A stretch of DNA of 64,000 bases from the NCBI GenBank assembly GCA_946402315.1, contig CAMIWC010000004.1:17509-81508 (forward strand). Reading direction: 5' to 3'. The notes under the pieces are model-generated. The model ran no database searches. It had not been told where the DNA came from and saw nothing but the letters and a program-made list of their open reading frames with translations. This document shows positions 1 through 64,000 of the stretch, in pieces (position 1 is the first letter of the stretch; each line of letters begins with the position of its first letter). The position numbers and the translations under genes were made by a program. The DNA comes from an uncultured Clostridium sp. (lineage in GTDB: Bacteria; Bacillota_I; Bacilli_A; RF39; UBA660).

Positions 1-1
1 A

Positions 2-673
2 GGTTTCGGAATGAAAAAAGGAGTAGTTAAAGCTACTGGATACCCTAGAATGGATTGCTTTTTTGATAAGAAATATGTTGATGGTATAAAAAACGATTTC
101 TATAAGGAATATCCAGAACTTAAAAATAAAAAGATTATATTATTTGCACCTACTTATAGAGGTGTTAGTTTGCCTAAAGCAACTTATGATTTTGATAAGT
201 TGGATTTAGATAAGTTATATAAAGAACTTCATAAAGAATATGCCTTTATTATTAAATGGCATCCAGCTGTTTATAATAATATTCAAAGAGGATTAATTAC
301 AGGTTATGATTTATCTAAATATAAAGATTTCTTTTATGATTTTTCTAATTATAGAGATATTAATAATTTATTACTTGTTTGTGATAGTATGATAACTGAT
401 TATTCATCAGTAATATTTGATTATGTATTACTTAATAAACCAGTGTATTACTTTGCTTATGATTTAGAATTATATGAGGAAGATAGAGGCTTATATTATC
501 CATTTAAAGATTATGTTTATGGAAGTGTATCTAAGAATACTAATGAGTTAATTAAGGATATTAAAGAAGCTAAAATGATGAATAAAGAAAGAAAAAAATT
601 TATGGATACATTTATGATATCTTGTGATGGTAATTCTACCAAAAAAACATTTGATTTTATATTTAAAGAATAA
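2..673 (+). CDS. TagF/TarL-family CDP-alditol phosphotransferase, C-terminal fragment (5' end outside the window)
   Basis: The frame is open from nt 2. Motifs ILFAPTYRG, KWHP and ITDYSSVIFDY are shared with the paralogs at 9079 and 10220 and with the C-terminus of the 876-aa protein. Confidence 0.8.
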   Translation, partial: GFGMKKGVVKATGYPRMDCFFDKKYVDGIKNDFYKEYPELKNKKIILFAPTYRGVSLPKATYDFDKLDLDKLYKELHKEYAFIIKWHPAVYNNIQRGLITGYDLSKYKDFFYDFSNYRDINNLLLVCDSMITDYSSVIFDYVLLNKPVYYFAYDLELYEEDRGLYYPFKDYVYGSVSKNTNELIKDIKEAKMMNKERKKFMDTFMISCDGNSTKKTFDFIFKE

Positions 674-772
674 TCTGATTTTATCAGATTTTTTTTATAA
701 ATATGCCTGTTTTCTTGATATAGATGTCCATTTTTTGTTATACTATTTTTAGAGGATTCGGAGGTAAATAAT

Positions 773-1483
773 ATGATATATGCAGAAATTTTAGCGGGTG
801 GTAAAGGAACTCGTATGGGTAATACCGAAATGCCTAAACAATATTTAATGTTAGGAACTAAACCTATCATTATACATACAATTGAACAATTTATTATGAG
901 TTCAAGATTTAGTAAGGTAATTGTTGCTTGTCCTAAAGACTATGTACCATATACTAAAGACTTATTAGATAAATATATTCCTAATCATGGGGTAGAAGTT
1001 ATTGAAGGTGGTTCTACACGTAATGAAACTATTATGAATGGGTGTCGTTTTATTGAGGAAACTTATGGATTAAATGATGACGATGTAATAGTAACTCATG
1101 ATGCGGTTAGACCATTTATTACACCAAGAATTATTGATGATAATATTGATGCGGTTAAAGTATGTGATGCAGTAGATACAGTAGTACCTGCTACTGATAC
1201 AATTGTTGAAAGTAAAGATGGAGAATATATTTCATCTATACCTAATCGTGCTTATTTAAATCAAGGACAAACTCCACAAAGTTTTAATATTAAGAAACTT
1301 ATGAAAGTATATGGAGATTTAACTGAAGAAGAAAAAGATATTTTAACAGATGCTTGTAAGATTTTTACTATAAAGAAGAAGAAAGTTAAAATAGTTAGAG
1401 GAGAGACTTATAACATTAAGATAACTGATATTCATGATTTAAAGATTGCTAATGCTATCTTAATGGAAAGAGGTAACAAATAA
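773..1483 (+). CDS. tarI: Ribitol-5-phosphate cytidylyltransferase (CDP-ribitol synthesis)
   Basis: N-terminal AEILAGGKGTRMG...PKQYL nucleotidyltransferase motif. The protein aligns along its full length with my memory of S. aureus TarI (VTHDAVRPF, QGQTPQSFNI, YNIKIT). Its stop overlaps the start of tarJ. Confidence 0.9.
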   Translation: MIYAEILAGGKGTRMGNTEMPKQYLMLGTKPIIIHTIEQFIMSSRFSKVIVACPKDYVPYTKDLLDKYIPNHGVEVIEGGSTRNETIMNGCRFIEETYGLNDDDVIVTHDAVRPFITPRIIDDNIDAVKVCDAVDTVVPATDTIVESKDGEYISSIPNRAYLNQGQTPQSFNIKKLMKVYGDLTEEEKDILTDACKIFTIKKKKVKIVRGETYNIKITDIHDLKIANAILMERGNK

Positions 1484-2502
1484 TGATTAGTCAAACTTAT
1501 AGATTGTTTTCTCCTCAACAAATAAGAGTTGACTTAGTAGATGAACAAGTAGGTGAAGATGAGGTTGTTATTAGACCAACTTATCTATCTATTTGTGCAG
1601 CTGATAAAAGATATTACTATGGAAGAAGAGCTAAAGAAGTATTACAACAAAAACTACCTATGGCTCTAATTCATGAAGGTGTAGGAGAAGTTATTTATGA
1701 TCCATCTGGTACTTATTCTGTTGGAACAAAGGTTGTAATGATTCCAAATACACCTGTAGAACATGATGATGTTATTAAAGAAAATTATTTAAGAAGTAGT
1801 AAGTTTAAATCTAGTGGATATGACGGATTTATGAGAAGTTTTGTTGTAATGAAAAAAGATAGAGTAATCCCATATCATAGTATTGATGATAGAACTGCAG
1901 TACTTCTTGAATTAATGAGTGTTGCTATGAATGCATTAGAACATTTTACTCATTATAGTCACATGAAAAAACAAACAATTGGTGTTTGGGGATGTGGAAG
2001 TGTAGGATTTGTAACAGCACTAGTTTTAAAATATACATTCCCTAATGCTAAAGTAGTAGTAGTTGGTACTCGTATAGAAAAACTAAATTATTTTGGTTTT
2101 GCTGATGAAACTTATTTAACTACTGATTTACCAGAAAACTTTTCTGTAGATCATGCTTTTGAATGTGTTGGTGGTACTAATGCTGAAAGTGCTATTAATC
2201 AAATAATAGATGTAATTAATCCCGAAGGAACAATAGGGCTTATGGGAGTATCTGAAAATAATGTACCTTTAAATACAAGAATGATTCTTGAAAAAGGATT
2301 AACTGTTATTGGTAATAGTAGAAGTGGTTACGAAGATTTTGCTGCTGCTATAGATTTCTTAGAGAAATTTGATACTGCTGATGAATATCTTAATACTATT
2401 ATTTCTGATGAAATAGATGTTAAAGGACTTAAAGATATTACAGAAGCATTTAATAGAGATAACAATAATGAATTTAAAACAATTATGAAATGGAATATCT
2501 AA
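1483..2502 (+). CDS. tarJ: Ribulose-5-phosphate reductase (zinc alcohol-dehydrogenase family)
   Basis: Motifs SICAADKRYY, LIHEGVGEV, KVVMIPNTP and HAFECVGG match TarJ as I remember it. The gene is translationally coupled to tarI (ATGA overlap at 1480-1483). Confidence 0.85.
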   Translation: MISQTYRLFSPQQIRVDLVDEQVGEDEVVIRPTYLSICAADKRYYYGRRAKEVLQQKLPMALIHEGVGEVIYDPSGTYSVGTKVVMIPNTPVEHDDVIKENYLRSSKFKSSGYDGFMRSFVVMKKDRVIPYHSIDDRTAVLLELMSVAMNALEHFTHYSHMKKQTIGVWGCGSVGFVTALVLKYTFPNAKVVVVGTRIEKLNYFGFADETYLTTDLPENFSVDHAFECVGGTNAESAINQIIDVINPEGTIGLMGVSENNVPLNTRMILEKGLTVIGNSRSGYEDFAAAIDFLEKFDTADEYLNTIISDEIDVKGLKDITEAFNRDNNNEFKTIMKWNI

Positions 2503-2539
2503 AAGAATAAAAAGGCTAATTTATAAAGGAGGAATTGTT

Positions 2540-5170
2540 ATGGACAAATATAAATACAAAATATCGGTTATAATTCCGATTTATAAAGTAGAGGAATATA
2601 TAGAAGAAACAATTAAAAGTGTTATTAACCAAACTATAGGATTTGAAAAAAATATACAATTAATATTAGTAAATGATGGCTCACCAGATAACAGTGAAGC
2701 CATTTGTTTAAAATATAAAGAATTATATCCAAATAATATTATTTATATTAAGAAAGAAAATGGAGGAGTATCTTCTGCTAGAAATGAAGGATTAAAACGT
2801 GTAGAAGGTGAGTTCACTACTATGCTAGATAGCGATGATTTATGGACCCCTAATTCCTTTAAAGAGATATATGAGGCAATTATAAATAATCCTACAGTAA
2901 ATGTTTTTAGTTGTAAAATGATTTTCTTTGATGGAGAAAAAGGCAATCATCCATTAAATTATAAATATAAAGAAGATAAAGTAGTTGATATCTTAAAAGA
3001 TTATGATTATCCTCAATTAAGCACATGCTGTGCATTTGTAAGATCAAGTGTTTATGCTGGTCATAGATTTGATGAAACAGTTAAATTTGGTGAAGATAAT
3101 AAACTTATAAATGAAATAATATTAAATGAAGGTAAATATATGGTTTTGAAGAAACCTACATATTTATATAGAAAAAGACAAAATGGTTTATCAGCTATTC
3201 AATCTTGTTCTTTAAAAGATGATTGGTATTTTGTAACACCTAAAGTAGATGAATACTTATTTAATTTATCAAAAGAAATATATGGTAAAGTAATTAAGTA
3301 TATTCAAAATTTAGTTTGTTATGAATTAGTATGGCGTGTTCCTTTAAATAAAAAATACGATATGAAGGGACGTCACAAAGAATATATTAAAATTATTGAT
3401 AATCTTGTTAATGATATAGATGAAGATGTCATTATTAATAGTAGATTAATGCCTTTTGATAGATGTATATATCTATTAAGTAAAAAGGACAAGAATATCT
3501 ATGACAAAATATCCTTTGAAGGGGATAAAGTATTAATAGATGGAGTAAAATATAAAGATAATAAGACTAATATTTTGGTAATAGATCAAATATATGTAAG
3601 AAAAAATAAGATATATTTTTATGGAACACTTGATTTAAATATTATTAAGAAAAAAGATTTCAAAGTATTAGTTAATAACAAAGAATTAGATATAAATTAT
3701 TATGAACTACTTGATACACTTAATGTAACTGCATATGATGGAAAGGGTATTCATAATTATGTGGGAGTATCTTTTATAGTTAATGCTGATGAAAAATGGA
3801 ATTTAAAGTTTGTATTTAAAGATAAAACAATTACTCCTAACTTTAACTTTGGTACTTTCTTAAGTGAAGGAGTTCCAAAGACTTATCATACTATTAATAA
3901 GATGACTATTATCAAAAAAGATGGATTAATTATCAATCAAAGGAAGAATGTATTTAAATCAATATATTATGAGTTATGTAATGATTTCTATTTATTATCT
4001 AAAGGTAAGATAAAGAGTTGTATTATTAGAGTTGCGACTAAGTTCTTTCAAATATTTAAAAGAAGAGACTTATGGTTTATTTCTGATAGATTAAATAAAG
4101 CAGATGATAATGGTGAACATTTCTTTAAATATTTAGTAGAAAATCATAAGAATGAAAATGTTTATTATGTATTAAATAAAGGTAGTTCTGATTTTGAAAG
4201 ATTGTCTAAGATAGGAAAGGTTATAAACTATAAATCTTTAAAGTATAAATTAATGTTTGGAGCAGCTGATTATGTAGTTTCATCACATGCTGAAACCTAT
4301 GTATATAATCCTAGAGGATCGAGTGGTAAAGATTCACAAGATTTATATCATTTCAAATATATATTCCTTCAACATGGTATTACTCAAGCAGATTTATCTC
4401 CATGGTTGAATGTTAATTCTAAGAAAATGGATATGATTGTTGCTACTGCAAAACCAGAATATGAATCATTTTTAAAGTGTAAGTATTATTATGGTAAGGA
4501 TGTAGTTAAATTAACTGGAATGCCTAGATATGATGGTTTAAAAGAAAAACAAAAGAAGATTAAACCAGAGAAATCAATAATGCTTTCATTTACTTGGAGA
4601 AATAGTTTAGCTTTACCAATTAATATAACTACTGGTGAAAGAGAATATAGTAATGATTTTAAAAAATCTGATTATTATAAAATGCTTAATGGAATAATGA
4701 ATGATAAAAAATTATTAGAAGCTTTAAGAAAAAATAATTATAAGATTAGATTTATTCCACATCCTAATTTAAAGTGTCAACTATCAGACTTTAATAGTAA
4801 TGATTGTGTTGAAATAGTAGATGAAAACTTTAATTATCAAGATGAATTTTGTAAGAATAAAATTTTAGTAACAGATCAATCAAGTGTATTCTTTGATTTT
4901 GCTTACTTAGAGAAGCCAGTTGTATACTTCCGTTTTGACGAAGAAGAATTCTATAAAGGACAAGTATATGATAAAGGTTACTTCGACTATGATAAGGATG
5001 GATTTGGTCCAGTATATCGTGAATATGATAAGTTTATAGATGGACTAATAAAACTAGTTGAAAGTGATGGAAAACTTGATGATAAATATGCTAAAAGAAT
5101 AGATAAATTCTTTAAATATAAAGATCAAAAGAATTGTGAAAGAGTTTATAACGAGATAAAAAAAATATAA
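2540..5170 (+). CDS. Bifunctional GT2 glycosyltransferase / TagF-type CDP-alditol phosphotransferase (876 aa)
   Basis: The N-terminus (ISVIIPIYKVEEYIEETIKSVINQT, LVNDGSPD, DSDD) is a GT-A/GT2 fold. The C-terminal ~380 aa (LTGMPRYD, FIPHP, VTDQSSVFFDFAYLEKPVVYF) is a TagF-type domain. Confidence 0.85.
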   Translation: MDKYKYKISVIIPIYKVEEYIEETIKSVINQTIGFEKNIQLILVNDGSPDNSEAICLKYKELYPNNIIYIKKENGGVSSARNEGLKRVEGEFTTMLDSDDLWTPNSFKEIYEAIINNPTVNVFSCKMIFFDGEKGNHPLNYKYKEDKVVDILKDYDYPQLSTCCAFVRSSVYAGHRFDETVKFGEDNKLINEIILNEGKYMVLKKPTYLYRKRQNGLSAIQSCSLKDDWYFVTPKVDEYLFNLSKEIYGKVIKYIQNLVCYELVWRVPLNKKYDMKGRHKEYIKIIDNLVNDIDEDVIINSRLMPFDRCIYLLSKKDKNIYDKISFEGDKVLIDGVKYKDNKTNILVIDQIYVRKNKIYFYGTLDLNIIKKKDFKVLVNNKELDINYYELLDTLNVTAYDGKGIHNYVGVSFIVNADEKWNLKFVFKDKTITPNFNFGTFLSEGVPKTYHTINKMTIIKKDGLIINQRKNVFKSIYYELCNDFYLLSKGKIKSCIIRVATKFFQIFKRRDLWFISDRLNKADDNGEHFFKYLVENHKNENVYYVLNKGSSDFERLSKIGKVINYKSLKYKLMFGAADYVVSSHAETYVYNPRGSSGKDSQDLYHFKYIFLQHGITQADLSPWLNVNSKKMDMIVATAKPEYESFLKCKYYYGKDVVKLTGMPRYDGLKEKQKKIKPEKSIMLSFTWRNSLALPINITTGEREYSNDFKKSDYYKMLNGIMNDKKLLEALRKNNYKIRFIPHPNLKCQLSDFNSNDCVEIVDENFNYQDEFCKNKILVTDQSSVFFDFAYLEKPVVYFRFDEEEFYKGQVYDKGYFDYDKDGFGPVYREYDKFIDGLIKLVESDGKLDDKYAKRIDKFFKYKDQKNCERVYNEIKKI

Positions 5171-5189
5171 CAGGAAGAAGGAAAAATTT

Positions 5190-6341
5190 ATGAAAAAAAT
5201 GTATAAGTTATTTTATGTATTTTTATTTATATTACCATTTTTCCTTTTTTTAATGGTCCCATTTAGAGGTCAAAAAAGTATTTCTGTAGCTGAAGCTAGA
5301 ACATTACAAAAAATACCACATTTTTCTATTAAGAGTTTTGCTAAAGGAGACTATCAAGATCAATTAGAAAAAGCAATATCCGATCAATTAATTCTTTCTA
5401 GTAGAATGAAAAAAATTAATAATAGAATTAATGGTATTATGAATAGATTTGTTGTAGAAAAAGTTATTGATAATACTATAAAACCAAAAACAAAACAAAA
5501 AATGTATGTAAGTATATATGATGGATTTTATAAATATGGAGATTCTGATTACATTATTGAAAAACCAAAGAACAATAGTGATTATAATTATAGTTATAAA
5601 AGTGCTTTCTTTAATAATATTAAAGGAAATAAATACATCTATTTTATTGAAAAAGATAGAAGTGTTGATTTTAATAACATTGAAGAAAAAGAATCTATTT
5701 ATAAGAATATAAAAAAGAATTATAATGCAGAACATTATGCAAGATTTGAAATTAATTCTTTTGATGATTATAAAAAGTATTTTTATCAAACAGATCATCA
5801 TTGGAATAAAGAAGGTCAATTAAAAGGATATCAAGAAATAGTTAAGTTCCTTTTAGGTGATGAAGAAGCAACATTAAAACCTATAAAAGAAGTAACTTAT
5901 GATGTTATCTTCTATGGTAGTTCTGATAGAAAAATGCAAACTAAATACTCTACTGAAAAATTTTCTGTTTATAAATATCCAGAATTAAAATATAAAGTTC
6001 ATATAAATGGAGAAGAAAAACCTTATTCATTTTTTAAAAAATATGATGATGGTTTAATAAATAAAAGTACTTATACTAATCATTATGCATATTATTACGG
6101 TGGAGATTTTGCTGAAGTAGTTTATGACTTTAATCAACCTAAAAAGAAAAATTTATTGGTATTATGTACAAGTTATTCTAACTCAATAAAAGATTTATTA
6201 GCTTCTCATTTTAATAAAACATATTATATAGATGTAAGACATTATCCCAATTTTGATCCTAATAAATATATTGATGAACATGATATAGATATGGTTCTTA
6301 TGATGGGAGATATTACGTCATTTACTGGAGGTGGAGAATAA
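5190..6341 (+). CDS. DHHW-motif protein (AlgJ/AlgX/PatB-like SGNH O-acyltransferase partner), N-terminally membrane anchored
   Basis: It has an N-terminal hydrophobic helix and a literal QTDHHWN motif. The gene sits immediately upstream of an MBOAT gene and is translationally coupled to it. Confidence 0.7.
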   Translation: MKKMYKLFYVFLFILPFFLFLMVPFRGQKSISVAEARTLQKIPHFSIKSFAKGDYQDQLEKAISDQLILSSRMKKINNRINGIMNRFVVEKVIDNTIKPKTKQKMYVSIYDGFYKYGDSDYIIEKPKNNSDYNYSYKSAFFNNIKGNKYIYFIEKDRSVDFNNIEEKESIYKNIKKNYNAEHYARFEINSFDDYKKYFYQTDHHWNKEGQLKGYQEIVKFLLGDEEATLKPIKEVTYDVIFYGSSDRKMQTKYSTEKFSVYKYPELKYKVHINGEEKPYSFFKKYDDGLINKSTYTNHYAYYYGGDFAEVVYDFNQPKKKNLLVLCTSYSNSIKDLLASHFNKTYYIDVRHYPNFDPNKYIDEHDIDMVLMMGDITSFTGGGE

Positions 6342-7741
6342 TGCTTTTTAGTAGTATGACTTTTATATTTGTTTTTCTACCTTTAGTGCTTTTACTATAT
6401 TTTATTTCTCCTAATATAAAGATAAAAAATACTATTTTATGTGTTTTCTCAATTATCTTTTATGCTTGGGGAGAACCAGTATATATTTTTTTAATGTTAT
6501 TTACTATTATTAGTAATTTTTTCTTAACATTAAAAATGGATAAAGCGAAAAAGAAAAATATAAGGAAAAATTATTTAAAGTTAATAATAGTTATAGATTT
6601 ATTAGTATTATTCTTCTTTAAATATTCTAATTTCTTAATAGATAATATTAATAATATCTTTAATATTAGTATTAAGTCTTTAAATTTAGCTTTACCTATA
6701 GGTATTAGTTTTTATACATTCCAAACATTATCTTATGTAATAGATGTATATAGAAAAGATACTAAGGTACAAAAGAATATTATTAATTTTGCTACTTATG
6801 TTAGTTTATTTCCTCAATTAGTAGCAGGACCAATTGTTAGATATCAAACAATTGCTGATGAACTAGAGAATAGAAAATCTACACTAGATGGAGTTATATC
6901 TGGTATTCAAAGATTTTCTATAGGTCTTGGTAAAAAGGTAATAATTGCTAATTCAGTAGCACTTGCTGCCGATACTATTTATAACAATATTAGTATTTAT
7001 GGAACAGGAATGTTATGGTTTGCAATTTTATGTTATACATTACAAATTTATTTTGATTTTTCTGGTTATAGTGATATGGCTATAGGACTTGGAAAAATAT
7101 TTGGATTTAATTTCTTAGAAAACTTTAATTATCCATATATATCTGATTCTATTACTGAATTTTGGAGAAGATGGCATATGTCTTTATCATCTTGGTTCAA
7201 AGATTATGTTTATATTCCTTTAGGTGGTAATAGAGTGTCTAAAGCTAAATGGTATCGTAATATATTTATTGTATGGTTGTTAACAGGTTTATGGCATGGA
7301 GCCAACTGGAACTATATTATGTGGGGATTATATTATGGAGTAATTCTTGTTATAGAAAAACAATTCTTATTAAACTTCTTAGAAAAATTACCTAAATTAA
7401 TAAGGCATTTATATTCAATTTTCTTATTTATGTTAGGATGGACTATATTTAGACTTGAGAATACTAATGATTTGCTTTATGCGCTTAAAAATATGTTTGT
7501 ATTAAAAAAACAAAATGTATTTGAAACGCTACTTGGAAATATTAATATTTTACAAGCAGTACCATATGTAATAATTGGTATTATTCTAAGTACTCCTATA
7601 ATTAGAGCAATAAATAATAGATTTAGAAATAATAAAATATATACATTTATATTTGATATGGCAGTATATGGAATATTCTTATTATCTATTGTTAAATTAA
7701 TAGGTAGTACATATAATCCATTTATATATTTTAGATTTTAA
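6341..7741 (+). CDS. MBOAT-family membrane O-acyltransferase (AlgI/DltB/PatA-like)
   Basis: This is a polytopic protein with the motifs FYTFQTLSYVIDVY, FDFSGYSDMAIG, FWRRWHMSLSSW and the conserved MBOAT histidine context in LWHGANW. Confidence 0.85.
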   Translation: MLFSSMTFIFVFLPLVLLLYFISPNIKIKNTILCVFSIIFYAWGEPVYIFLMLFTIISNFFLTLKMDKAKKKNIRKNYLKLIIVIDLLVLFFFKYSNFLIDNINNIFNISIKSLNLALPIGISFYTFQTLSYVIDVYRKDTKVQKNIINFATYVSLFPQLVAGPIVRYQTIADELENRKSTLDGVISGIQRFSIGLGKKVIIANSVALAADTIYNNISIYGTGMLWFAILCYTLQIYFDFSGYSDMAIGLGKIFGFNFLENFNYPYISDSITEFWRRWHMSLSSWFKDYVYIPLGGNRVSKAKWYRNIFIVWLLTGLWHGANWNYIMWGLYYGVILVIEKQFLLNFLEKLPKLIRHLYSIFLFMLGWTIFRLENTNDLLYALKNMFVLKKQNVFETLLGNINILQAVPYVIIGIILSTPIIRAINNRFRNNKIYTFIFDMAVYGIFLLSIVKLIGSTYNPFIYFRF

Positions 7742-7754
7742 GTAGGTGAATAAT

Positions 7755-9068
7755 ATGAAATATGATTTTAGTTTTATAGTTCCTGTTTATAATGCAGAAA
7801 AGTATTTAAGAAGAACTGTTAAATCTATTCTTGATCAAGATTATGATACTAATAAAATAGAAATTATTTTGATTAATGATGGTTCAACTGATAATAGTTT
7901 AAAAATATGTAATAGTTTTAAACGTGATAATATTGTTGTTCTTGATCAAAAAAATGGTGGAGTATCTAATGCTCGTAACAATGGATTAAAACATGCTAGA
8001 GGTAAAATTATTACTTTCTTAGATTCTGATGATTTTATATCAAATAATCTTTGTAAGGAAGTATATAAAATGTTTCATGAAAATGATATCGATGTTGTTA
8101 CATATCCTCTTGTTAACTATAATCGTTATAAAACTAAAATGCATTTTAGATATGCTTCATTGTATGAAGATAAAGATAAAGTATATGATATTAATAAATA
8201 TCCTGAGATTATCCAAACTACAATTAATATATCTTTTATAAATAGATTTAATGAAAATGAATTATTTAATGAAAAGATAATTCGTGGTGAAGATGAAGAC
8301 TATGCAACTAGATGTATAATGCATAAAAGAAAAATTGGTTACTTACCTGATGTAAAATATTATTATCGTAAGAATAATAATAGTAGTGCAACAAAGACAT
8401 ATAAAGTAACTGAAAAAGAATTTAATACATATACAAACTATTATTTAGACTTATTAAAAAAATATAAAAATGTTTTGTATATAAAGAATATGTTTTTAAA
8501 TACTTTAAGGTGGCGAATAGATGAAAACAAATTAGTTCCTTCTAATGATAAAAAGTATTTTATAAAATTAGAAAAACTTCTTTCATATATAAATATAGAA
8601 GATATTTTGAGTTTATCATTCTTAAGTATATCTCTTAGATTAGCGGTCCTTGAATTAAAAAAGGTTAAATATACTATTTTATATGAAGATAAAATATATA
8701 TAAAAATTGCTAATAAAAAATATGATATTAATAAAGAAGTTGAGTATACTATTAGAAATGTTAAAAAGAAACCAAAAGGGTATCTTATTACAGGATTAAC
8801 TGATTTACCTATAGATTGTTCAAAAATAAAGTACAAAGACAATAAAAAATATGATTATTTTGATACTCCTATATATAATTTTAGTTATGAAAGTAAAAAT
8901 AATGTTTTTGATATTACTGATATAAAATATAAAATAAAAATAGTTCAAAGAATTAGAGTAAAAGAATTATTTTATGAAATTAATATAGATAATAAAAAAG
9001 CTAAAATTAATAGAAAAGGTATATTGTTTACTTCTAAAAAAGCATTTAAAATATTAATTAGGAAGTGA
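7755..9068 (+). CDS. GT2-family glycosyltransferase
   Basis: Motifs FSFIVPVYNAEKYL, LINDGSTDNS and LDSDD are present. I prefer the ATG at 7755 (AGGTG SD at 7744-7748) over the GTG at 7746 used in the ORF track. Confidence 0.8.
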   Translation: MKYDFSFIVPVYNAEKYLRRTVKSILDQDYDTNKIEIILINDGSTDNSLKICNSFKRDNIVVLDQKNGGVSNARNNGLKHARGKIITFLDSDDFISNNLCKEVYKMFHENDIDVVTYPLVNYNRYKTKMHFRYASLYEDKDKVYDINKYPEIIQTTINISFINRFNENELFNEKIIRGEDEDYATRCIMHKRKIGYLPDVKYYYRKNNNSSATKTYKVTEKEFNTYTNYYLDLLKKYKNVLYIKNMFLNTLRWRIDENKLVPSNDKKYFIKLEKLLSYINIEDILSLSFLSISLRLAVLELKKVKYTILYEDKIYIKIANKKYDINKEVEYTIRNVKKKPKGYLITGLTDLPIDCSKIKYKDNKKYDYFDTPIYNFSYESKNNVFDITDIKYKIKIVQRIRVKELFYEINIDNKKAKINRKGILFTSKKAFKILIRK

Positions 9069-9078
9069 TGGTTGAATT

Positions 9079-10215
9079 ATGAAAAATACTATTAAAAAGA
9101 TTTTACAAAAACTAAGAAGATTGGATTATATAGTTCTATATAAACATTACTGTCGTAAGTGTAAATTAAATGAGAATAATGTTTTATTCCTATCTTCATC
9201 TAGAGATACTCTTTCTGGTAATTCTTACTTTGTTTATGAAGAAATAAAGAAGAGAAAGAAATATCATATTGAGACAATGTTAAAGAAGAGTTTAAATAAT
9301 AAATATTCTTTCGCAGAAAAGAAAAGAATGACTAAGTTAATAGCGTCTTCTAAGTATGTATTTATAGATGATTTTTATCCAATTATATATGCTTTAAAAC
9401 TTAGAAAAGGTACTGAACTAATTCAATTATGGCATGCGATGGGTGCTTATAAAAAAGTTGGATATAGTAGGAATGCTAATCCTAAATCTTATACATTAAC
9501 TCATCGTAACTATACTGGTGCGATTGTTAGTAGTGAACAAATCAGAAAGAACTATGCTGAAGCATTTGGAATAGATATTTCTAAAGTACAAGCTTTAGGG
9601 GTACCAAGAACTGATATTTTCTTTGATAAAAAGTACAAAGAAGAGATAAAAAAATCTTTATATAAGAAATATCCTGTTTTAAAGAATAAAAAGATAATAT
9701 TGTTTGCTCCTACATTTAGAGGTAATAATATTAATGATGGATACTATGATTTCTCTAAATTTGATTTTGAAGACTTTAGTAAACAATTATCTAAAGATTA
9801 TATTTGTATATATAAGATGCATCCATTTATAAATAATCATCCTGATTATGATATAAAGAAAGATAAATTCTATCTTGATTTAACAAGTGAAAGAGAAGTA
9901 AATAATCTATTGTTTATTACAGATGTTTTATTAACAGATTACTCATCTGTAATATTTGAATATTCTTTCTTTAAAAAACCAGTAGTATTCTTTATGCCTG
10001 ATTTAGAAGATTATAAGAATAGTAGAGATTTCTTCTATCCATTGGATAATTATACTTATGGACCAATAGTAACTGATTATAAAGATTTAGTTAATACTAT
10101 TAAAGAAGAAAAGATAGATCTTAAGAAAATAGAAAAATTTGATAATTTTTTCTGTTCTGCATGTGATGGTAAATCTACTAAGAGAGTAGTAGACTACTAT
10201 TTGAAAGGAAGATAA
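9079..10215 (+). CDS. TagF/TarF-family CDP-glycerol glycerophosphotransferase
   Basis: Motifs QLWHAMGAYKKVGY, ILFAPTFRG, KMHP and LTDYSSVIFEY are present. It is a paralog of the fragment at 2-673. Confidence 0.85.
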   Translation: MKNTIKKILQKLRRLDYIVLYKHYCRKCKLNENNVLFLSSSRDTLSGNSYFVYEEIKKRKKYHIETMLKKSLNNKYSFAEKKRMTKLIASSKYVFIDDFYPIIYALKLRKGTELIQLWHAMGAYKKVGYSRNANPKSYTLTHRNYTGAIVSSEQIRKNYAEAFGIDISKVQALGVPRTDIFFDKKYKEEIKKSLYKKYPVLKNKKIILFAPTFRGNNINDGYYDFSKFDFEDFSKQLSKDYICIYKMHPFINNHPDYDIKKDKFYLDLTSEREVNNLLFITDVLLTDYSSVIFEYSFFKKPVVFFMPDLEDYKNSRDFFYPLDNYTYGPIVTDYKDLVNTIKEEKIDLKKIEKFDNFFCSACDGKSTKRVVDYYLKGR

Positions 10216-10219
10216 GAAT

Positions 10220-11341
10220 ATGAAAATTATTATATTAAAAATAGGTATTGTTTTTATTAATATTATTTATTTCTTTATTAAACTTCTTCCAATTAGAAAT
10301 AAAATAGTATTTATTTCTCGTCAAAGTAATACTAAAACAGAAGATATGCTTCTTATTGAAGAAGAACTAAAAAAACAAGATAAAGATGTAAAAATAGTAT
10401 TCTTATGTAAGAAACTTGAGGGAGGTACTAAAGCAATTGGATACGTATTCCATATGTTTAGACAAATGTACCATCTAGCAACTTCAAGAGTGGTAGTACT
10501 TGATAGTTATTGTATAGTTGCGAGTATTCTTAAAAAGAAGAAAGGCACTACTATAATTCAAATGTGGCATGCTTTGGGTTCATTTAAAAAGTTTGGTTAT
10601 AGTGTACTTGATCAAGAAGAAGGAAGTAGTAGTAAATTAGCTAAAGTAATGAAGATGCATCATAATTACGATTATATATTTACTAGTAGTGAATTTAGTA
10701 GTAAGTACTTTGCTGAAGCATTTAATGCTGATAAATCTAAAATGGTTGTTATGCCTTTAGCTAGAGTTGATTTATTAACTTCTAAAAAACTAGATAAAGA
10801 ATTACAAGCTAAGATTTATAAAAAGTATCCTGAAACTAAAACTAAGAAGAATATTGTATATGTTCCTACTTTTAGAAAAGATGGAGAACGCCCTGAAAAG
10901 ATTAAAGAATTAATTGATGCGGTTGATTATAAGAAATATAATCTTATCTTAAAACTACATCCATTAACTAAGATTGATTTTGGAGATATTAAAGCAATCT
11001 ATGATAAAGATTTTTCTAGTATTGAAATGTTATCTGTTGCCGATTATGTAATTAGTGATTATTCAGCTATTATCTATGAAGCTTCACTTAAGAATAAACC
11101 AATGTATTTTTATTGTTATGATTATGATTCATATTTTAAAAAGAGAAATTTTTACTTAGACTACAATAAAGATATTCCCGGATTAAAAGAACAAGATGCT
11201 AAGAAATTAGTTAAAGCAATTGAAAAAGATAAATATGATTTTAAAGAGTTAAAGAAATTTAATGATAAGTTTATATCATATGAAGATGGTAAATGTAGTT
11301 ATAATATAGCTAAATTTATCTTAAGTAAAATGAGTAAGTAG
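10220..11341 (+). CDS. TagB/TagF-family CDP-glycerol glycerophosphotransferase with an N-terminal membrane helix
   Basis: Motifs QMWHALGSFKKFGY, VYVPTFRK, KLHP and ISDYSAIIYEA are present. Confidence 0.8.
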   Translation: MKIIILKIGIVFINIIYFFIKLLPIRNKIVFISRQSNTKTEDMLLIEEELKKQDKDVKIVFLCKKLEGGTKAIGYVFHMFRQMYHLATSRVVVLDSYCIVASILKKKKGTTIIQMWHALGSFKKFGYSVLDQEEGSSSKLAKVMKMHHNYDYIFTSSEFSSKYFAEAFNADKSKMVVMPLARVDLLTSKKLDKELQAKIYKKYPETKTKKNIVYVPTFRKDGERPEKIKELIDAVDYKKYNLILKLHPLTKIDFGDIKAIYDKDFSSIEMLSVADYVISDYSAIIYEASLKNKPMYFYCYDYDSYFKKRNFYLDYNKDIPGLKEQDAKKLVKAIEKDKYDFKELKKFNDKFISYEDGKCSYNIAKFILSKMSK

Positions 11342-11389
11342 TAATGCTTACTTTTTTTATATATGATATACTTTTAGTAAGGTGATTAT

Positions 11390-12001
11390 ATGATAGAAGT
11401 TAATGTGCAAAGTAGTATTAAATTAACTGGTACTAAAATTATATATTTTGATCCATTAATGATGAATGATGTTCATGATGCTGATTATATATTTATTACT
11501 CATACTCATTATGATCATTTAGAACTTGAAAGCATTAAAAAGATAATTAAAGAAGATACTATTATTATTGGTCCTTTTGATATTGAAGATAAACTTGATG
11601 GTATTAATAATAAAATTATATATATGAAACCATTAGATGAATTAGAACTACCTCAAATAAAAGTGAAGGGACTACATTCATATAATTTAGATAAATCTTT
11701 TCATAAAAAAGAATATGATTGGTTAGGATATTATCTAGAGTTTGATAATAAAAAATATTATATCGCAGGAGATACTGATGCTTTAGATGAAAATAAGAAT
11801 CTTGATGTAGATGTTGCTTTTGTACCAATAGGTGGAGTATATACTATGGATTATAGTGAAGCGGCAGATTTTATTAATGAAATGAAACCTAAAGAAGTAA
11901 TACCTATACATTACGGTATGGTAGTAGGAACTAAAGAGGATTTTTTATATTTTAAAGATTTAGTTAAAGAAAGTGTTGTCAGTGAATATATAAATCTGTG
12001 A
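11390..12001 (+). CDS. MBL-fold metallo-hydrolase
   Basis: It has an ITHTHYDH (HxHxDH) metal-binding motif and a later GDTD / IPIHYG region. Confidence 0.7.
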   Translation: MIEVNVQSSIKLTGTKIIYFDPLMMNDVHDADYIFITHTHYDHLELESIKKIIKEDTIIIGPFDIEDKLDGINNKIIYMKPLDELELPQIKVKGLHSYNLDKSFHKKEYDWLGYYLEFDNKKYYIAGDTDALDENKNLDVDVAFVPIGGVYTMDYSEAADFINEMKPKEVIPIHYGMVVGTKEDFLYFKDLVKESVVSEYINL

Positions 12002-12022
12002 TATAATAAATATGGTGAAGAT

Positions 12023-12643
12023 ATGGAAGAGTATAAAGTTATAGATAGTAGAACAACATATATAGGAGAAGAAGTAGTTATTGGAGAAGGTACAGTTATT
12101 TATCCTAATGTTACTATTATGGGTAAGACTGTTATTGGTAAGAATAATGTTATAGAATCTAATACAATTATTAATAACTGTGATATAGGAGATAATAATA
12201 GAATAGTATCATCTTATCTTAAGAGTGCTAGTATTGGAAATGATAATGTTATTGGTCCTTATTCTCATTTAAGAGATAATGCTAAAATAGGTAATAATAA
12301 TGCAATTGGGAACTTTGTTGAAATAAAAAATAGTACTATTGGAGATAATAACTTTGCTAAGCATTTATCATTTATTGGTAATGTTACAGCAGGAGATGAT
12401 GTTAACTTTAGTGCAGGAATGATTATTACAGATTTCAATTGGAAGAATCAAGAATATGTTAGTTCTTCTATTGGATCTCATGTAATGATTGGTTCAAACT
12501 CTGTTTTGGTTGGACCGGTTAACTTAAGTAATAATACTTTTGTTGCTGCTGGATCCGTTATTACAAAAGATGTTGAAGAAGGAGATTTAGCTATAGCTAG
12601 ACCTAGAGAAGAAAGAAAAAAGAATTATTTAAAGGGTGAATAA
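12023..12643 (+). CDS. Left-handed beta-helix acetyltransferase, a stand-alone homolog of the GlmU C-terminal domain
   Basis: Hexapeptide repeats run throughout. Motifs IGPYSHLR, IGNFVEIKNS, KHLSFIGN, FVAAGSVITKDV and LAIARPRE align with the C-terminal half of GlmU as I remember it. No nucleotidyltransferase domain is present. Confidence 0.75.
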   Translation: MEEYKVIDSRTTYIGEEVVIGEGTVIYPNVTIMGKTVIGKNNVIESNTIINNCDIGDNNRIVSSYLKSASIGNDNVIGPYSHLRDNAKIGNNNAIGNFVEIKNSTIGDNNFAKHLSFIGNVTAGDDVNFSAGMIITDFNWKNQEYVSSSIGSHVMIGSNSVLVGPVNLSNNTFVAAGSVITKDVEEGDLAIARPREERKKNYLKGE

Positions 12644-12644
12644 T

Positions 12645-13874
12645 ATGAATATTATTGAAATTATTAATAAGAAAAGGTTAAAGAAAGAACTTAGTTATGA
12701 AGAAATTAAATATGCTTTTATGGGATATTTAAATCATGAAGTAGAAGATTATCAAATGTCTTCTTTACTTATGGCTATTGTTCTTAATGGTATGACTGAT
12801 GAAGAAGTATATCATTTAACAGATGTTTTTATTAATAGTGGAGAAATATTAGATTTAAGTAGAATAGATGGAGTAAAAGTAGATAAACATTCTACTGGTG
12901 GAATAGGTGATAAAACTACTTTAATAATTGCACCTATAGTAGCGTCTCTTGGTATTAAAGTATGTAAAATGAGTGGTAGAGGTTTAGGATATACTGGAGG
13001 TACTATTGATAAGCTAGAAAGTATTCCTGGATTTAATGTTAATTTAACAGATGAAGAAATAATTAAAGAAGTAAATGAAATAGGTATGGCTATAACTAGT
13101 CAAACAAAGAACTTAACTCCACTTGATAAAGTTATCTATTCACTTCGTGATGTTACTGGTACAGTTGAAAGTATTCCTTTAATCGCATCATCTATTATGA
13201 GTAAGAAGATTGCCTCTGGAGCTGATAAAATCCTAATAGATATTAAAGTAGGAGATGGAGCTTTAATTAAGACTAAAGAAGATGCAATTATTTTAAGTAT
13301 ATTAATGCAAAATATTGGTAAAAAGTATAATCGAGAAGTTCGTACTATTATTACTGATATGCAACATCCTTTAGGGAGAGCAGTTGGTAATACTCTTGAA
13401 GTAATTGAGGCTGCTAGTATTCTAAAAGGATATGGAGAGCATACATATTTATATGAGGTGTGTATGGAAATAGCTTCTAATATGGTTAGTATGGCTTTAG
13501 AACTACCAATGGATGATGCTAAAGAATTAGTAAAAAAAGTAATTGATAACGGTTCAGCTTATCATAAGTTCTTAGAATTTATTAATTACCAAGGTGGAAA
13601 ATTAGAAGATTCTAAATTAAGTAAGAAGACTAAAGTTATTAGAAGTACTAAGATAGGTACTGTTAAAGAAATAAATGCTTTAAAGATAGGAATGTTATCT
13701 GCCGCTTTAGGAAGTAATAGAATGACTCTTGATGATAAGATAGACTATGGAGTAGGGGTTATCCTTTATAAAGAAGTAGGAGACTATGTTAAATTTGGTG
13801 ATGTATTATGTACTTTATACATAGGAGACAATGATAATTATCCAGACCCACTTGACGCCTTTACAATCGAATAA
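12645..13874 (+). CDS. pdp: Pyrimidine-nucleoside phosphorylase
   Basis: Motifs DKHSTGGIGDKT, SGRGLGYTGGTIDKLESIPG and SIMSKKIA are present. The start is set at ATG 12645, behind an AAGGGTGA SD. Confidence 0.9.
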   Translation: MNIIEIINKKRLKKELSYEEIKYAFMGYLNHEVEDYQMSSLLMAIVLNGMTDEEVYHLTDVFINSGEILDLSRIDGVKVDKHSTGGIGDKTTLIIAPIVASLGIKVCKMSGRGLGYTGGTIDKLESIPGFNVNLTDEEIIKEVNEIGMAITSQTKNLTPLDKVIYSLRDVTGTVESIPLIASSIMSKKIASGADKILIDIKVGDGALIKTKEDAIILSILMQNIGKKYNREVRTIITDMQHPLGRAVGNTLEVIEAASILKGYGEHTYLYEVCMEIASNMVSMALELPMDDAKELVKKVIDNGSAYHKFLEFINYQGGKLEDSKLSKKTKVIRSTKIGTVKEINALKIGMLSAALGSNRMTLDDKIDYGVGVILYKEVGDYVKFGDVLCTLYIGDNDNYPDPLDAFTIE

Positions 13875-13959
13875 GTGTCAATTTATAGTAAAGTAAAGAA
13901 AATTGTTTACACAAACAATTTTTTTATTTGTTATAATGGTTTTACGTATGAGGTGCATT

Positions 13960-14337
13960 ATGAATAAGGTAAGAATAGTGGCCGCACTTATTGAACATAA
14001 CGATAAAGTATTGATTACTCAACTGTCTAGTACTGGATCTTGGGAACTGCCTGGAGGAATAGTTGACAAAGAAGAAAATGAAAAAGAAGTAATCAAAAGA
14101 GAGATTTATAATAAAATGAATATCTCGGTTAAGTGCGATTATGAAATGTGTAGAAAAACTTATATTGAGAGTGGAAAAGAAATTGAACTCGTTATGTATC
14201 ATTGTAGCTATCTTGCTGGTGAAGTAAGATTACATGATTATAGTAATCATATTTATGTTGATAAAACCATTCTTAACAAGTACCAATTTAATCCTATGGA
14301 TGTACCATTAATTAATTATATAACAGGCAACAAATAG
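13960..14337 (+). CDS. Nudix-family hydrolase with a divergent Nudix box
   Basis: The sequence WELPGGIVDKEENEKEVIKREIYNKMNI resembles GX5EX7REUXEEXGU, but the EE pair is missing. The start is set at ATG 13960 (GAGGTG SD, TTATAAT -10 at 13931-13937), not at the ORF-track start 13903. Confidence 0.65.
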   Translation: MNKVRIVAALIEHNDKVLITQLSSTGSWELPGGIVDKEENEKEVIKREIYNKMNISVKCDYEMCRKTYIESGKEIELVMYHCSYLAGEVRLHDYSNHIYVDKTILNKYQFNPMDVPLINYITGNK

Positions 14338-14391
14338 CCTGTTTTTTTGATATAATGTATTTAGATGTTTTTTACAAGGAGGTAAAGCTAC

Positions 14392-16155
14392 GTGTTTAGA
14401 TTATTTAAAAGAGTAGTAAGGACAGAAGCAGTATTTGCTTTAGCCTGTTTATTATTTACAATAATACAAGTATGGCTAGAGTTAAAGATTCCTGATTATA
14501 TGACTAATATAACCAAACTTATTCAAACAGAAGGAAGTACAATTGCCGAAATAATTAAAACTGGTGGTTGGATGTTACTATGTGCTTTATTAAGTTTAAT
14601 ATGTGCAGTTATAGTTGGATATATTTCAGCTACTTTATCATCTAGATTTTCATATAAAGTTCGTAAAAGAATATTTGGTCAAGTAGAGAGATATAGTTTA
14701 AATGAAATAAAGAAGTTTTCAACAAGTAGTTTAATAACTCGTACTACTAATGATGTAAGTCAAATAGAAGTATTTATTGCAATGGGACTTTCCGGAATGT
14801 TAAGATCTCCAGTTATGGCTACTTTAGCAATTAGTAAGATTCTTAATAAAGGATTAGAATGGACTGTATTAGTTGCTTTAGAAGTAGCATTCTTACTAAC
14901 AATAATTACTATTATTATGATTTTAGTTGTTCCTAGGTTTAAGATAATGCAAAAACTAATAGATAGAGTAAATGGAGTAACAAGAGAAAATCTTACAGGT
15001 ATTAGAGTAATAAGAGCTTTTAATGCTGAAAAGTACCAATTAAAAAGATTTGAAAAAGAAAATAATAAATTAACTGGTATTCAAATGTTTAATCATAAGA
15101 TTTTATCCTTAATTGGACCTACTATGAATGTAGTAATGCATTCATTAACATTAGGTATTTATATAATTGGAGCTATTCTAATTAGTAAAGCTGGAATGTT
15201 AGATAAGATTAATCTATTTAGTAATATGATTGTATTTAGTAGTTATGGTATGCAAGTAATAATGTCATTTATGATGCTTTCAATGATCTTTATGATGTGG
15301 CCAAGAGTATCAGTATCAGTTGGAAGAATAAATGAATTGTTAGATACTAAAACAAGTATTACAGAAGGTTCTTTTGATGGTAAGACAGAAGAGAGTGGTA
15401 CTATTGAATTTAAAAATGTATCATTTAAATATCCAGATGCTGATGAATATGTATTAAAAGATATTTCCTTTAAAGCTAATAAAGGAGAAACTGTTGCTTT
15501 TATAGGATCAACTGGTTCTGGTAAATCTACATTAATAAATCTTATACCTAGATTCTATGATGTAACAGATGGAGAAGTATTAGTAGATGGAGTAGATGTA
15601 AAAGAATACAAAGAAGAAGCTTTATATAATAAGCTTGGTTATGTATCTCAAAAAGCTTTTATATTTACTGGTACTGTTAAAGATAATGTATCCTTTGGTA
15701 AGATAAATAAACATAAAGCTAATATGGAAAAAGTAAAAGATGCTGTAAAAGTTGCTCAAGGTAAAGAATTTGTAGAGAAGATGGATAAACAATATAATTC
15801 CCATATAGCTAGAGGAGGTACTAATATTTCTGGAGGACAAAAACAAAGATTATCTATAGCTAGAGCGATTGCTCGTAATCCAGAAATATATATCTTTGAT
15901 GATAGTTTTAGTGCTCTTGATTATAAGACTGATGCTATTCTTCGTAAAGAATTAAAAAAACATACTAAAGATGCAACTAGTCTAATAGTAGCTCAAAGAA
16001 TTGGTACTATTATGAATGCAGATAAAATAATAGTTCTTGATCGAGGAGAATGTGTTGGTATTGGTACTCATAAAGAGTTATTAAATAATTGTGAAGTTTA
16101 TAAAGAAATTGCTTTATCACAATTATCAAAGGAGGAATTAGAAAATGCCGCCTAG
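14392..16155 (+). CDS. ABC exporter permease/ATPase half-transporter carrying the degenerate-site subunit of a heterodimer
   Basis: It has a 6-TM domain plus an NBD with Walker A GSTGSGKST and signature SGGQKQR. Walker B is IFDDSFSALD, so the catalytic Glu is replaced by Asp. The GTG start follows a GGAGG SD. Confidence 0.9.
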   Translation: MFRLFKRVVRTEAVFALACLLFTIIQVWLELKIPDYMTNITKLIQTEGSTIAEIIKTGGWMLLCALLSLICAVIVGYISATLSSRFSYKVRKRIFGQVERYSLNEIKKFSTSSLITRTTNDVSQIEVFIAMGLSGMLRSPVMATLAISKILNKGLEWTVLVALEVAFLLTIITIIMILVVPRFKIMQKLIDRVNGVTRENLTGIRVIRAFNAEKYQLKRFEKENNKLTGIQMFNHKILSLIGPTMNVVMHSLTLGIYIIGAILISKAGMLDKINLFSNMIVFSSYGMQVIMSFMMLSMIFMMWPRVSVSVGRINELLDTKTSITEGSFDGKTEESGTIEFKNVSFKYPDADEYVLKDISFKANKGETVAFIGSTGSGKSTLINLIPRFYDVTDGEVLVDGVDVKEYKEEALYNKLGYVSQKAFIFTGTVKDNVSFGKINKHKANMEKVKDAVKVAQGKEFVEKMDKQYNSHIARGGTNISGGQKQRLSIARAIARNPEIYIFDDSFSALDYKTDAILRKELKKHTKDATSLIVAQRIGTIMNADKIIVLDRGECVGIGTHKELLNNCEVYKEIALSQLSKEELENAA

Positions 16156-18097
16156 ATTTGGAAATGGAAAAGTAGAGAAGTCTAAAGACTTTTGGGGAAC
16201 TATAAAAAGATTAATAAAAGATTTAAAGAAGTTTCACTTATTGTTAATTGTTGCTATTTTATTAGCGGCAATTAGTTCAGTTTTTTCTATAATTGCTCCA
16301 GATAAATTATCAGATTTAACAGATGAAATAACTCTAGGAATAACTCCTAATATTAATGAAGAGAAGATTACTGATATTATGAGTAATCCAAGTATATCAA
16401 ATGAAGATAAACAAGAATTTATGCTTCTTATGAGTGAAGCTCAAAATAGTGATAATAAGACTGAGTTATTATCTAAAATGGATGAATTACCAGCAAGTAT
16501 TTATGATGAGATTAAACCAACTATAAATATGAATGCTATTAAAAATATTGCTTTATTCTTAGCCGTTATTTATTTAATTGGTGCAATCGCTAATTTATTC
16601 CAAGGAATAATAATGGCTATTGTAGCTAATGGATATGCTAAAGATTTAAGACAAGATATTAGTAAAAAGATTAATAAATTACCTCTTAAGTATTTTGATA
16701 CTCATGAAACAGGAGATATTTTATCGCGTATTACTAATGATGTAGATACAGTTGCTTTGAACCTAAATCATTCACTAGCGTCTCTCGTTATGAATATTAC
16801 AATGTTCTTTGGATGTTTGTTTATGATGTTTAAAACTAATTGGATAATGGGTGTATCTGCTGTAGGAGCTAGTTTAATTGGTTTTTCTTTAATGGCAGTT
16901 ATTCTTAGTAAGAGTCAAAAATATTTCATTAGAAAACAAAAAGAACTTGGTGATTTAAATGGATATATAGAAGAAATATATTCGGGTCATACGATTGTAA
17001 AAGCTTATAATGGAATAGAAGAAGCAGAAGATAAGATGGATATTCTAAACAAAAAATTATATTCTTCTAACAAAAACAGCCAATTCTTATCAGGACTTAT
17101 GGGTCCGATAATGGGATTCTGTGGTAACTTTGGTTACTTAGTTGTCTGCGTAGTTGGAGCTTTACTTGTTATGCACGATAGTATTACTTATGGTGTAATA
17201 GTAGCCTTTATGATTTACGTTAGAATATTCTCTAATCAATTATCACAAATGGCTCAAGCAGCAACTTCTATGCAATCAACAGCCGCAGCTGCAGAAAGAG
17301 TATTTGAATTCTTTGATGAAGAAGCTATGCCTAAAGAAGAAGTTAAACATGTACTTTATAAGGAAGACGTTAAAGGACATGTATGTTTTAAGAATGTTAA
17401 GTTTGGTTATGATGAAGATAAAACAATTATTAAGAAATTTAGTGCAGAAGCCCATCCTGGTCAAAAGATTGCGATCGTTGGACCTACTGGTGCTGGTAAA
17501 ACAACAATGGTTAATCTACTTATGCGTTTCTACGATATTAAGAATGGTGATATTACAGTAGATGGAATATCTATCCATGATTTAAGCAGAGAAAACATTC
17601 ATGATTTATTTATAATGGTTCTCCAAGATGTATGGTTATTTGAAGGAACTGTACGTGAGAATCTTAAATTTAATAATGAAAATGTTACTGATGAAGAAAT
17701 ATGGGAAGCTTGTAAAGTAGTTGGAGTTGATCACTTTATTAAAACTCTTCCAGGAGGGCTAGATGCAGTTATAAATGATAATGATTCAATAAGCCAAGGA
17801 CAAAAACAATTACTTACAATAGCGCGTGCTATGATTGCTAATCGTCCGCTTCTTATTCTTGATGAAGCAACATCTAATGTTGATACAAGAACAGAAGAAC
17901 TTGTTCAAAAAGCAATGGATAAATTAACTAAAGGTAGAACATCATTTATTATTGCTCATAGATTATCTACTATTCGTAATGCTGATTTGATATTAGTTAT
18001 GAAAGATGGTAACATTATAGAGCAAGGTAACCATGATTCGTTAATAAAGAAAAATGGATTCTACGCAGAATTATATAATTCACAATTCCAGAATTAG
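16145..18097 (+). CDS. ABC exporter permease/ATPase half-transporter carrying the consensus-site subunit
   Basis: Walker A is GPTGAGKTT and Walker B is LILDEATSNVD (canonical Glu). The signature is degenerate (SQGQKQL). It overlaps the upstream partner by 11 nt. Confidence 0.9.
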   Translation: MPPRFGNGKVEKSKDFWGTIKRLIKDLKKFHLLLIVAILLAAISSVFSIIAPDKLSDLTDEITLGITPNINEEKITDIMSNPSISNEDKQEFMLLMSEAQNSDNKTELLSKMDELPASIYDEIKPTINMNAIKNIALFLAVIYLIGAIANLFQGIIMAIVANGYAKDLRQDISKKINKLPLKYFDTHETGDILSRITNDVDTVALNLNHSLASLVMNITMFFGCLFMMFKTNWIMGVSAVGASLIGFSLMAVILSKSQKYFIRKQKELGDLNGYIEEIYSGHTIVKAYNGIEEAEDKMDILNKKLYSSNKNSQFLSGLMGPIMGFCGNFGYLVVCVVGALLVMHDSITYGVIVAFMIYVRIFSNQLSQMAQAATSMQSTAAAAERVFEFFDEEAMPKEEVKHVLYKEDVKGHVCFKNVKFGYDEDKTIIKKFSAEAHPGQKIAIVGPTGAGKTTMVNLLMRFYDIKNGDITVDGISIHDLSRENIHDLFIMVLQDVWLFEGTVRENLKFNNENVTDEEIWEACKVVGVDHFIKTLPGGLDAVINDNDSISQGQKQLLTIARAMIANRPLLILDEATSNVDTRTEELVQKAMDKLTKGRTSFIIAHRLSTIRNADLILVMKDGNIIEQGNHDSLIKKNGFYAELYNSQFQN

Positions 18098-18105
18098 GAG
18101 GTTTT

Positions 18106-18870
18106 ATGAAAAGATTTAACGATTTTTATAGAAGAGTTCTAGCTTATGCCTTTGACTTTTTATTAATTCAATTGTTTGTAAGTGTACTTGTTGATTCTAA
18201 TGTTATTAATTTCCAATATAATAATTATGCTAAAACTTATAAAGAATATGAAGCATTATATAATGATTATGATACTTATAAAGATATTAATATTAAAGAT
18301 TGTGAAGATTTAAGTAATAAGATTGAGAAAAAAGAAATAGATATAGAAGACATTACTATTGCTTATAGTGAAATAGCTGATGAAGATGAATGTAATGCAT
18401 TAGTAGATACTATTAATTCTAGAAAGATGTCTGAAAAAGACTTTGTTACTAAAAGAGATAAAATGTATTATAAATTACAAAGATTAAGTACTTTTAGATA
18501 TGTTGTTACTATCGTTGTAACAGCTCTATATCTTATCTTATTCCAAGGCTTTACTAATGGTAAGACTTTAGGTAAGAAGATAATGCATCTAAGAGTTAAA
18601 CCTATTAATAAAAAGAAATATGTTTCTTATAAACAACTTGCGATTAGATCAATATTCTTAGGTAATTTGATCTACTACATCTTGAGTTCAATACTTCCGT
18701 GGGTATTAAGCCAAAGCATTTATATAAATATTACTGATGGATTATATGGTCTTAATATATTATTTACAATATTTATGGTAGTGTTTGCTTATGCTAATAA
18801 GGAAATGCGAGGACCACATGATATTTTAGCTAATACAGAAGTAATTATAGATTTAAAAGAGAAGAAGTAA
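18106..18870 (+). CDS. RDD-family membrane protein
   Basis: It has N- and C-terminal TM segments and a terminal R-x-x-HD motif (MRGPHDILANT). The assignment is from memory of the family's architecture. Confidence 0.55.
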   Translation: MKRFNDFYRRVLAYAFDFLLIQLFVSVLVDSNVINFQYNNYAKTYKEYEALYNDYDTYKDINIKDCEDLSNKIEKKEIDIEDITIAYSEIADEDECNALVDTINSRKMSEKDFVTKRDKMYYKLQRLSTFRYVVTIVVTALYLILFQGFTNGKTLGKKIMHLRVKPINKKKYVSYKQLAIRSIFLGNLIYYILSSILPWVLSQSIYINITDGLYGLNILFTIFMVVFAYANKEMRGPHDILANTEVIIDLKEKK

Positions 18871-18983
18871 TTCTTCTCTTTTTGTGTAAAGTAATTATAT
18901 TTTTTGATGTAAACTATACAATTTTGTGTTGTAAATAGTTTACATTTTATTTTTTGCTCATTATCATATAATTAGGTGATATT

Positions 18984-19520
18984 ATGAAAGGAAAAGTTTT
19001 CATTAAAATAGGTGTGTTTTTAATGGCTATAGGATTTGCAATTACATCTTATGAAACTGTTAATGGATTAGTTAAAGAATACTTAGATGATGTAAACTTA
19101 TCCAAAGAAATAGTGTCTTCTATAAATGTAAAATATGATATGTTCTTAGATGATGTTGATAGATATAAAACAAATCTAGAAGATTTATATGCATCATACG
19201 ACATATATTTAGATGATTTTATTATAAGTAATTATAATATTCGAAATAATATTACTTTTATAAATGTAGATTTATTAGAACTACTAAGTACTGCAGAAGA
19301 ATTAAATGAGTACTGTTCTTATGATATAAATGGTACTTTAAAAAACGAGAAGTGTGACATCTTTAAAAAGAATTATAAAAGTTCTATTGATTCATATCAT
19401 AAAGCGATAGATGAATATAATCGTATAGTTGGTTTATATAATAATAAGTCCAATAAAAAAGTGGACTATTATGTTAGTCCAATCGATACGGAGTTAAATA
19501 ATTTATATAATGAGTTATAG
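18984..19520 (+). CDS. Hypothetical protein with an N-terminal membrane anchor
   Basis: It has a good SD (AGGTGAT), one N-terminal TM helix, and no recognisable domain. Confidence 0.5.
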   Translation: MKGKVFIKIGVFLMAIGFAITSYETVNGLVKEYLDDVNLSKEIVSSINVKYDMFLDDVDRYKTNLEDLYASYDIYLDDFIISNYNIRNNITFINVDLLELLSTAEELNEYCSYDINGTLKNEKCDIFKKNYKSSIDSYHKAIDEYNRIVGLYNNKSNKKVDYYVSPIDTELNNLYNEL

Positions 19521-19532
19521 GAAGGGATAAAT

Positions 19533-20783
19533 ATGATAAAGATTATTAAAAAAATTGATTTTCTTAAAGTAATTACAATTATTAGTCTTATCATTGTCCC
19601 TTTTTTGTATATAGCTTTAAATATAGTTAAGAATAATTATGATAGATTTGGAGAAGAGTTTATCATAATTAGTTATATTATGTTCTATGTATATTTATTT
19701 ATTCTTTTAGTAGGATTATTTGAATTAATCTATAAGAAAAGAATATTTAATAAGAATTTATGTAGATCATATTCATTAATGTTCTTTGCATTATTCTATA
19801 TATTTGAAGTATTAGGAGTAGTTGGATTTGTTTATTATGATAATAATTTTAAAGAATGGTTAATTACTACTAGTGCTAGTTCAGTTAATTATAAATATGT
19901 AGCTGAATACTTATATGATACTGAAACTATTAATAATACAATGTCTAATATTGAACCAATAGAAGACTTAAGTGGTGATCTAGCAGATTTTGATATAGAG
20001 TATGATGATACTATATATGCTAATGCCGCTGAACAAGAAATACTTGATCATGAAGAAGGACAAGTTTATAAAATAGTAAAAATTAATGGTACATGTATTG
20101 GTTCTAATTATACTTATCAAGGATACATGGTAATAGTATATGATATAGATCATTTAAAACTAGTTAAAAGTAAAGGTGCTGGTGTAACATCTGCTTCTTA
20201 TGGACAAACATTAGATACTATTGCTAAACAAAATAATGCAGCGGTTGCCATTAATGCTGGTGGATTCTATGATCCAGGATGGAGAAGTAATGGAGGAATT
20301 CCTGCTGGGCCTGTAATTATAGATGGTGAACTAGTAACAAACTTTAGAAGAGGTAAGCATGGTGGAGGTTTAATAGGAATTACTAATGAAAATAAATTGA
20401 ATTTAGTTTCTAAGTATTCTACTTTTGAACCATCTGATTATAAATATGCTGTTGATTTTGGACCGTTCTTAATAGTAAATGGAAAAAATCAATATAAAAA
20501 TGTTAAATCATTTACTTGGGCAACTTCTAGAACTGCAATAGGTCAAAGAGAAGATGGTACAATTATTTTCTTAGTAATTGAAGGTTCACGTTCTCATACC
20601 AAAGGAGCTAGTTATGCCGATCTCGCTGCTATATTTGAAAAGTATGGAGTGGTTAATGCTGCTAACTTAGATGGAGGAACATCTACTTCTCTTGTAGAAA
20701 ATAATAAATTTGTAAATGTTCCTTGGAACGGAAAAAAAGAAACTCACAGAGGTCTTCCTAACGCTTGGATAATTACTAAATAA
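19533..20783 (+). CDS. Phosphodiester glycosidase (NAGPA/DUF2233) domain protein with an N-terminal multi-TM region
   Basis: The C-terminal domain has the motifs AINAGGFYD, FGPFLIVNG, RTAIGQREDG and NLDGGTSTS. Confidence 0.7.
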   Translation: MIKIIKKIDFLKVITIISLIIVPFLYIALNIVKNNYDRFGEEFIIISYIMFYVYLFILLVGLFELIYKKRIFNKNLCRSYSLMFFALFYIFEVLGVVGFVYYDNNFKEWLITTSASSVNYKYVAEYLYDTETINNTMSNIEPIEDLSGDLADFDIEYDDTIYANAAEQEILDHEEGQVYKIVKINGTCIGSNYTYQGYMVIVYDIDHLKLVKSKGAGVTSASYGQTLDTIAKQNNAAVAINAGGFYDPGWRSNGGIPAGPVIIDGELVTNFRRGKHGGGLIGITNENKLNLVSKYSTFEPSDYKYAVDFGPFLIVNGKNQYKNVKSFTWATSRTAIGQREDGTIIFLVIEGSRSHTKGASYADLAAIFEKYGVVNAANLDGGTSTSLVENNKFVNVPWNGKKETHRGLPNAWIITK

Positions 20784-20848
20784 AAAGAATATATCTATTA
20801 TATTTCTTTTTTTTGTGCTAAACTTTAGTTATAGGATAGGGTGATTAG

Positions 20849-23122
20849 ATGAAAAAAAATGGAATGTTAGTCGCAATATTAATTCTCAATCTATTAACTA
20901 TTGTGCTAGGTCTTTTAGTTAAAGTCTATGGAGTCATTACACTTGCTAACATTGTTCTATCTATCTACTATTTAAATAATGAAGATAGGACTCTTATATC
21001 AGATAGAAAAATTCTAATCGTAATGGGAATAATTAACTTGCTCTCATTGAAATGGATTTCAGCAGTATTAGATTTGATTCTATATGATGATGCTTCTAGA
21101 GAAGAACGTTTTCAAAAGATTGAATCAGGGGAAATAAAAGTTGAAGAAGTAACAGTTCCTGAAAAACCTAAAGTAGATCCTAAAGTTAAAAAGATTGATT
21201 TAACTATTAAGATTGGTGTATTCATGGTATTTGTTGCTGGATTTATCTTTGCAACTACAGGATGGGAAAGTTTAAATATCTTTATTAAAGGATTTATCTT
21301 TATACTTATTTCAGCATTATTTATATTCTTATCTAAATATAGTGAAAAGAATATTAAGATTAAATCTACTATATATTTGTATTGGTTCCTGGGGATGGCT
21401 TTCATTACCTTTATATATATAGCTATAGGATTAAATAACTTGTTTGGTATTTACTTCTCGTTAAATGGTGCTGGTGAAAGTTTATTTATGGCATCTATAT
21501 TTATAGTTATTGCTATACTAGGATTAATCAGTTACTTTAATCTTAAATCTGCTAATATAATGTACATTACTTATACAGCAGTTTTAATAGCTATTATAGA
21601 AACAATGGTTCATTTTGATTTATTACTAGAAACAAGTTTAGCAGTTATTCTAGGATTATTTACTTTACTAGAATTAATGGATTATAAAGAAGATAACGAT
21701 CTTTATACTTTAAAAATATTTAGTGAATCAGGAGCAGTTCTAACAATATTTGCTTTTGCATTATTATCATTCTCATATACACAAATTGCTTCTACATTAA
21801 TGCTTTCATTATTAGCATTAATTAATGTATATTTACTAAGTATGAAACATCAAGATAAACCTATTTCAAATTTTGTATCGATTGGATATTTCTTAGCACT
21901 TCTTCCTGCTTTTTCATTAGTAGAGAATGCTAAGACTTATATAGTATTATTATTAATATTTGTTACAGCAAACTATATTTTATCTTTAACATATAAAAAT
22001 GAAAGTGCTAAAAAGATATCATTAGTAGTTAGTGATGTCTTAGTATGTATAACATTCTTTGTATCATATCCAGAAGGATATTTAATGACATGTCTAGTTA
22101 CTGCAGTAGCATTATATATTTCTGGTATGACATTCTCTAAAGAAGGATTTAATAAGATAGAATTCTTATTTATACCAGTAAAATTATTATTAATAATTAT
22201 TTCATTACTATTATTAATAGAGAAATATGTCTTTGATGTTAATGTAATAGGTACGTCATTAACATTAACTTTCTTATTAGTAGCATTTGTATACTTTGCA
22301 ACTACTAATGAAGAAACTAAAAAAGTATTTAAATTTTATTCTGGAATACTTCCGGTAGTATCTTTAGTATATTTAATATCTTATGAGTTAATAGATGATA
22401 CTAGTATGATTGCGATATCTTTAGCTTCATTTGTAGCTATGTTAATCTTATACTTTGGATCTAATATGTATCATAAAGATGAAACAGATTCATTTAAACT
22501 ATATACTTATATCTTATTATTAATTTACTTGTATGTAGTTCCTAAAATCTTTGGATATATTTATATTAGAGATAGTTATATTTTATATACTGGAATTATT
22601 TCAATGTTATTCTATATTGGAGTAGCTATTCTAAATAGAGAAGATGAATACGACTATAATTTAGCTTTATTAGCTGTAGGAGTACCATTCTTTAGTATCT
22701 TAAATAATACTGAATTAGATGTCACTTTAAGTACTATATTAATGTCTTTACTTGTGTACTATCTAACGTTTACTATTGCTCAAATAGTTAAGAGTGAACT
22801 TGCTAAACAAATAATTGGTTATATAGGATATTCTCTAGCATTCTTAATGGTAGTATTAAATGATGATCCATATATTATTCTATATGCTATAGTACTTGCA
22901 TCTTTGTCAATATTATTTGGATTCTTGAACAAGAAAAATGATTGTAAGTTCTTTATAGGTATAATTGCTATTATAATTGAAATACTATTTGGATTTAGAG
23001 AATTATGGGCAGTAATACCTATATGGGCATATATCTTAATATTTGGTATTATCTTGATACTATTTGCTACTTATGTTCAAGCAAAAGATATTAAGAAAAA
23101 AGATAATGATAAAAAAGAGTAG
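20849..23122 (+). CDS. Large polytopic membrane protein (757 aa, about 20 predicted TM helices), unknown function
   Basis: It is a long uninterrupted ORF with alternating hydrophobic stretches, an SD (AGGGTGAT) and a rho-independent terminator at 23112-23137. Confidence 0.6.
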   Translation: MKKNGMLVAILILNLLTIVLGLLVKVYGVITLANIVLSIYYLNNEDRTLISDRKILIVMGIINLLSLKWISAVLDLILYDDASREERFQKIESGEIKVEEVTVPEKPKVDPKVKKIDLTIKIGVFMVFVAGFIFATTGWESLNIFIKGFIFILISALFIFLSKYSEKNIKIKSTIYLYWFLGMAFITFIYIAIGLNNLFGIYFSLNGAGESLFMASIFIVIAILGLISYFNLKSANIMYITYTAVLIAIIETMVHFDLLLETSLAVILGLFTLLELMDYKEDNDLYTLKIFSESGAVLTIFAFALLSFSYTQIASTLMLSLLALINVYLLSMKHQDKPISNFVSIGYFLALLPAFSLVENAKTYIVLLLIFVTANYILSLTYKNESAKKISLVVSDVLVCITFFVSYPEGYLMTCLVTAVALYISGMTFSKEGFNKIEFLFIPVKLLLIIISLLLLIEKYVFDVNVIGTSLTLTFLLVAFVYFATTNEETKKVFKFYSGILPVVSLVYLISYELIDDTSMIAISLASFVAMLILYFGSNMYHKDETDSFKLYTYILLLIYLYVVPKIFGYIYIRDSYILYTGIISMLFYIGVAILNREDEYDYNLALLAVGVPFFSILNNTELDVTLSTILMSLLVYYLTFTIAQIVKSELAKQIIGYIGYSLAFLMVVLNDDPYIILYAIVLASLSILFGFLNKKNDCKFFIGIIAIIIEILFGFRELWAVIPIWAYILIFGIILILFATYVQAKDIKKKDNDKKE

Positions 23123-23184
23123 AAATACTCTTTTTTTATTAGGAAAAAATCTATTTATAAATAAAAATATATATAGGTGATTAT

Positions 23185-23400
23185 ATGTTAAAAGTAGAGT
23201 ATGAATATAAAAAAGGATTCCTTTATGTTAACTTAGAAGGAATCCTAACTATTAAGAGTAGTTTTGAATTGTCTAATTCACTTATATTTATTTCTAGATG
23301 GAATAATATAGATAATATAGTTTTAAACATAGAAAAAGCTATAGGACCAAATAAATATCTAAATTATATCTTAGAAGATTTATTTGATTATATAGCTTAA
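23185..23400 (+). CDS. Small hypothetical protein (71 aa)
   Basis: It has a strong SD (AGGTGAT) and a plausible codon composition. I recognised no family. Confidence 0.35.
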   Translation: MLKVEYEYKKGFLYVNLEGILTIKSSFELSNSLIFISRWNNIDNIVLNIEKAIGPNKYLNYILEDLFDYIA

Positions 23401-24380
23401 GTTGTTGGATTATTATTTCCGTTATCTGGAGGAGTAGGAACTGATCCATCTACAGATGGTATTAATATTTCAGATACATCTGTTGGCTTATAGTTAGTAT
23501 TAACTACAGGTTCAGTTATAACATTTTCTTCTATAGGTGCAACTTCCTCTGTAATAAATGTTTTTGGTTTAGGTTTTTCTTCTACAGGTGCTGGTATAGG
23601 TACAGTAGGTTGAGCATGTGGATCAACTTCTGGTCTATTTAATTGATTTTGATTATTAGTAACTTTACCTAAATCATTAACTGTTAATTGTGTTTGTTGT
23701 CTTTCTACATCATATACATCTCTAGCATTATAGAAATCTTTATCTATCCAGAATACTCTAAGCATTGGATTAATAATTATTAATGCTATTCCTGTATAAG
23801 TTAAAACTGTTTTTAAATCTTCAGAAGACTGATCAGTATTATTACTATATAAACTACTTGAAGTATATGAACTTGAACTATATGAATTAGATCCTAATAT
23901 ACTAATTGAACTAGAACTATCATTGAATGCTGATAATAAGAATAATATTGTTAATATTCCAGCTGCAACATATTGAATCTTTTTATGAGTACTATTAACA
24001 TATGGTATTTCAAATACAAGAGTATTTAATAAGACTAGTGTTTCTATTTTAGAGAAGAATTCAATAGCTTTATTAAGTTCTAAAACAGCATCATAATTCT
24101 TAGCAGATATTAACATTACATCGATAATCATTAGAATCATATAAACTAATGTTAAAGCTGCTCCAGCATAAGCGATAAATAGATTTTGTCTATTACCGAA
24201 TATATTAGCAATTCTTGAAAGAATAAATACTCCTACTAAAAGATTAGTTGCTAATAAATATATAATCATACCAGTTTCGCCATAAATAGAAATCTTACCT
24301 AAACTGATCATTGCTAAAGCACCAAATACAAATACTGTTACTAAAATTAAAGCTAAATATATTTTCTTAAATGTGTCCAT
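23397..24380 (-). CDS. Membrane protein with Ser-rich and Pro-rich low-complexity C-terminal tail
   Basis: About 6 TM helices are followed by SSSSISILGSNSYSSSSYTSSS and PTVPIPAPVEEKPKPK regions. The start is set at 24380, behind an AGGAGG SD. Confidence 0.6.
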   Translation of the reverse strand: MDTFKKIYLALILVTVFVFGALAMISLGKISIYGETGMIIYLLATNLLVGVFILSRIANIFGNRQNLFIAYAGAALTLVYMILMIIDVMLISAKNYDAVLELNKAIEFFSKIETLVLLNTLVFEIPYVNSTHKKIQYVAAGILTILFLLSAFNDSSSSISILGSNSYSSSSYTSSSLYSNNTDQSSEDLKTVLTYTGIALIIINPMLRVFWIDKDFYNARDVYDVERQQTQLTVNDLGKVTNNQNQLNRPEVDPHAQPTVPIPAPVEEKPKPKTFITEEVAPIEENVITEPVVNTNYKPTDVSEILIPSVDGSVPTPPDNGNNNPTT

Positions 24381-24492
24381 ATATAGGCCTCCTATCATTA
24401 TCATTTTATCATATATTAAACTATATGGATTATAAGAAATTAGTGCATTATGTAAAGTAAATATGATATTATAGTTAATAGGAGGATATCTT

Positions 24493-25203
24493 ATGGACTA
24501 TACTTTAACAATAGACAATTTTGCAGGACCATTAGATTTATTATTACATTTAATAAAAGAATCTAAAATGGATATATTTGATTTAAAGATAGAAGAAATA
24601 ACTAAACAATATTTAGATTATATTCATAAGATGGAAGAGATGAATCTAAATATAGCTAGTGCTTATTTAGTTATGTCTGCTGAATTATTAGAGATTAAGT
24701 CTAAGATGTTACTTCCTAAACATGAAGATGATTCTGAAGAGGAAGAAGATCCTCGTGAAGACTTAGTTAATAGATTAATTGAATATCAAAAATATAAAGA
24801 ATTAACTAATGATTTTAAAAGTTTAGAAGAAGAAAGAAAACAAATAATTACTAAGTTACCAGAAAATATTAGAGAATATAGTGATGCGGTTACTAATAAT
24901 GGAGATGTTACTTTAGATGATTTAATTAGTGCTTTTCAAAAGTTCTTAGATCGCGAAAAAGAACGTCAACCAATACATACTAAAGTAACTACTAAAGAAC
25001 TTAGTGTTGAAAAAAGAAGAACTAGTATTAAGAAAATATTATCTATAAAGAAAAGAGTTAATTTTATAGAATTATTTGAAGAAATAAATAAAGAATATGT
25101 AATAGTTACCTTCCTAGCTATTCTAGAAATGGCTAAAGATAACGAAATAAAACTTTATCAAGATAAGAACTTTGATAATATAATATGTGAGGTGAGTCGA
25201 TGA
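24493..25203 (+). CDS. scpA: Segregation and condensation protein A
   Basis: It has the FAGPLDLLLHLI N-terminal motif and is followed by an overlapping scpB. Confidence 0.9.
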   Translation: MDYTLTIDNFAGPLDLLLHLIKESKMDIFDLKIEEITKQYLDYIHKMEEMNLNIASAYLVMSAELLEIKSKMLLPKHEDDSEEEEDPREDLVNRLIEYQKYKELTNDFKSLEEERKQIITKLPENIREYSDAVTNNGDVTLDDLISAFQKFLDREKERQPIHTKVTTKELSVEKRRTSIKKILSIKKRVNFIELFEEINKEYVIVTFLAILEMAKDNEIKLYQDKNFDNIICEVSR

Positions 25204-25769
25204 ATAAACAAGCAATACTTGAAGGATTATTATTTGTAGTTGGAGATGATGGACTTACTTTAAAACAAATAGAAGATATACTTGAAGTTACTCCAGAAGA
25301 AGCAAATAGTTTAATAGTAGAACTTAGAAAAAGTTATGAAGATGAATCTCATGGTATAAAGATTAGTATTTTAGGAGACCGATTTAAACTAAGTACTAAA
25401 AAAGAACATCGAGAATACTATAAGAAATTATTGGAAGATGAAGATAGTAATCTATCTCAAGCAGCTTTAGAAACTTTAGCTATAGTTGCTTATAATGAAC
25501 CATTGACTCGTATTATGGTAGATGAAATAAGAGGGGTAAATTCTCGTGAGATGTTACATAAGTTAGTTGCTAAAGGACTTATAAAAGAAGTAGGTAGAAG
25601 TGATCTTCCAGGACGACCTATTTTATATGCTACTACTAGTGAATTCCTAGATTACTTTGGACTTGCTTCTAAAGATGAATTACCTAAATTCGATATGATT
25701 GTAAATGAAGATGAAGATATAGATGAAGAAGATCTATATCATTCAAGATATACTGAAGATGAAGAATAG
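25200..25769 (+). CDS. scpB: Segregation and condensation protein B
   Basis: Motifs LEGLLFVVGDDGL, ETLAIVAYNEPLTR and GRPILYATT are present, and the C-terminal tail is acidic. Confidence 0.9.
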   Translation: MNKQAILEGLLFVVGDDGLTLKQIEDILEVTPEEANSLIVELRKSYEDESHGIKISILGDRFKLSTKKEHREYYKKLLEDEDSNLSQAALETLAIVAYNEPLTRIMVDEIRGVNSREMLHKLVAKGLIKEVGRSDLPGRPILYATTSEFLDYFGLASKDELPKFDMIVNEDEDIDEEDLYHSRYTEDEE

Positions 25770-26604
25770 ATTATTATTCACAATCACAGTCCTTTTATTT
25801 GTTTTTGTAATACTATATGGTTTAAGTAATAGTAGTAATAAAAATAAAGTAGAAAAAGAAGTATTAACTTATTTAAAAGATAAATATCATGAAGAATTTA
25901 AAATAAACAGTATTAAAGAATATAATTATGTCTTTGAAGAAGAATATGAAATAAGTGATGCCTTTGTTTATGAAATGGAAGTATCTTCTCATAGATTAGT
26001 TAGTTTTAAAGTGTACTATTATGAATATAGAAATAATTCATATGAAAAGAATGATGATTTAGATTTAATCTCTCCTGGAATATATGAGAATTATATTTAT
26101 GAATATAAAATTAGAGAGATAAAGAATAAGTACTATAAAGATATTCTAGGTATTATGAGTAAATCTAAGAATATAGAATTTAGTCTAGATAATATAGCTG
26201 TTGGACTAGATAATGTTTTATTTAAGAATAGAAATGATTCTAAAGAAAGAATAGATTTATATGATAAGTACTATAGTTTTAATAAGAGTGTTAGTGATCA
26301 AGAATTCTTAGATACATATTATTCTATTTCTAAGACTGATTCTTTAATTATTACTATGGATATTAACGATGATATAACTCCTAATAATATAGAGGAGTTT
26401 AAAGAAGAGATAAGAACTCTTGTAAAGTATTTAAATAAAAATCATATTTATAATTATGATATTAATATGAATCTAGATGGTTATGTTAATGCACGTGCTA
26501 CTAGATATACCGACAATAATAAAGAACAAATATATTTAATATTTGACTATCCTTCGTATTATGATACAGAAGATAGTTTTAATGTAATTATATTTGATTT
26601 ATAA
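25759..26604 (+). CDS. Hypothetical protein with an N-terminal membrane anchor
   Basis: The sequence begins with the signal-anchor-like MKNRLLFTITVLLFVFVILYG. The start is ambiguous (25723 or 25759). Confidence 0.5.
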   Translation: MKNRLLFTITVLLFVFVILYGLSNSSNKNKVEKEVLTYLKDKYHEEFKINSIKEYNYVFEEEYEISDAFVYEMEVSSHRLVSFKVYYYEYRNNSYEKNDDLDLISPGIYENYIYEYKIREIKNKYYKDILGIMSKSKNIEFSLDNIAVGLDNVLFKNRNDSKERIDLYDKYYSFNKSVSDQEFLDTYYSISKTDSLIITMDINDDITPNNIEEFKEEIRTLVKYLNKNHIYNYDINMNLDGYVNARATRYTDNNKEQIYLIFDYPSYYDTEDSFNVIIFDL

Positions 26605-26634
26605 TATAAATATAAGAATAAGGAAGGTGTAGAA

Positions 26635-27654
26635 ATGTTTTTAAGTGCATGTGAAAACTATTCATTTTTATCTAGTATTTTGCTTATAAAAAGAATAATA
26701 GAAATAGCTTGTATGCTTGTTCCGTTATTCCTAGTTTTAACTGCTGGTATAGCACTTGCTAAGATAGTAGTTAATCCTAATGTACAAATGACTAGAAGAG
26801 ATGTAAAAAAGATTGCTAATAAGTTTATAGCAGCCGCAGCAGTTTTCTTTGTTCCATTATTTGTTAGTATTCTAATGACTACTTTAGGACGTACTAGTGT
26901 TCTTAAGACTGATTGTTGGACTAATGCTAATAATGAAGCAATAGCGGTATATCGTGCTCAAAAAGAGATGGAAGATGCAGCTGAGAAAGAAAGATTAGAT
27001 TCAGAACATGCTGAAGCTGAAAAAACAAGAAAAGAAGTAGAAGAAGCTAGAGAAAGACAAAGACAAGAAAATGAAAAGAAAACAGAAGAAGAACTAAAAA
27101 AATATCAACAAACTGGTGGATTAAGACTTGGAGATGTAATTTATTATTGCCAAGCAGATTATTATATGTATCCATATGGTTCATATGGAACTATTAGATC
27201 TCATGGATGTGGTCCTACATCTTGTGCAATTATTGCTTCTACATGGTTTGGTCCTGAAGGACATTCTCCTGTTGATACAACTAATTGGATATGTGCTCAT
27301 AATGGATGTACTTCTAATGGTAGTTATTTCTATGTTTTAACTAATTATCTAGAAACTCTTGGAGTACAAGCTAGTGAATATCTTGCTTGGAATAAACCTA
27401 ATATAGAAAGAATGAATGAAGCTTTATTATCAGGAAATAGTATGGTTATTATTCTAGTACACGAAGATGGAGAGGCTGATACTTGCGCCTTTACTAATGG
27501 AGGACACTACTTAGTAATAACTGGAATAGTAGATGGTGAGTATTCAATTGCCGATCCAGCTGGTGGTGGACCTGAACGTAATAAACACACTTGGCCAGAA
27601 AGTTCATTTAGTGCTTGTGATAGAGTATCATTCTATATATATACGAAACCGTAG
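26635..27654 (+). CDS. Membrane-anchored papain-like (C39-like) cysteine peptidase domain protein, a putative cell-wall hydrolase
   Basis: The N-terminal two-TM module is homologous to that of the ORF at 60745. An E/K-rich coiled coil follows. The C-terminal domain has a candidate Cys (HGCGPTSCA), His (GGHYLVITG) and Asp (ADP). Confidence 0.65.
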   Translation: MFLSACENYSFLSSILLIKRIIEIACMLVPLFLVLTAGIALAKIVVNPNVQMTRRDVKKIANKFIAAAAVFFVPLFVSILMTTLGRTSVLKTDCWTNANNEAIAVYRAQKEMEDAAEKERLDSEHAEAEKTRKEVEEARERQRQENEKKTEEELKKYQQTGGLRLGDVIYYCQADYYMYPYGSYGTIRSHGCGPTSCAIIASTWFGPEGHSPVDTTNWICAHNGCTSNGSYFYVLTNYLETLGVQASEYLAWNKPNIERMNEALLSGNSMVIILVHEDGEADTCAFTNGGHYLVITGIVDGEYSIADPAGGGPERNKHTWPESSFSACDRVSFYIYTKP

Positions 27655-27662
27655 GTGAGATT

Positions 27663-28289
27663 ATGAAGAAGATATTATTAATTATATGCTTAATGTTTTT
27701 ATTAACAGGATGTACTGCTAATTATGAATTAACTTATAAAAAAGGATATTTTACTGAAGAGATTACTATTTATGAAGATAAAGAAGTAGCTAAACATGAA
27801 GAGTTTCCATCTATTACCAATATTAAAGCTAATTCTAATAAAGTTAAAATAAATGAAGACTCATATTATACTATTGAACATTCTACTGATGAAAAGAATA
27901 ATATATTAAAAGCAACTTATGTTTATAAAGATTTATCTTTTGATAAATCACTTGTATATAATGATTGCTTTTCTGAAAAGAGTTTCGTTGATGGAGATGA
28001 AAGTGTTTATATATATCTAGGTGGAGAAATGACTTGTGAACACTTAGAAAATGCTACTATAACTTTTAAAACAGATAAGCAAGTTATTAAACACAATGCT
28101 GATAAAGTTAAAAAAGGAGTTTATTCTTGGGATAGTATTCCTACAGATGGAATAGTTATTGAAGTTAGTAAAAAGAATATTAGTAAAGATGCTAATATGA
28201 TTCCTCCTGTTATTAGAATAATTATTATTGCTATATTACTAGGAATAGGAATCTATATATTAAAAAAATATAATGGTGTAACAGATTAG
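27663..28289 (+). CDS. Lipoprotein with an additional C-terminal TM anchor
   Basis: It has the lipobox LLTGC and a C-terminal helix IRIIIIAILLGIGIYIL. It is homologous to the ORF at 60078 (TGC-x-ANY-x-L-x-Y-x-x-G-x-FTE). Confidence 0.7.
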   Translation: MKKILLIICLMFLLTGCTANYELTYKKGYFTEEITIYEDKEVAKHEEFPSITNIKANSNKVKINEDSYYTIEHSTDEKNNILKATYVYKDLSFDKSLVYNDCFSEKSFVDGDESVYIYLGGEMTCEHLENATITFKTDKQVIKHNADKVKKGVYSWDSIPTDGIVIEVSKKNISKDANMIPPVIRIIIIAILLGIGIYILKKYNGVTD

Positions 28290-28337
28290 GTTGCATAATT
28301 AATTAACTATGATATAATTTGTTTTCGAGGTGATGAC

Positions 28338-28799
28338 ATGATCGATTTAAAAAAAGTAGTTTTGACTAATAATATGGATTTAAAAATTGATCAAGACGTT
28401 ACTTTTGATTTAGATTTATATCATATACCGGAATTAAAAGATTTAAGAAAAGTACATTTTATTGGTAGATTATATGAAACTGATTTAGAAGAAATAGTTA
28501 TTTCTGGAACTTTATCTGGAGATATAATTGTTCTTGATGCGATTAGTTTAGAAGAAAAAACGCTTCCGTTTTCTAAAGAAATAGAAGAAAATTTACTAGA
28601 AGAAGAGGAAAGTTCAAAAAATTATATTGATATTCTCGACGTTTTATGGCAAAATATTGTCTTAGAGGTCCCATCTAGGTATACTGATATTACTGATTAT
28701 AGTAAATATCAAGGGGATGGTTGGAGATTAATCAGTGAAGAAGAATTGAAAAACGAAAGCAATCCTTTCAATGTACTGAAAGATATAGAAAAGGAGTGA
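28338..28799 (+). CDS. yceD: YceD/DUF177-family protein (large-subunit rRNA accumulation protein)
   Basis: It has the size and acidic composition of the family and the conserved position immediately upstream of rpmF. Confidence 0.7.
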
Positions 28800-28803
28800 T
28801 AAC

Positions 28804-29001
28804 ATGGCAGTACCTTTTAGAAAAGTTTCTAAAACTAGAAAAAGAATGAGAAGAAGTCACAATGCTCTTACACCTGTTGGAGTTGTAACATGTCCAGAAT
28901 GTGGAGCAGCTATTAAACCACATAGAGCTTGCCCTAAATGTGGAAGTTATAAAGGTAAAAAAGTAGTAGAGACTAAAGATAATAAAGAAGAAAATGCTTA
29001 A
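28804..29001 (+). CDS. rpmF: 50S ribosomal protein L32
   Basis: It begins [19 protein letters not shown] and contains a CPECG...CPKCG zinc ribbon. Confidence 0.95.
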
Positions 29002-29127
29002 TAAGCATTTTTTTATTTATATAATTATATGCTATAATTATATTAGTTGAAGAAACAAGAAAATCTAGATAGAATGTGTGTATTCACATTCTTTTTTATG
29101 TTAAAATAATAATAGTAGGGTGATTAT

Positions 29128-32076
29128 ATGGATGAGATATTAGAATTAGTAAATAATCATATTGATGAAGTACTAGCTAATAGTGAATTGCTTCAAAAAG
29201 TATGTAGTTATCTTAATACTAGTTTTAGTCTAACTAAAGAAAATTTAGCAACTAATCCTAATATTTTAAGAATTAGTGATTTCATAATGCCTAAAATAGA
29301 AGAAGATCCTTCTATTGTTTTATTGTTTCCATATGATAATATAGATGATACTTTAGCTAATACTTATTTAAGAAGCGCAGTTATGAATCATTTTATTCCA
29401 ACCTATGAACAAATAAAAGAAAACCCTTCAATGGGTCCACATATACCTATAGGTGTTTTAGAGAGATTATTAAGAACTAATCCTAGAATGATTAAGTTTT
29501 TTCCTAAAAGCGAAATAAAAAATTATGCTAATAAAGTAGAGTTCGTTGCAACAGAAGAAGAACTATTAGAGGTTCCAGAACTATGTGAATTTCCAGGAGT
29601 TATGGAAAGATCTATTGAGGAGAATCCTCATTTATTAAAATATCTTCATACTGTTATAGATACTTTTGTTATTTATGATGCTTTAGAACAAGTAGAATTA
29701 ACAAGACAAGACTTTTTAGATAATCCATTCTTATGTACTGATTCTACTATTTGTGAAGGAAAATATCTATATTATTATAGGTCTTTAACTACAGAACAAA
29801 AAATAGTTATAGTAACTGAACTAATTAGTTTAGGAAGAATTGATGAAATAAGTGAATTACCATTCTTTAACCATACACTTAATCCAATGCTTGAAGATGA
29901 TGCAGATATTGATAAAGTAGTTAGATTAATAAAGGTAATAACACCAGACTTAAGTAATGCAGAGAATAATAATGTTAATGATGAAAATTGGTCAATATTA
30001 AGTGCTATTATAGATGGAATAGGTGCTTATAGATATCGTCTTGGAAAAAATACTTTTAAATTTAAAAGTGCTGATGTATTAATAGATAGATTTGAAAAAT
30101 ATTTCTTAGAGATGAATCCTGAAAACGAGGATATATTATTAGGTATTCTAACTAGAGAAGTAGTAGATTTTATGGAAGCTACTCCTGAAGATGATGTTGA
30201 AGAATCAGTAAGAATTAGTTTATTAAATATATATAGAAAGTATGAAAACAATAATAGAACTATGCCTACTGAAGGGGAGGATAGAGCATTAATTACTGAA
30301 ATCTGTAATTATATGTTAAACTTCCATCGTGATAAATTTATTGCTTCAGAAAGAGTTGCAGTAGAAGAATTAATTAATAAGTATTTCTCTTTAAAACAAA
30401 CTAGAATCCAAAGCATTCTTCATAGTAAAAGAAGAAATAGAGTTATATCAAGACTTAGAGATTTCAAAAATCGTGGAGTAGATTGTTATGACGATTTTGA
30501 TAGATTAAAGATAACACTAGAATTAAGAGAATTAGATCCTAATTTTAAAGATAGTCAAATAGAAGAAATATATAAACATATAATAGATACTTTACTTGAA
30601 ACAGGAAATATTAATACCGACGGATTATATAAGTACTTAGAAGAAACTATTTTTGGAGAAAGAGAAATAATTCCAGCATACTTAAAAATAGGATTAAAAG
30701 AATGTACTGCTAAAATAGTGGATATTATAAATAAAGAAATAAATGAATCTGCTAGAGCTATCAGATTAGCTCCAGAAGAATCAGCAATAACACTTAGAGA
30801 TAGAGCTAAATATACTAGAGAATTTGTTCCTAAAAATCTTTGTATGACTAATAAAGGAATAACAGATAGTACTTTAGCTAGATTAATAGTATTACTTATG
30901 GATGATCCAGATAGATGCAGAAAAGCAACATTAGAAATAGATAAAGCTGAACCTTTAAGAAGAATTATACCTTTCTTTGGATCAATTCCGAAAACAAAAG
31001 AATTATCTGTTGAAATGTTAATGGATATACTTGCAAATTATCCAAGAATAGAACGTAGAATTAACATGAATGGCACAAGTAAAAATCTAGAATTTTGTTT
31101 TGAAAAACTAGTAGGATTTGCTACTGATTATGGTATGTCATCTAGTTTACTTAGAACTATTATTACACCTAATATAGTAGGTTATATAGGAGAACATAAT
31201 GTAGGTAAATATGCTTTATTCTATTTAGAGCATTTATTTGATAGACAAGATTCTACTATACCTATTGTTAATGGAGAAACAGGAAGATATACATATAAAT
31301 CTAGTTTCAAAGATCAAGATCGTATGGTAATAGGGAAAATGTATGATGATAGTTGTTTAGATTTAAATGATTCTTCAGGATATGATACTTTCTTTGAATG
31401 CCTTGCTGGTCCACATGGAGATGCCATTTTAATTAGAGATATTACTAGTAATGAATTAATTGGAAGAGTACTTGCTATAAGAAGAGGAAATCTTATTCAA
31501 TTACAATTAAGAAACTTAGATGGTAGAATTGATGAAAAAGAATATCAATTATTAATTAGTGAAATTGGTAAACAAATGATGACTGAAGCTCAAGAAAAAG
31601 GAGATAATCTAGAAGCAATTGTTGTCGCAACGGCACCTCATACCGGAAAAAGAGAAGATAGGTTAAAAACTGAATTTCCGCATGCTGACTGGGGAGGTTT
31701 CTATGAAATGGTTATTCCTCAAGAAGATGTTGAATTTAATTTTACTGTTAAACCAGTAGTAACTTATCATCCACAAAGAGAAAAAATAAGAGAACAAGCT
31801 ACTGATCAAGAATTAACTAGATTAAAAGCTATAAGTATTAAAATGATGCCTGATTCAATGGCAAAAGAAGATCTTGAACGAAATTTTGAACCGGTTATTT
31901 TTGAAGGTACTGGTAATCAAATATTATTAGGAGAAGATTGGTACATTATTCATAATAATGGAGAAATAGTAGAAGAGGTAATTGTACCAACTAAAGATAA
32001 TAGACAACAAGTAGAAATAGGCGTTGTTAAAGAAAAACTAGGATTAAGTAAAGGAGCTGGTACTCATTATGGTTAA
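29128..32076 (+). CDS. Large hypothetical cytoplasmic protein (982 aa)
   Basis: It has a strong SD (AGGGTGAT), no TM or signal sequence, and no NTPase motifs. Short NP-containing motifs recur in the first ~220 aa. Confidence 0.7.
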   Translation: MDEILELVNNHIDEVLANSELLQKVCSYLNTSFSLTKENLATNPNILRISDFIMPKIEEDPSIVLLFPYDNIDDTLANTYLRSAVMNHFIPTYEQIKENPSMGPHIPIGVLERLLRTNPRMIKFFPKSEIKNYANKVEFVATEEELLEVPELCEFPGVMERSIEENPHLLKYLHTVIDTFVIYDALEQVELTRQDFLDNPFLCTDSTICEGKYLYYYRSLTTEQKIVIVTELISLGRIDEISELPFFNHTLNPMLEDDADIDKVVRLIKVITPDLSNAENNNVNDENWSILSAIIDGIGAYRYRLGKNTFKFKSADVLIDRFEKYFLEMNPENEDILLGILTREVVDFMEATPEDDVEESVRISLLNIYRKYENNNRTMPTEGEDRALITEICNYMLNFHRDKFIASERVAVEELINKYFSLKQTRIQSILHSKRRNRVISRLRDFKNRGVDCYDDFDRLKITLELRELDPNFKDSQIEEIYKHIIDTLLETGNINTDGLYKYLEETIFGEREIIPAYLKIGLKECTAKIVDIINKEINESARAIRLAPEESAITLRDRAKYTREFVPKNLCMTNKGITDSTLARLIVLLMDDPDRCRKATLEIDKAEPLRRIIPFFGSIPKTKELSVEMLMDILANYPRIERRINMNGTSKNLEFCFEKLVGFATDYGMSSSLLRTIITPNIVGYIGEHNVGKYALFYLEHLFDRQDSTIPIVNGETGRYTYKSSFKDQDRMVIGKMYDDSCLDLNDSSGYDTFFECLAGPHGDAILIRDITSNELIGRVLAIRRGNLIQLQLRNLDGRIDEKEYQLLISEIGKQMMTEAQEKGDNLEAIVVATAPHTGKREDRLKTEFPHADWGGFYEMVIPQEDVEFNFTVKPVVTYHPQREKIREQATDQELTRLKAISIKMMPDSMAKEDLERNFEPVIFEGTGNQILLGEDWYIIHNNGEIVEEVIVPTKDNRQQVEIGVVKEKLGLSKGAGTHYG

Positions 32077-32269
32077 ATATGGAAAAGTAGTTGAATATAA
32101 TGGAGAATATGGACTAATCAAATCAGGAAATGATTTAGTAGATTTTGAAAAAAAAGATTTATCAACTCCTGTTAAAGTAGGAGATATAGTTGAATATAGA
32201 GAAGAAAAAGGAGATTACTTAATACTTGCTCGTAATGTAAAAGTGGTGTCTAAAGATGAAAATAATTAA
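32069..32269 (+). CDS. Small hypothetical protein (66 aa), possibly a beta-barrel (cold-shock/OB-like) fold
   Basis: Its start overlaps the stop of the 982-aa gene by 8 nt. GKVVEYNGEYGLIKS is reminiscent of the first strands of cold-shock domains, but the similarity is weak. Confidence 0.45.
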   Translation: MVKYGKVVEYNGEYGLIKSGNDLVDFEKKDLSTPVKVGDIVEYREEKGDYLILARNVKVVSKDENN

Positions 32270-32774
32270 AGTAGTTACGGGATTCTTAGAAGAGAATTGT
32301 TATATTTTAATAAAAGGTAATAATGCTTTAGTAATAGATCCTGGGGATGACTATGAACTTATAAAAAAAGAGATTGGTACTAATAATGTTTTAGCAGTAC
32401 TAATTACTCATCATCATTTTGATCATATAGGTGCCCTCGAATCATTATTAAAAGATTATCCTGTAGATATTATTGATTATAAGAGTAAAAAAAATCAAAG
32501 TATTAAAAATTTCTCTTTTAAAATAATACCTACATCAGGACATACTAGTGATTCTGTATCATTTTACTTTGAACAAGATAAAGTAATATTTACAGGAGAT
32601 TTCTTGTTTAGAAACTCTATAGGAAGAACTGATTTAGATTCAGGGAATCAAATAGAAATGGAAAAAAGTATTTCTAATATTAAAAAATATGATAGAGATG
32701 TAAAACTTTACCCAGGACATGGAGAAGAAACAACTCTTTCACATGAAATAGATTATAATATTTATATGAGGTGA
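32256..32774 (+). CDS. MBL-fold metallo-hydrolase (hydroxyacylglutathione-hydrolase-like)
   Basis: Motifs ITHHHFDHIG, GHTSDS, TGDFLF and PGHG are present. It overlaps the upstream small ORF by 14 nt. Confidence 0.8.
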   Translation: MKIIKVVTGFLEENCYILIKGNNALVIDPGDDYELIKKEIGTNNVLAVLITHHHFDHIGALESLLKDYPVDIIDYKSKKNQSIKNFSFKIIPTSGHTSDSVSFYFEQDKVIFTGDFLFRNSIGRTDLDSGNQIEMEKSISNIKKYDRDVKLYPGHGEETTLSHEIDYNIYMR

Positions 32775-32778
32775 TTAT

Positions 32779-33090
32779 ATGTATTTAGATTTAATAATTA
32801 TAGTAGTTTTATTATTACTAGTAACAGTTTATTTTAGAAGATTTTCTAACTTTGTATACGCTTTTGCGATAGTAGATATATTCTTAAGAATATTAGATTT
32901 TATTAGACGTGAAGTAAAAGTTCCTGAACTACAAAGTTTTATTGCTAAGTATTTTCCTAGTTCTATAGAGTCATTAATCTATAAATACACTAATGGAATA
33001 CTATCTACAATACTTGTATGGGTTTATGTAATACTATTTGCTATATTCTTAGGATATACATTTAAAGTGTTTTTAAAAAGAAAAAAATAG
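32779..33090 (+). CDS. Small membrane protein (103 aa, 3 TM helices)
   Basis: It has an SD (GAGGTGAT), hydrophobic helices and a basic C-terminus. Confidence 0.5.
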   Translation: MYLDLIIIVVLLLLVTVYFRRFSNFVYAFAIVDIFLRILDFIRREVKVPELQSFIAKYFPSSIESLIYKYTNGILSTILVWVYVILFAIFLGYTFKVFLKRKK

Positions 33091-33143
33091 TAATATATTA
33101 AGTAATATATTAATAGTATGATATAATTAAAATAGGTGATAAT

Positions 33144-34193
33144 ATGAAAGAAGTAAAAAAGGGTACTAAGAAAAAGAGTAGTACAACACCACCTAAGAAG
33201 ACTACTAAAAAGAAAGTAACTAATAAAAAGGTTACTCAAACTAAGAAAAAAGTAACTGAGAAGAAAGTTACTCCTGCAAAGAAAGCAGTTTCTAATAAGA
33301 AACAAATTAAAAGAGGGTTCACATTAATAGAGTTATTAGCAGTAATAGTAATTTTAGGCTTATTAATGGCAATTGCTATACCAGCAGTAACTAGATATAT
33401 TAATCAATCTAGAATGAAAACATTAGTATCAAGTATTAATGGTTATTTAGATGCTGCTACTATAGCTGTAAATGATAATGATTTTGGATCTATGTCTAAT
33501 CAAGATAATATTTATTATATTCCTGTAAGTAATATCAAGGATGATTCATGTATTAATCTTGAAAAAGGTGGATTAGATCCATATGGTAACTTTGTAGAAG
33601 CTTATGTAGTAGTTCACTACAATGCATCAGAGTACAAATATGATTATTATTTTACTTTTATAGATGATGCTGGTTATGGTATGAAGTTAACAAAAGTAGA
33701 TGAGATTAAGAGTAACGGAAAAGGACAAATAGTTAATCCTAGTCCAGTTAATCCATCAACTTCTGATTCTAATCAAATAACTATTCAAACTATAGATGAC
33801 GCAGTACCACATATATTAGGTTCTGATAGTTGTAGTGCTGCTAATAGTACTGTTGCAGGCGGATTTACACCAATTAATCCACCAATAAACCCACCAACAG
33901 GTGGAGGAAAATTCTATGTTAGAAGACAAATTAATGCTTGTACGACTAAAACATTTGAATTTAATATGGGAAGAGCTAAAATAAAATTTAGTGCTTGGGT
34001 TGAAACTGAAAACAATACTGATAACTGGCGTATTGGACCAACTGGAAAAGTTATAACAGGAACAGATACTAGAAATTTTGAAATAGATGGAGTAACTGGA
34101 GACTCATATATAACTACAGGAAAGACATATACTACTACAAATAATGGTGTACTTTTCCCATCAATCGTATGTAATGATCCAGTAGGTTCATAG
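33144..34193 (+). CDS. Pilin-like protein: 58-aa Lys-rich leader, prepilin G|FTLIE motif, conserved head and a Cys-containing C-terminal domain
   Basis: KRGFTLIELLAVIVILGLLMAIAIPA is a class III (prepilin) signal with Gly at -1, Phe at +1 and Glu at +5. An extended -10 promoter (TGaTATAAT) lies at 33119-33127. Confidence 0.8.
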   Translation: MKEVKKGTKKKSSTTPPKKTTKKKVTNKKVTQTKKKVTEKKVTPAKKAVSNKKQIKRGFTLIELLAVIVILGLLMAIAIPAVTRYINQSRMKTLVSSINGYLDAATIAVNDNDFGSMSNQDNIYYIPVSNIKDDSCINLEKGGLDPYGNFVEAYVVVHYNASEYKYDYYFTFIDDAGYGMKLTKVDEIKSNGKGQIVNPSPVNPSTSDSNQITIQTIDDAVPHILGSDSCSAANSTVAGGFTPINPPINPPTGGGKFYVRRQINACTTKTFEFNMGRAKIKFSAWVETENNTDNWRIGPTGKVITGTDTRNFEIDGVTGDSYITTGKTYTTTNNGVLFPSIVCNDPVGS

Positions 34194-34246
34194 AATTATA
34201 AGCATTGTGTTGCTATTTAATAATATAATTATAATGGGGTGATAAT

Positions 34247-35260
34247 ATGAAAGATAGTAAAAAAAGTACAAAAAAGAAAAGTGTTAAACCTACATCAAAG
34301 AAGACTACAAAAAAAACTACTAAGAAAGCAGTTAAAAAGACAGTTAAAAAAACTGCTGCTAAAAGAGTGAAAACAAAAAAAGGATTTACTTTAATAGAGT
34401 TATTAGCTGTAATAGTAATATTAGGATTATTAATGGCTCTTGCTATTCCTTCTATTACTAGATATATAAATCAATCTAGAATGAAAACTTTAGTAACTAG
34501 TATTGATGGATTTGTAGGTGCTGCTAGAGTTGCTGTAAATGATAATGATTTAGGATCAATGTCTGATGGTAATAAAATATTTTATATACCTGTTAATAAT
34601 AAAAAAGATGATTCATGTGTTTCTCTTGAAAAAGGTGGTACTGATCCATTTGGAGAATATGTTGAAGCTTACGTAGTAGTTTATTATAATGCTGCTGAAT
34701 ATAAATACGATTATTATTTTACATTTATAGATTCAGCAGGTTATGGAATGAAATTAACTAAGAGTGATGAAATTAAATCAAATGGAAAGGGACAAATTGT
34801 AAATCCTAGTCCAATAAATCCTTCAACAAGTGATTCTAATACTATAACTAGTCAAACAATTAATGGTGCGACACCTTATGTATTAGGAACTGGTAGTTGT
34901 AATGCTCAACAAAGTACTCCTGTAGTAATATCTGGTGGTGGTGGTAGTAATCCATCTACTCCTGCTGGAACATTTAAAGTAAGTATTAAACTAAATATAT
35001 GTAATATTAATACAAAAGAGTATACAGTTCCAAGTTCAAATATGAAATTTAGTACTTGGGTAAATAGTAGTGGTAATACTGAAGGATGGACAATAGATTC
35101 TCAAAACCGAGTAGTTTATTATGCATTCGATGGATTCTATTCATTAGATGGAGTAACTGGTAATTCAACTATTACTTTAGACAATACTTACACGACAACA
35201 ATGCATGATGTAAATCTTCCACAAGTATCTTGTAATCAAAACCCTTGGGATAGACCGTAG
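34247..35260 (+). CDS. Pilin-like protein, a tandem paralog of 33144-34193 with a 46-aa Lys-rich leader
   Basis: It carries KKGFTLIELLAVIVILGLLMALAIPS and the same head (NDNDLGSMS...YYFTFIDSAGYGMKLTK) and C-terminal domain. A terminator hairpin lies at 35323-35346. Confidence 0.8.
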   Translation: MKDSKKSTKKKSVKPTSKKTTKKTTKKAVKKTVKKTAAKRVKTKKGFTLIELLAVIVILGLLMALAIPSITRYINQSRMKTLVTSIDGFVGAARVAVNDNDLGSMSDGNKIFYIPVNNKKDDSCVSLEKGGTDPFGEYVEAYVVVYYNAAEYKYDYYFTFIDSAGYGMKLTKSDEIKSNGKGQIVNPSPINPSTSDSNTITSQTINGATPYVLGTGSCNAQQSTPVVISGGGGSNPSTPAGTFKVSIKLNICNINTKEYTVPSSNMKFSTWVNSSGNTEGWTIDSQNRVVYYAFDGFYSLDGVTGNSTITLDNTYTTTMHDVNLPQVSCNQNPWDRP

Positions 35261-35359
35261 TATTAAATTATTATTGCTATTTAATTAAAAATGTATTATT
35301 ATATAAGTGCATCGAGTGGAAGATTTCTTCCACTTTTTATATTATTTAGAGAGGTGTTT

Positions 35360-35617
35360 ATGGAAGAAAAATTAATAAACCTTATTAATCCTAGTATTAA
35401 GGATTTAAAAGTATGGGTAGATTCTATTAAAGTAGAACAAGAAGAAAATGAAACTTTTTTAAGAATAGCTTTAGATGCAGATTATATAATTGATCTTAAT
35501 ACTGTAGTTAAAGCTACAAGAATTATTAATCCAATACTAGATAAGGAAGATTTAGACTTAGATAATTATATGTTAGATGTTTATGCTAAACCAAAAGGAG
35601 ATAAAGAAGATGAATAG
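35360..35617 (+). CDS. rimP: Short RimP-like ribosome maturation factor (N-terminal domain only, 85 aa)
   Basis: It occupies the position directly upstream of nusA and overlaps it. The sequence ETFLRIALD...DNYMLDVYAKPKG resembles the RimP N-domain ending at the L-E-V-S-S-P-G position. The start is set at 35360, behind a GAGAGGTG SD. Confidence 0.5.
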   Translation: MEEKLINLINPSIKDLKVWVDSIKVEQEENETFLRIALDADYIIDLNTVVKATRIINPILDKEDLDLDNYMLDVYAKPKGDKEDE

Positions 35618-36683
35618 TAAAGAATTTTTAAAGGCAGTAGACCTAGTAGTACAAGAAAAAGGAATTGATAAAGAAGTAGTATTTGAAGCAATGGAACTTG
35701 CTTTAGCAACTGCTTATAAAAAGAATTTTGATTCTTTAACTAATTCTAAGATTGTTATTAATAGAGATACAGGAGATATTAAAGTATTCTCATATTTAAC
35801 AGTAGTAGAAGATGATTTTGAAGATATTGATCTAGATACAGAAATCAGTTTAACTGATGCTAGAAAAATAGATAAGACTTTAAATGTAGGAGATACTATT
35901 GATACTGAAGTTACTCCAAAAGACTTTGGACGTGTAGCTGCATCAACTGCTAAACAAGTAATAGTTCAAAAATTAAGAGAAGCGGAAAAGAATTCTATTA
36001 TTGAAGAATTTGGTAATAAAGAAGATGAATTATTAGTTGGTACAGTTGAGCTAGAAGATGTAGATAATTACTTTATTAACTTAGGAAGAAGTAATGGAAT
36101 ACTTCCTAAAAAAGAATGCATTCCTGGTGAAAAAATAGAAATGGGAAAACAAATAAAAGTATATGTTAGTAAAGTAGATGGTAGTGGTAAAGGAATGCTT
36201 ATTCTTTTATCAAGAAAACATTATGGATTCTTAAAGAGATTATTTGAACTTGAGATTCCAGAACTTTCTGATGGAACAGTACTTCTATATAGTGTTGCTA
36301 GAGACGCTGGAAGTCGTTCTAAAGTAGCAGTTTATTCTGAAAGAAGCAATATTGATCCAGTAGGGGCATGTATTGGTGAAAGAGGAAGTAGAATTGCTCG
36401 TATAATTGAAGAAGTAAATGGTGAAAGAATAGATGTAGTAAGATATGATAAAGAACCTGAAACATTTATTGCTAACGCCTTACAACCAGCTAAGAATTTA
36501 CATGTAATTATAACTGATCCTAAAAAACAAGAATGTATCGTAGTTGCTGATGATGATAACTTCTCATTAGCTATCGGTAAGAAAGGTGAAAACGCTAGAC
36601 TTGCTTCTAAATTAACTCATTATAAGATTGATGTTAAGAATACAGAACAAGCTAGAGAAATGGGAATTAATTTCATTAATTAA
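35610..36683 (+). CDS. nusA: Transcription termination/antitermination factor NusA
   Basis: It contains an S1 domain and KH domains (GACIGERGSRI, AIGKKGENARLA). The start is set at ATG 35610 (sequence MNSKEFL...). Confidence 0.95.
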   Translation: MNSKEFLKAVDLVVQEKGIDKEVVFEAMELALATAYKKNFDSLTNSKIVINRDTGDIKVFSYLTVVEDDFEDIDLDTEISLTDARKIDKTLNVGDTIDTEVTPKDFGRVAASTAKQVIVQKLREAEKNSIIEEFGNKEDELLVGTVELEDVDNYFINLGRSNGILPKKECIPGEKIEMGKQIKVYVSKVDGSGKGMLILLSRKHYGFLKRLFELEIPELSDGTVLLYSVARDAGSRSKVAVYSERSNIDPVGACIGERGSRIARIIEEVNGERIDVVRYDKEPETFIANALQPAKNLHVIITDPKKQECIVVADDDNFSLAIGKKGENARLASKLTHYKIDVKNTEQAREMGINFIN

Positions 36684-36685
36684 TT

Positions 36686-36952
36686 ATGAAACAAAGAAAA
36701 GAAGTATTTAGGACTTGTGTAATTACAAAAGAAAAATTACCTAAGAAAGACTTACTTAGAATAGTAAGAACTCCTGAAGGTAATATTGAAGTAGATTTAA
36801 CTGGTAAATTAAATGGTAGAGGTGCTTATATAAAAAAGGATATTGAAGTACTAGAAAAAGCTAAGAAAGGAAATGCTTTAGGAAAACATTTAGAAGTAAA
36901 TATTCCTGATAGTGTATATGAGCATATAAAAGAAATAATAGAAGAAAAATAA
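36686..36952 (+). CDS. ylxR: YlxR/DUF448-family RNA-binding protein
   Basis: Motifs RTCVITKEKLPKKDLLRIV and GRGAYI are present, and it sits in the position between nusA and infB. Confidence 0.85.
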   Translation: MKQRKEVFRTCVITKEKLPKKDLLRIVRTPEGNIEVDLTGKLNGRGAYIKKDIEVLEKAKKGNALGKHLEVNIPDSVYEHIKEIIEEK

Positions 36953-36973
36953 GAAAGAAGAGGTGAATTCTAT

Positions 36974-39100
36974 ATGATGAATTTATTAGAATATTCAGAA
37001 GATGTTAACAAAAGTTTAGAAGAAATAATGGAGTTATGTGATAAGTTAGAAATTGCTTATGATGATGAAAACTCTATGCTTACTGAAGATGATATCATCA
37101 TTTTAGATAATGAAATTCAAGACATGGAAGATTACGTAGTTTCAGATGAAGAAACTGAATCAGAAGAAGCTCTTGATGAAGCCGTAGAAGATCTTATTAC
37201 TACAAATAATATTAAAATAGATAATGAAAGTAATATAGAGAAATTAAAATCTAAAAAAGATAGAGTAGAAAGTACTCAAAATAATAATTTCAAAAAAGAA
37301 AGAAAAAATATCTATAAACATCGTGATAAATTACAATCTAATGAAGATGAAACTTTAAAAGAAAAGATTATCTACAAAGAAGATATGACAGTAGCAGAAC
37401 TTGCTAACGAATTAAAGGTTTCTAGTGTAGAGCTAATTAAGAAACTAATGAAATTAGGAGTAATGGCTAATGTAAATTATCCTTTATCTTTTGAAGTAGC
37501 AGAACTTCTTGTAATTGATTATGGTAAAGAAGTTACTAGAGAAGAAAATGCAGATATTTCTAACTTTGAAAATTATGAAATACATGAAAAAGATAAAGAC
37601 TTAATAGATAGACCGCCAGTAGTAACCATAATGGGACATGTAGACCATGGTAAAACATCACTACTTGATGCAATTAGAAAAACAGATGTAGTCAGTGGTG
37701 AAGCTGGAGGTATTACTCAAGCAATAGGTGCTTATCAAGTAGAATTAGATGGTAAAAAGATTACATTTATAGATACTCCAGGACATGAAGCATTTACTGA
37801 GATGAGAGCTAGAGGTGCTAGTGTTACTGATGTGGTTGTAATAATTGTTGCTGCAGATGACGGGGTTAAACCTCAAACTAAAGAAGCAATTGACCATGCT
37901 AGAGCTGCTAAAGTACCTATAATTGTAGCAATTAATAAAATAGATAAACCAGAAGCAGATGTTAATCGAATTATGACTGAACTTACTGAATATGGATTAA
38001 CTCCTGAAGAATGGGGTGGAGATATTGTTACTAATAAAATATCTGCTAAGACTCATGAAGGAATTAAGGAACTTCTAGAAAGTATAATCCTAGTAAGTGA
38101 AATGGCTGAATTAAAAGCTAACCCAAATAGATATGCAATGGGTACAGTAATTGAGTCAAGATTAGATAAAAAAGTCGGTACAATTGCAACACTTCTTGTT
38201 CAAAACGGAACTTTAAGACTAGGGGACCCAATAGTAGTTGGTACATCTTTTGGTAAAGTAAGAACTTTAAAGAATGATAAAGGACAAGATATTATATCAG
38301 CTCTACCTTCTACTCCTGTAGAAATAACTGGACTTAATGAAGTACCATCTGCTGGAGATAAGTTCATGTCTTTTGAAACTGAAAAACAAGCTAAAGCTAT
38401 AGCTGAACAAAGAAAAGAAAGAGCTAAAGCTGCTGATACTAATAAGAGTGGTATGACTTTAGAAGATTTATTTGGAGCTATCCAAGAAGGAAAGAAAGAA
38501 ATTAATGTTGTACTTAAAACAGATGTTAATGGTTCATTAGAAGCTATTAAACAAAGTTTATCTAAGATAGATGTAGAAGGAGTTAAAGTAAATATTGTTT
38601 TAGGTGGAGTAGGTACTATTACTGAAAGTGATATTACTTTAGCTAATGCAAGTGATGCTATTATCTTAGGATTTAATGTAAGACCTAGTGGTAATATTAT
38701 TGATCTTGCTAAGAATTACAATGTTGATATACGTTTATATGATATTATTTACAAAATGATTGAAGATATTGAAAATTCAATGAAAGGATTACTAGATCCA
38801 GTATTTGAAGAAGAAATAATTGGTCATGCTGAAATAAGACAAATATTTAAATTCTCTAAGATTGGTAATATTGCAGGATGTCATGTTACTGATGGTTTAA
38901 TTAAAAATAACTATAATGCAAGATTAATTAGAGATGGTATTGTTATATACACAGGAAAGATTAAATCAATTCAACACGAAAAAGATCAAGTTAAAGAAAT
39001 AAAGAAAGATATGGATTGTGGAATTACTTTAGAGAACTTCCAAGATATCAAAGAACTTGATGTAATAGAGTGTTATGAACTTAAAGAGATTAAAAGATAA
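36974..39100 (+). CDS. infB: Translation initiation factor IF-2
   Basis: It has the GTPase motifs [14 protein letters not shown] and NKID, and it lies in the nusA-infB-rbfA operon. Confidence 0.95.
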
Positions 39101-39435
39101 TGAGTTTAAGAATAGATAGATATAACAGTACTTTTCAAAAAGTAATTAGTCAGATACTTATGGAAACAAAGAATCAAAAACTTAAATCTGTTGTTTTAAC
39201 AGGAGTTGAAATAACTAATGATTTAAGTTATGCCAAAGTATATTATACAGTTTTAGATAATGTAGATAAAAAAGAAATAAAAGATTCTTTAGAAAGAAAT
39301 AAATCTTTCATAAGAGGACAAATCAGTAAAAGAGTAGATATTAGACATACTCCTGAATTAAGATTTTACTATGATGAATCCATAGAATATGGGGAAAAAA
39401 TAGAAAAATTGATAACTGATATTAACACAAAGTAG
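39100..39435 (+). CDS. rbfA: Ribosome-binding factor A
   Basis: It has the expected size and position, the motif VDIRHTPELRFYYDES, and an ATGA overlap with the infB stop. Confidence 0.9.
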   Translation: MSLRIDRYNSTFQKVISQILMETKNQKLKSVVLTGVEITNDLSYAKVYYTVLDNVDKKEIKDSLERNKSFIRGQISKRVDIRHTPELRFYYDESIEYGEKIEKLITDINTK

Positions 39436-39456
39436 TGTCAAGCACTACTTTTTTTA
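39431..39456 (+). terminator. Rho-independent terminator of the nusA-infB-rbfA operon
   Basis: The stem is AGTAGTG / CACTACT and is followed by a T-run. Confidence 0.75.
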
Positions 39457-39489
39457 TTTTTCAGGTCTTGTTTTTGTGGTATAATAAAA

Positions 39490-39698
39490 TTGTCTAAAGG
39501 AAAGGATGTTTTCTTTTAAAACCGACTAAGTTTACGATAAGGGAGTTCGGATCATTAACCGGTGTTGAATGCCATTAATCTTGGAATCCTAAAGGTTAAG
39601 TATGGACACCCACCTGCTTGATTAGGGGCGGGTTTTATCGCTAAACATTCTTCTTCTAGACAATTGTTAAAAAAAAGAAGAGCAAGTGCTCTTCTTTT
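39490..39698 (+). ncRNA. Structured intergenic ncRNA candidate, possibly 6S RNA (SsrS-like)
   Basis: It has its own extended -10 promoter (TGgTATAAT, 39477-39485). A ~21-bp closing helix forms between 39490-39511 (TTGTCTAAAGGAAAGGATGTTT) and 39643-39663 (AAACATTCTTCTTCTAGACAA). Inner pairing AAAACCG/CGGGTTTT is possible. The region is locally GC-enriched. A terminator follows at 39675-39698. No ORF is present. Confidence 0.45.
39675..39698. terminator. Bidirectional rho-independent terminator shared by the ncRNA candidate (+) and lexA (-)
   Basis: The stem AAGAAGAGCA / TGCTCTTCTT is flanked by an A-run on one side and a T-run on the other. Confidence 0.7.
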
Positions 39699-39704
39699 AC
39701 TTTG

Positions 39705-40322
39705 TTAAAATTTTCTGTATAATCCAACTACTTTACCAAGAATAGATACTTTATCTAAAATAATAGGACTCATAGTATCATTTTCTGGTTGTAATCTAAA
39801 ATGTCCATTTTCTTTATAGAACGTCTTAACTGTAACTTCATTGTTATCAGTCATTGCAACTATCTTTTCTCCGTTTAAAGCAGTATTTTGTCTTTCTACA
39901 ATAATTATATCTCCATCATAGATACCAGCATTAATCATTGATTCTCCATTAACAAGTAGAGTAAATATTTCTTTCTTACCATTTATTAATGTAGTAGGAA
40001 GAGAAAAATACTCATTAGGAGTTTCAATTGCTTCAATAGGATTCCCAGCTGTAACTTTTCCTAGTAAAGGTACATTTACAACATCTTCATTCTTTTCTTC
40101 AAATTCATTTTCTACAAGAAGTTCTAGAGTTCTATTTTTACTATTATTTTTTCTTATATATCCTTTTTCTTCTAGCTTATTTAAATGAAATTGAGTAGTT
40201 GCAGGAGAAGATAAATCTAAAGCAGAACCTATTTCTCTAACAGTAGGTGGATATCCATGAGAAGCCATAAATTTTTTAATAACTTCTAGTATGTCATTTT
40301 GTCGTTTTGTTAACTTTTCCAT
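39705..40322 (-). CDS. lexA: LexA repressor
   Basis: It has a winged-HTH N-terminus (LTKRQNDILEVIKKFMASHGYPPTVREI), an Ala-Gly cleavage site (KVTAGNP), and the Ser (GESM) and Lys (VTVKTF) of the S24 peptidase dyad. The start is set at 40322 because the predicted promoter (-10 at 40344-40349) lies inside the longer ORF-track version. Confidence 0.9.
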   Translation of the reverse strand: MEKLTKRQNDILEVIKKFMASHGYPPTVREIGSALDLSSPATTQFHLNKLEEKGYIRKNNSKNRTLELLVENEFEEKNEDVVNVPLLGKVTAGNPIEAIETPNEYFSLPTTLINGKKEIFTLLVNGESMINAGIYDGDIIIVERQNTALNGEKIVAMTDNNEVTVKTFYKENGHFRLQPENDTMSPIILDKVSILGKVVGLYRKF

Positions 40323-40353
40323 AACATCACTCCATTCATCTATATGATACAAC

Positions 40354-40382
40354 AAACGTATGTTTTTGTCAAACAACTGTTC
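40354..40382. promoter_or_regulatory. Two SOS-box-like palindromes in the lexA promoter
   Basis: AAACGTATGTTT (40354-40365) and AAACAACTGTTC (40371-40382) are variants of the Gram-positive LexA box GAAC-N4-GTTC. Box 1 sits in the 17-nt spacer of the minus-strand promoter (TTGACA at 40367-40372, TATCAT at 40344-40349). Box 2 overlaps the -35 element. Confidence 0.6.
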
Positions 40383-40471
40383 AATTATAAAAAGAGTTGA
40401 CTTTTATAACAGTTTTTGTTATTATAACCTCTTAACGAAAATTAGTAGTTAAGAGTTTGGGGGAGATTTCT

Positions 40472-41308
40472 ATGAGTATGGCAACACTTGTTTACTCTCT
40501 AGGGGATCCAATGAATGAAGAAATTCTACTTACTGGATCACTTAGACAAATCGATAATGATACTCGATTATATGCAGATGAAGTAGAAATGAAAAATAGT
40601 CCTGAGTTCAATTATAGAATACAAACATATCTAGAAAGAACATTAGGAATTGATAATGCTAATCCAAATAAACAAGGAAGATTTATATTGTATTTCATCG
40701 AGAATAACGCAAGTAGAGAACAATTATCAATATTATATGATGACCAAAAACCAGTGATTACTAAATTAAATAATATGTATGGAGATAATAGTACTACTGA
40801 TATAGAAAGAGCTAGAAAACTATTATTCTCAAGCAAAGGGAAGTTGTTCGTAAGACAAGTAATGAAAGAAGATTGGTTTAGAGATACAACTGGATGCTTA
40901 GTTAAATTAAAACAATTTGAAGCAAAAGAATTAGTGAGTGCTGGATATAAACCATTATTTAAAGATGGTGATTATTACTTGACTATAGAAGATATCTTAG
41001 ATTATTCTTCTAAAAAAGAAAAACTAGGATTTATGAGAGATCTAGTAGAAGATACTCTTGAAATATGGAAAGGTAAATTAGAAGAACAAGATGAAGATAT
41101 TCTATATTATTACTCAAGAAACTTAAGAATGAGTATTAATAAATATTATAAATCAATAAATGGTCCAAAAGCTGTTGTAAACTTCATGCCAGAAGTAAAT
41201 ACATTAGCTAACGTCATATATATAGGAGGAAAAGTAAATCGTAGAAGAAAAGGTTACTACATTTCTCCTAGAAGTAGTAAAGTAAAGAAAATGGATACTG
41301 CTGCATAG
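40472..41308 (+). CDS. Hypothetical cytoplasmic protein (278 aa), divergent from lexA
   Basis: It has a GGGGGAG SD and its own promoter (TTGACT 40397-40402, 17 nt, TATTAT 40420-40425). I recognised no family. Confidence 0.6.
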   Translation: MSMATLVYSLGDPMNEEILLTGSLRQIDNDTRLYADEVEMKNSPEFNYRIQTYLERTLGIDNANPNKQGRFILYFIENNASREQLSILYDDQKPVITKLNNMYGDNSTTDIERARKLLFSSKGKLFVRQVMKEDWFRDTTGCLVKLKQFEAKELVSAGYKPLFKDGDYYLTIEDILDYSSKKEKLGFMRDLVEDTLEIWKGKLEEQDEDILYYYSRNLRMSINKYYKSINGPKAVVNFMPEVNTLANVIYIGGKVNRRRKGYYISPRSSKVKKMDTAA

Positions 41309-41387
41309 TATCCTTTTTATTTTGCAAAAGAGGTGTTATAATTAAAACTAGAGAGATAGTAAATCTCAATAGAAAGAAGGATAAAAT

Positions 41388-42053
41388 ATGAATGAAAATA
41401 TGACACCAAACATGAATCAACCAGAACCGGTAGCAGTACCAACTACACAACCACCAAAGAAAAATACCTCAGTTGTTATTATCTTATTGATTATTGTATT
41501 ATGTGCTGCAGCAGCAGGAGGAATCTGGTATTTAGGAAATAATAAAGCAAAGGATAAGGAAAAAGAAGAACCAACACCTACAACACCAGCAAATCCAACA
41601 AACCCAACAGATCCAACTACACCTACTGACCCAACGACTCCAACTGATCCTACAACTCCTACAGATCCAACTACACCAACAGATCCAGCTACTCCAACAC
41701 CATCTGGAACTAAAACATTATCTTGTACACAAGAACTTGGAGAATACAAATCAGTTACAGAATATGTATTTACTAATAGTGTATTATCCGTAATTAGAAT
41801 TAGTGTAGTATGGAATTTCTCTAATTTAGATGATAATACTATTCAAACTTATAAAACATTAGATATGTGTTCTTCAATGGGAAATCCATCTGAGGGAGAA
41901 GAATATACACTTAAAAATTGTAAAGCAACATGGTCTGGAAAAATTTTAACTATATCTTATGATATGGAAATTCCTGATGAATATAAAGTTGTTACAATTG
42001 ATGCGTTACAAACAGAATTAACTTCTGGTGATCAAACTTGTACAATAAAATAA
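41388..42053 (+). CDS. Membrane-anchored exported protein with a PTDPTT repeat linker and a Cys-containing C-terminal domain
   Basis: An N-terminal TM helix (VVIILLIIVLCAAAAGGIWYL) is followed by five PTDPTT units and then a globular domain with 4 Cys. A terminator lies at 42053-42077. Confidence 0.65.
   Translation: MNENMTPNMNQPEPVAVPTTQPPKKNTSVVIILLIIVLCAAAAGGIWYLGNNKAKDKEKEEPTPTTPANPTNPTDPTTPTDPTTPTDPTTPTDPTTPTDPATPTPSGTKTLSCTQELGEYKSVTEYVFTNSVLSVIRISVVWNFSNLDDNTIQTYKTLDMCSSMGNPSEGEEYTLKNCKATWSGKILTISYDMEIPDEYKVVTIDALQTELTSGDQTCTIK
41604..41693 (+). repeat. Five tandem 18-bp coding repeats (PTDPTT) with synonymous differences between units
   Basis: The units are ccaacagatccaactaca / cctactgacccaacgact / ccaactgatcctacaact / cctacagatccaactaca / ccaacagatccagctact. 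Confidence 0.85.
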
Positions 42054-42115
42054 AGTACGTATTAACGTACTTTTTTATTTGACCTTTTTTGATATAATTA
42101 AATAGAGGGTAAAAT

Positions 42116-43054
42116 ATGGAAGACTTTAATGAAGAATTAGAAAAATTATTAAATGATTTAGAAGACGTAAATGGTAAAAAAGAATTGTCTGAATATTTAA
42201 AATATCTTAAATATCAAAAAAATTATTCTGATTATACTATTATTAATTATGGTGATGATATAAAAGAATATTTATTATTTTTACATGAAAAGAACATTAA
42301 TCTTTATAAGATTACCTATGAAGAAATAAGATTATATCAAATAAATCTAAATGATAAAAAAGATATTAATTCTACTATATCTAGAAAGATAAGTGCCTTA
42401 AGAGGTTTTTATAAATACTTAGAAAATGAACATAAAATGGAAAATAATCCTTTTTCATTAATTAATCTTCCTAAGAAAGATAAAAAACTACCTAGATTTT
42501 TCTATTACAATGAATTAGAAGAATTATTTAATACACCTAAACTTAATACTGCGACTGGTCAAAGAGATAGATTAATATTAGAAATGTTATACGCTACAGG
42601 AGTACGTGTAAGTGAACTTGTTAATATAAAAGTATCGGACATAGGAGATCATACTATTAAGATTCTTGGTAAAGGTAATAAAGAAAGAATAGTAAGATAT
42701 GGAGACTATTGTGAAGAAATATTAAATATGTATTTAGGAGATGGACATTATAAATTAAATTCATCTAGTGAATATTTGTTTTTAAATAATAGAGGAGGAC
42801 AACTTACAGATAGAGGAGTAAGATTTATTCTTGATAAGATTATAGAAAAGACTACTATTGAGAAAAAGATTTCTCCACATATGTTAAGACATAGTTTCGC
42901 AACTCACTTACTTAATGAAGGATGCGATATTTTAACAGTGCAAGAACTACTTGGGCATGAGAGTTTAAGTGCTACTGCAATATATACTCATGTTACGAAT
43001 GATAGATTAAAAGAAGTATATTTTAAAACTCATCCTAGAGCTAAGAAAAAGTAG
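42116..43054 (+). CDS. XerC/XerD-family tyrosine recombinase
   Basis: It has an N-terminal SAM-like core-binding domain and the catalytic residues in ATGVRVSEL, HMLRHSFATHL and LGHESLSATAIYTHV. Confidence 0.85.
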   Translation: MEDFNEELEKLLNDLEDVNGKKELSEYLKYLKYQKNYSDYTIINYGDDIKEYLLFLHEKNINLYKITYEEIRLYQINLNDKKDINSTISRKISALRGFYKYLENEHKMENNPFSLINLPKKDKKLPRFFYYNELEELFNTPKLNTATGQRDRLILEMLYATGVRVSELVNIKVSDIGDHTIKILGKGNKERIVRYGDYCEEILNMYLGDGHYKLNSSSEYLFLNNRGGQLTDRGVRFILDKIIEKTTIEKKISPHMLRHSFATHLLNEGCDILTVQELLGHESLSATAIYTHVTNDRLKEVYFKTHPRAKKK

Positions 43055-43092
43055 TATAATAAAATTAGAATAGAATAAAAGGAATGAATAGT

Positions 43093-44559
43093 ATGGCTCA
43101 AACTAAAAAGAATAATAGTAAAAAGAAAAAGATTAACAGTACTAAAAAAACAGTTAAGAAGACTAATATTAAGAAAAAAGTAGAGAAAAGAGGTTTTACT
43201 TTAATAGAACTTCTTGCAGTTATAGTAATTCTTGGCCTTTTAATGGCGATTGCTCTTCCAGCAGTTACAAGATATATTACACAATCTAGAAAAAAGACTT
43301 TAATGAAGACAATAGATAACTTTATAACTTCTGCTATGACTAGTACAAATGATAATGATTTTGGTTCTATGTCTGATCCTAATAAAATATTTTATATACC
43401 AGTACATAATGAAAAAGATAAGTCATGTGTTGAATTAGAAAAGGGTGGAAAAGATCCATTTGGTAATTGGAAAGAAGCGTATGTAGTAGTAGCTTATAAT
43501 CCTGATGAATATAAGTATGAATACTATTTTACTTTTTATGATGATTCTGGTTACGGAATGGAGTTAACAAAATTAAATGATATTAAAATGTCTAGTATAA
43601 CTAATCCAACTAGTATGAAAGAAGATAATATAACTGGACAAACAATTAATGGTAGAGAGATAAATCTTTTAACTGAAAGTTGTAATGCCAGAGATGCAAT
43701 AGTAATTGGCTCAAATGCACCTATATCAGAAAGAATATATTGGGCACTTCAAGACAATGATGCCAATGGTACGGATGAAACATTAGTATTTTCAAAATAT
43801 TCTGTTAACGGTACACATAGTGGAGATTTTGCAGGTTCAACGATATTTGGTAATTATAGTAATGTTCCATGGATAAATGGTAGTATATCTTCTAATTTAA
43901 GTAAAGATGTTACAAAAGTTAAAGTACAAAGCAGAATATCTCCAAGAAATATGAGTTTCTGGTTTTATGGAGTAGGATATAATGCGGAGTCATTCTATGC
44001 TGATTTAAGAAATATAGATGTTTCTAATGTAACTGCGATGGGAAGTATTTTTAATAGTGCAGGATATAATGCTAAAACTTTTTATTTAAATGTTAATAAT
44101 TGGAATACTTCAAAATCAACCAGTTTTGGATCAGCATTTACAAATGCTGGATTAAGATCTCAGTCATTTAGAATTGTTGGATTAAGTAAATGGAATACAT
44201 CTAGTGCAACATCTTTTACATATATGTTTACTAATGCTGGAAATGTTGCCACAACCTGGGATATTGGAGACATAAGTCAATGGGATACATCTAAGGTAAC
44301 TAATATGTATAATATGTTTAGTTGTACCGGGCAAAATGCTTCAACATATAAGTTGGACTTAAGTGGTTGGGATACTTCTAAAGTAACAAATATGACTACA
44401 ATGCTTAATAATGCTGGTACAAGAGCAACTAATTGGGAAATTAAAATACCAAAAACAAATGGAAATGGTATTAATAATACAACAACTGCAATGTATGGAA
44501 GTACTACATCTGTTGTAGCTGTTCCTAATGCAGGAAGAAGTTTTACAATAGCAGAATAA
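43093..44559 (+). CDS. Pilin-like protein with a 34-aa Lys-rich leader and a C-terminal DUF285/BspA-type repeat domain (5 repeats)
   Basis: It carries KRGFTLIELLAVIVILGLLMAIALPA and the same head as 33144/34247 (NDNDFGSMSD...YYFTFYDDSGYGMELTK), followed by repeats W(N/D)TSKVTNMxxMF. The start is set at 43093 (MAQTKK), homologous to the start of the next gene. Confidence 0.8.
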   Translation: MAQTKKNNSKKKKINSTKKTVKKTNIKKKVEKRGFTLIELLAVIVILGLLMAIALPAVTRYITQSRKKTLMKTIDNFITSAMTSTNDNDFGSMSDPNKIFYIPVHNEKDKSCVELEKGGKDPFGNWKEAYVVVAYNPDEYKYEYYFTFYDDSGYGMELTKLNDIKMSSITNPTSMKEDNITGQTINGREINLLTESCNARDAIVIGSNAPISERIYWALQDNDANGTDETLVFSKYSVNGTHSGDFAGSTIFGNYSNVPWINGSISSNLSKDVTKVKVQSRISPRNMSFWFYGVGYNAESFYADLRNIDVSNVTAMGSIFNSAGYNAKTFYLNVNNWNTSKSTSFGSAFTNAGLRSQSFRIVGLSKWNTSSATSFTYMFTNAGNVATTWDIGDISQWDTSKVTNMYNMFSCTGQNASTYKLDLSGWDTSKVTNMTTMLNNAGTRATNWEIKIPKTNGNGINNTTTAMYGSTTSVVAVPNAGRSFTIAE

Positions 44560-44581
44560 TTATATAAAAGAGATGAATAAT

Positions 44582-46597
44582 ATGACTCAAACAAAAAAGA
44601 ATAATAATAAAAATAAAAAAAATGTTAAGAAGACTCATGTTAAGAAAAACTCACCAACAAGGAAGATTCAAAAAGAGAAAAAGGGATTTACTTTAATAGA
44701 ACTTCTTGCGGTTATAGTAATTCTAGGTCTTTTAGTTGCTATAGCTCTTCCAGCGGTTACTAGATATATTACACAATCAAGGAAGAAAACTCTATTAAAA
44801 ACAATGGATAGTTTTATAAGTGCTGCAATGACTAAGGCTAATGATAATGATTTTGAATCTATGTCTGATCCAACTAAAATATATTATATTCCTGTACATA
44901 ACGAGGTTGAAAAATCATGTGTTGGTCTTGAAAAAGGTGGAATAGATCCATTTGGTAATTGGGTAGAAGCTTATGTAGCAGTAATATATAATCCAGATGA
45001 ATATAAATATGAATATTATTTTACCTTCTATGATGATGCAGGATATGGAATGGAATTGACTAGGGAAGATGAAATAAAAACAAGTAGAATAACAAATCCA
45101 ACTGAAATGAATCATACTACCATTACTCAACAAACAATAGGTGATAGAGAAGTAAATGTGCTCGAAATAGGTAGCTGTAATTCTGATCATACGACAATAG
45201 TAGATACTCCAGTAGAAGTTACTAATACAATATACTGGGCTCTACAAGATAATGATTCAAATGGAACAAATGAAACTTTAGTGTTTTCTAAAAATTCTGT
45301 TACTGGAACATATAGCGGAAATTTTTTGGGAACAAAAGCATTTATAAATAGTACAGAAATACCATGGATAGGAGCGGGCTTTAATTCTTCGAATAACAGA
45401 AGTAAAGATGTATCTGTTATAAAAGTAGAAAGCACTATAGCTCCGACATCAACACAGTTTTGGTTTGATGGGGTTGGTTATAATAGTACTTCACTTAATA
45501 TAGATATTAATAAACTTAACACTTCAAATGTAATCAGTATGGATTCAATGTTTTCTTATTTTGGATATAATGTGACGAATTTTAGGTTAGATCTTAGCAA
45601 TCTAAAAACTTCAAAAGTAACAAATATGAAGAATATGTTTGCAGGAGCTGGATATAATTCAACAACATTTAGGTTGGTTTTGAAAAATTGGAATACATCC
45701 AAAGTTACTGATATGTCTCGCATTTTTAATATTACAGGAAGAAATGCAAATTCATATGTTATTGAGGGTTTAAATAGATGGAATACATCTAATGTTACCA
45801 ATATGGCTAGTGCTTTTTATATGGCGGGTAATGCTGCTACAACATGGGATATTGGTGATATTAGTAATTGGAATACATCTAAGTTAAATAATATGATGTC
45901 GATGTTTTATCAAGCTGGTGCTAATGCAACTTCGTTTAAAATAGATGTAGGAAAATGGAATGTTTCAAATGTTACAACAATGAATCAAGCATTTCGTTAC
46001 GCTGGTCTTAATTCTTCTTCGTGGAGCATTGGTGATTTGAGTAATTGGAATATAGGTAATGTAACGGATATATGTGGATTGTTTGCTGATACTGGTAAAA
46101 ATTCAGCAATGTGGAGTGTTGGTGATTTAAGTAATTGGGATACATCAAAAGTAACAAATATGACTTGTATGTTTGATTATTCTGGATATAAAACTACAAA
46201 TTGGTATGTTGGTGATTTAAGTAATTGGGATACATCAAAAGTAACAAATATGACTTGTATGTTTGATTATTCTGGATATAAAACTACAAATTGGTATGTT
46301 GGTAATTTAAGTAATTGGAATACGTCAAAAGTAACAACAATGAATAATATGTTTTGGCTTGCGGGAGGACAATCAAAATCTTTTGAATTAGATATTAGCG
46401 GATGGAACACATCAAAAGTATCAAATATGTCTAATATGTTTAGGCAAACTGGCTTTGGAGCAACAACATGGAAAATAAAAATACCAAAAACAAATGGTAA
46501 TGGAATTAATAATACTACAACAAAAATGTATGGAAGTTCTTCAACTGTATATGCCGATCAACCTGATCCTGGAAGATATTTTACTCTAGCAGATTAA
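44582..46597 (+). CDS. Pilin-like protein with a 35-aa Lys-rich leader and a C-terminal DUF285/BspA-type repeat domain (11 repeats)
   Basis: It carries KKGFTLIELLAVIVILGLLVAIALPA, the conserved head, and 11 copies of the W-N/D-T-S-K-V-T-x-M-x-x-M-F repeat. The C-terminal tail (KIPKTNGNGINNTTT) is shared with 43093-44559. Confidence 0.8.
   Translation: MTQTKKNNNKNKKNVKKTHVKKNSPTRKIQKEKKGFTLIELLAVIVILGLLVAIALPAVTRYITQSRKKTLLKTMDSFISAAMTKANDNDFESMSDPTKIYYIPVHNEVEKSCVGLEKGGIDPFGNWVEAYVAVIYNPDEYKYEYYFTFYDDAGYGMELTREDEIKTSRITNPTEMNHTTITQQTIGDREVNVLEIGSCNSDHTTIVDTPVEVTNTIYWALQDNDSNGTNETLVFSKNSVTGTYSGNFLGTKAFINSTEIPWIGAGFNSSNNRSKDVSVIKVESTIAPTSTQFWFDGVGYNSTSLNIDINKLNTSNVISMDSMFSYFGYNVTNFRLDLSNLKTSKVTNMKNMFAGAGYNSTTFRLVLKNWNTSKVTDMSRIFNITGRNANSYVIEGLNRWNTSNVTNMASAFYMAGNAATTWDIGDISNWNTSKLNNMMSMFYQAGANATSFKIDVGKWNVSNVTTMNQAFRYAGLNSSSWSIGDLSNWNIGNVTDICGLFADTGKNSAMWSVGDLSNWDTSKVTNMTCMFDYSGYKTTNWYVGDLSNWDTSKVTNMTCMFDYSGYKTTNWYVGNLSNWNTSKVTTMNNMFWLAGGQSKSFELDISGWNTSKVSNMSNMFRQTGFGATTWKIKIPKTNGNGINNTTTKMYGSSSTVYADQPDPGRYFTLAD
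46121..46300 (+). repeat. Perfect 2 x 90-bp tandem duplication inside the DUF285 repeat region
   Basis: 46121-46210 and 46211-46300 read identically base for base (ggtgatttaagtaattgggatacatcaaaagtaacaaatatgacttgtatgtttgattattctggatataaaactacaaattggtatgtt). Each copy encodes GDLSNWDTSKVTNMTCMFDYSGYKTTNWYV. Confidence 0.95.
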
Positions 46598-46602
46598 TCA
46601 AT

Positions 46603-46631
46603 AAAAAAAGCAAGATTTAGATCTTGCTTTT
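46603..46631. terminator. Bidirectional rho-independent terminator between convergent genes
   Basis: The stem GCAAGAT / ATCTTGC is flanked by an A-run and a T-run. Confidence 0.75.
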
Positions 46632-46634
46632 AAT

Positions 46635-47183
46635 TTATTTATTTTTTATTTTGTAATAAGAACTTGTTATTAGAATAGTTCCTATTATTAATAGTAGAAC
46701 CATTACAAAGTAATACATAATATTTATTAACTCATTTGAAAATAACATTAGTATTAATCCTATTAATAGAGTAGTTATTGGTAAACGATTCTTTAATAAT
46801 AATATTTTTATAATTGAATTAATTACCATAAATGCACCAAATATTATTAGGATATAACTTAGTGTCTCTATAGGATTAAAAATAATATAGAATGCTATTA
46901 GAAAAGCGAGTACTGCTTGGATTAAAAAACTGCTTGCTTGTTTAGGGAATCTTCTTATTAAGGATAAACTTATTGTTAATAAATTTATTCCATATCCTAT
47001 TATTAATATTGGAAAGATATATATTCCGATTTTAAGTAATAGTTTAGATCCAAAGAATAGTCCTGATATAGCAATTAGTATTAATAGTATTCCAAGTATT
47101 ATTTCATATATTACTTCTTTTTTATATTGTTTCTTATATTCTTTTTGAAATTTATCTCCATCTATAATAATGTCTTTAGCCAT
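46635..47183 (-). CDS. HdeD/DUF308-like small multi-TM membrane protein
   Basis: It has six short hydrophobic helices with repeated G-x-x-x-I/L-x-x-G spacing. The family call is from memory and of low certainty. Confidence 0.5.
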   Translation of the reverse strand: MAKDIIIDGDKFQKEYKKQYKKEVIYEIILGILLILIAISGLFFGSKLLLKIGIYIFPILIIGYGINLLTISLSLIRRFPKQASSFLIQAVLAFLIAFYIIFNPIETLSYILIIFGAFMVINSIIKILLLKNRLPITTLLIGLILMLFSNELINIMYYFVMVLLLIIGTILITSSYYKIKNK

Positions 47184-47217
47184 AATGCACCTCTTTCGAG
47201 TTATTATACTACTTTTA

Positions 47218-48717
47218 TTATTCTTTGTAATTATCTATTAGAGTAGTATCTACTTTTTTATCTGGATTGGCATCTAAATAAGTTCTATTATAATTTTGTA
47301 TCATTCTAACTGCTTCCTTACCAGAATAAATAACTTCTCTTCCTGTTGGTTCGATTACTCTTAAGAATAATCTTCCTTGATGATCTATATCTTCTTGTAT
47401 TTCAATACCAGTAGTAAGTTTAATAAATTGATCTCTATCATAGTTAGGATTTGAATAATTACCTATAAATTCATCTCCGTATGTTGTTTTAACAGGAGTA
47501 TCATATGTAGGTAAGAATGAATTAGTTTTTTGTGTTTGATTATCTATAAATGCTGGTGGAGGAGTAGTAGTTTCTTCTATAGTTCCTGTAGGAATAAATT
47601 GATTAACAGGAATGGTTATATTAGATACGTCCTCATTTTTATTATCTTCATAATCTACTGCAGGAGTAGCTAAAGTATCATTCTTATATTGATTTAAGAA
47701 ATTCTTAATCATTTCTTCATTTTCGTTTTTAGTTTCTTCTGGTTCTGAAGATACACCAGAAGGAGCAGTTAAATCATTAAAGTCATTTGAAAAACTAGTT
47801 GGTGGTGGAGCTATTTCAACTACCGGTGCTTGTGGAGTTGGATCCATTACTTGAGTTGGTATTTGTTTAATTTCTACATTCTTTGGCATTTCATACGGTT
47901 CATCTGGCCAATTAGAAGTATCAGCTTTTCTTCCTGGATTACTAGATTCATATAATTGGTTATAACTCTTCAACTTTTCAATCGCAGCATTACCAATTAA
48001 TTCAGTTCTATTACCCATACTATCAACAATAGTTAGAGTAACTTTTCCATCTTTCATTCCTTCTTTGATTTCTATTTCCATTGTTTTACTTATGAAGTTA
48101 TCTCTATCTTCATTTGGATAAGATTCATCTATCGTAGTATCAACATTACTATTAACATAATTAATCTCATCACATAACTTAAATAATTCTGGTAAGTTTT
48201 CTCTAGAGAAATCATTTATTAATGTTTCTGTATATATAGAATAAAAAGTACCTATTGCATCATTTAATATTTGATCAACATCATATTCATGACCTACATA
48301 ATTAGGATTAGTTTGACTTATTAAATAAAGAATAGTACCTTTAATTTTAATTATCATATCAGAATACTCTGGTATTTTATTTATATTGTTAACAGCCTTA
48401 GATAGATTTGTAGTTACTTCATTCATATCTCTAGCTAATTCACTTAAACTAAGTGATTCATCAATTCTATGAATTCCGGCATTATCAAAAGATGTCTTCA
48501 AAATATTTGAATACATTACAAAAGAATTATCTATGACTTGTTTAATTTGATTTCTATCAATAATAATATTGAATTCAAGTAAAAGTCTTTCTAATTTTTC
48601 TATTGCATCATTAATAGAACGATCTTTTAAATCGGACTTTCTTTCAATATTATTTACAAAGTCATTTAGATACTTGATTAATAATTCATTATACTTAATA
48701 ACGCCCTCTTTATTCAT
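47218..48717 (-). CDS. Hypothetical protein (499 aa) with an internally duplicated ~70-aa domain and a Pro-rich linker
   Basis: The two copies are ...RDNFISKTMEIEIKEGMKDGKVTLTIVDSMGNRTELIGNAAIEKLKSYNQLYESSNPGRKADTS and ...RDQFIKLTTGIEIQEDIDHQGRLFLRVIEPTGREVIYSGKEAVRMIQNYNRTYLDANPDKKVDTT. Confidence 0.6.
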   Translation of the reverse strand: MNKEGVIKYNELLIKYLNDFVNNIERKSDLKDRSINDAIEKLERLLLEFNIIIDRNQIKQVIDNSFVMYSNILKTSFDNAGIHRIDESLSLSELARDMNEVTTNLSKAVNNINKIPEYSDMIIKIKGTILYLISQTNPNYVGHEYDVDQILNDAIGTFYSIYTETLINDFSRENLPELFKLCDEINYVNSNVDTTIDESYPNEDRDNFISKTMEIEIKEGMKDGKVTLTIVDSMGNRTELIGNAAIEKLKSYNQLYESSNPGRKADTSNWPDEPYEMPKNVEIKQIPTQVMDPTPQAPVVEIAPPPTSFSNDFNDLTAPSGVSSEPEETKNENEEMIKNFLNQYKNDTLATPAVDYEDNKNEDVSNITIPVNQFIPTGTIEETTTPPPAFIDNQTQKTNSFLPTYDTPVKTTYGDEFIGNYSNPNYDRDQFIKLTTGIEIQEDIDHQGRLFLRVIEPTGREVIYSGKEAVRMIQNYNRTYLDANPDKKVDTTLIDNYKE

Positions 48718-48840
48718 AGTATCACCATATTATAATTATAATATAGTTTTGAAAAGAAATAAATTACTATCTAAAAAAAATAAAAAAAATGTATACTTTT
48801 TTAACACATATAGATATAATTATTGTAGAGAGGTGAAAGA

Positions 48841-49374
48841 ATGGATAAATTAAAAGAAGTAGTTAGTAAAAACGGACTATACATTAAAGTTGGTGCATTA
48901 GTATTTGCATTCATTGGATTATTCCTTGACTTTGCAAAACTATCATATTCAAGTACATATTTAGGAACTTATAGTGCTGCTGTTAAATATTCTGAATCAA
49001 AGGATGGAAAAATAGTATTAGTACTTATTCTTGTTGCTGCTGCATTACTTTTAGCTGAAAAGTTTGCAAAAGATTTATATGACAAGATTCCTCAATCATT
49101 TGCTCCATATGGACCAATGGGATTATCTGTAGTTGCATTAGGTATTACTATTTATGACGCTATTGATGTTAAGAGTAAATTCGGAAGCACTAGTAGTTAT
49201 TTAAGTAGTAACTTCAAACTATCTTTAGAACTTGGGTTCTGGATTACTTTAATTGGTCTAATTGTTGCAGTTGCTGTAATGGCATATGATAAGTTTGTTT
49301 TAGGTAAAACAACAACTACTGCTGCACCAGTACAACCAACTACTGAAGCACCAGTTGAAAACAATCAACAATAA
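48841..49374 (+). CDS. Membrane protein (4 TM helices), unknown function
   Basis: It has hydrophobic helices and a terminator at 49376-49400. Confidence 0.5.
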   Translation: MDKLKEVVSKNGLYIKVGALVFAFIGLFLDFAKLSYSSTYLGTYSAAVKYSESKDGKIVLVLILVAAALLLAEKFAKDLYDKIPQSFAPYGPMGLSVVALGITIYDAIDVKSKFGSTSSYLSSNFKLSLELGFWITLIGLIVAVAVMAYDKFVLGKTTTTAAPVQPTTEAPVENNQQ

Positions 49375-49447
49375 TAAAAAGGCTTTAAGCCTTTTTTATT
49401 TTTCTAGAAATAACTTATTGAATTAGGTTAATATATGTGATATATTA

Positions 49448-49668
49448 TTGACATTCAAGCAAGTGCGAAAGACGGAGAATATTAAAATTTTTAGAGAGTC
49501 TACATAATGGTGAAAGTAGATAAATAGAGATATTCTTAGATCACTTTCAAGTGCATTTTATGGATAAGATAAAATCGGTTACGCGTTATAGTATTTGAGG
49601 TAATATTAAATTACAAATTAAGGTGGTACCACGAGACAATCGTCCTTATTGGTATCATCTTTTTTATT
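49448..49668 (+). promoter_or_regulatory. T-box riboswitch leader (Ile specifier) controlling ileS
   Basis: It has an AGAGA box (49493-), a GGTGAAA distal-loop motif, a candidate specifier AUC followed by A (49540-49543), a T-box core AATTAAGGTGGTACCACGAG (49616-49635), and a terminator GGTACCA...TGGTATC plus T-run (49625-49666). Confidence 0.85.
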
Positions 49669-49688
49669 TTTAAGAAAGAAGGGATATT

Positions 49689-52600
49689 ATGGAATTTAAA
49701 GAATTAAGTAAGAAACCAGTAAATGAAGTAGAAAAAGATATTCTAAAGAGTTGGGGTGGAGTAGAAGCAATTTATAATAAACAATTAGAAACTCGTAAAG
49801 ATTCTGAAAAGTTTGTTTTCTTTGATGGACCAGCAACAGCTAATGGAAATCCTGGACTACATCATATGGTAGCTAAATTCTTAAAAGATACTTTTTGCAA
49901 GTATAAATCTATGAATAATTATAATGTTGTTCGTAAGATTGGTTGGGATACTCATGGATTACCAGTAGAAGTTCAAGTAGAAAAGGAACTTGGATTTACT
50001 GATAAAACTGATATTGAAAAGTATGGAATAGCTGAATTCAATCAAAAATGTCGTGAATCTGTTTGGAAAAATGAAAAAGCATTTAGAAATCTTACAGAAG
50101 AAATGGGACAATTTATCGAATTAGAGGATGCTTATATTACATATAAGAATGATTATATTGAGACTGAATGGTGGATATTAAAGAAATACTTTGATGAAGG
50201 ATTATTTTATGAAGGAGTAAAAATAGTTCCATGGTGTCCTCGTTGTGGAACAGCACTAGCTTCTCATGAAGTAGCACAAGGTTATGAAGAAGATACTGCT
50301 AATACTGTAATTGTTCCATTTAAAAAGAAAGATGAAGATGTATATTTCTTAGTATGGACTACAACTCCTTGGACACTTTTATCAAATGTTGGTATCTGTG
50401 TTAATCCAAATGAAACTTATGTAAAAGTAGAATCTAAAGGATATAAATTTATCTTAGCTAAAGCTTTAGCAAACGTAGTTTTAGGAGATGAATATAAGGT
50501 ATTAGAAGAGTACAAAGGAAAAGATTTAGAGTATGTTGAATATGAACAATTAATTCCTGTGCTTAAATCTGATAAAAAAGGATTCTTTGTAGTATGTGAT
50601 GACTATGTAACTATGACTGATGGTACTGGTATCGTTCATATCGCTCCTGCTTTTGGTGAGGACGATAACCGTGTATCTAGAAAGTATGATTTACCTTTCT
50701 TTAATCCTGTTGGAGAAGATGGATGCTTTACTGAAGGACCTTGGAAAGGTATGTTAATATTTGATGCTGATGTTGAAGTAATTAAATATTTAAAAGAAAA
50801 TGATAAGTTATTCAAATCACAAAAAATGAAACATGATTATCCACATTGTTGGAGATGTCATTCACCACTTGTTTATTATTCTCGTCCAAGTTATTATTTA
50901 GCAGTTACTAAATATCAAGATAAGACTATTGAAGCTAATAAAACTGTTAATTGGTATCCATCATACGTTGGAGAAAAACGTTTTGGAAACTGGCTTGAAA
51001 ATATGAATGACTGGGCAATATCAAGAAATAGATATTGGGGAACACCTCTTCCTTTATGGAAATGTGAATGTGGTCATATGGAAATGATTGGAAGTAGAGA
51101 AGAATTAATAGAAAAAGCTACTGAAAAATTAAAATATGAAGATATAGAATTACATAGACCATATGTAGATGATATTCATATTAAATGTCCACATTGTGGA
51201 AAAGAAATGACTAGAACTCCTGAAGTAATAGACTGTTGGTTTGATAGTGGGGCAATGCCTTTTGCTCAATATCATTATCCATTTGAAAATAAAGAACTTT
51301 GGGAAGAACAATTCCCAGCAGACTTTATTTGTGAAGGAATAGATCAAACTCGTGGATGGTTCTACAGCTTATTACAAATAAGTGTATTTGTTACTGGAAA
51401 GAGTCCATATAAAAATGTTCTTGTTAATGAACTTCTTCTTGATAAGAATGGACAAAAGATGCATAAATCTAAAGGTAATGCAATCGAACCATTTAGTATT
51501 ATTAATGAATATGGTGCTGATACAGTAAGATTCTATTTACCATATGTATCTCCTGTGTGGACACCACTTAAATTTGATGTAGATGGTCTTAAAGAAGTAT
51601 TCTCTAAATTCTTTAATCCATTAAAGAATACATATTCATTCTTTGCAATGTACGCTAATATCGATGGTGTATCTTTAGAAGACTGTAGTACTAACTTTAA
51701 AGTAGATTATAAGAATTTAGAAGAAATAGATAAATGGATGTTATCTAAATATAATAAATTGGTTAAAAATGTTAAAGAAGCTTATGAAGAGTACGATCTT
51801 AATAAAGTGGTTAAGTACTTAGCAACTTTCGTATCAGATGATTTATCTAACTGGTACATTCGTCGTAATAGAGATCGTTTCTGGAGTAGTAGTTTAGATA
51901 ATTCTAAGAAGAGTGTTTATAAAACTACTTATGATGTATTAGTTGGTTTAACTAAATTAATCGCTCCTATAACTCCGTTCATATCTGAAGAAATGTTTAG
52001 AAATCTAACTAACAAAGAATCAGTTCATTTAGAAGATTTTCCTGATTATGATGAGAAATTAATAAATGAAAAAATTGAAACTAAGATGGATCTTGTTAGA
52101 GATTTGATTACTCTAGGAAGAAATGCTAGAGAAAATGTTAAGATAAAAGTACGTCAACCTATAAGTGAAGTAGTGCTTGATGGTAAAGTAGAGAAAGTAT
52201 TAGGTGACTTAGTTTCATTAATTAAAGAGGAATTAAATGTTAAAGAAGTAATCTTTGCTGAAAATTTATCTGAATACATGAATTTTGAAGTTAAGCCTAA
52301 CTTTAAAGTATGTGGACCAATTCTTGGAAAAGAAATAGGAGAATTCTCTAAAGCACTTACATCTATTTCTAATGAAGATATATCAAAATTAGAAAATGGA
52401 GAAGAAGTTACTTTAGGTAAGTTTAATGTTACTCCTGATATGGTAGATATTAGAATATCTTCTAAAGAAGGATTCGATGTTGCTATGGAAAATAATAATT
52501 TCATTATTTTAAATACAACATTAACTGAAGACTTAATTGAAGAAGGTATTGCTCGTGAACTTATAAGTAAAGTTCAACAATTAAGAAAGAATAAAGACTT

Positions 52601-52784
52601 TAATATTATAGATAAGATAGATATTCTTTATGAAGAAAATGAAGAATTAGAAAAAGTTCTATCTAAATATGAAGAATTTATTAAGAAAGAGACATTATGT
52701 TTAAATTTCGTTAAAGATAATAGTGTTAAAGAAGAATACAATCTTAACGGAATTGAAGTAAAACTAGATGTTGAAAGAAAATAG
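49689..52784 (+). CDS. ileS: Isoleucine--tRNA ligase (long, type-2-like, 1031 aa)
   Basis: It has a class I HIGH-type region (NGNPGLHHM), a KMSKS variant (KMHKSKGN) and editing-domain motifs. The length and the lack of a C-terminal Zn-finger tail are typical of type 2 enzymes (from memory). Confidence 0.95.
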   Translation: MEFKELSKKPVNEVEKDILKSWGGVEAIYNKQLETRKDSEKFVFFDGPATANGNPGLHHMVAKFLKDTFCKYKSMNNYNVVRKIGWDTHGLPVEVQVEKELGFTDKTDIEKYGIAEFNQKCRESVWKNEKAFRNLTEEMGQFIELEDAYITYKNDYIETEWWILKKYFDEGLFYEGVKIVPWCPRCGTALASHEVAQGYEEDTANTVIVPFKKKDEDVYFLVWTTTPWTLLSNVGICVNPNETYVKVESKGYKFILAKALANVVLGDEYKVLEEYKGKDLEYVEYEQLIPVLKSDKKGFFVVCDDYVTMTDGTGIVHIAPAFGEDDNRVSRKYDLPFFNPVGEDGCFTEGPWKGMLIFDADVEVIKYLKENDKLFKSQKMKHDYPHCWRCHSPLVYYSRPSYYLAVTKYQDKTIEANKTVNWYPSYVGEKRFGNWLENMNDWAISRNRYWGTPLPLWKCECGHMEMIGSREELIEKATEKLKYEDIELHRPYVDDIHIKCPHCGKEMTRTPEVIDCWFDSGAMPFAQYHYPFENKELWEEQFPADFICEGIDQTRGWFYSLLQISVFVTGKSPYKNVLVNELLLDKNGQKMHKSKGNAIEPFSIINEYGADTVRFYLPYVSPVWTPLKFDVDGLKEVFSKFFNPLKNTYSFFAMYANIDGVSLEDCSTNFKVDYKNLEEIDKWMLSKYNKLVKNVKEAYEEYDLNKVVKYLATFVSDDLSNWYIRRNRDRFWSSSLDNSKKSVYKTTYDVLVGLTKLIAPITPFISEEMFRNLTNKESVHLEDFPDYDEKLINEKIETKMDLVRDLITLGRNARENVKIKVRQPISEVVLDGKVEKVLGDLVSLIKEELNVKEVIFAENLSEYMNFEVKPNFKVCGPILGKEIGEFSKALTSISNEDISKLENGEEVTLGKFNVTPDMVDIRISSKEGFDVAMENNNFIILNTTLTEDLIEEGIARELISKVQQLRKNKDFNIIDKIDILYEENEELEKVLSKYEEFIKKETLCLNFVKDNSVKEEYNLNGIEVKLDVERK

Positions 52785-52845
52785 GTCATTATATATGACC
52801 TTTTTTAATTATTATGTTATACTAAAAATGTTTAGGAGTGATGTT

Positions 52846-53535
52846 ATGGAATACATTATTAAAGGAGATAGTCTTCCTGTACTTATTTGTAAATTAGAAA
52901 AAGATGAATATTTAAAGACAGAAAGTGGTGCGATGATTTGGATGAGTCCAAACATTAAAATGGAAACTATCGCAGGAAACGTTAATAAAATGTTAGGACG
53001 TATAATGACAGGAGAAGCTGCTTTCTTAAATAAATTTACTGCTAAAGAAGATGGAGAAGAAATAGCTTTTGGTTCTTGTTTTCCAGGAAGCATCATGGCT
53101 GTTGAAATAGATGAAGAACATCCTATAATAATCCAAAAAAGAGGTTTTTTAGCAGGTACTTCAGGAGTAAACCTATCTATTTTTATTAATAAGAAAATAG
53201 GTTCAGGATTATTTGGCGGAGAAGGATTTATAATGCAAAAAGTTAGTGGTAAAGGACTTGCCTTTGTAGAAATAGATGGTACTTCTTGTACTTATGATCT
53301 TAAAGAAGGAGAAAAGATTGTAGTAAATACTGGACATCTAGCTTTAGTTTCTCACACTTGTAGTTTAGATATTCAAATGGTAAAAGGAGTAAAGAATGTT
53401 CTATTTGGTGGAGAAGGACTTTTCTTAGCGACAGTTACTGGTCCTGGAAAAGTAATACTTCAAACAATGCCAATTCCATCTCTAGCTGATTCTTTATATC
53501 CATATCTACCTAAAGTAGAAGAAAAAGGTGAATAA
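52846..53535 (+). CDS. AIM24/TIGR00266 (DUF124) family protein
   Basis: Motifs ESGAMIWMS, FGGEGFIMQKVSGKG and LFGGEGLFLATVTGPGKVILQTMP are present. The start is set at 52846, behind an AGGAG SD. Confidence 0.7.
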   Translation: MEYIIKGDSLPVLICKLEKDEYLKTESGAMIWMSPNIKMETIAGNVNKMLGRIMTGEAAFLNKFTAKEDGEEIAFGSCFPGSIMAVEIDEEHPIIIQKRGFLAGTSGVNLSIFINKKIGSGLFGGEGFIMQKVSGKGLAFVEIDGTSCTYDLKEGEKIVVNTGHLALVSHTCSLDIQMVKGVKNVLFGGEGLFLATVTGPGKVILQTMPIPSLADSLYPYLPKVEEKGE

Positions 53536-53589
53536 TTACCTTTTTTTTATTTAAAAGAAATATTATAATAAATTTAAGGAAGTGATAAT

Positions 53590-54894
53590 ATGTCTTATAA
53601 TATTTTACCTGCTGACACTTATGTAGTCGTTAATAAGACTATTATTACAGAAGTAGATCGTCGAATTATAACTACTTTATATCAACCAATTATTGGTTCA
53701 CGTGCTACATCTTTATATTTTACTTTAGTAGATGATTTAAATAGAGATGAAATAATGTCTAAACAAGAAACGCATCATCATTTATTGTCTACTATGCAAA
53801 TAAAATTAGAGAATTTAGTTATAGCTCGTGAAAAATTAGAAGCCGTAGGTCTTCTTAAAACATATGTTAAAAAAGAAGATAATATAAATAGTTATGTTTA
53901 TATATTATATTCTCCTATGTCAGTAGAAGAATTTGTTAATCATCCTATATTAAATGTTGTTTTATATAATAATGTAGGAAAAAATGAATATAATAAGATT
54001 CTTAATTATTATAAAATGCCAAGAATAAGTCTTAAAGATTATGAAGATATTACTAGTAACTTTAATAGTGTATTTGGTAGTGTTAATGGAAGTATTAATA
54101 CTATTTCTGATGATATTGTTAATAAGACTAAAGAAGATATTAAACTTAGTAATGTTATAGATATGAATATGTTAATATCTAGTATTCCTTCTAATTTAGT
54201 ATCTGAAAGATGTTTTAATGATGAAGTTAAAGAACTAATTAATCAACTAGCATTTATTTATAAAATAGATGATATGAATATGCAAATGATAGTACGTAAT
54301 AGTATTAATGAAAAAGGACTTATTGATAAGAATGAATTAAGACTTAATTGTCGTAAGTATTATCAGTTTGAAAACGGTGGATCTCTACCTACATTAATTT
54401 ATGCTAAACAACCAGATTATTTAAAGAAACCATCTGGAGATACATCTAATAAAGCTAAGATTATATATACATTTGAAAATGTAAGTCCATATGATTATTT
54501 AAAGAGTAAATATAGTCATGGTGAACCTAGTGCTAGAGAATTAAAAATAATTGAAGAGTTAATGGTAGATTATAAGATGCCTCCTGGTGTAGTTAATGTA
54601 CTTATATCTTATGTATTAAAAGTAACTAATCAAAAGTTTATTAAAACATATGTAGATGCAGTTGCTTCTCAATGGTCTAGACTTAAGATTGAAACAGTAG
54701 AAGAAGCTATGGAAGTAGCTCAAAAAGAACACAATAAGCTAAAAGGAGTTATCAATAAGAATAGTACAACTAAGACTACTAAAACTAAAGATGTGGGTAC
54801 TTTACCTTCATGGTTTGATGAAAAACTAGATTCTAAAGAAATGTCTCCTGAAGAACAAAAAGAAATAGATGAGATGTTTAAAGAATTCAATTAG
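53590..54894 (+). CDS. Replication initiation/membrane attachment protein (Bacillus DnaB / DnaD-domain family)
   Basis: It has the N-terminal winged-helix-like region (RRIITTLYQPIIGSRATSLYFTL) and a C-terminal DnaD-like repeat region (MPPGVVNVLISYVL...VASQWSR). Confidence 0.7.
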   Translation: MSYNILPADTYVVVNKTIITEVDRRIITTLYQPIIGSRATSLYFTLVDDLNRDEIMSKQETHHHLLSTMQIKLENLVIAREKLEAVGLLKTYVKKEDNINSYVYILYSPMSVEEFVNHPILNVVLYNNVGKNEYNKILNYYKMPRISLKDYEDITSNFNSVFGSVNGSINTISDDIVNKTKEDIKLSNVIDMNMLISSIPSNLVSERCFNDEVKELINQLAFIYKIDDMNMQMIVRNSINEKGLIDKNELRLNCRKYYQFENGGSLPTLIYAKQPDYLKKPSGDTSNKAKIIYTFENVSPYDYLKSKYSHGEPSARELKIIEELMVDYKMPPGVVNVLISYVLKVTNQKFIKTYVDAVASQWSRLKIETVEEAMEVAQKEHNKLKGVINKNSTTKTTKTKDVGTLPSWFDEKLDSKEMSPEEQKEIDEMFKEFN

Positions 54895-54919
54895 TTTACA
54901 AATATATAATAATATGTTA

Positions 54920-55122
54920 AGATTATCTAGAAATCGCTGATTGAGATAAGTATATAAAATATAATATTTAGAGAGTTTGTGGTTGGTGAAAACAAATTAT
55001 TATTTTTATAGAAATCTACTCATGAGAGGAACTAATACTTCCCGGATCTAATCCGTTATTTAATTAAGAAAACAGAGGATGGTACCGTCTTAAGACTCCT
55101 TAAGACTACCATCTTTTTTATT
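54920..55122 (+). promoter_or_regulatory. T-box riboswitch leader (Ser specifier) controlling DUF1653-serS
   Basis: It has an AGAGA box (54970-), a GGTGAAA motif, a candidate specifier UCU followed by A (55015-55018), a T-box core AACAGAGGATGGTACCGTC (55071-55089), and a terminator GATGGTA...TACCATC plus T-run (55077-55120). Confidence 0.8.
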
Positions 55123-55135
55123 TTTGGAGGATGTT

Positions 55136-55393
55136 ATGAGAAAAATTAAAGTAGACAATTTATATAAACATTTTAAAGGGCATATGTATAGAGTAATTGC
55201 GATTGGATATAATACTGAAACTTATACCGATAATGATCCAAAAGCCTCGAGAATGGTAGTATATCAAAATATTGAAACTGATGAAGTATGGGTAAGACCA
55301 TATGATATGTTTAACTCTTTAGTTGATAAAGATAAATATCCAGAAATAAAACAAAAATATAGATTTGAAGAAATTAAGAAAGAAGGAAAATAA
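55136..55393 (+). CDS. DUF1653-family small protein
   Basis: YKHFKGHMYRVIAIG...MVVYQNIETDEVWVRPYDMF matches the Y-x-H-Y/F-K-G...VVY...RP...MF pattern of DUF1653 (from memory). The start is at 55136, behind a GGAGG SD. Confidence 0.7.
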   Translation: MRKIKVDNLYKHFKGHMYRVIAIGYNTETYTDNDPKASRMVVYQNIETDEVWVRPYDMFNSLVDKDKYPEIKQKYRFEEIKKEGK

Positions 55394-55394
55394 T

Positions 55395-56675
55395 ATGATA
55401 GATATTAAATTAATAAGAGAAAATAGAGATTTAGTAAAAGAAAATATTAAAAAGAAATTTCAAGATGAAAAATTACCATTAGTAGATGAAGTCTATGATA
55501 TGGATAAAGAAGTTCGTGAAGCTCAAACTAAAGCTGATAACTTAAAAGCAGATAAGAATAAAAAGTCTTCTGAAATTGGTGCCTTAATGAGAGATGGAAA
55601 AAAGGATGAAGCAGAAGAATTAAAGAAAAAGATTGCTGAAATGGGTAATGAGATTGCTGAACTAGAAGTAAAAAAAGAAGAATTAGATGCTAAAATTAAA
55701 GAACGTATGTTAGTAATTCCAAATATCATTGATGACTCAGTACCTATTGGTAAAGATGATACTGAAAATGTTGAAGTAGAACGTTTTGGAGATCCAATTG
55801 TTCCTTCATATGAAATACCATACCATGCTGATATTATTGAAGGATTAGGTGGAATGGATAAAGACGCTGCTGGAAGAACTAGTGGACAAGGATTTTACTA
55901 TCTTTTAGGAGATGTAGCACGTCTACACGAAGCTATGATTGCTTATGGAAGAGATTATATGATTGATCATGGATTTACTTATGCAATACCTCCGTTTATG
56001 ATTCATGCTGATGTTGTAACTGGAGTTATGTCTTTTCCTGAAATGGAAGCTATGATGTATAAAATTGAAAATGAAGACTTATACTTAATTGGTACATCAG
56101 AACACTCTATGATAGGTAGATTTAAAGATCAAATTCTAGATAAATTACCTATTACTATGACATCTTACTCTCCATGCTTTAGAAAAGAAGGTGGAAGTCA
56201 CGGACTAGAAGAAAGAGGGCTTTATCGTGTACACCAATTTGAAAAACAAGAAATGATAGTTGTTTGTGAATCAGAAGAATCAATGGACTGGTATGAAAAA
56301 ATGTGGAGATTTACTGTTGAAATATTTAGAAATATGAATATTCCAGTAAGACAACTTGAATGTTGTAGTGGAGATTTGGCTGACTTAAAAGTTAAATCTT
56401 GTGATGTTGAAGCGTGGTCTCCTCGTCAACAAAAGTATTTTGAAGTAGCATCATGTTCTAATTTAGGAGATGCTCAAGCAAGACGTCTTGGTATTCGTAA
56501 AAAAGGTGAAAAAGGAACTTATTTCTTACACACTTTAAATAATACTGTAGTAGCAACTCCTCGTGGACTTATTGCTTTAATTGAAAATAATTATAATGCT
56601 GATGGTAGTGTTACTATTCCAGAAGTATTAAGACCATATATGGGTGGAAAAGAAGTAATAGAACCAATAAAATAA
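55395..56675 (+). CDS. serS: Serine--tRNA ligase
   Basis: It has an N-terminal coiled-coil arm and class II motifs (FRKEGGSHG, RVHQFEKQE, TLNNTVVATPR). The start is at ATG 55395. Confidence 0.95.
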   Translation: MIDIKLIRENRDLVKENIKKKFQDEKLPLVDEVYDMDKEVREAQTKADNLKADKNKKSSEIGALMRDGKKDEAEELKKKIAEMGNEIAELEVKKEELDAKIKERMLVIPNIIDDSVPIGKDDTENVEVERFGDPIVPSYEIPYHADIIEGLGGMDKDAAGRTSGQGFYYLLGDVARLHEAMIAYGRDYMIDHGFTYAIPPFMIHADVVTGVMSFPEMEAMMYKIENEDLYLIGTSEHSMIGRFKDQILDKLPITMTSYSPCFRKEGGSHGLEERGLYRVHQFEKQEMIVVCESEESMDWYEKMWRFTVEIFRNMNIPVRQLECCSGDLADLKVKSCDVEAWSPRQQKYFEVASCSNLGDAQARRLGIRKKGEKGTYFLHTLNNTVVATPRGLIALIENNYNADGSVTIPEVLRPYMGGKEVIEPIK

Positions 56676-56750
56676 AGGCTTATATAAAGCCTTTTTTTAT
56701 TTGTATTTAAAAAAATATAATCTTTTGATAAAATGATTATGGTGATAAAT

Positions 56751-57314
56751 ATGAAAACTATTATCAAAGTATTTTTATTTTTATTAATAATTATATTTAT
56801 TATTTTTGTAGGACTATATTTTTATCAAAAAGAAGAAATAGAAGAACCTAAATTAAAAGAAGAGATTAATTATATGGATTATACTAGTTATGATAGGAAT
56901 TTTACTATTAGGACATCTAAAGAATGGAAAGAAGTAAAAGACAAGTACTCTTTAAATAAAGATGCTATTTTAGAACTATATAATGAAAAAGATAATGCTT
57001 ATTTCTTATTAGTTATTAATCCTAAATTAGATTATAAAAATTATTATAATTCATATAAGAACGAAGTATTTAAGCAAAAAGAAGAACAATATAAAATTAA
57101 AATAGATGAAATAAAAAAAGTTACAGTTAATGACTATGAATGGCAATACATAGATTTTAATTATGTTAATAACAATATTAATACATATATTAGATCTTAT
57201 GCTATTGAAACAACTAATTATTACGGACAAATAATAATGTGGACTGTTGCTAGTAATGAAAAAAAACTAGCTAATGAATTTGATTATCTTATTAAAAATT
57301 TCAGGGAAGTTTAA
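56751..57314 (+). CDS. Hypothetical protein with an N-terminal membrane anchor
   Basis: It has a signal-anchor helix and a GGTGAT SD. I recognised no family. Confidence 0.5.
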   Translation: MKTIIKVFLFLLIIIFIIFVGLYFYQKEEIEEPKLKEEINYMDYTSYDRNFTIRTSKEWKEVKDKYSLNKDAILELYNEKDNAYFLLVINPKLDYKNYYNSYKNEVFKQKEEQYKIKIDEIKKVTVNDYEWQYIDFNYVNNNINTYIRSYAIETTNYYGQIIMWTVASNEKKLANEFDYLIKNFREV

Positions 57315-57346
57315 ATGCATGTTATAATATTAATATAGGAGGATAT

Positions 57347-58291
57347 ATGGAACGTATAAAAGTATTTTTTAGTTATATATTAACTATTATTTTTACAATA
57401 GCTTTAACATATATTGTAATTAATAGTTTTTTATATACCTCTATTAATTATAAAAATATAAATAAATCTTTAACTAAAAACAGAATTAATTATTTAGCTG
57501 TTGGAAAAGTAGAAGTAGATGACGAATTATATAATTTTTTAGATTTAGATGATATTATTAATGATTATGTCGCTAATAAAACTATTTATGAATTAGGAAT
57601 GGCTGATAATGATCCTAGAGTAGATAGAGATTTAGTTAACAAAAAAATTAAAATAGGATTAGATGCTTATATCACTTATCGAATTGAAAACTATGAAGGT
57701 GGATTGAGTGGAGTTCTAGACGAATTTGGAGTTAATGCAGAAATTAAAAGAACTGTTATTGAAGAATTATCTAAAAAATATAATATTGATTATGAAAATA
57801 TTGAATTTATTAAACAAAGTGATTTAGATAATTTTTATAAAAGTGTAGATGATGGTATAAAGAATCATAAAAAATATTTAGATGTAGTTAAAGTTCTAAC
57901 AAATAAAGAATATAAAAAACTAGCAATCATCATATTGGTAATATCTCTTATCTTACTAGCAATCGTAAACTTTAATATAATCGCAGTATTTACTTATACT
58001 ATTGTTCCTTTAATAATTAATATAGTTCTACAAGCAATTATCTTATTAGCTTCTAGTAATATTAATTTTACTGGTACTGATTATGCTAATCTATTAAATG
58101 ATTTAATGCATTATTTCTTTGTAACTTCTATTGAATTTATTGTAGTTTTAGGAGTAATCTTGTTTATAGATGCATTTATCTATTTAATTATTAAAAATAT
58201 TAATATAGAAAAGTCTCATAAAAAAGGTAAAGCAACTCTAGATACACTTTTCGATGATTATGACAAGGATCGAACAGATGAAATTAGTTAG
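57347..58291 (+). CDS. Hypothetical membrane protein (1 N-terminal and about 3 C-terminal TM helices)
   Basis: The hydrophobicity pattern supports a membrane protein, and an AGGAGG SD is present. Confidence 0.5.
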   Translation: MERIKVFFSYILTIIFTIALTYIVINSFLYTSINYKNINKSLTKNRINYLAVGKVEVDDELYNFLDLDDIINDYVANKTIYELGMADNDPRVDRDLVNKKIKIGLDAYITYRIENYEGGLSGVLDEFGVNAEIKRTVIEELSKKYNIDYENIEFIKQSDLDNFYKSVDDGIKNHKKYLDVVKVLTNKEYKKLAIIILVISLILLAIVNFNIIAVFTYTIVPLIINIVLQAIILLASSNINFTGTDYANLLNDLMHYFFVTSIEFIVVLGVILFIDAFIYLIIKNINIEKSHKKGKATLDTLFDDYDKDRTDEIS

Positions 58292-58685
58292 TAATGACTT
58301 AAAGGAAATTGGTACTCTTTTAAATAAATTAAGAAAAGATGCTTATATAGATATTTATAAAGAAACTGAGTTCTTATCGATAGGATATTTAGTTGATAAA
58401 GACTTAAATTTATATAAATATGCAGATAGTCTTAAGTTCTCTAATGATACTCATAATTTTGGGCATTTTATAGAACTATTTAAAAATTCTAAGAAATTAG
58501 ATTATAATAGTATTAAGACCTATTTATTAGATGAATTAAAAATAATTGAAAAAGAGTATTTAGATGATCGTAATGAAGAATTAAATACAATTGAATTAAT
58601 TAGTATTGAATCTAATGAATGTGAGTTTAATAATAGTATTTTATTTAATGAAATAGAGATAAAATTATTAGAAAGTGAGAGATAA
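58254..58685 (+). CDS. Hypothetical protein (start uncertain: 58254, 58260 or 58278)
   Basis: The ORF overlaps the end of the upstream gene. I recognised no family. Confidence 0.4.
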   Translation: MIMTRIEQMKLVSNDLKEIGTLLNKLRKDAYIDIYKETEFLSIGYLVDKDLNLYKYADSLKFSNDTHNFGHFIELFKNSKKLDYNSIKTYLLDELKIIEKEYLDDRNEELNTIELISIESNECEFNNSILFNEIEIKLLESER

Positions 58686-58686
58686 A

Positions 58687-59691
58687 ATGAAAGTTCTTTT
58701 ATATACAGAAGGATATAGATTAATTAATAAGAGTGGGTTGGGTAAAGCTATTGAACATCAAAAGAAAGCTTTAGAATATGCAGGAGTAGAATATACTACT
58801 GATGAGAAAGATGATAGTTATGATATCTTACATATTAATACATACTTTCCTGGAAGTTATTTAATGGCTAAAAAAGCTAAAAAACAAGGTAAGAAAGTAG
58901 TATATCATGCTCATTCTACAGAGGAAGACTTTAAAGATGGATTTATTCTTTCTAGACAAGTTTCAGCTCATTTTAAAAAATGGCTTATTAAATGTTATAG
59001 TTTAGGAGATGTATTAATTACTCCTACAGATTATGCTAAGAGAATCATTGAAAAATACGAAGGTTTAGAAGATAAAAAGATTTATCCTATATCCAATGGT
59101 ATTGAAATAGAATATTTTAAAAAAGATAAAGAAGCTGGTAAAAGATTTAGAAGAGATTATAACATTGGTAAGAATGAAAAAGTTATAATTGGTATTGGAC
59201 TATATATTGAAAGAAAAGGTATTGTAGACTTTGTAGAATTAGCTCGTCGTATGCCTGAGTATAAGTTCATTTGGTTTGGATATAGTCCATTATCAGCAGC
59301 TACAAAACCAGTTAAAGAAGCAGTATCTACTAAATTAGATAATTTATTATTTGCTGGATATGTAGAAAGTTCTGTTATTAAAGAAGCTATGAATGGATGC
59401 GACCTATATATATTCCCAACATTTGAAGAAACAGAAGGTATTCCAATAATTGAAGCTTGTGCTTGTGAAACAAATGCTATTGTAAGAGATATTCCTATCT
59501 TTGAAGGATGGCTTGAAGATGGTGTTAATGTTTATAAAGCTAAAGATGTAGATGACTTTGAGAAAAAGATTAAAGCATTCTTAAATGGAGAACTAAAATC
59601 AGTTACTAAAGCAGGAAGAAAAGTAGCTGAAGAAAGAGACTTAAGAATTATAGGTAAAAAACTAAAGGCAGTATATGAAGACTTAATGTAA
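58687..59691 (+). CDS. GT4-family (GT-B) glycosyltransferase, possibly a glycolipid synthase
   Basis: It begins MKVLLYTEGY and has an E-x7-E region (FEETEGIPIIEACACE). The substrate cannot be read from the sequence. Confidence 0.75.
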   Translation: MKVLLYTEGYRLINKSGLGKAIEHQKKALEYAGVEYTTDEKDDSYDILHINTYFPGSYLMAKKAKKQGKKVVYHAHSTEEDFKDGFILSRQVSAHFKKWLIKCYSLGDVLITPTDYAKRIIEKYEGLEDKKIYPISNGIEIEYFKKDKEAGKRFRRDYNIGKNEKVIIGIGLYIERKGIVDFVELARRMPEYKFIWFGYSPLSAATKPVKEAVSTKLDNLLFAGYVESSVIKEAMNGCDLYIFPTFEETEGIPIIEACACETNAIVRDIPIFEGWLEDGVNVYKAKDVDDFEKKIKAFLNGELKSVTKAGRKVAEERDLRIIGKKLKAVYEDLM

Positions 59692-59748
59692 TATATTGTC
59701 TTTTAATTTAAAAAAAGATATAATTACAAGAGAAAAGAGAGTGATACA

Positions 59749-60069
59749 ATGAATATGCAATTTATCCAATATGCTGCGATTTTAGTTATTATTTTAATAA
59801 TTTTATTAGCGGTATTAAAAGCAGGAAAAAAAGATGCACACTTAGAACTAAATAAGTTAGTAGATTATTTAGGTGGAAAAGATAATATTCTTAATACTGA
59901 GACTAATATGTCTAGATTTATAGTTACATTAAAAGATGTATCTATAGTTAATAAAGAAGGTATTCAAAAACTAGGTGCTAAAGGTATTGTTGAAATAGAT
60001 AATCAATTAAAAATAATTCTTGGAGAAAATTCTAAACAATTAAAGAAATATATAGATGAATTAAAATAG
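59749..60069 (+). CDS. Membrane-anchored PTS EIIB(Glc)-like domain protein lacking the phospho-Cys
   Basis: One TM helix is followed by LVDYLGGKDNILNTETNMSRFIVTLKD...LGAKGIVEIDNQLKIILG. This aligns with the EIIB consensus ...LGGxxNI....C-x-T-R-L-R..., with Asn in place of the active-site Cys. Confidence 0.55.
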   Translation: MNMQFIQYAAILVIILIILLAVLKAGKKDAHLELNKLVDYLGGKDNILNTETNMSRFIVTLKDVSIVNKEGIQKLGAKGIVEIDNQLKIILGENSKQLKKYIDELK

Positions 60070-60077
60070 GAGTTATT

Positions 60078-60734
60078 ATGAATAAAAAGATTGGTTTATT
60101 AATATTTTTAGTACTTATATTAACTGGATGTAAAGCAAACTACGTTTTAGAATACGAAAATGGTACATTTACTGAACATTTAGAATTTATAAGTAGTGCT
60201 GATACTTATATAGAAGATGAAGGGCATCCATCATACGAAGCATTAAAAGAGAATAATGTTTCTGCTGTTAATGATGGAAGTGAAAAATGGTCAGTAGATC
60301 ATGGTAGTAGTAAATATGATATAAAGATATCTCATACATTAGAGAATACTACTTTAAACGATATTACTCTTCCAGGAGAATGTTTTGCACATCATACTTA
60401 TAAAGAAAACAATAATACAATATATTATTCCGCATTCGGAGATTTTAGTTGTGACTATTTAGATGAAGGTAGTACTTTTACTTTAGTAACAAGTGCTAAA
60501 GTATTAGATAGTAATGCAACTTCTAAAGAAAACAATAAATATATTTGGGATTTAAGTGACGAAAAAGTTAGAAAAGATGGTATTTCTTTCCAAATATTAA
60601 AAGAATCTAAGGAAAAAGATATGAATAAGAATAGAAGTGCTGATCTTATTCCTTGGTATGTAAAATTTATAATTTCTATAATATTTATTGCTGTTATAAT
60701 GGGGACAGTAATATATATGAGAAATCGTAGTTAG
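60078..60734 (+). CDS. Lipoprotein with an additional C-terminal TM anchor (paralog of 27663-28289)
   Basis: It has the lipobox ILTGC, a C-terminal helix (YVKFIISIIFIAVIMGTVIYM), and an N-terminal motif shared with the paralog (CKANYVLEYENGTFTE). Confidence 0.7.
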   Translation: MNKKIGLLIFLVLILTGCKANYVLEYENGTFTEHLEFISSADTYIEDEGHPSYEALKENNVSAVNDGSEKWSVDHGSSKYDIKISHTLENTTLNDITLPGECFAHHTYKENNNTIYYSAFGDFSCDYLDEGSTFTLVTSAKVLDSNATSKENNKYIWDLSDEKVRKDGISFQILKESKEKDMNKNRSADLIPWYVKFIISIIFIAVIMGTVIYMRNRS

Positions 60735-60744
60735 GAGGTAAGTT

Positions 60745-61716
60745 ATGTTTTTAAAAGCATGTACTGATTCAAAGTATCTATCTACTATTTTATTTTCAAA
60801 AAGATTTATAGAAATTATTTCTATGGTTGTACCAATTGCTTTGATATTAACTGTTGCAATTACATTATTTAAAATAGTAACTGATGATGATATGAAAAAC
60901 TATAAATCTCATTTAAAGAGTATTTATGGTAGAACAATTGCTGCAGTATTAGTATTCTTTACTCCAACAATTGTCAACGTATTAACATTAGCTTTAGGTA
61001 CTAATGTAGTAACAAGTAGTGAGTGTTGGAAAAATGCTAATCCTACTACCATAAAAGTGTACCAAGAAGCAGAAAAACAACAAGAAGAAGCAGAGGCTGC
61101 TAAACTAAAAGCAGAAAAAGAAAAAGCTGATGAAGAGAGAAAAGTATTAGAAGCAACTAGAGAAGCTGCAAGAGCTAAAAATGAAGATCAAAGTGAAGAA
61201 GCTAAGCAAAGAGCTTTAGCGGCATCTGAAGAAGCTAGTTGGGCTGGTACAGGTACTGCTAGCGCTACTGCTGCTGAATTAATTCGTGTTGCTTTATCAA
61301 AAGTTGGAATTAAAGGAAGACCAAATGAAATAACTAGAGGTTATGGAGCAATTGGAGGTAGTTATGATTATCACTGGTGTGCTGCCTTTGTTTGGTACGT
61401 ATCTAGTTTATCTGGAGTATATCCTGAAAAGGTTCCTCATAAGACAGCTGGAGTTCAATCATATATGTCTTATTTCAAAGGAAAAGGACAATATCAAATC
61501 TCTGCTGGTCATGGAGGTACTTATGTTCCTAAAATGGGAGATTATATTTTCTTCGATTGGGAAGGTAATGCTTATGACGGAGACCACATTGGTATTGTAA
61601 AGACTGTAGAAGGGGGAGAAGTATTAACTATTGAAGGAAACTCTAATGATTCAGTTGCTGAAAGACATTACAGTTTAACAAATCGAAATGTCATTGGATA
61701 TGGTGTATGGGAATAA
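60745..61716 (+). CDS. Membrane-anchored CHAP-domain peptidoglycan hydrolase (paralog of 26635-27654 in its N-terminal module)
   Basis: The N-terminal two-TM module (MFLKACTDSKYLSTILFSKRFIEIISMVVP...ECWKNAN) is followed by an E/K/A coiled coil and a CHAP domain with Cys (YHWCAAFVWY) and His (GDHIGIV). Confidence 0.8.
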   Translation: MFLKACTDSKYLSTILFSKRFIEIISMVVPIALILTVAITLFKIVTDDDMKNYKSHLKSIYGRTIAAVLVFFTPTIVNVLTLALGTNVVTSSECWKNANPTTIKVYQEAEKQQEEAEAAKLKAEKEKADEERKVLEATREAARAKNEDQSEEAKQRALAASEEASWAGTGTASATAAELIRVALSKVGIKGRPNEITRGYGAIGGSYDYHWCAAFVWYVSSLSGVYPEKVPHKTAGVQSYMSYFKGKGQYQISAGHGGTYVPKMGDYIFFDWEGNAYDGDHIGIVKTVEGGEVLTIEGNSNDSVAERHYSLTNRNVIGYGVWE

Positions 61717-61774
61717 CTAAGTTATTCCTTTTTCTTTTTGTAATTTTATATTATAATTTTTAATAGGTGATAGT

Positions 61775-62506
61775 ATGGATATATTATTAGCAATTCTTCC
61801 TACAATAATATTAGGATCTTATATCTATAAAAAAGATATTGTTGAAAAGGAACCAAAGAAATTATTAGTTATATTATTTTTATGTGGTTTCTTATCTGCA
61901 ATAACTACTTTAGTTCTTACTGCAGTTGTTCAATCTATATTTCCTATATTTTCTAAAAATTATGAATCATTAGATATGATTTCTTTAATGGTTTATGTCT
62001 TTTTTGGAATTGCTTTAATAGAAGAATTCTCTAAATGGATTTATATCTATGCTGTATGTTGGAATCATAAAGAATTTAATTATGCATATGACGCAATAGT
62101 ATATGCTGTATTTGTTTCGTTAGGATTTGCTACTATTGAAAATATTTTATATGTCTTAATAGGAGGAAGTAGAATAGCTTTCTTAAGAATGTTCTCGGCA
62201 GTACCAGCTCATGCTTTCTTTGGGGTTCTAATGGGTTATTATTTAGCTTTATCTAAATTAAGTCATATTCATAATTTTCATGAAAAAAGTAAAGTATATA
62301 AAATAAGAAGTTTATTTGTACCAGCTACTTGTCATTTTATTTATGATTATTTAGCTTTTGCTGGTTTAGATGCATTATTCTATATATTTATAATATTCTT
62401 ATATATCTATGCTTTATCAAAAGTTAAAAGATTATCTAAAGTTACGAAAGGATTATTTAATAGTGAAGGAGAAGTATATGGAAAATTTGGTGTTAACAAA
62501 ACTTGA
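61775..62506 (+). CDS. PrsW-family intramembrane metalloprotease
   Basis: It is a multi-TM protein with EEFSKW and PAHAFFG motifs. Confidence 0.7.
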   Translation: MDILLAILPTIILGSYIYKKDIVEKEPKKLLVILFLCGFLSAITTLVLTAVVQSIFPIFSKNYESLDMISLMVYVFFGIALIEEFSKWIYIYAVCWNHKEFNYAYDAIVYAVFVSLGFATIENILYVLIGGSRIAFLRMFSAVPAHAFFGVLMGYYLALSKLSHIHNFHEKSKVYKIRSLFVPATCHFIYDYLAFAGLDALFYIFIIFLYIYALSKVKRLSKVTKGLFNSEGEVYGKFGVNKT

Positions 62507-63071
62507 AAAATTAGCAATACTTTTTATCACAACATGGATATTTTTAATTTTTAGAAATAGATTAGTTATTATAGATAATGTAGTTTATCTATTTTTAATC
62601 GGATTTAAAAGTCCTATTGTAACTGGTATTATTAAGACAATGACTTATTTAGGTAGCGCTTATGTATTAATACCTTTAGCTATTCTTTCTTTTTTTATTG
62701 TTAAAAATAAAAAGATTAATTATTTAATTACTATAAATCTAATCTTATCTTTTTTATGTAACCAAATTTTAAAGAGAGTATTTAGAAGAAGTAGACCAAT
62801 ATTTACTCATTTAGTAAAAGAATCTGGTTTTAGTTTTCCTTCAGGACATGCAATGGTATCTTTTTGCTTTTATGGATTAATTATTTATTTAATTCACAAG
62901 AGTAATTTAAATAATAAAAAGACTTATGAATTATTATTATCATTAATAATTTTTATAATAGGATTAACCAGAATATATTTAGGCGTACATTTCTTTAGTG
63001 ATATTATAGGTGGTTTTGTATTTGGTTTATTATACTTATCTCTATTTATAAGACATTTAAAGTTGAAATAA
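62478..63071 (+). CDS. PAP2-family phosphatase (undecaprenyl-diphosphatase/BcrC-like)
   Basis: It has the PAP2 motifs KRVFRRSRP, PSGH and SRIYLGVHFFSD. The start is set at 62478, behind a GGAG SD. Confidence 0.8.
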   Translation: MENLVLTKLEKLAILFITTWIFLIFRNRLVIIDNVVYLFLIGFKSPIVTGIIKTMTYLGSAYVLIPLAILSFFIVKNKKINYLITINLILSFLCNQILKRVFRRSRPIFTHLVKESGFSFPSGHAMVSFCFYGLIIYLIHKSNLNNKKTYELLLSLIIFIIGLTRIYLGVHFFSDIIGGFVFGLLYLSLFIRHLKLK

Positions 63072-63113
63072 GATAATAATAGTGATAAGATTATAGCATT
63101 TGGAGGTTTATCT

Positions 63114-63962
63114 ATGTTAGAAATATTTTTAGATACTTTATTAGATGCATTAAAAATATTTCCGTTTATCTTTTTAGCTTTTTGTTTAATAGAATTATTT
63201 GAACATAAATTTTCAAAAAAAAGTAAAAAGATAATGGAAAAAAGCAAGAAGGTAGGACCACTTATTGGTAGTAGTTTGGGTTTAATACCTCAATGTGGTT
63301 TTTCTGTATTTGCGACTGATTTATATATAACTAGAATTATATCTTTAGGTACTTTAATATCTATATATCTAACTACTTCTGATGAAATGTTAGTTATTAT
63401 GCTTTCTAGAAAAGTAGATATATCTATAATATTAAGAGTTTTATTAATTAAATTTGTAATTGGTATTATTTGTGGTTTTATAATAGATGCCATTCTTAGA
63501 AAAAGAAAAAAGAAACTTGATAAAGTTAATTATTCTATTTGTGATGATGAGAATTGTCATTGTGATGAAGAAGGAGTATTAGTAGCGTCTTTTAAACATA
63601 CATTAAAAATATTATTATTTATCTTTTTAGTAACATTTGTTATTAATATTCTTTTAGAGTATAAAGGAAATGAATTTATATCTAAATTATTCTTAAAAGA
63701 TAATGTACTAAGTCCATTTATATCATCAATAGTTGGATTAATTCCTAGTTGTGGATCTAGTGTTATCTTAACAGAACTATACATTGAAAACGCCATTAGT
63801 TTTTCTAGTATGGTAGCTGGTTTACTTACTAATAGTGGGGTAGCTATAATAGTGCTATTTAAAAGCAATAAGAATGTTAAAGAGAATTTTAAAATATTAG
63901 GATTATTATATTTAATTGGAGTAGTTTCTGGTATTACTTTACACTTTATTTGCAATCTTTAA
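63114..63962 (+). CDS. Permease of the family annotated 'putative manganese transporter' (ArsP_2-like), with two internal repeats
   Basis: The motif is duplicated: LIPQCGFSV in the first half and LIPSCGSSV in the second. A Cys/His-rich cytoplasmic loop is present (CDDENCHCDEE). The family call is from memory. Confidence 0.55.
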   Translation: MLEIFLDTLLDALKIFPFIFLAFCLIELFEHKFSKKSKKIMEKSKKVGPLIGSSLGLIPQCGFSVFATDLYITRIISLGTLISIYLTTSDEMLVIMLSRKVDISIILRVLLIKFVIGIICGFIIDAILRKRKKKLDKVNYSICDDENCHCDEEGVLVASFKHTLKILLFIFLVTFVINILLEYKGNEFISKLFLKDNVLSPFISSIVGLIPSCGSSVILTELYIENAISFSSMVAGLLTNSGVAIIVLFKSNKNVKENFKILGLLYLIGVVSGITLHFICNL

Positions 63963-64000
63963 ATTATAATATTATAATTAAATTAGGTGATTAAAATGAA

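Follow-up and report, generated by a model that had tools for sequence, protein, structure and literature searches.

A two-gene module, coding for a putative membrane-anchored wall enzyme and a lipoprotein, is present twice in the 64-kb window (the whole stretch of DNA that was analysed), with copy 1 at 26635 and copy 2 at 60745. All four open reading frames (60745-61716, 60078-60734, 26635-27654 and 27663-28289) are present, and the features of the two modules and of the DNA next to them are the following:

26635..27654, + strand: copy 1 enzyme gene, with the anchor at aa 1-99, a charged helix at aa 100-160 and a Peptidase_C39_2-like papain-fold domain at aa 164-339
27663..28289, + strand: copy 1 partner lipoprotein gene (208 aa), beginning 8 nt 3' of the anchor-C39 gene
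59696..59724, + strand: promoter-like site TTGTCT-17-TATAAT from a consensus scan only, within the 57-nt gap 5' of ORF 59749
59749..60069, + strand: gene for an EIIB-like small membrane protein (PF00367, E=2.7e-7), 8 nt 5' of the copy 2 lipoprotein gene
60078..60734, + strand: copy 2 partner lipoprotein gene (218 aa), upstream of the anchor-CHAP gene
60745..61041, + strand: copy 2 anchor domain, aa 1-99 of ORF 60745-61716
61042..61236, + strand: copy 2 charged helical stalk, aa 100-164
61264..61713, + strand: copy 2 CHAP domain, aa 174-323 (PF05257)
61709..61729, + strand: intrinsic-terminator-like hairpin with a 9-bp stem and a T run, overlapping the anchor-CHAP stop codon

In both modules the enzyme and lipoprotein genes lie close together, with gaps of 8-10 nt and ribosome-binding sites. 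The inverted gene order of copy 2 relative to copy 1, claimed in a preliminary description of this DNA, is borne out: the lipoprotein gene is upstream in copy 2 and downstream in copy 1. Enzyme followed by lipoprotein is the common order among the relatives, to which copy 2 is the exception, and in the close relative L030 anchor-CHAP genes flank the lipoprotein gene on both sides. Copy 2 appears to form a three-gene unit that starts with ORF 59749, whose product has an EIIB-like domain without any cysteine and an orthologue in L030 (E=3.8e-58); its membership of the module is uncertain. The unit likely ends at the hairpin at 61709..61729. The promoter-like site at its other end is weak evidence, because such sites are no commoner in the AT-rich DNA of the window than in shuffles of it. 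We also considered additional conserved genes as components of the modules and rejected them, as the neighbors in question (ORF 25723, the EIIB-like ORF 59749 and others) are common only to close relatives and never to gene clusters of type IV secretion systems (T4SSs).

The anchor domain and its charged stalk

The N-terminal likeness of ORF 60745 and ORF 26635, on which the preliminary description was built, is strong: BLASTP with compositional adjustment aligns the two without gaps at 58/143 identities (41%, E=1e-34). For anchor residues 1-106 the local alignment score is 226, as against 30.8 +/- 5.3 (maximum 55) in 2000 shuffles (z=36.9), which is decisively better than expected of two unrelated AT-rich TM segments. 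The copy 2 anchor is laid out as an N-terminal segment with Cys6, a first TM helix, a short basic loop, a second TM helix and the ECWKNAN motif with Cys94. The motif is indeed common to both anchors (DCWTNAN in its other version), and its cysteine is one of six columns (Cys6, L12, L33, F71, P74 and Cys94) that are invariant in a 41-sequence alignment of the family. In the AF2 model of ORF 60745 the anchor helices span residues 9-46 and 50-84 with pLDDT >90. The anchors are without a signal peptide and have 4-5 K/R in the inter-helix loop, and K19/R20 stand directly before TM1 in the N-terminal segment, a placement that is not ideal for an N-out topology.

Family-level and profile-profile comparisons identify the anchor as a homologue of the VirB2-like pilins of T4SSs. 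The link depends on comparisons of this kind because the anchors of the window themselves fall below the cutoff of the Pfam T4SS_pilin family (PF18895): ORF 60745 scores 20.0 bits, below the gathering cutoff of 26.6, and ORF 26635 has no match at E<=0.1. The copy 2 anchor also matches the NCBIfam Mbov_0395 pilin-like family at E=0.031. Among the best 150 relatives of the anchor, 44 match T4SS_pilin at E<=1e-3 (best E=3.3e-9), and the relative P0071 passes its cutoff with 29.2 bits. When the anchor family was compared by hhalign with the stand-alone pilins of T4SS clusters, a set of 12 small pilin-like proteins comprising eight from the clusters L001 and L022 and four further small homologues, the match was 99.2% (E=1.1e-19 over 80 columns). 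The anchor HMM in turn matches T4SS-cluster pilins at 1e-13 to 1e-21, the closest of them being a pilin without a signal peptide that is encoded just upstream of VirB6. The preliminary description had rightly taken the anchor to be conserved, but had recognized neither its pilin identity nor the T4SS-cluster and apparently LppM-like identity of the lipoprotein.

Between the anchor and the catalytic domain lies a segment that had been described as a charged coiled coil. The charge is evident, with 48-54% charged and 11-13% hydrophobic residues in the two proteins (48% and 11% for aa 100-164 of copy 2). A canonical coiled coil looks unlikely: the heptad periodicity is poor, with at best 17-24% hydrophobic residues in the a/d positions, and the AF2 model of copy 2 shows one unbroken 65-residue helix (H100-164, pLDDT 86-98). 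The segment is more probably a spacer formed by a single alpha-helix of the ER/K type, and would be about 10 nm long if helical throughout.

Exchangeable enzymes and their lipoprotein partners

The C-terminal domains of the two enzymes show no similarity to each other, in line with the hydrolase swap that had been proposed. Copy 2 has a CHAP domain (PF05257, E=2.4e-10, 41.2 bits as against a cutoff of 26), with Cys212 at nt 61378-61380 and His281 at nt 61585-61587; C212, H281 and N299 are invariant in 18 sequences. The best Foldseek matches of its model are the CHAP endolysin Ly7917 (E=3.5e-4), Cg1735 and PlyC, and PHROG endolysin families match it at E=2e-14, the CHAP domain being the only part that the PHROGs recognized. 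We infer from these relationships that it might act as a peptidoglycan amidase/endopeptidase. Copy 1 has a Peptidase_C39_2 domain (PF13529, E=2.3e-10, 41.6 bits as against a cutoff of 24) with Cys192 at nt 27208-27210 and His291 at nt 27505-27507, and its papain-type residues Q173, C192 and H291 are invariant in 11 sequences. Both catalytic domains have relatives in T4SS clusters: the CHAP domain is 38% identical (E=2e-25) to that of the VirB1-like hydrolase of cluster L001, and the C39_2 domain is 44% identical (E=5e-26) to that of a SpoIID+C39_2 hydrolase in cluster L026.

The anchor itself belongs to a large family. A word-indexed protein search with the anchors returned 1 and 14 matches only, and an exhaustive HMMER profile search was required, which recovered relatives in 2038 representative clusters (made at 50% identity), 314 of them at E<=1e-10. 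Of the best 150 relatives 118 are at least 250 aa long, and 114 of these 118 carry the anchor at their extreme N-terminus. Their C-terminal domains include CHAP (22), ELLD (8), NlpC/P60 (8), C39_2 (8) and GDSL (6), as well as M23, VanY, S9/esterase, M15, S11, S13, YkuD, glucosaminidase and beta-lactamase-fold domains. This variety of wall enzymes supports the earlier suggestion of domain shuffling on a conserved anchor. We found no description of such pilin-hydrolase fusions in the literature, and a single-protein scan of genome contigs yielded CHAP-domain matches only, mostly from Oscillospiraceae, with L001 alone being relevant. Several of the enzymes, namely the S11 DD-carboxypeptidase, VanY, YkuD and the GDSL esterases, are non-lytic and belong to wall maturation, so that a role in general wall metabolism fits the family better than hole-punching or killing.

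The two lipoproteins (60078 and 27663) had been called homologous, and they align with 28% identity over 184 residues (E=1e-21); their ectodomains alone reach z=19 relative to shuffles. An LTGC lipobox and a TM helix near the C-terminus are found in each. The copy 2 protein comprises a signal peptide with the lipobox Cys18 (nt 60129-60131), a beta-rich ectodomain with the conserved Cys102 and Cys125, a TM helix at aa ~192-214 and a basic tail. We recovered 116 or more homologues, none of them with a curated family. The AF2 model of the copy 2 protein (pLDDT 83.9) has a single significant fold match in the PDB, namely 2nc8, the M. tuberculosis protein LppM (Foldseek E=6.6e-5, prob 1.0, rmsd 5.7), which is moderate by TM-score (0.41/0.49). 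The Pfam LppM family (PF21946) matches 3 of 106 homologues (best 2.3e-6) and neither lipoprotein of the window at E<=0.05-0.1, and a search of PDB sequences with the lipoprotein profile found nothing. Going by the modeled fold and the order of the parts, these proteins appear LppM-like.

Genes for anchor-CHAP, anchor-C39 and anchor-esterase proteins have the lipoprotein gene as a neighbor in seven or more distinct chromosomal settings, and this recurrent pairing speaks for the earlier proposal that anchor and lipoprotein are the functional core of the system. The proposal holds in part: two anchor-enzyme loci, anchor-S11 and anchor-Big_2, are without the lipoprotein, and members of the lipoprotein family are encoded, too, behind T4SS hydrolases whose anchor is of another type, with a single TM helix. 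Altogether, this one family is found with CHAP, C39_2, esterase, SpoIID and M23+CHAP enzymes.

Genomic setting and T4SS clusters of relatives

Searches for VirB4, VirB6 and VirD4 found none of them in the 64-kb window or in the 21 kb of contig read on either side of and including copy 2, where only housekeeping genes were seen. GC content is uniform at ~27%. A phmmer comparison of every ORF of at least 70 aa from the L001 T4SS cluster with all ORFs of the window matched only the anchor, CHAP and lipoprotein genes. The anchor had no match in plasmid and phage collections, and the lipoprotein, for which plasmids only were searched, none in the plasmid collection. The positions of both modules are kept in related genomes. 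The enzyme and lipoprotein of copy 1 have syntenic orthologues in L019, L031, L039 and L040. In L031/L032 and L040 the order is ScpA-ScpB-X-enzyme-lipoprotein-YceD-L32, and L019 and L039 keep at least enzyme-lipoprotein-YceD; where compared (L019, L031), the proteins are 52-60% identical. Copy 2 has its counterpart in L030 in the setting SerRS...GT-EIIB-...-PrsW-PAP2 at 65-67% identity. More anchor-CHAP and lipoprotein pairs lie beside XerD-like/VanY/GyrB-ParE/CdsA genes and beside aaRS/sigma/QueA genes. We rejected the idea that the modules are decaying remnants of a T4SS, given that the catalytic residues do not vary and that synteny is kept at 50-67% identity.

The T4SS clusters of related Bacilli MAGs carry their pilins in arrays of 4-5 genes, and a lipoprotein of the same family directly follows the VirB1-like hydrolase in L001, L024, L026 (twice), L028, L033, L043 and L046. 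Next after the VirD4-rhodanese gene comes RmuC in L001, L024 and L033 and another gene in L028, and no relaxase was seen in the flanks. In current reviews, Gram-positive T4SSs are without VirB2-like pilins, Patescibacteria apart; as a separate observation, T4SS clusters with VirB2-like pilin arrays are present in MAGs labelled Bacilli.

Interpretation and comparison with known systems

We favor, with somewhat better than even confidence, the interpretation that the modules are T4SS-derived, membrane-tethered systems for remodeling the wall, which act on the cell's own wall and are vertically inherited as housekeeping genes rather than being part of a mobile conjugation element. The homology of the parts is firm at the level of sequence comparison; their function, topology and interaction we infer from it. 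Each module would consist of a membrane-tethered cell-wall enzyme and a dedicated lipoprotein partner, both built from T4SS parts. The N-terminal ~100 residues of the enzyme would insert as a pilin hairpin with both ends outside and without a signal peptide, a topology suggested by the basic inter-helix loop, by VirB2 and by the need for the enzyme to be outside. The charged helix of ~65 residues, as predicted by the structural model, might serve as a rigid spacer that holds the catalytic domain ~10 nm above the membrane, inside the wall. There, the CHAP domain of copy 2 and the C39_2 domain of copy 1 probably cut peptide stems or amide bonds of peptidoglycan. The LppM-like lipoprotein would be co-translated with the enzyme and held in the membrane at both ends, by its N-terminal lipid and its C-terminal helix. 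Because one lipoprotein family accompanies unrelated catalytic folds, it most likely binds a shared non-catalytic part of the enzyme, the anchor or juxtamembrane region, and thereby positions or restrains it. In this AT-rich uncultured lineage of Bacilli the pilin hairpin would have come to serve as an anchor for wall enzymes in general, those of wall maturation as well as lytic ones. The topology, the binding of the lipoprotein, the length of the stalk as a spacer and a possible Cys6-Cys94 disulfide are directly testable predictions.

The competitor that fares best, which we nonetheless regard as unlikely, is that a chromosomal T4SS is encoded at another place in the genome and that the modules are scattered accessories of it. 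Here, the pilin-like domain would dock the enzyme on the VirB6 platform or polymerize as a minor or tip pilin, and the hydrolase would open the producer's own wall for the pilus or ride the filament to a neighboring cell. The kinship of the anchor with arrayed T4SS pilins, nearest to the one next to VirB6, the T4SS-cluster relatives of the lipoprotein and of both catalytic domains, and the chromosomal look of those clusters (VirD4-rhodanese/RmuC, no relaxase in the flanks) all favor it, as does the finding that similar pilin arrays and hydrolases are essential in Patescibacteria (PMC12102498; PMC12857230). However, neither the window nor the 21 kb around copy 2 has a T4SS gene, and the modules sit within operon-like strings of housekeeping genes (scpAB...yceD-rpmF). 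Moreover, a C-terminal cargo of ~225 residues per subunit is hard to fit with VirB2 packing, and a pilus would have little use for enzymes of the DD-carboxypeptidase, LD-transpeptidase and VanY types.

It is improbable, in our estimate, that the fusions are cargo-bearing pilins, whose hairpin a relaxase-less chromosomal T4SS extracts and puts at the tip or along the pilus. Were this the case, wall-cutting enzymes would be displayed on a stalk, breaching or grazing on neighboring cells, and a T4SS with VirB2-like arrays, so far reported only for Patescibacteria, would be present in gut Bacilli with reduced genomes.

We give still less credence to an effector and immunity pair, with the hydrolase as a toxin against the walls of competitors and the lipoprotein protecting the producer. 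The T4SSs with which Xanthomonas and Stenotrophomonas kill bacteria offer a parallel in their lipoprotein immunity proteins; the two genes are tightly coupled neighbors; the L026 T4SS cluster has two hydrolases in succession, each followed by a lipoprotein homologue; and hydrolase domains are freely swapped, as in polymorphic toxins. Nevertheless, we reject this explanation because one lipoprotein family serves unrelated catalytic folds, whereas immunity proteins are normally specific for one fold. Further, the enzyme is held by a two-helix hairpin with no evident signal for release or delivery, and both position and sequence are kept among species in core neighborhoods, without the hypervariability typical of effector-immunity pairs. 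Finally, a chance likeness of unrelated hydrophobic segments encoded by AT-rich DNA, with the module a coincidence of gene order, has nothing beyond the low-GC composition to recommend it and is refuted to near-certainty by the alignment statistics (E=1e-34; anchor z=36.9, lipoprotein ectodomain z=19), next to the six columns invariant in 41 sequences and the pairing in at least seven genomic contexts.

If the wall-remodeling interpretation holds, a pilin hairpin, hydrolase domains and a lipoprotein of a secretion machine have apparently been reused for the general anchoring of cell-wall enzymes, an exaptation found in a large, uncultured, AT-rich branch of Bacilli that is common in gut metagenomes. 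The anchor and the lipoprotein, two unnamed families, can now be placed in a concrete structural and genomic context. A putative LppM-like fold is also linked to wall hydrolases and T4SSs, which may bear on the general role of LppM-type proteins. M. tuberculosis LppM (Rv2171) and the lipoproteins of the window share a lipobox, a beta-rich ectodomain of ~160 residues and a C-terminal TM helix, an architecture described for LppM in an account that makes no mention of a partner hydrolase or a T4SS (PMC5217060). They differ in that the window lipoproteins do not themselves match PF21946, and the work on LppM has dealt with it as a virulence factor that binds glycolipids.

With the T4SS_pilin (PF18895) and VirB2/TrbC-type pilins, the anchors share a hydrophobic two-helix hairpin, a short basic loop and sequence homology at the family and profile level, and cysteines flank the hairpin in stand-alone T4SS pilins and in anchors alike. 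However, VirB2-like pilins are small, stand-alone proteins encoded beside VirB4 and VirB6, whereas those of the window are fusions of 323 and 339 aa away from such genes, in which the hairpin lacks a signal peptide and forms the extreme N-terminus of a 320-340-aa enzyme.

Gram-positive T4SSs have VirB1-like cell-wall hydrolases of their own, such as PrgK of pCF10, TraG of pIP501 and CwlT of ICEBs1. Like these, the window enzymes are membrane-anchored with interchangeable peptidoglycan-hydrolase domains, which are 38-44% identical to their counterparts from T4SS clusters in related MAGs, and enzymes of both kinds have the same lipoprotein behind them. In the VirB1-like enzymes, in contrast, the N-terminus is cytoplasmic, there is a single TM helix, the middle domain is conserved and the gene lies beside VirB4, whereas the window enzymes have a pilin hairpin and a charged helix and are encoded among housekeeping genes. 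Compared with a Gram-positive T4SS cluster of the MPF_FATA type or a conjugative element, the modules are without adjacent VirB4, VirB6-like and VirD4 genes.

Lastly, the FtsEX-controlled enzymes PcsB, CwlO, RipC and Cg1735 likewise combine a long helix with a C-terminal CHAP or NlpC/P60 domain near the membrane, and Cg1735, an autolysin made up of a helix and a hydrolase, is among the structural neighbors of the anchor-CHAP model, as is the Mtb FtsEX/RipC complex. However, these autolysins are secreted and held by the extracellular domain of FtsX via true coiled coils, whereas the window enzymes have a membrane hairpin of their own, no signal peptide, an ER/K-like helix and, in the place of an ABC-type complex, a lipoprotein as partner.

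Paired enzyme and lipoprotein genes with exchanged hydrolases

The window carries two gene pairs, each combining a membrane-anchored enzyme with a lipoprotein, whose four ORFs lie where the preliminary description had placed them:

26635-27654 (+): anchor-C39 enzyme, copy 1, 339 aa
27663-28289 (+): lipoprotein, copy 1
60078-60734 (+): lipoprotein, copy 2
60745-61716 (+): anchor-CHAP enzyme, copy 2, 323 aa

The first 143 residues of the two enzymes align without gaps at 41% identity (compositionally adjusted E=1e-34), and the proteins are without relation past residue ~160. The concern that the shared anchor might be a chance likeness of AT-rich TM segments is clearly dispelled by a shuffle control, in which anchor residues 1-106 score 226 against 30.8 +/- 5.3 (maximum 55 in 2000 shuffles; z=36.9). 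The lipoproteins, too, are homologous as had been proposed (28% identity, E=1e-21; z=19 for the ectodomain by itself), and both display an LTGC lipobox and a C-terminal TM helix. Judged from sequence, the anchor-enzyme with its lipoprotein is a real and statistically solid paralogous module. The inverted gene order of copy 2 (lipoprotein followed by enzyme, as against enzyme followed by lipoprotein in copy 1) likewise stands, as does the catalytic swap: copy 2 bears a CHAP domain (PF05257, 41.2 bits) and copy 1 an unrelated Peptidase_C39_2 domain (PF13529, 41.6 bits), with the respective catalytic sets, C212/H281/N299 and Q173/C192/H291, intact and invariant among relatives.

In the AF2 model of the copy-2 enzyme (mean pLDDT 89.3) a hairpin of helices 9-46 and 50-84 and a short helix (89-97) are followed by a single unbroken helix (100-164), a disordered linker (165-173) and the CHAP domain. 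Its nearest Foldseek neighbors are the CHAP endolysin Ly7917, the autolysin Cg1735, which is also a helix-plus-hydrolase protein, an NlpC/P60 protein and PlyC; there is also a weak match to the Mtb FtsEX/RipC complex (E=0.047, prob 0.41). The long helix had been described as a charged coiled coil, a reading that its composition does not favor: in copy 2, 48% of its residues are charged, 11% are hydrophobic and the heptad a/d positions are hydrophobic in at best 17% of cases (54%, 13% and 24%, respectively, in copy 1). Given this high charge, low hydrophobicity and poor heptad pattern, we read it as a probable spacer of the ER/K single alpha-helix type, about 10 nm long.

Run exhaustively through HMMER, a two-sequence anchor profile gathered 2038 representative clusters at E<=1e-3 (314 at E<=1e-10). 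Among the best 150 of these 2038 relatives, 118 reach 250 aa or more, and in 114 of the 118 the anchor lies at the extreme N-terminus, followed by a median of 228 residues; half have a highly charged segment straight behind it. The C-terminal domains in the best 150 comprise CHAP (22), ELLD, NlpC/P60 and C39_2 (8 each), GDSL (6), M23, VanY and an S9-type esterase (3 each) and M15_4 (2), along with single instances of C70, a beta-lactamase fold, S11, glucosaminidase, YkuD and S13. This variety bears out the proposed domain shuffling, and establishes that enzymes are exchanged on a conserved anchor. The further claim that anchor and lipoprotein form the functional core stands in part: their pairing is recurrent, but the lipoprotein is not universal. 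Behind one anchor-esterase (P0015) the contig ends in a lipoprotein fragment, but there is no lipoprotein among the neighbors of an anchor-S11 carboxypeptidase located between core genes (P0025) or of an anchor-Big_2 protein (P0071).

Relatives of the parts in T4SS clusters

By itself, the copy-2 enzyme reaches only 20 bits against Pfam T4SS_pilin (PF18895), under the cutoff of 26.6, and E=0.031 against the NCBIfam 'Mbov_0395 family pilin-like conjugal transfer protein'. Across the family, T4SS_pilin is matched independently by 44 of the 150 best anchor relatives (best 3.3e-9), and the anchor HMM is matched at 1e-13 to 1e-21 by four small pilin-like genes of a T4SS cluster in an uncultured Bacilli MAG (L001), a locus found via its CHAP domain. 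A profile-profile comparison of the anchor family with 12 small pilin-like proteins, of which eight stem from the clusters L001 and L022, gave 99.2% probability (E=1.1e-19, 80 columns). Because of these concurring matches, we identify the anchor as a VirB2-like T4SS pilin hairpin, a divergent member of that superfamily. The alignment of 41 anchors has six invariant columns (Cys6, Leu12, Leu33, Phe71, Pro74, Cys94), and in the stand-alone pilins, too, helix 1 is preceded by an invariant Cys and helix 2 followed by Cys residues; a putative disulfide linking both extracellular ends of the anchor can reasonably be inferred.

The clusters of this type, of which L001 is labelled Bacilli and the remainder are unlabelled metagenome contigs, are:

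L001:667-15440: T4SS cluster
L022 (found starting from a small pilin), L024, L026, L028, L033, L043, L046: further T4SS clusters

L001 encodes TrbL_4/VirB6-like, VirB4-like and VirD4 proteins, a TM+CHAP hydrolase, an M23 hydrolase and the four pilin-like genes. The cluster order is VirB6-like, PrgI-like, TraC-like, VirB4, hydrolase, lipoprotein, hydrolase, VirD4. The first hydrolase bears CHAP, M23+CHAP or SpoIID domains and the second M23, SpoIID+C39_2 or VanW; in the five loci compared (L001, L022, L024, L026, L033) these hydrolases have a common single-TM scaffold that is not pilin-like. Four clusters (L001, L024, L028, L033) end in VirD4-rhodanese, with RmuC next in three of them and no relaxase visible in their flanks.

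The lipoprotein family includes 116 homologs of 208-269 aa and two shorter fragments (128 and 176 aa), with essentially none assigned to curated families and no sequence relative found in the PDB. Its AF2 model (106 sequences, pLDDT 83.9) has as sole significant structural neighbor the NMR structure of M. tuberculosis LppM (2nc8; E=6.6e-5, prob 1.0, TM 0.41/0.49), and three family members match Pfam LppM (PF21946; best 2.3e-6). In L001, L024/25, L028, L033, L043 and L046 the lipoprotein sits between the large VirB1-like hydrolase, which it follows directly, and the second hydrolase or VirD4; in L026 it is present twice, one behind each hydrolase. It is a fixed component of these T4SS clusters. 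The catalytic domains also have their counterparts: the copy-1 C39-like domain matches the C39_2 domain of the L026 SpoIID+C39_2 hydrolase at 44% identity (E=5e-26), and the copy-2 CHAP domain matches its equivalent in the VirB1-like hydrolase of L001 at 38% (E=2e-25); the latter protein is also the top match in a scan of 185,579 species genomes. Since anchor, lipoprotein and both catalytic domains match T4SS-cluster genes, all three parts of both modules have identifiable relatives in one type of T4SS cluster.

Genomic setting of the modules

Within the window, a phmmer search with all L001 ORFs of at least 70 aa for T4SS machinery gave no matches beyond the anchors, CHAP domain and lipoproteins. 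GC is flat at ~27%, and on the source contig (ENA ERZ12289775 NODE_355, 73.8 kb) copy 2 is surrounded by housekeeping genes (IleRS, DnaB_2, SerRS, a glycosyltransferase, PrsW, PAP2, RmuC and AsnA). Copy 1 is flanked by scpA-scpB and yceD-rpmF, and the arrangement ScpA-ScpB-X-enzyme-lipoprotein-YceD-L32 recurs in L031/L032 (60% protein identity in L031) and L040; the shorter loci L019 (52% identity) and L039 retain at least enzyme-lipoprotein-YceD. The copy-2 neighborhood recurs in a Bacilli MAG (L030; GCA_017541325.1), where anchor-CHAP genes lie on both sides of the lipoprotein (L030:4970-7646). With 80% identity between them and 65-67% to the window's gene, they point to a probable lineage-specific tandem duplication; the upstream copy has WCSEF in place of WCAAF around the catalytic Cys.

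A lipoprotein-seeded metagenome scan returned 12 loci, two in new and plainly chromosomal contexts (XerD-like/VanY/GyrB-ParE/CdsA and aaRS/sigma/QueA). Because an anchor-enzyme gene lies directly upstream in 8 of the 12 (the others being two T4SS clusters, one locus too short to judge and one stand-alone lipoprotein), enzyme followed by lipoprotein is the usual order and copy 2 the exception. Relatives were absent from the plasmid collection for both anchor and lipoprotein, and from the phage collection for the anchor. The modules sit outside any T4SS or mobile element, at core-genome locations with conserved synteny.

Several neighboring features were recorded in passing:

59749-60069 (+): protein of 106 aa combining an N-terminal TM helix with a PTS EIIB-like domain; lacking any cysteine, it cannot undergo the usual phosphorylation; packed tightly upstream of the copy-2 lipoprotein and kept in L030
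23397-24404 (-): uncharacterized multi-TM protein with a Ser/Pro-rich tail, flanking scpAB
25723-26604 (+): uncharacterized 293-aa single-TM protein, flanking scpAB, directly upstream of the anchor-C39 gene
29128-32076 (+): 982-aa ORF right behind rpmF
39488-39666 (+): 6S (SsrS) RNA gene (Rfam RF00013, 49.3 bits; gathering score 46.4)
L018:19513-20972 (source contig, ~6 kb past the window end): start of an unusually large, 1545-aa FtsK/SpoIIIE-family protein, which could be a secretion or DNA-translocation ATPase
L030:11924-12169, L031:8258-9127, L036:967-3033: genes with the type IV pilin N-terminal methylation motif (N_methyl), a few kb from modules in several relatives, one fused to LRR_5 repeats

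The two scpAB-flanking proteins are conserved in L031/L032 only, phmmer finding neither in the T4SS-cluster or other anchor loci compared. L019 has a 961-aa ORF, with no Pfam match on record, beyond rpmF and two genes, which is similar in size to the 982-aa ORF.

Proposed action and comparison with known systems

The basic loop, the VirB2 kinship and the requirement that wall enzymes lie outside suggest that the anchor adopts an N-out/C-out topology, with the stalk probably fixing, as a spacer, how far from the membrane the enzyme works. As one lipoprotein family serves unrelated catalytic folds, the lipoprotein would bind the enzyme at a shared non-catalytic part and so position or restrain it; the same observation renders it quite improbable that the modules are effector-immunity pairs. 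The main rival, prompted by the T4SS kinship of the parts, is that the modules act in trans with a T4SS encoded in another part of the genome, or even join its pilus. We consider this possible though less likely; the DD-carboxypeptidase, VanY, LD-transpeptidase and esterase types among the cargos speak for general wall metabolism, and we accordingly favor enzymes that would act on the cell's own wall.

What is newly learned here is the identity of the parts, namely a T4SS pilin as anchor and an LppM-like T4SS lipoprotein; we found no paper on pilin-hydrolase fusions or on this lipoprotein family. In its working the module resembles the membrane-proximal, helix-tethered autolysins PcsB, CwlO and RipC and the VirB1-type T4SS hydrolases, but architecture or context sets it apart from both. 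The anchor departs from VirB2-like pilins in falling below the Pfam threshold and in being neither stand-alone nor T4SS-encoded. LppM combines a lipobox, a soluble domain and a C-terminal TM helix, and binds glycolipids (PMC5217060); the window lipoproteins share this unusual layout and are probably alike in fold, but do not match the PF21946 model. The T4SS clusters, in turn, resemble the T4SS of Patescibacteria, with its VirB2-like pilin arrays and adjoining hydrolases (PMC12102498). A 2025 review holds that, Patescibacteria aside, VirB2 is absent from Gram-positive T4SSs (PMC12857230); the 4-5 divergent VirB2-like pilin genes arrayed in the Bacilli-labelled L001 and in L022 suggest that this statement needs widening.
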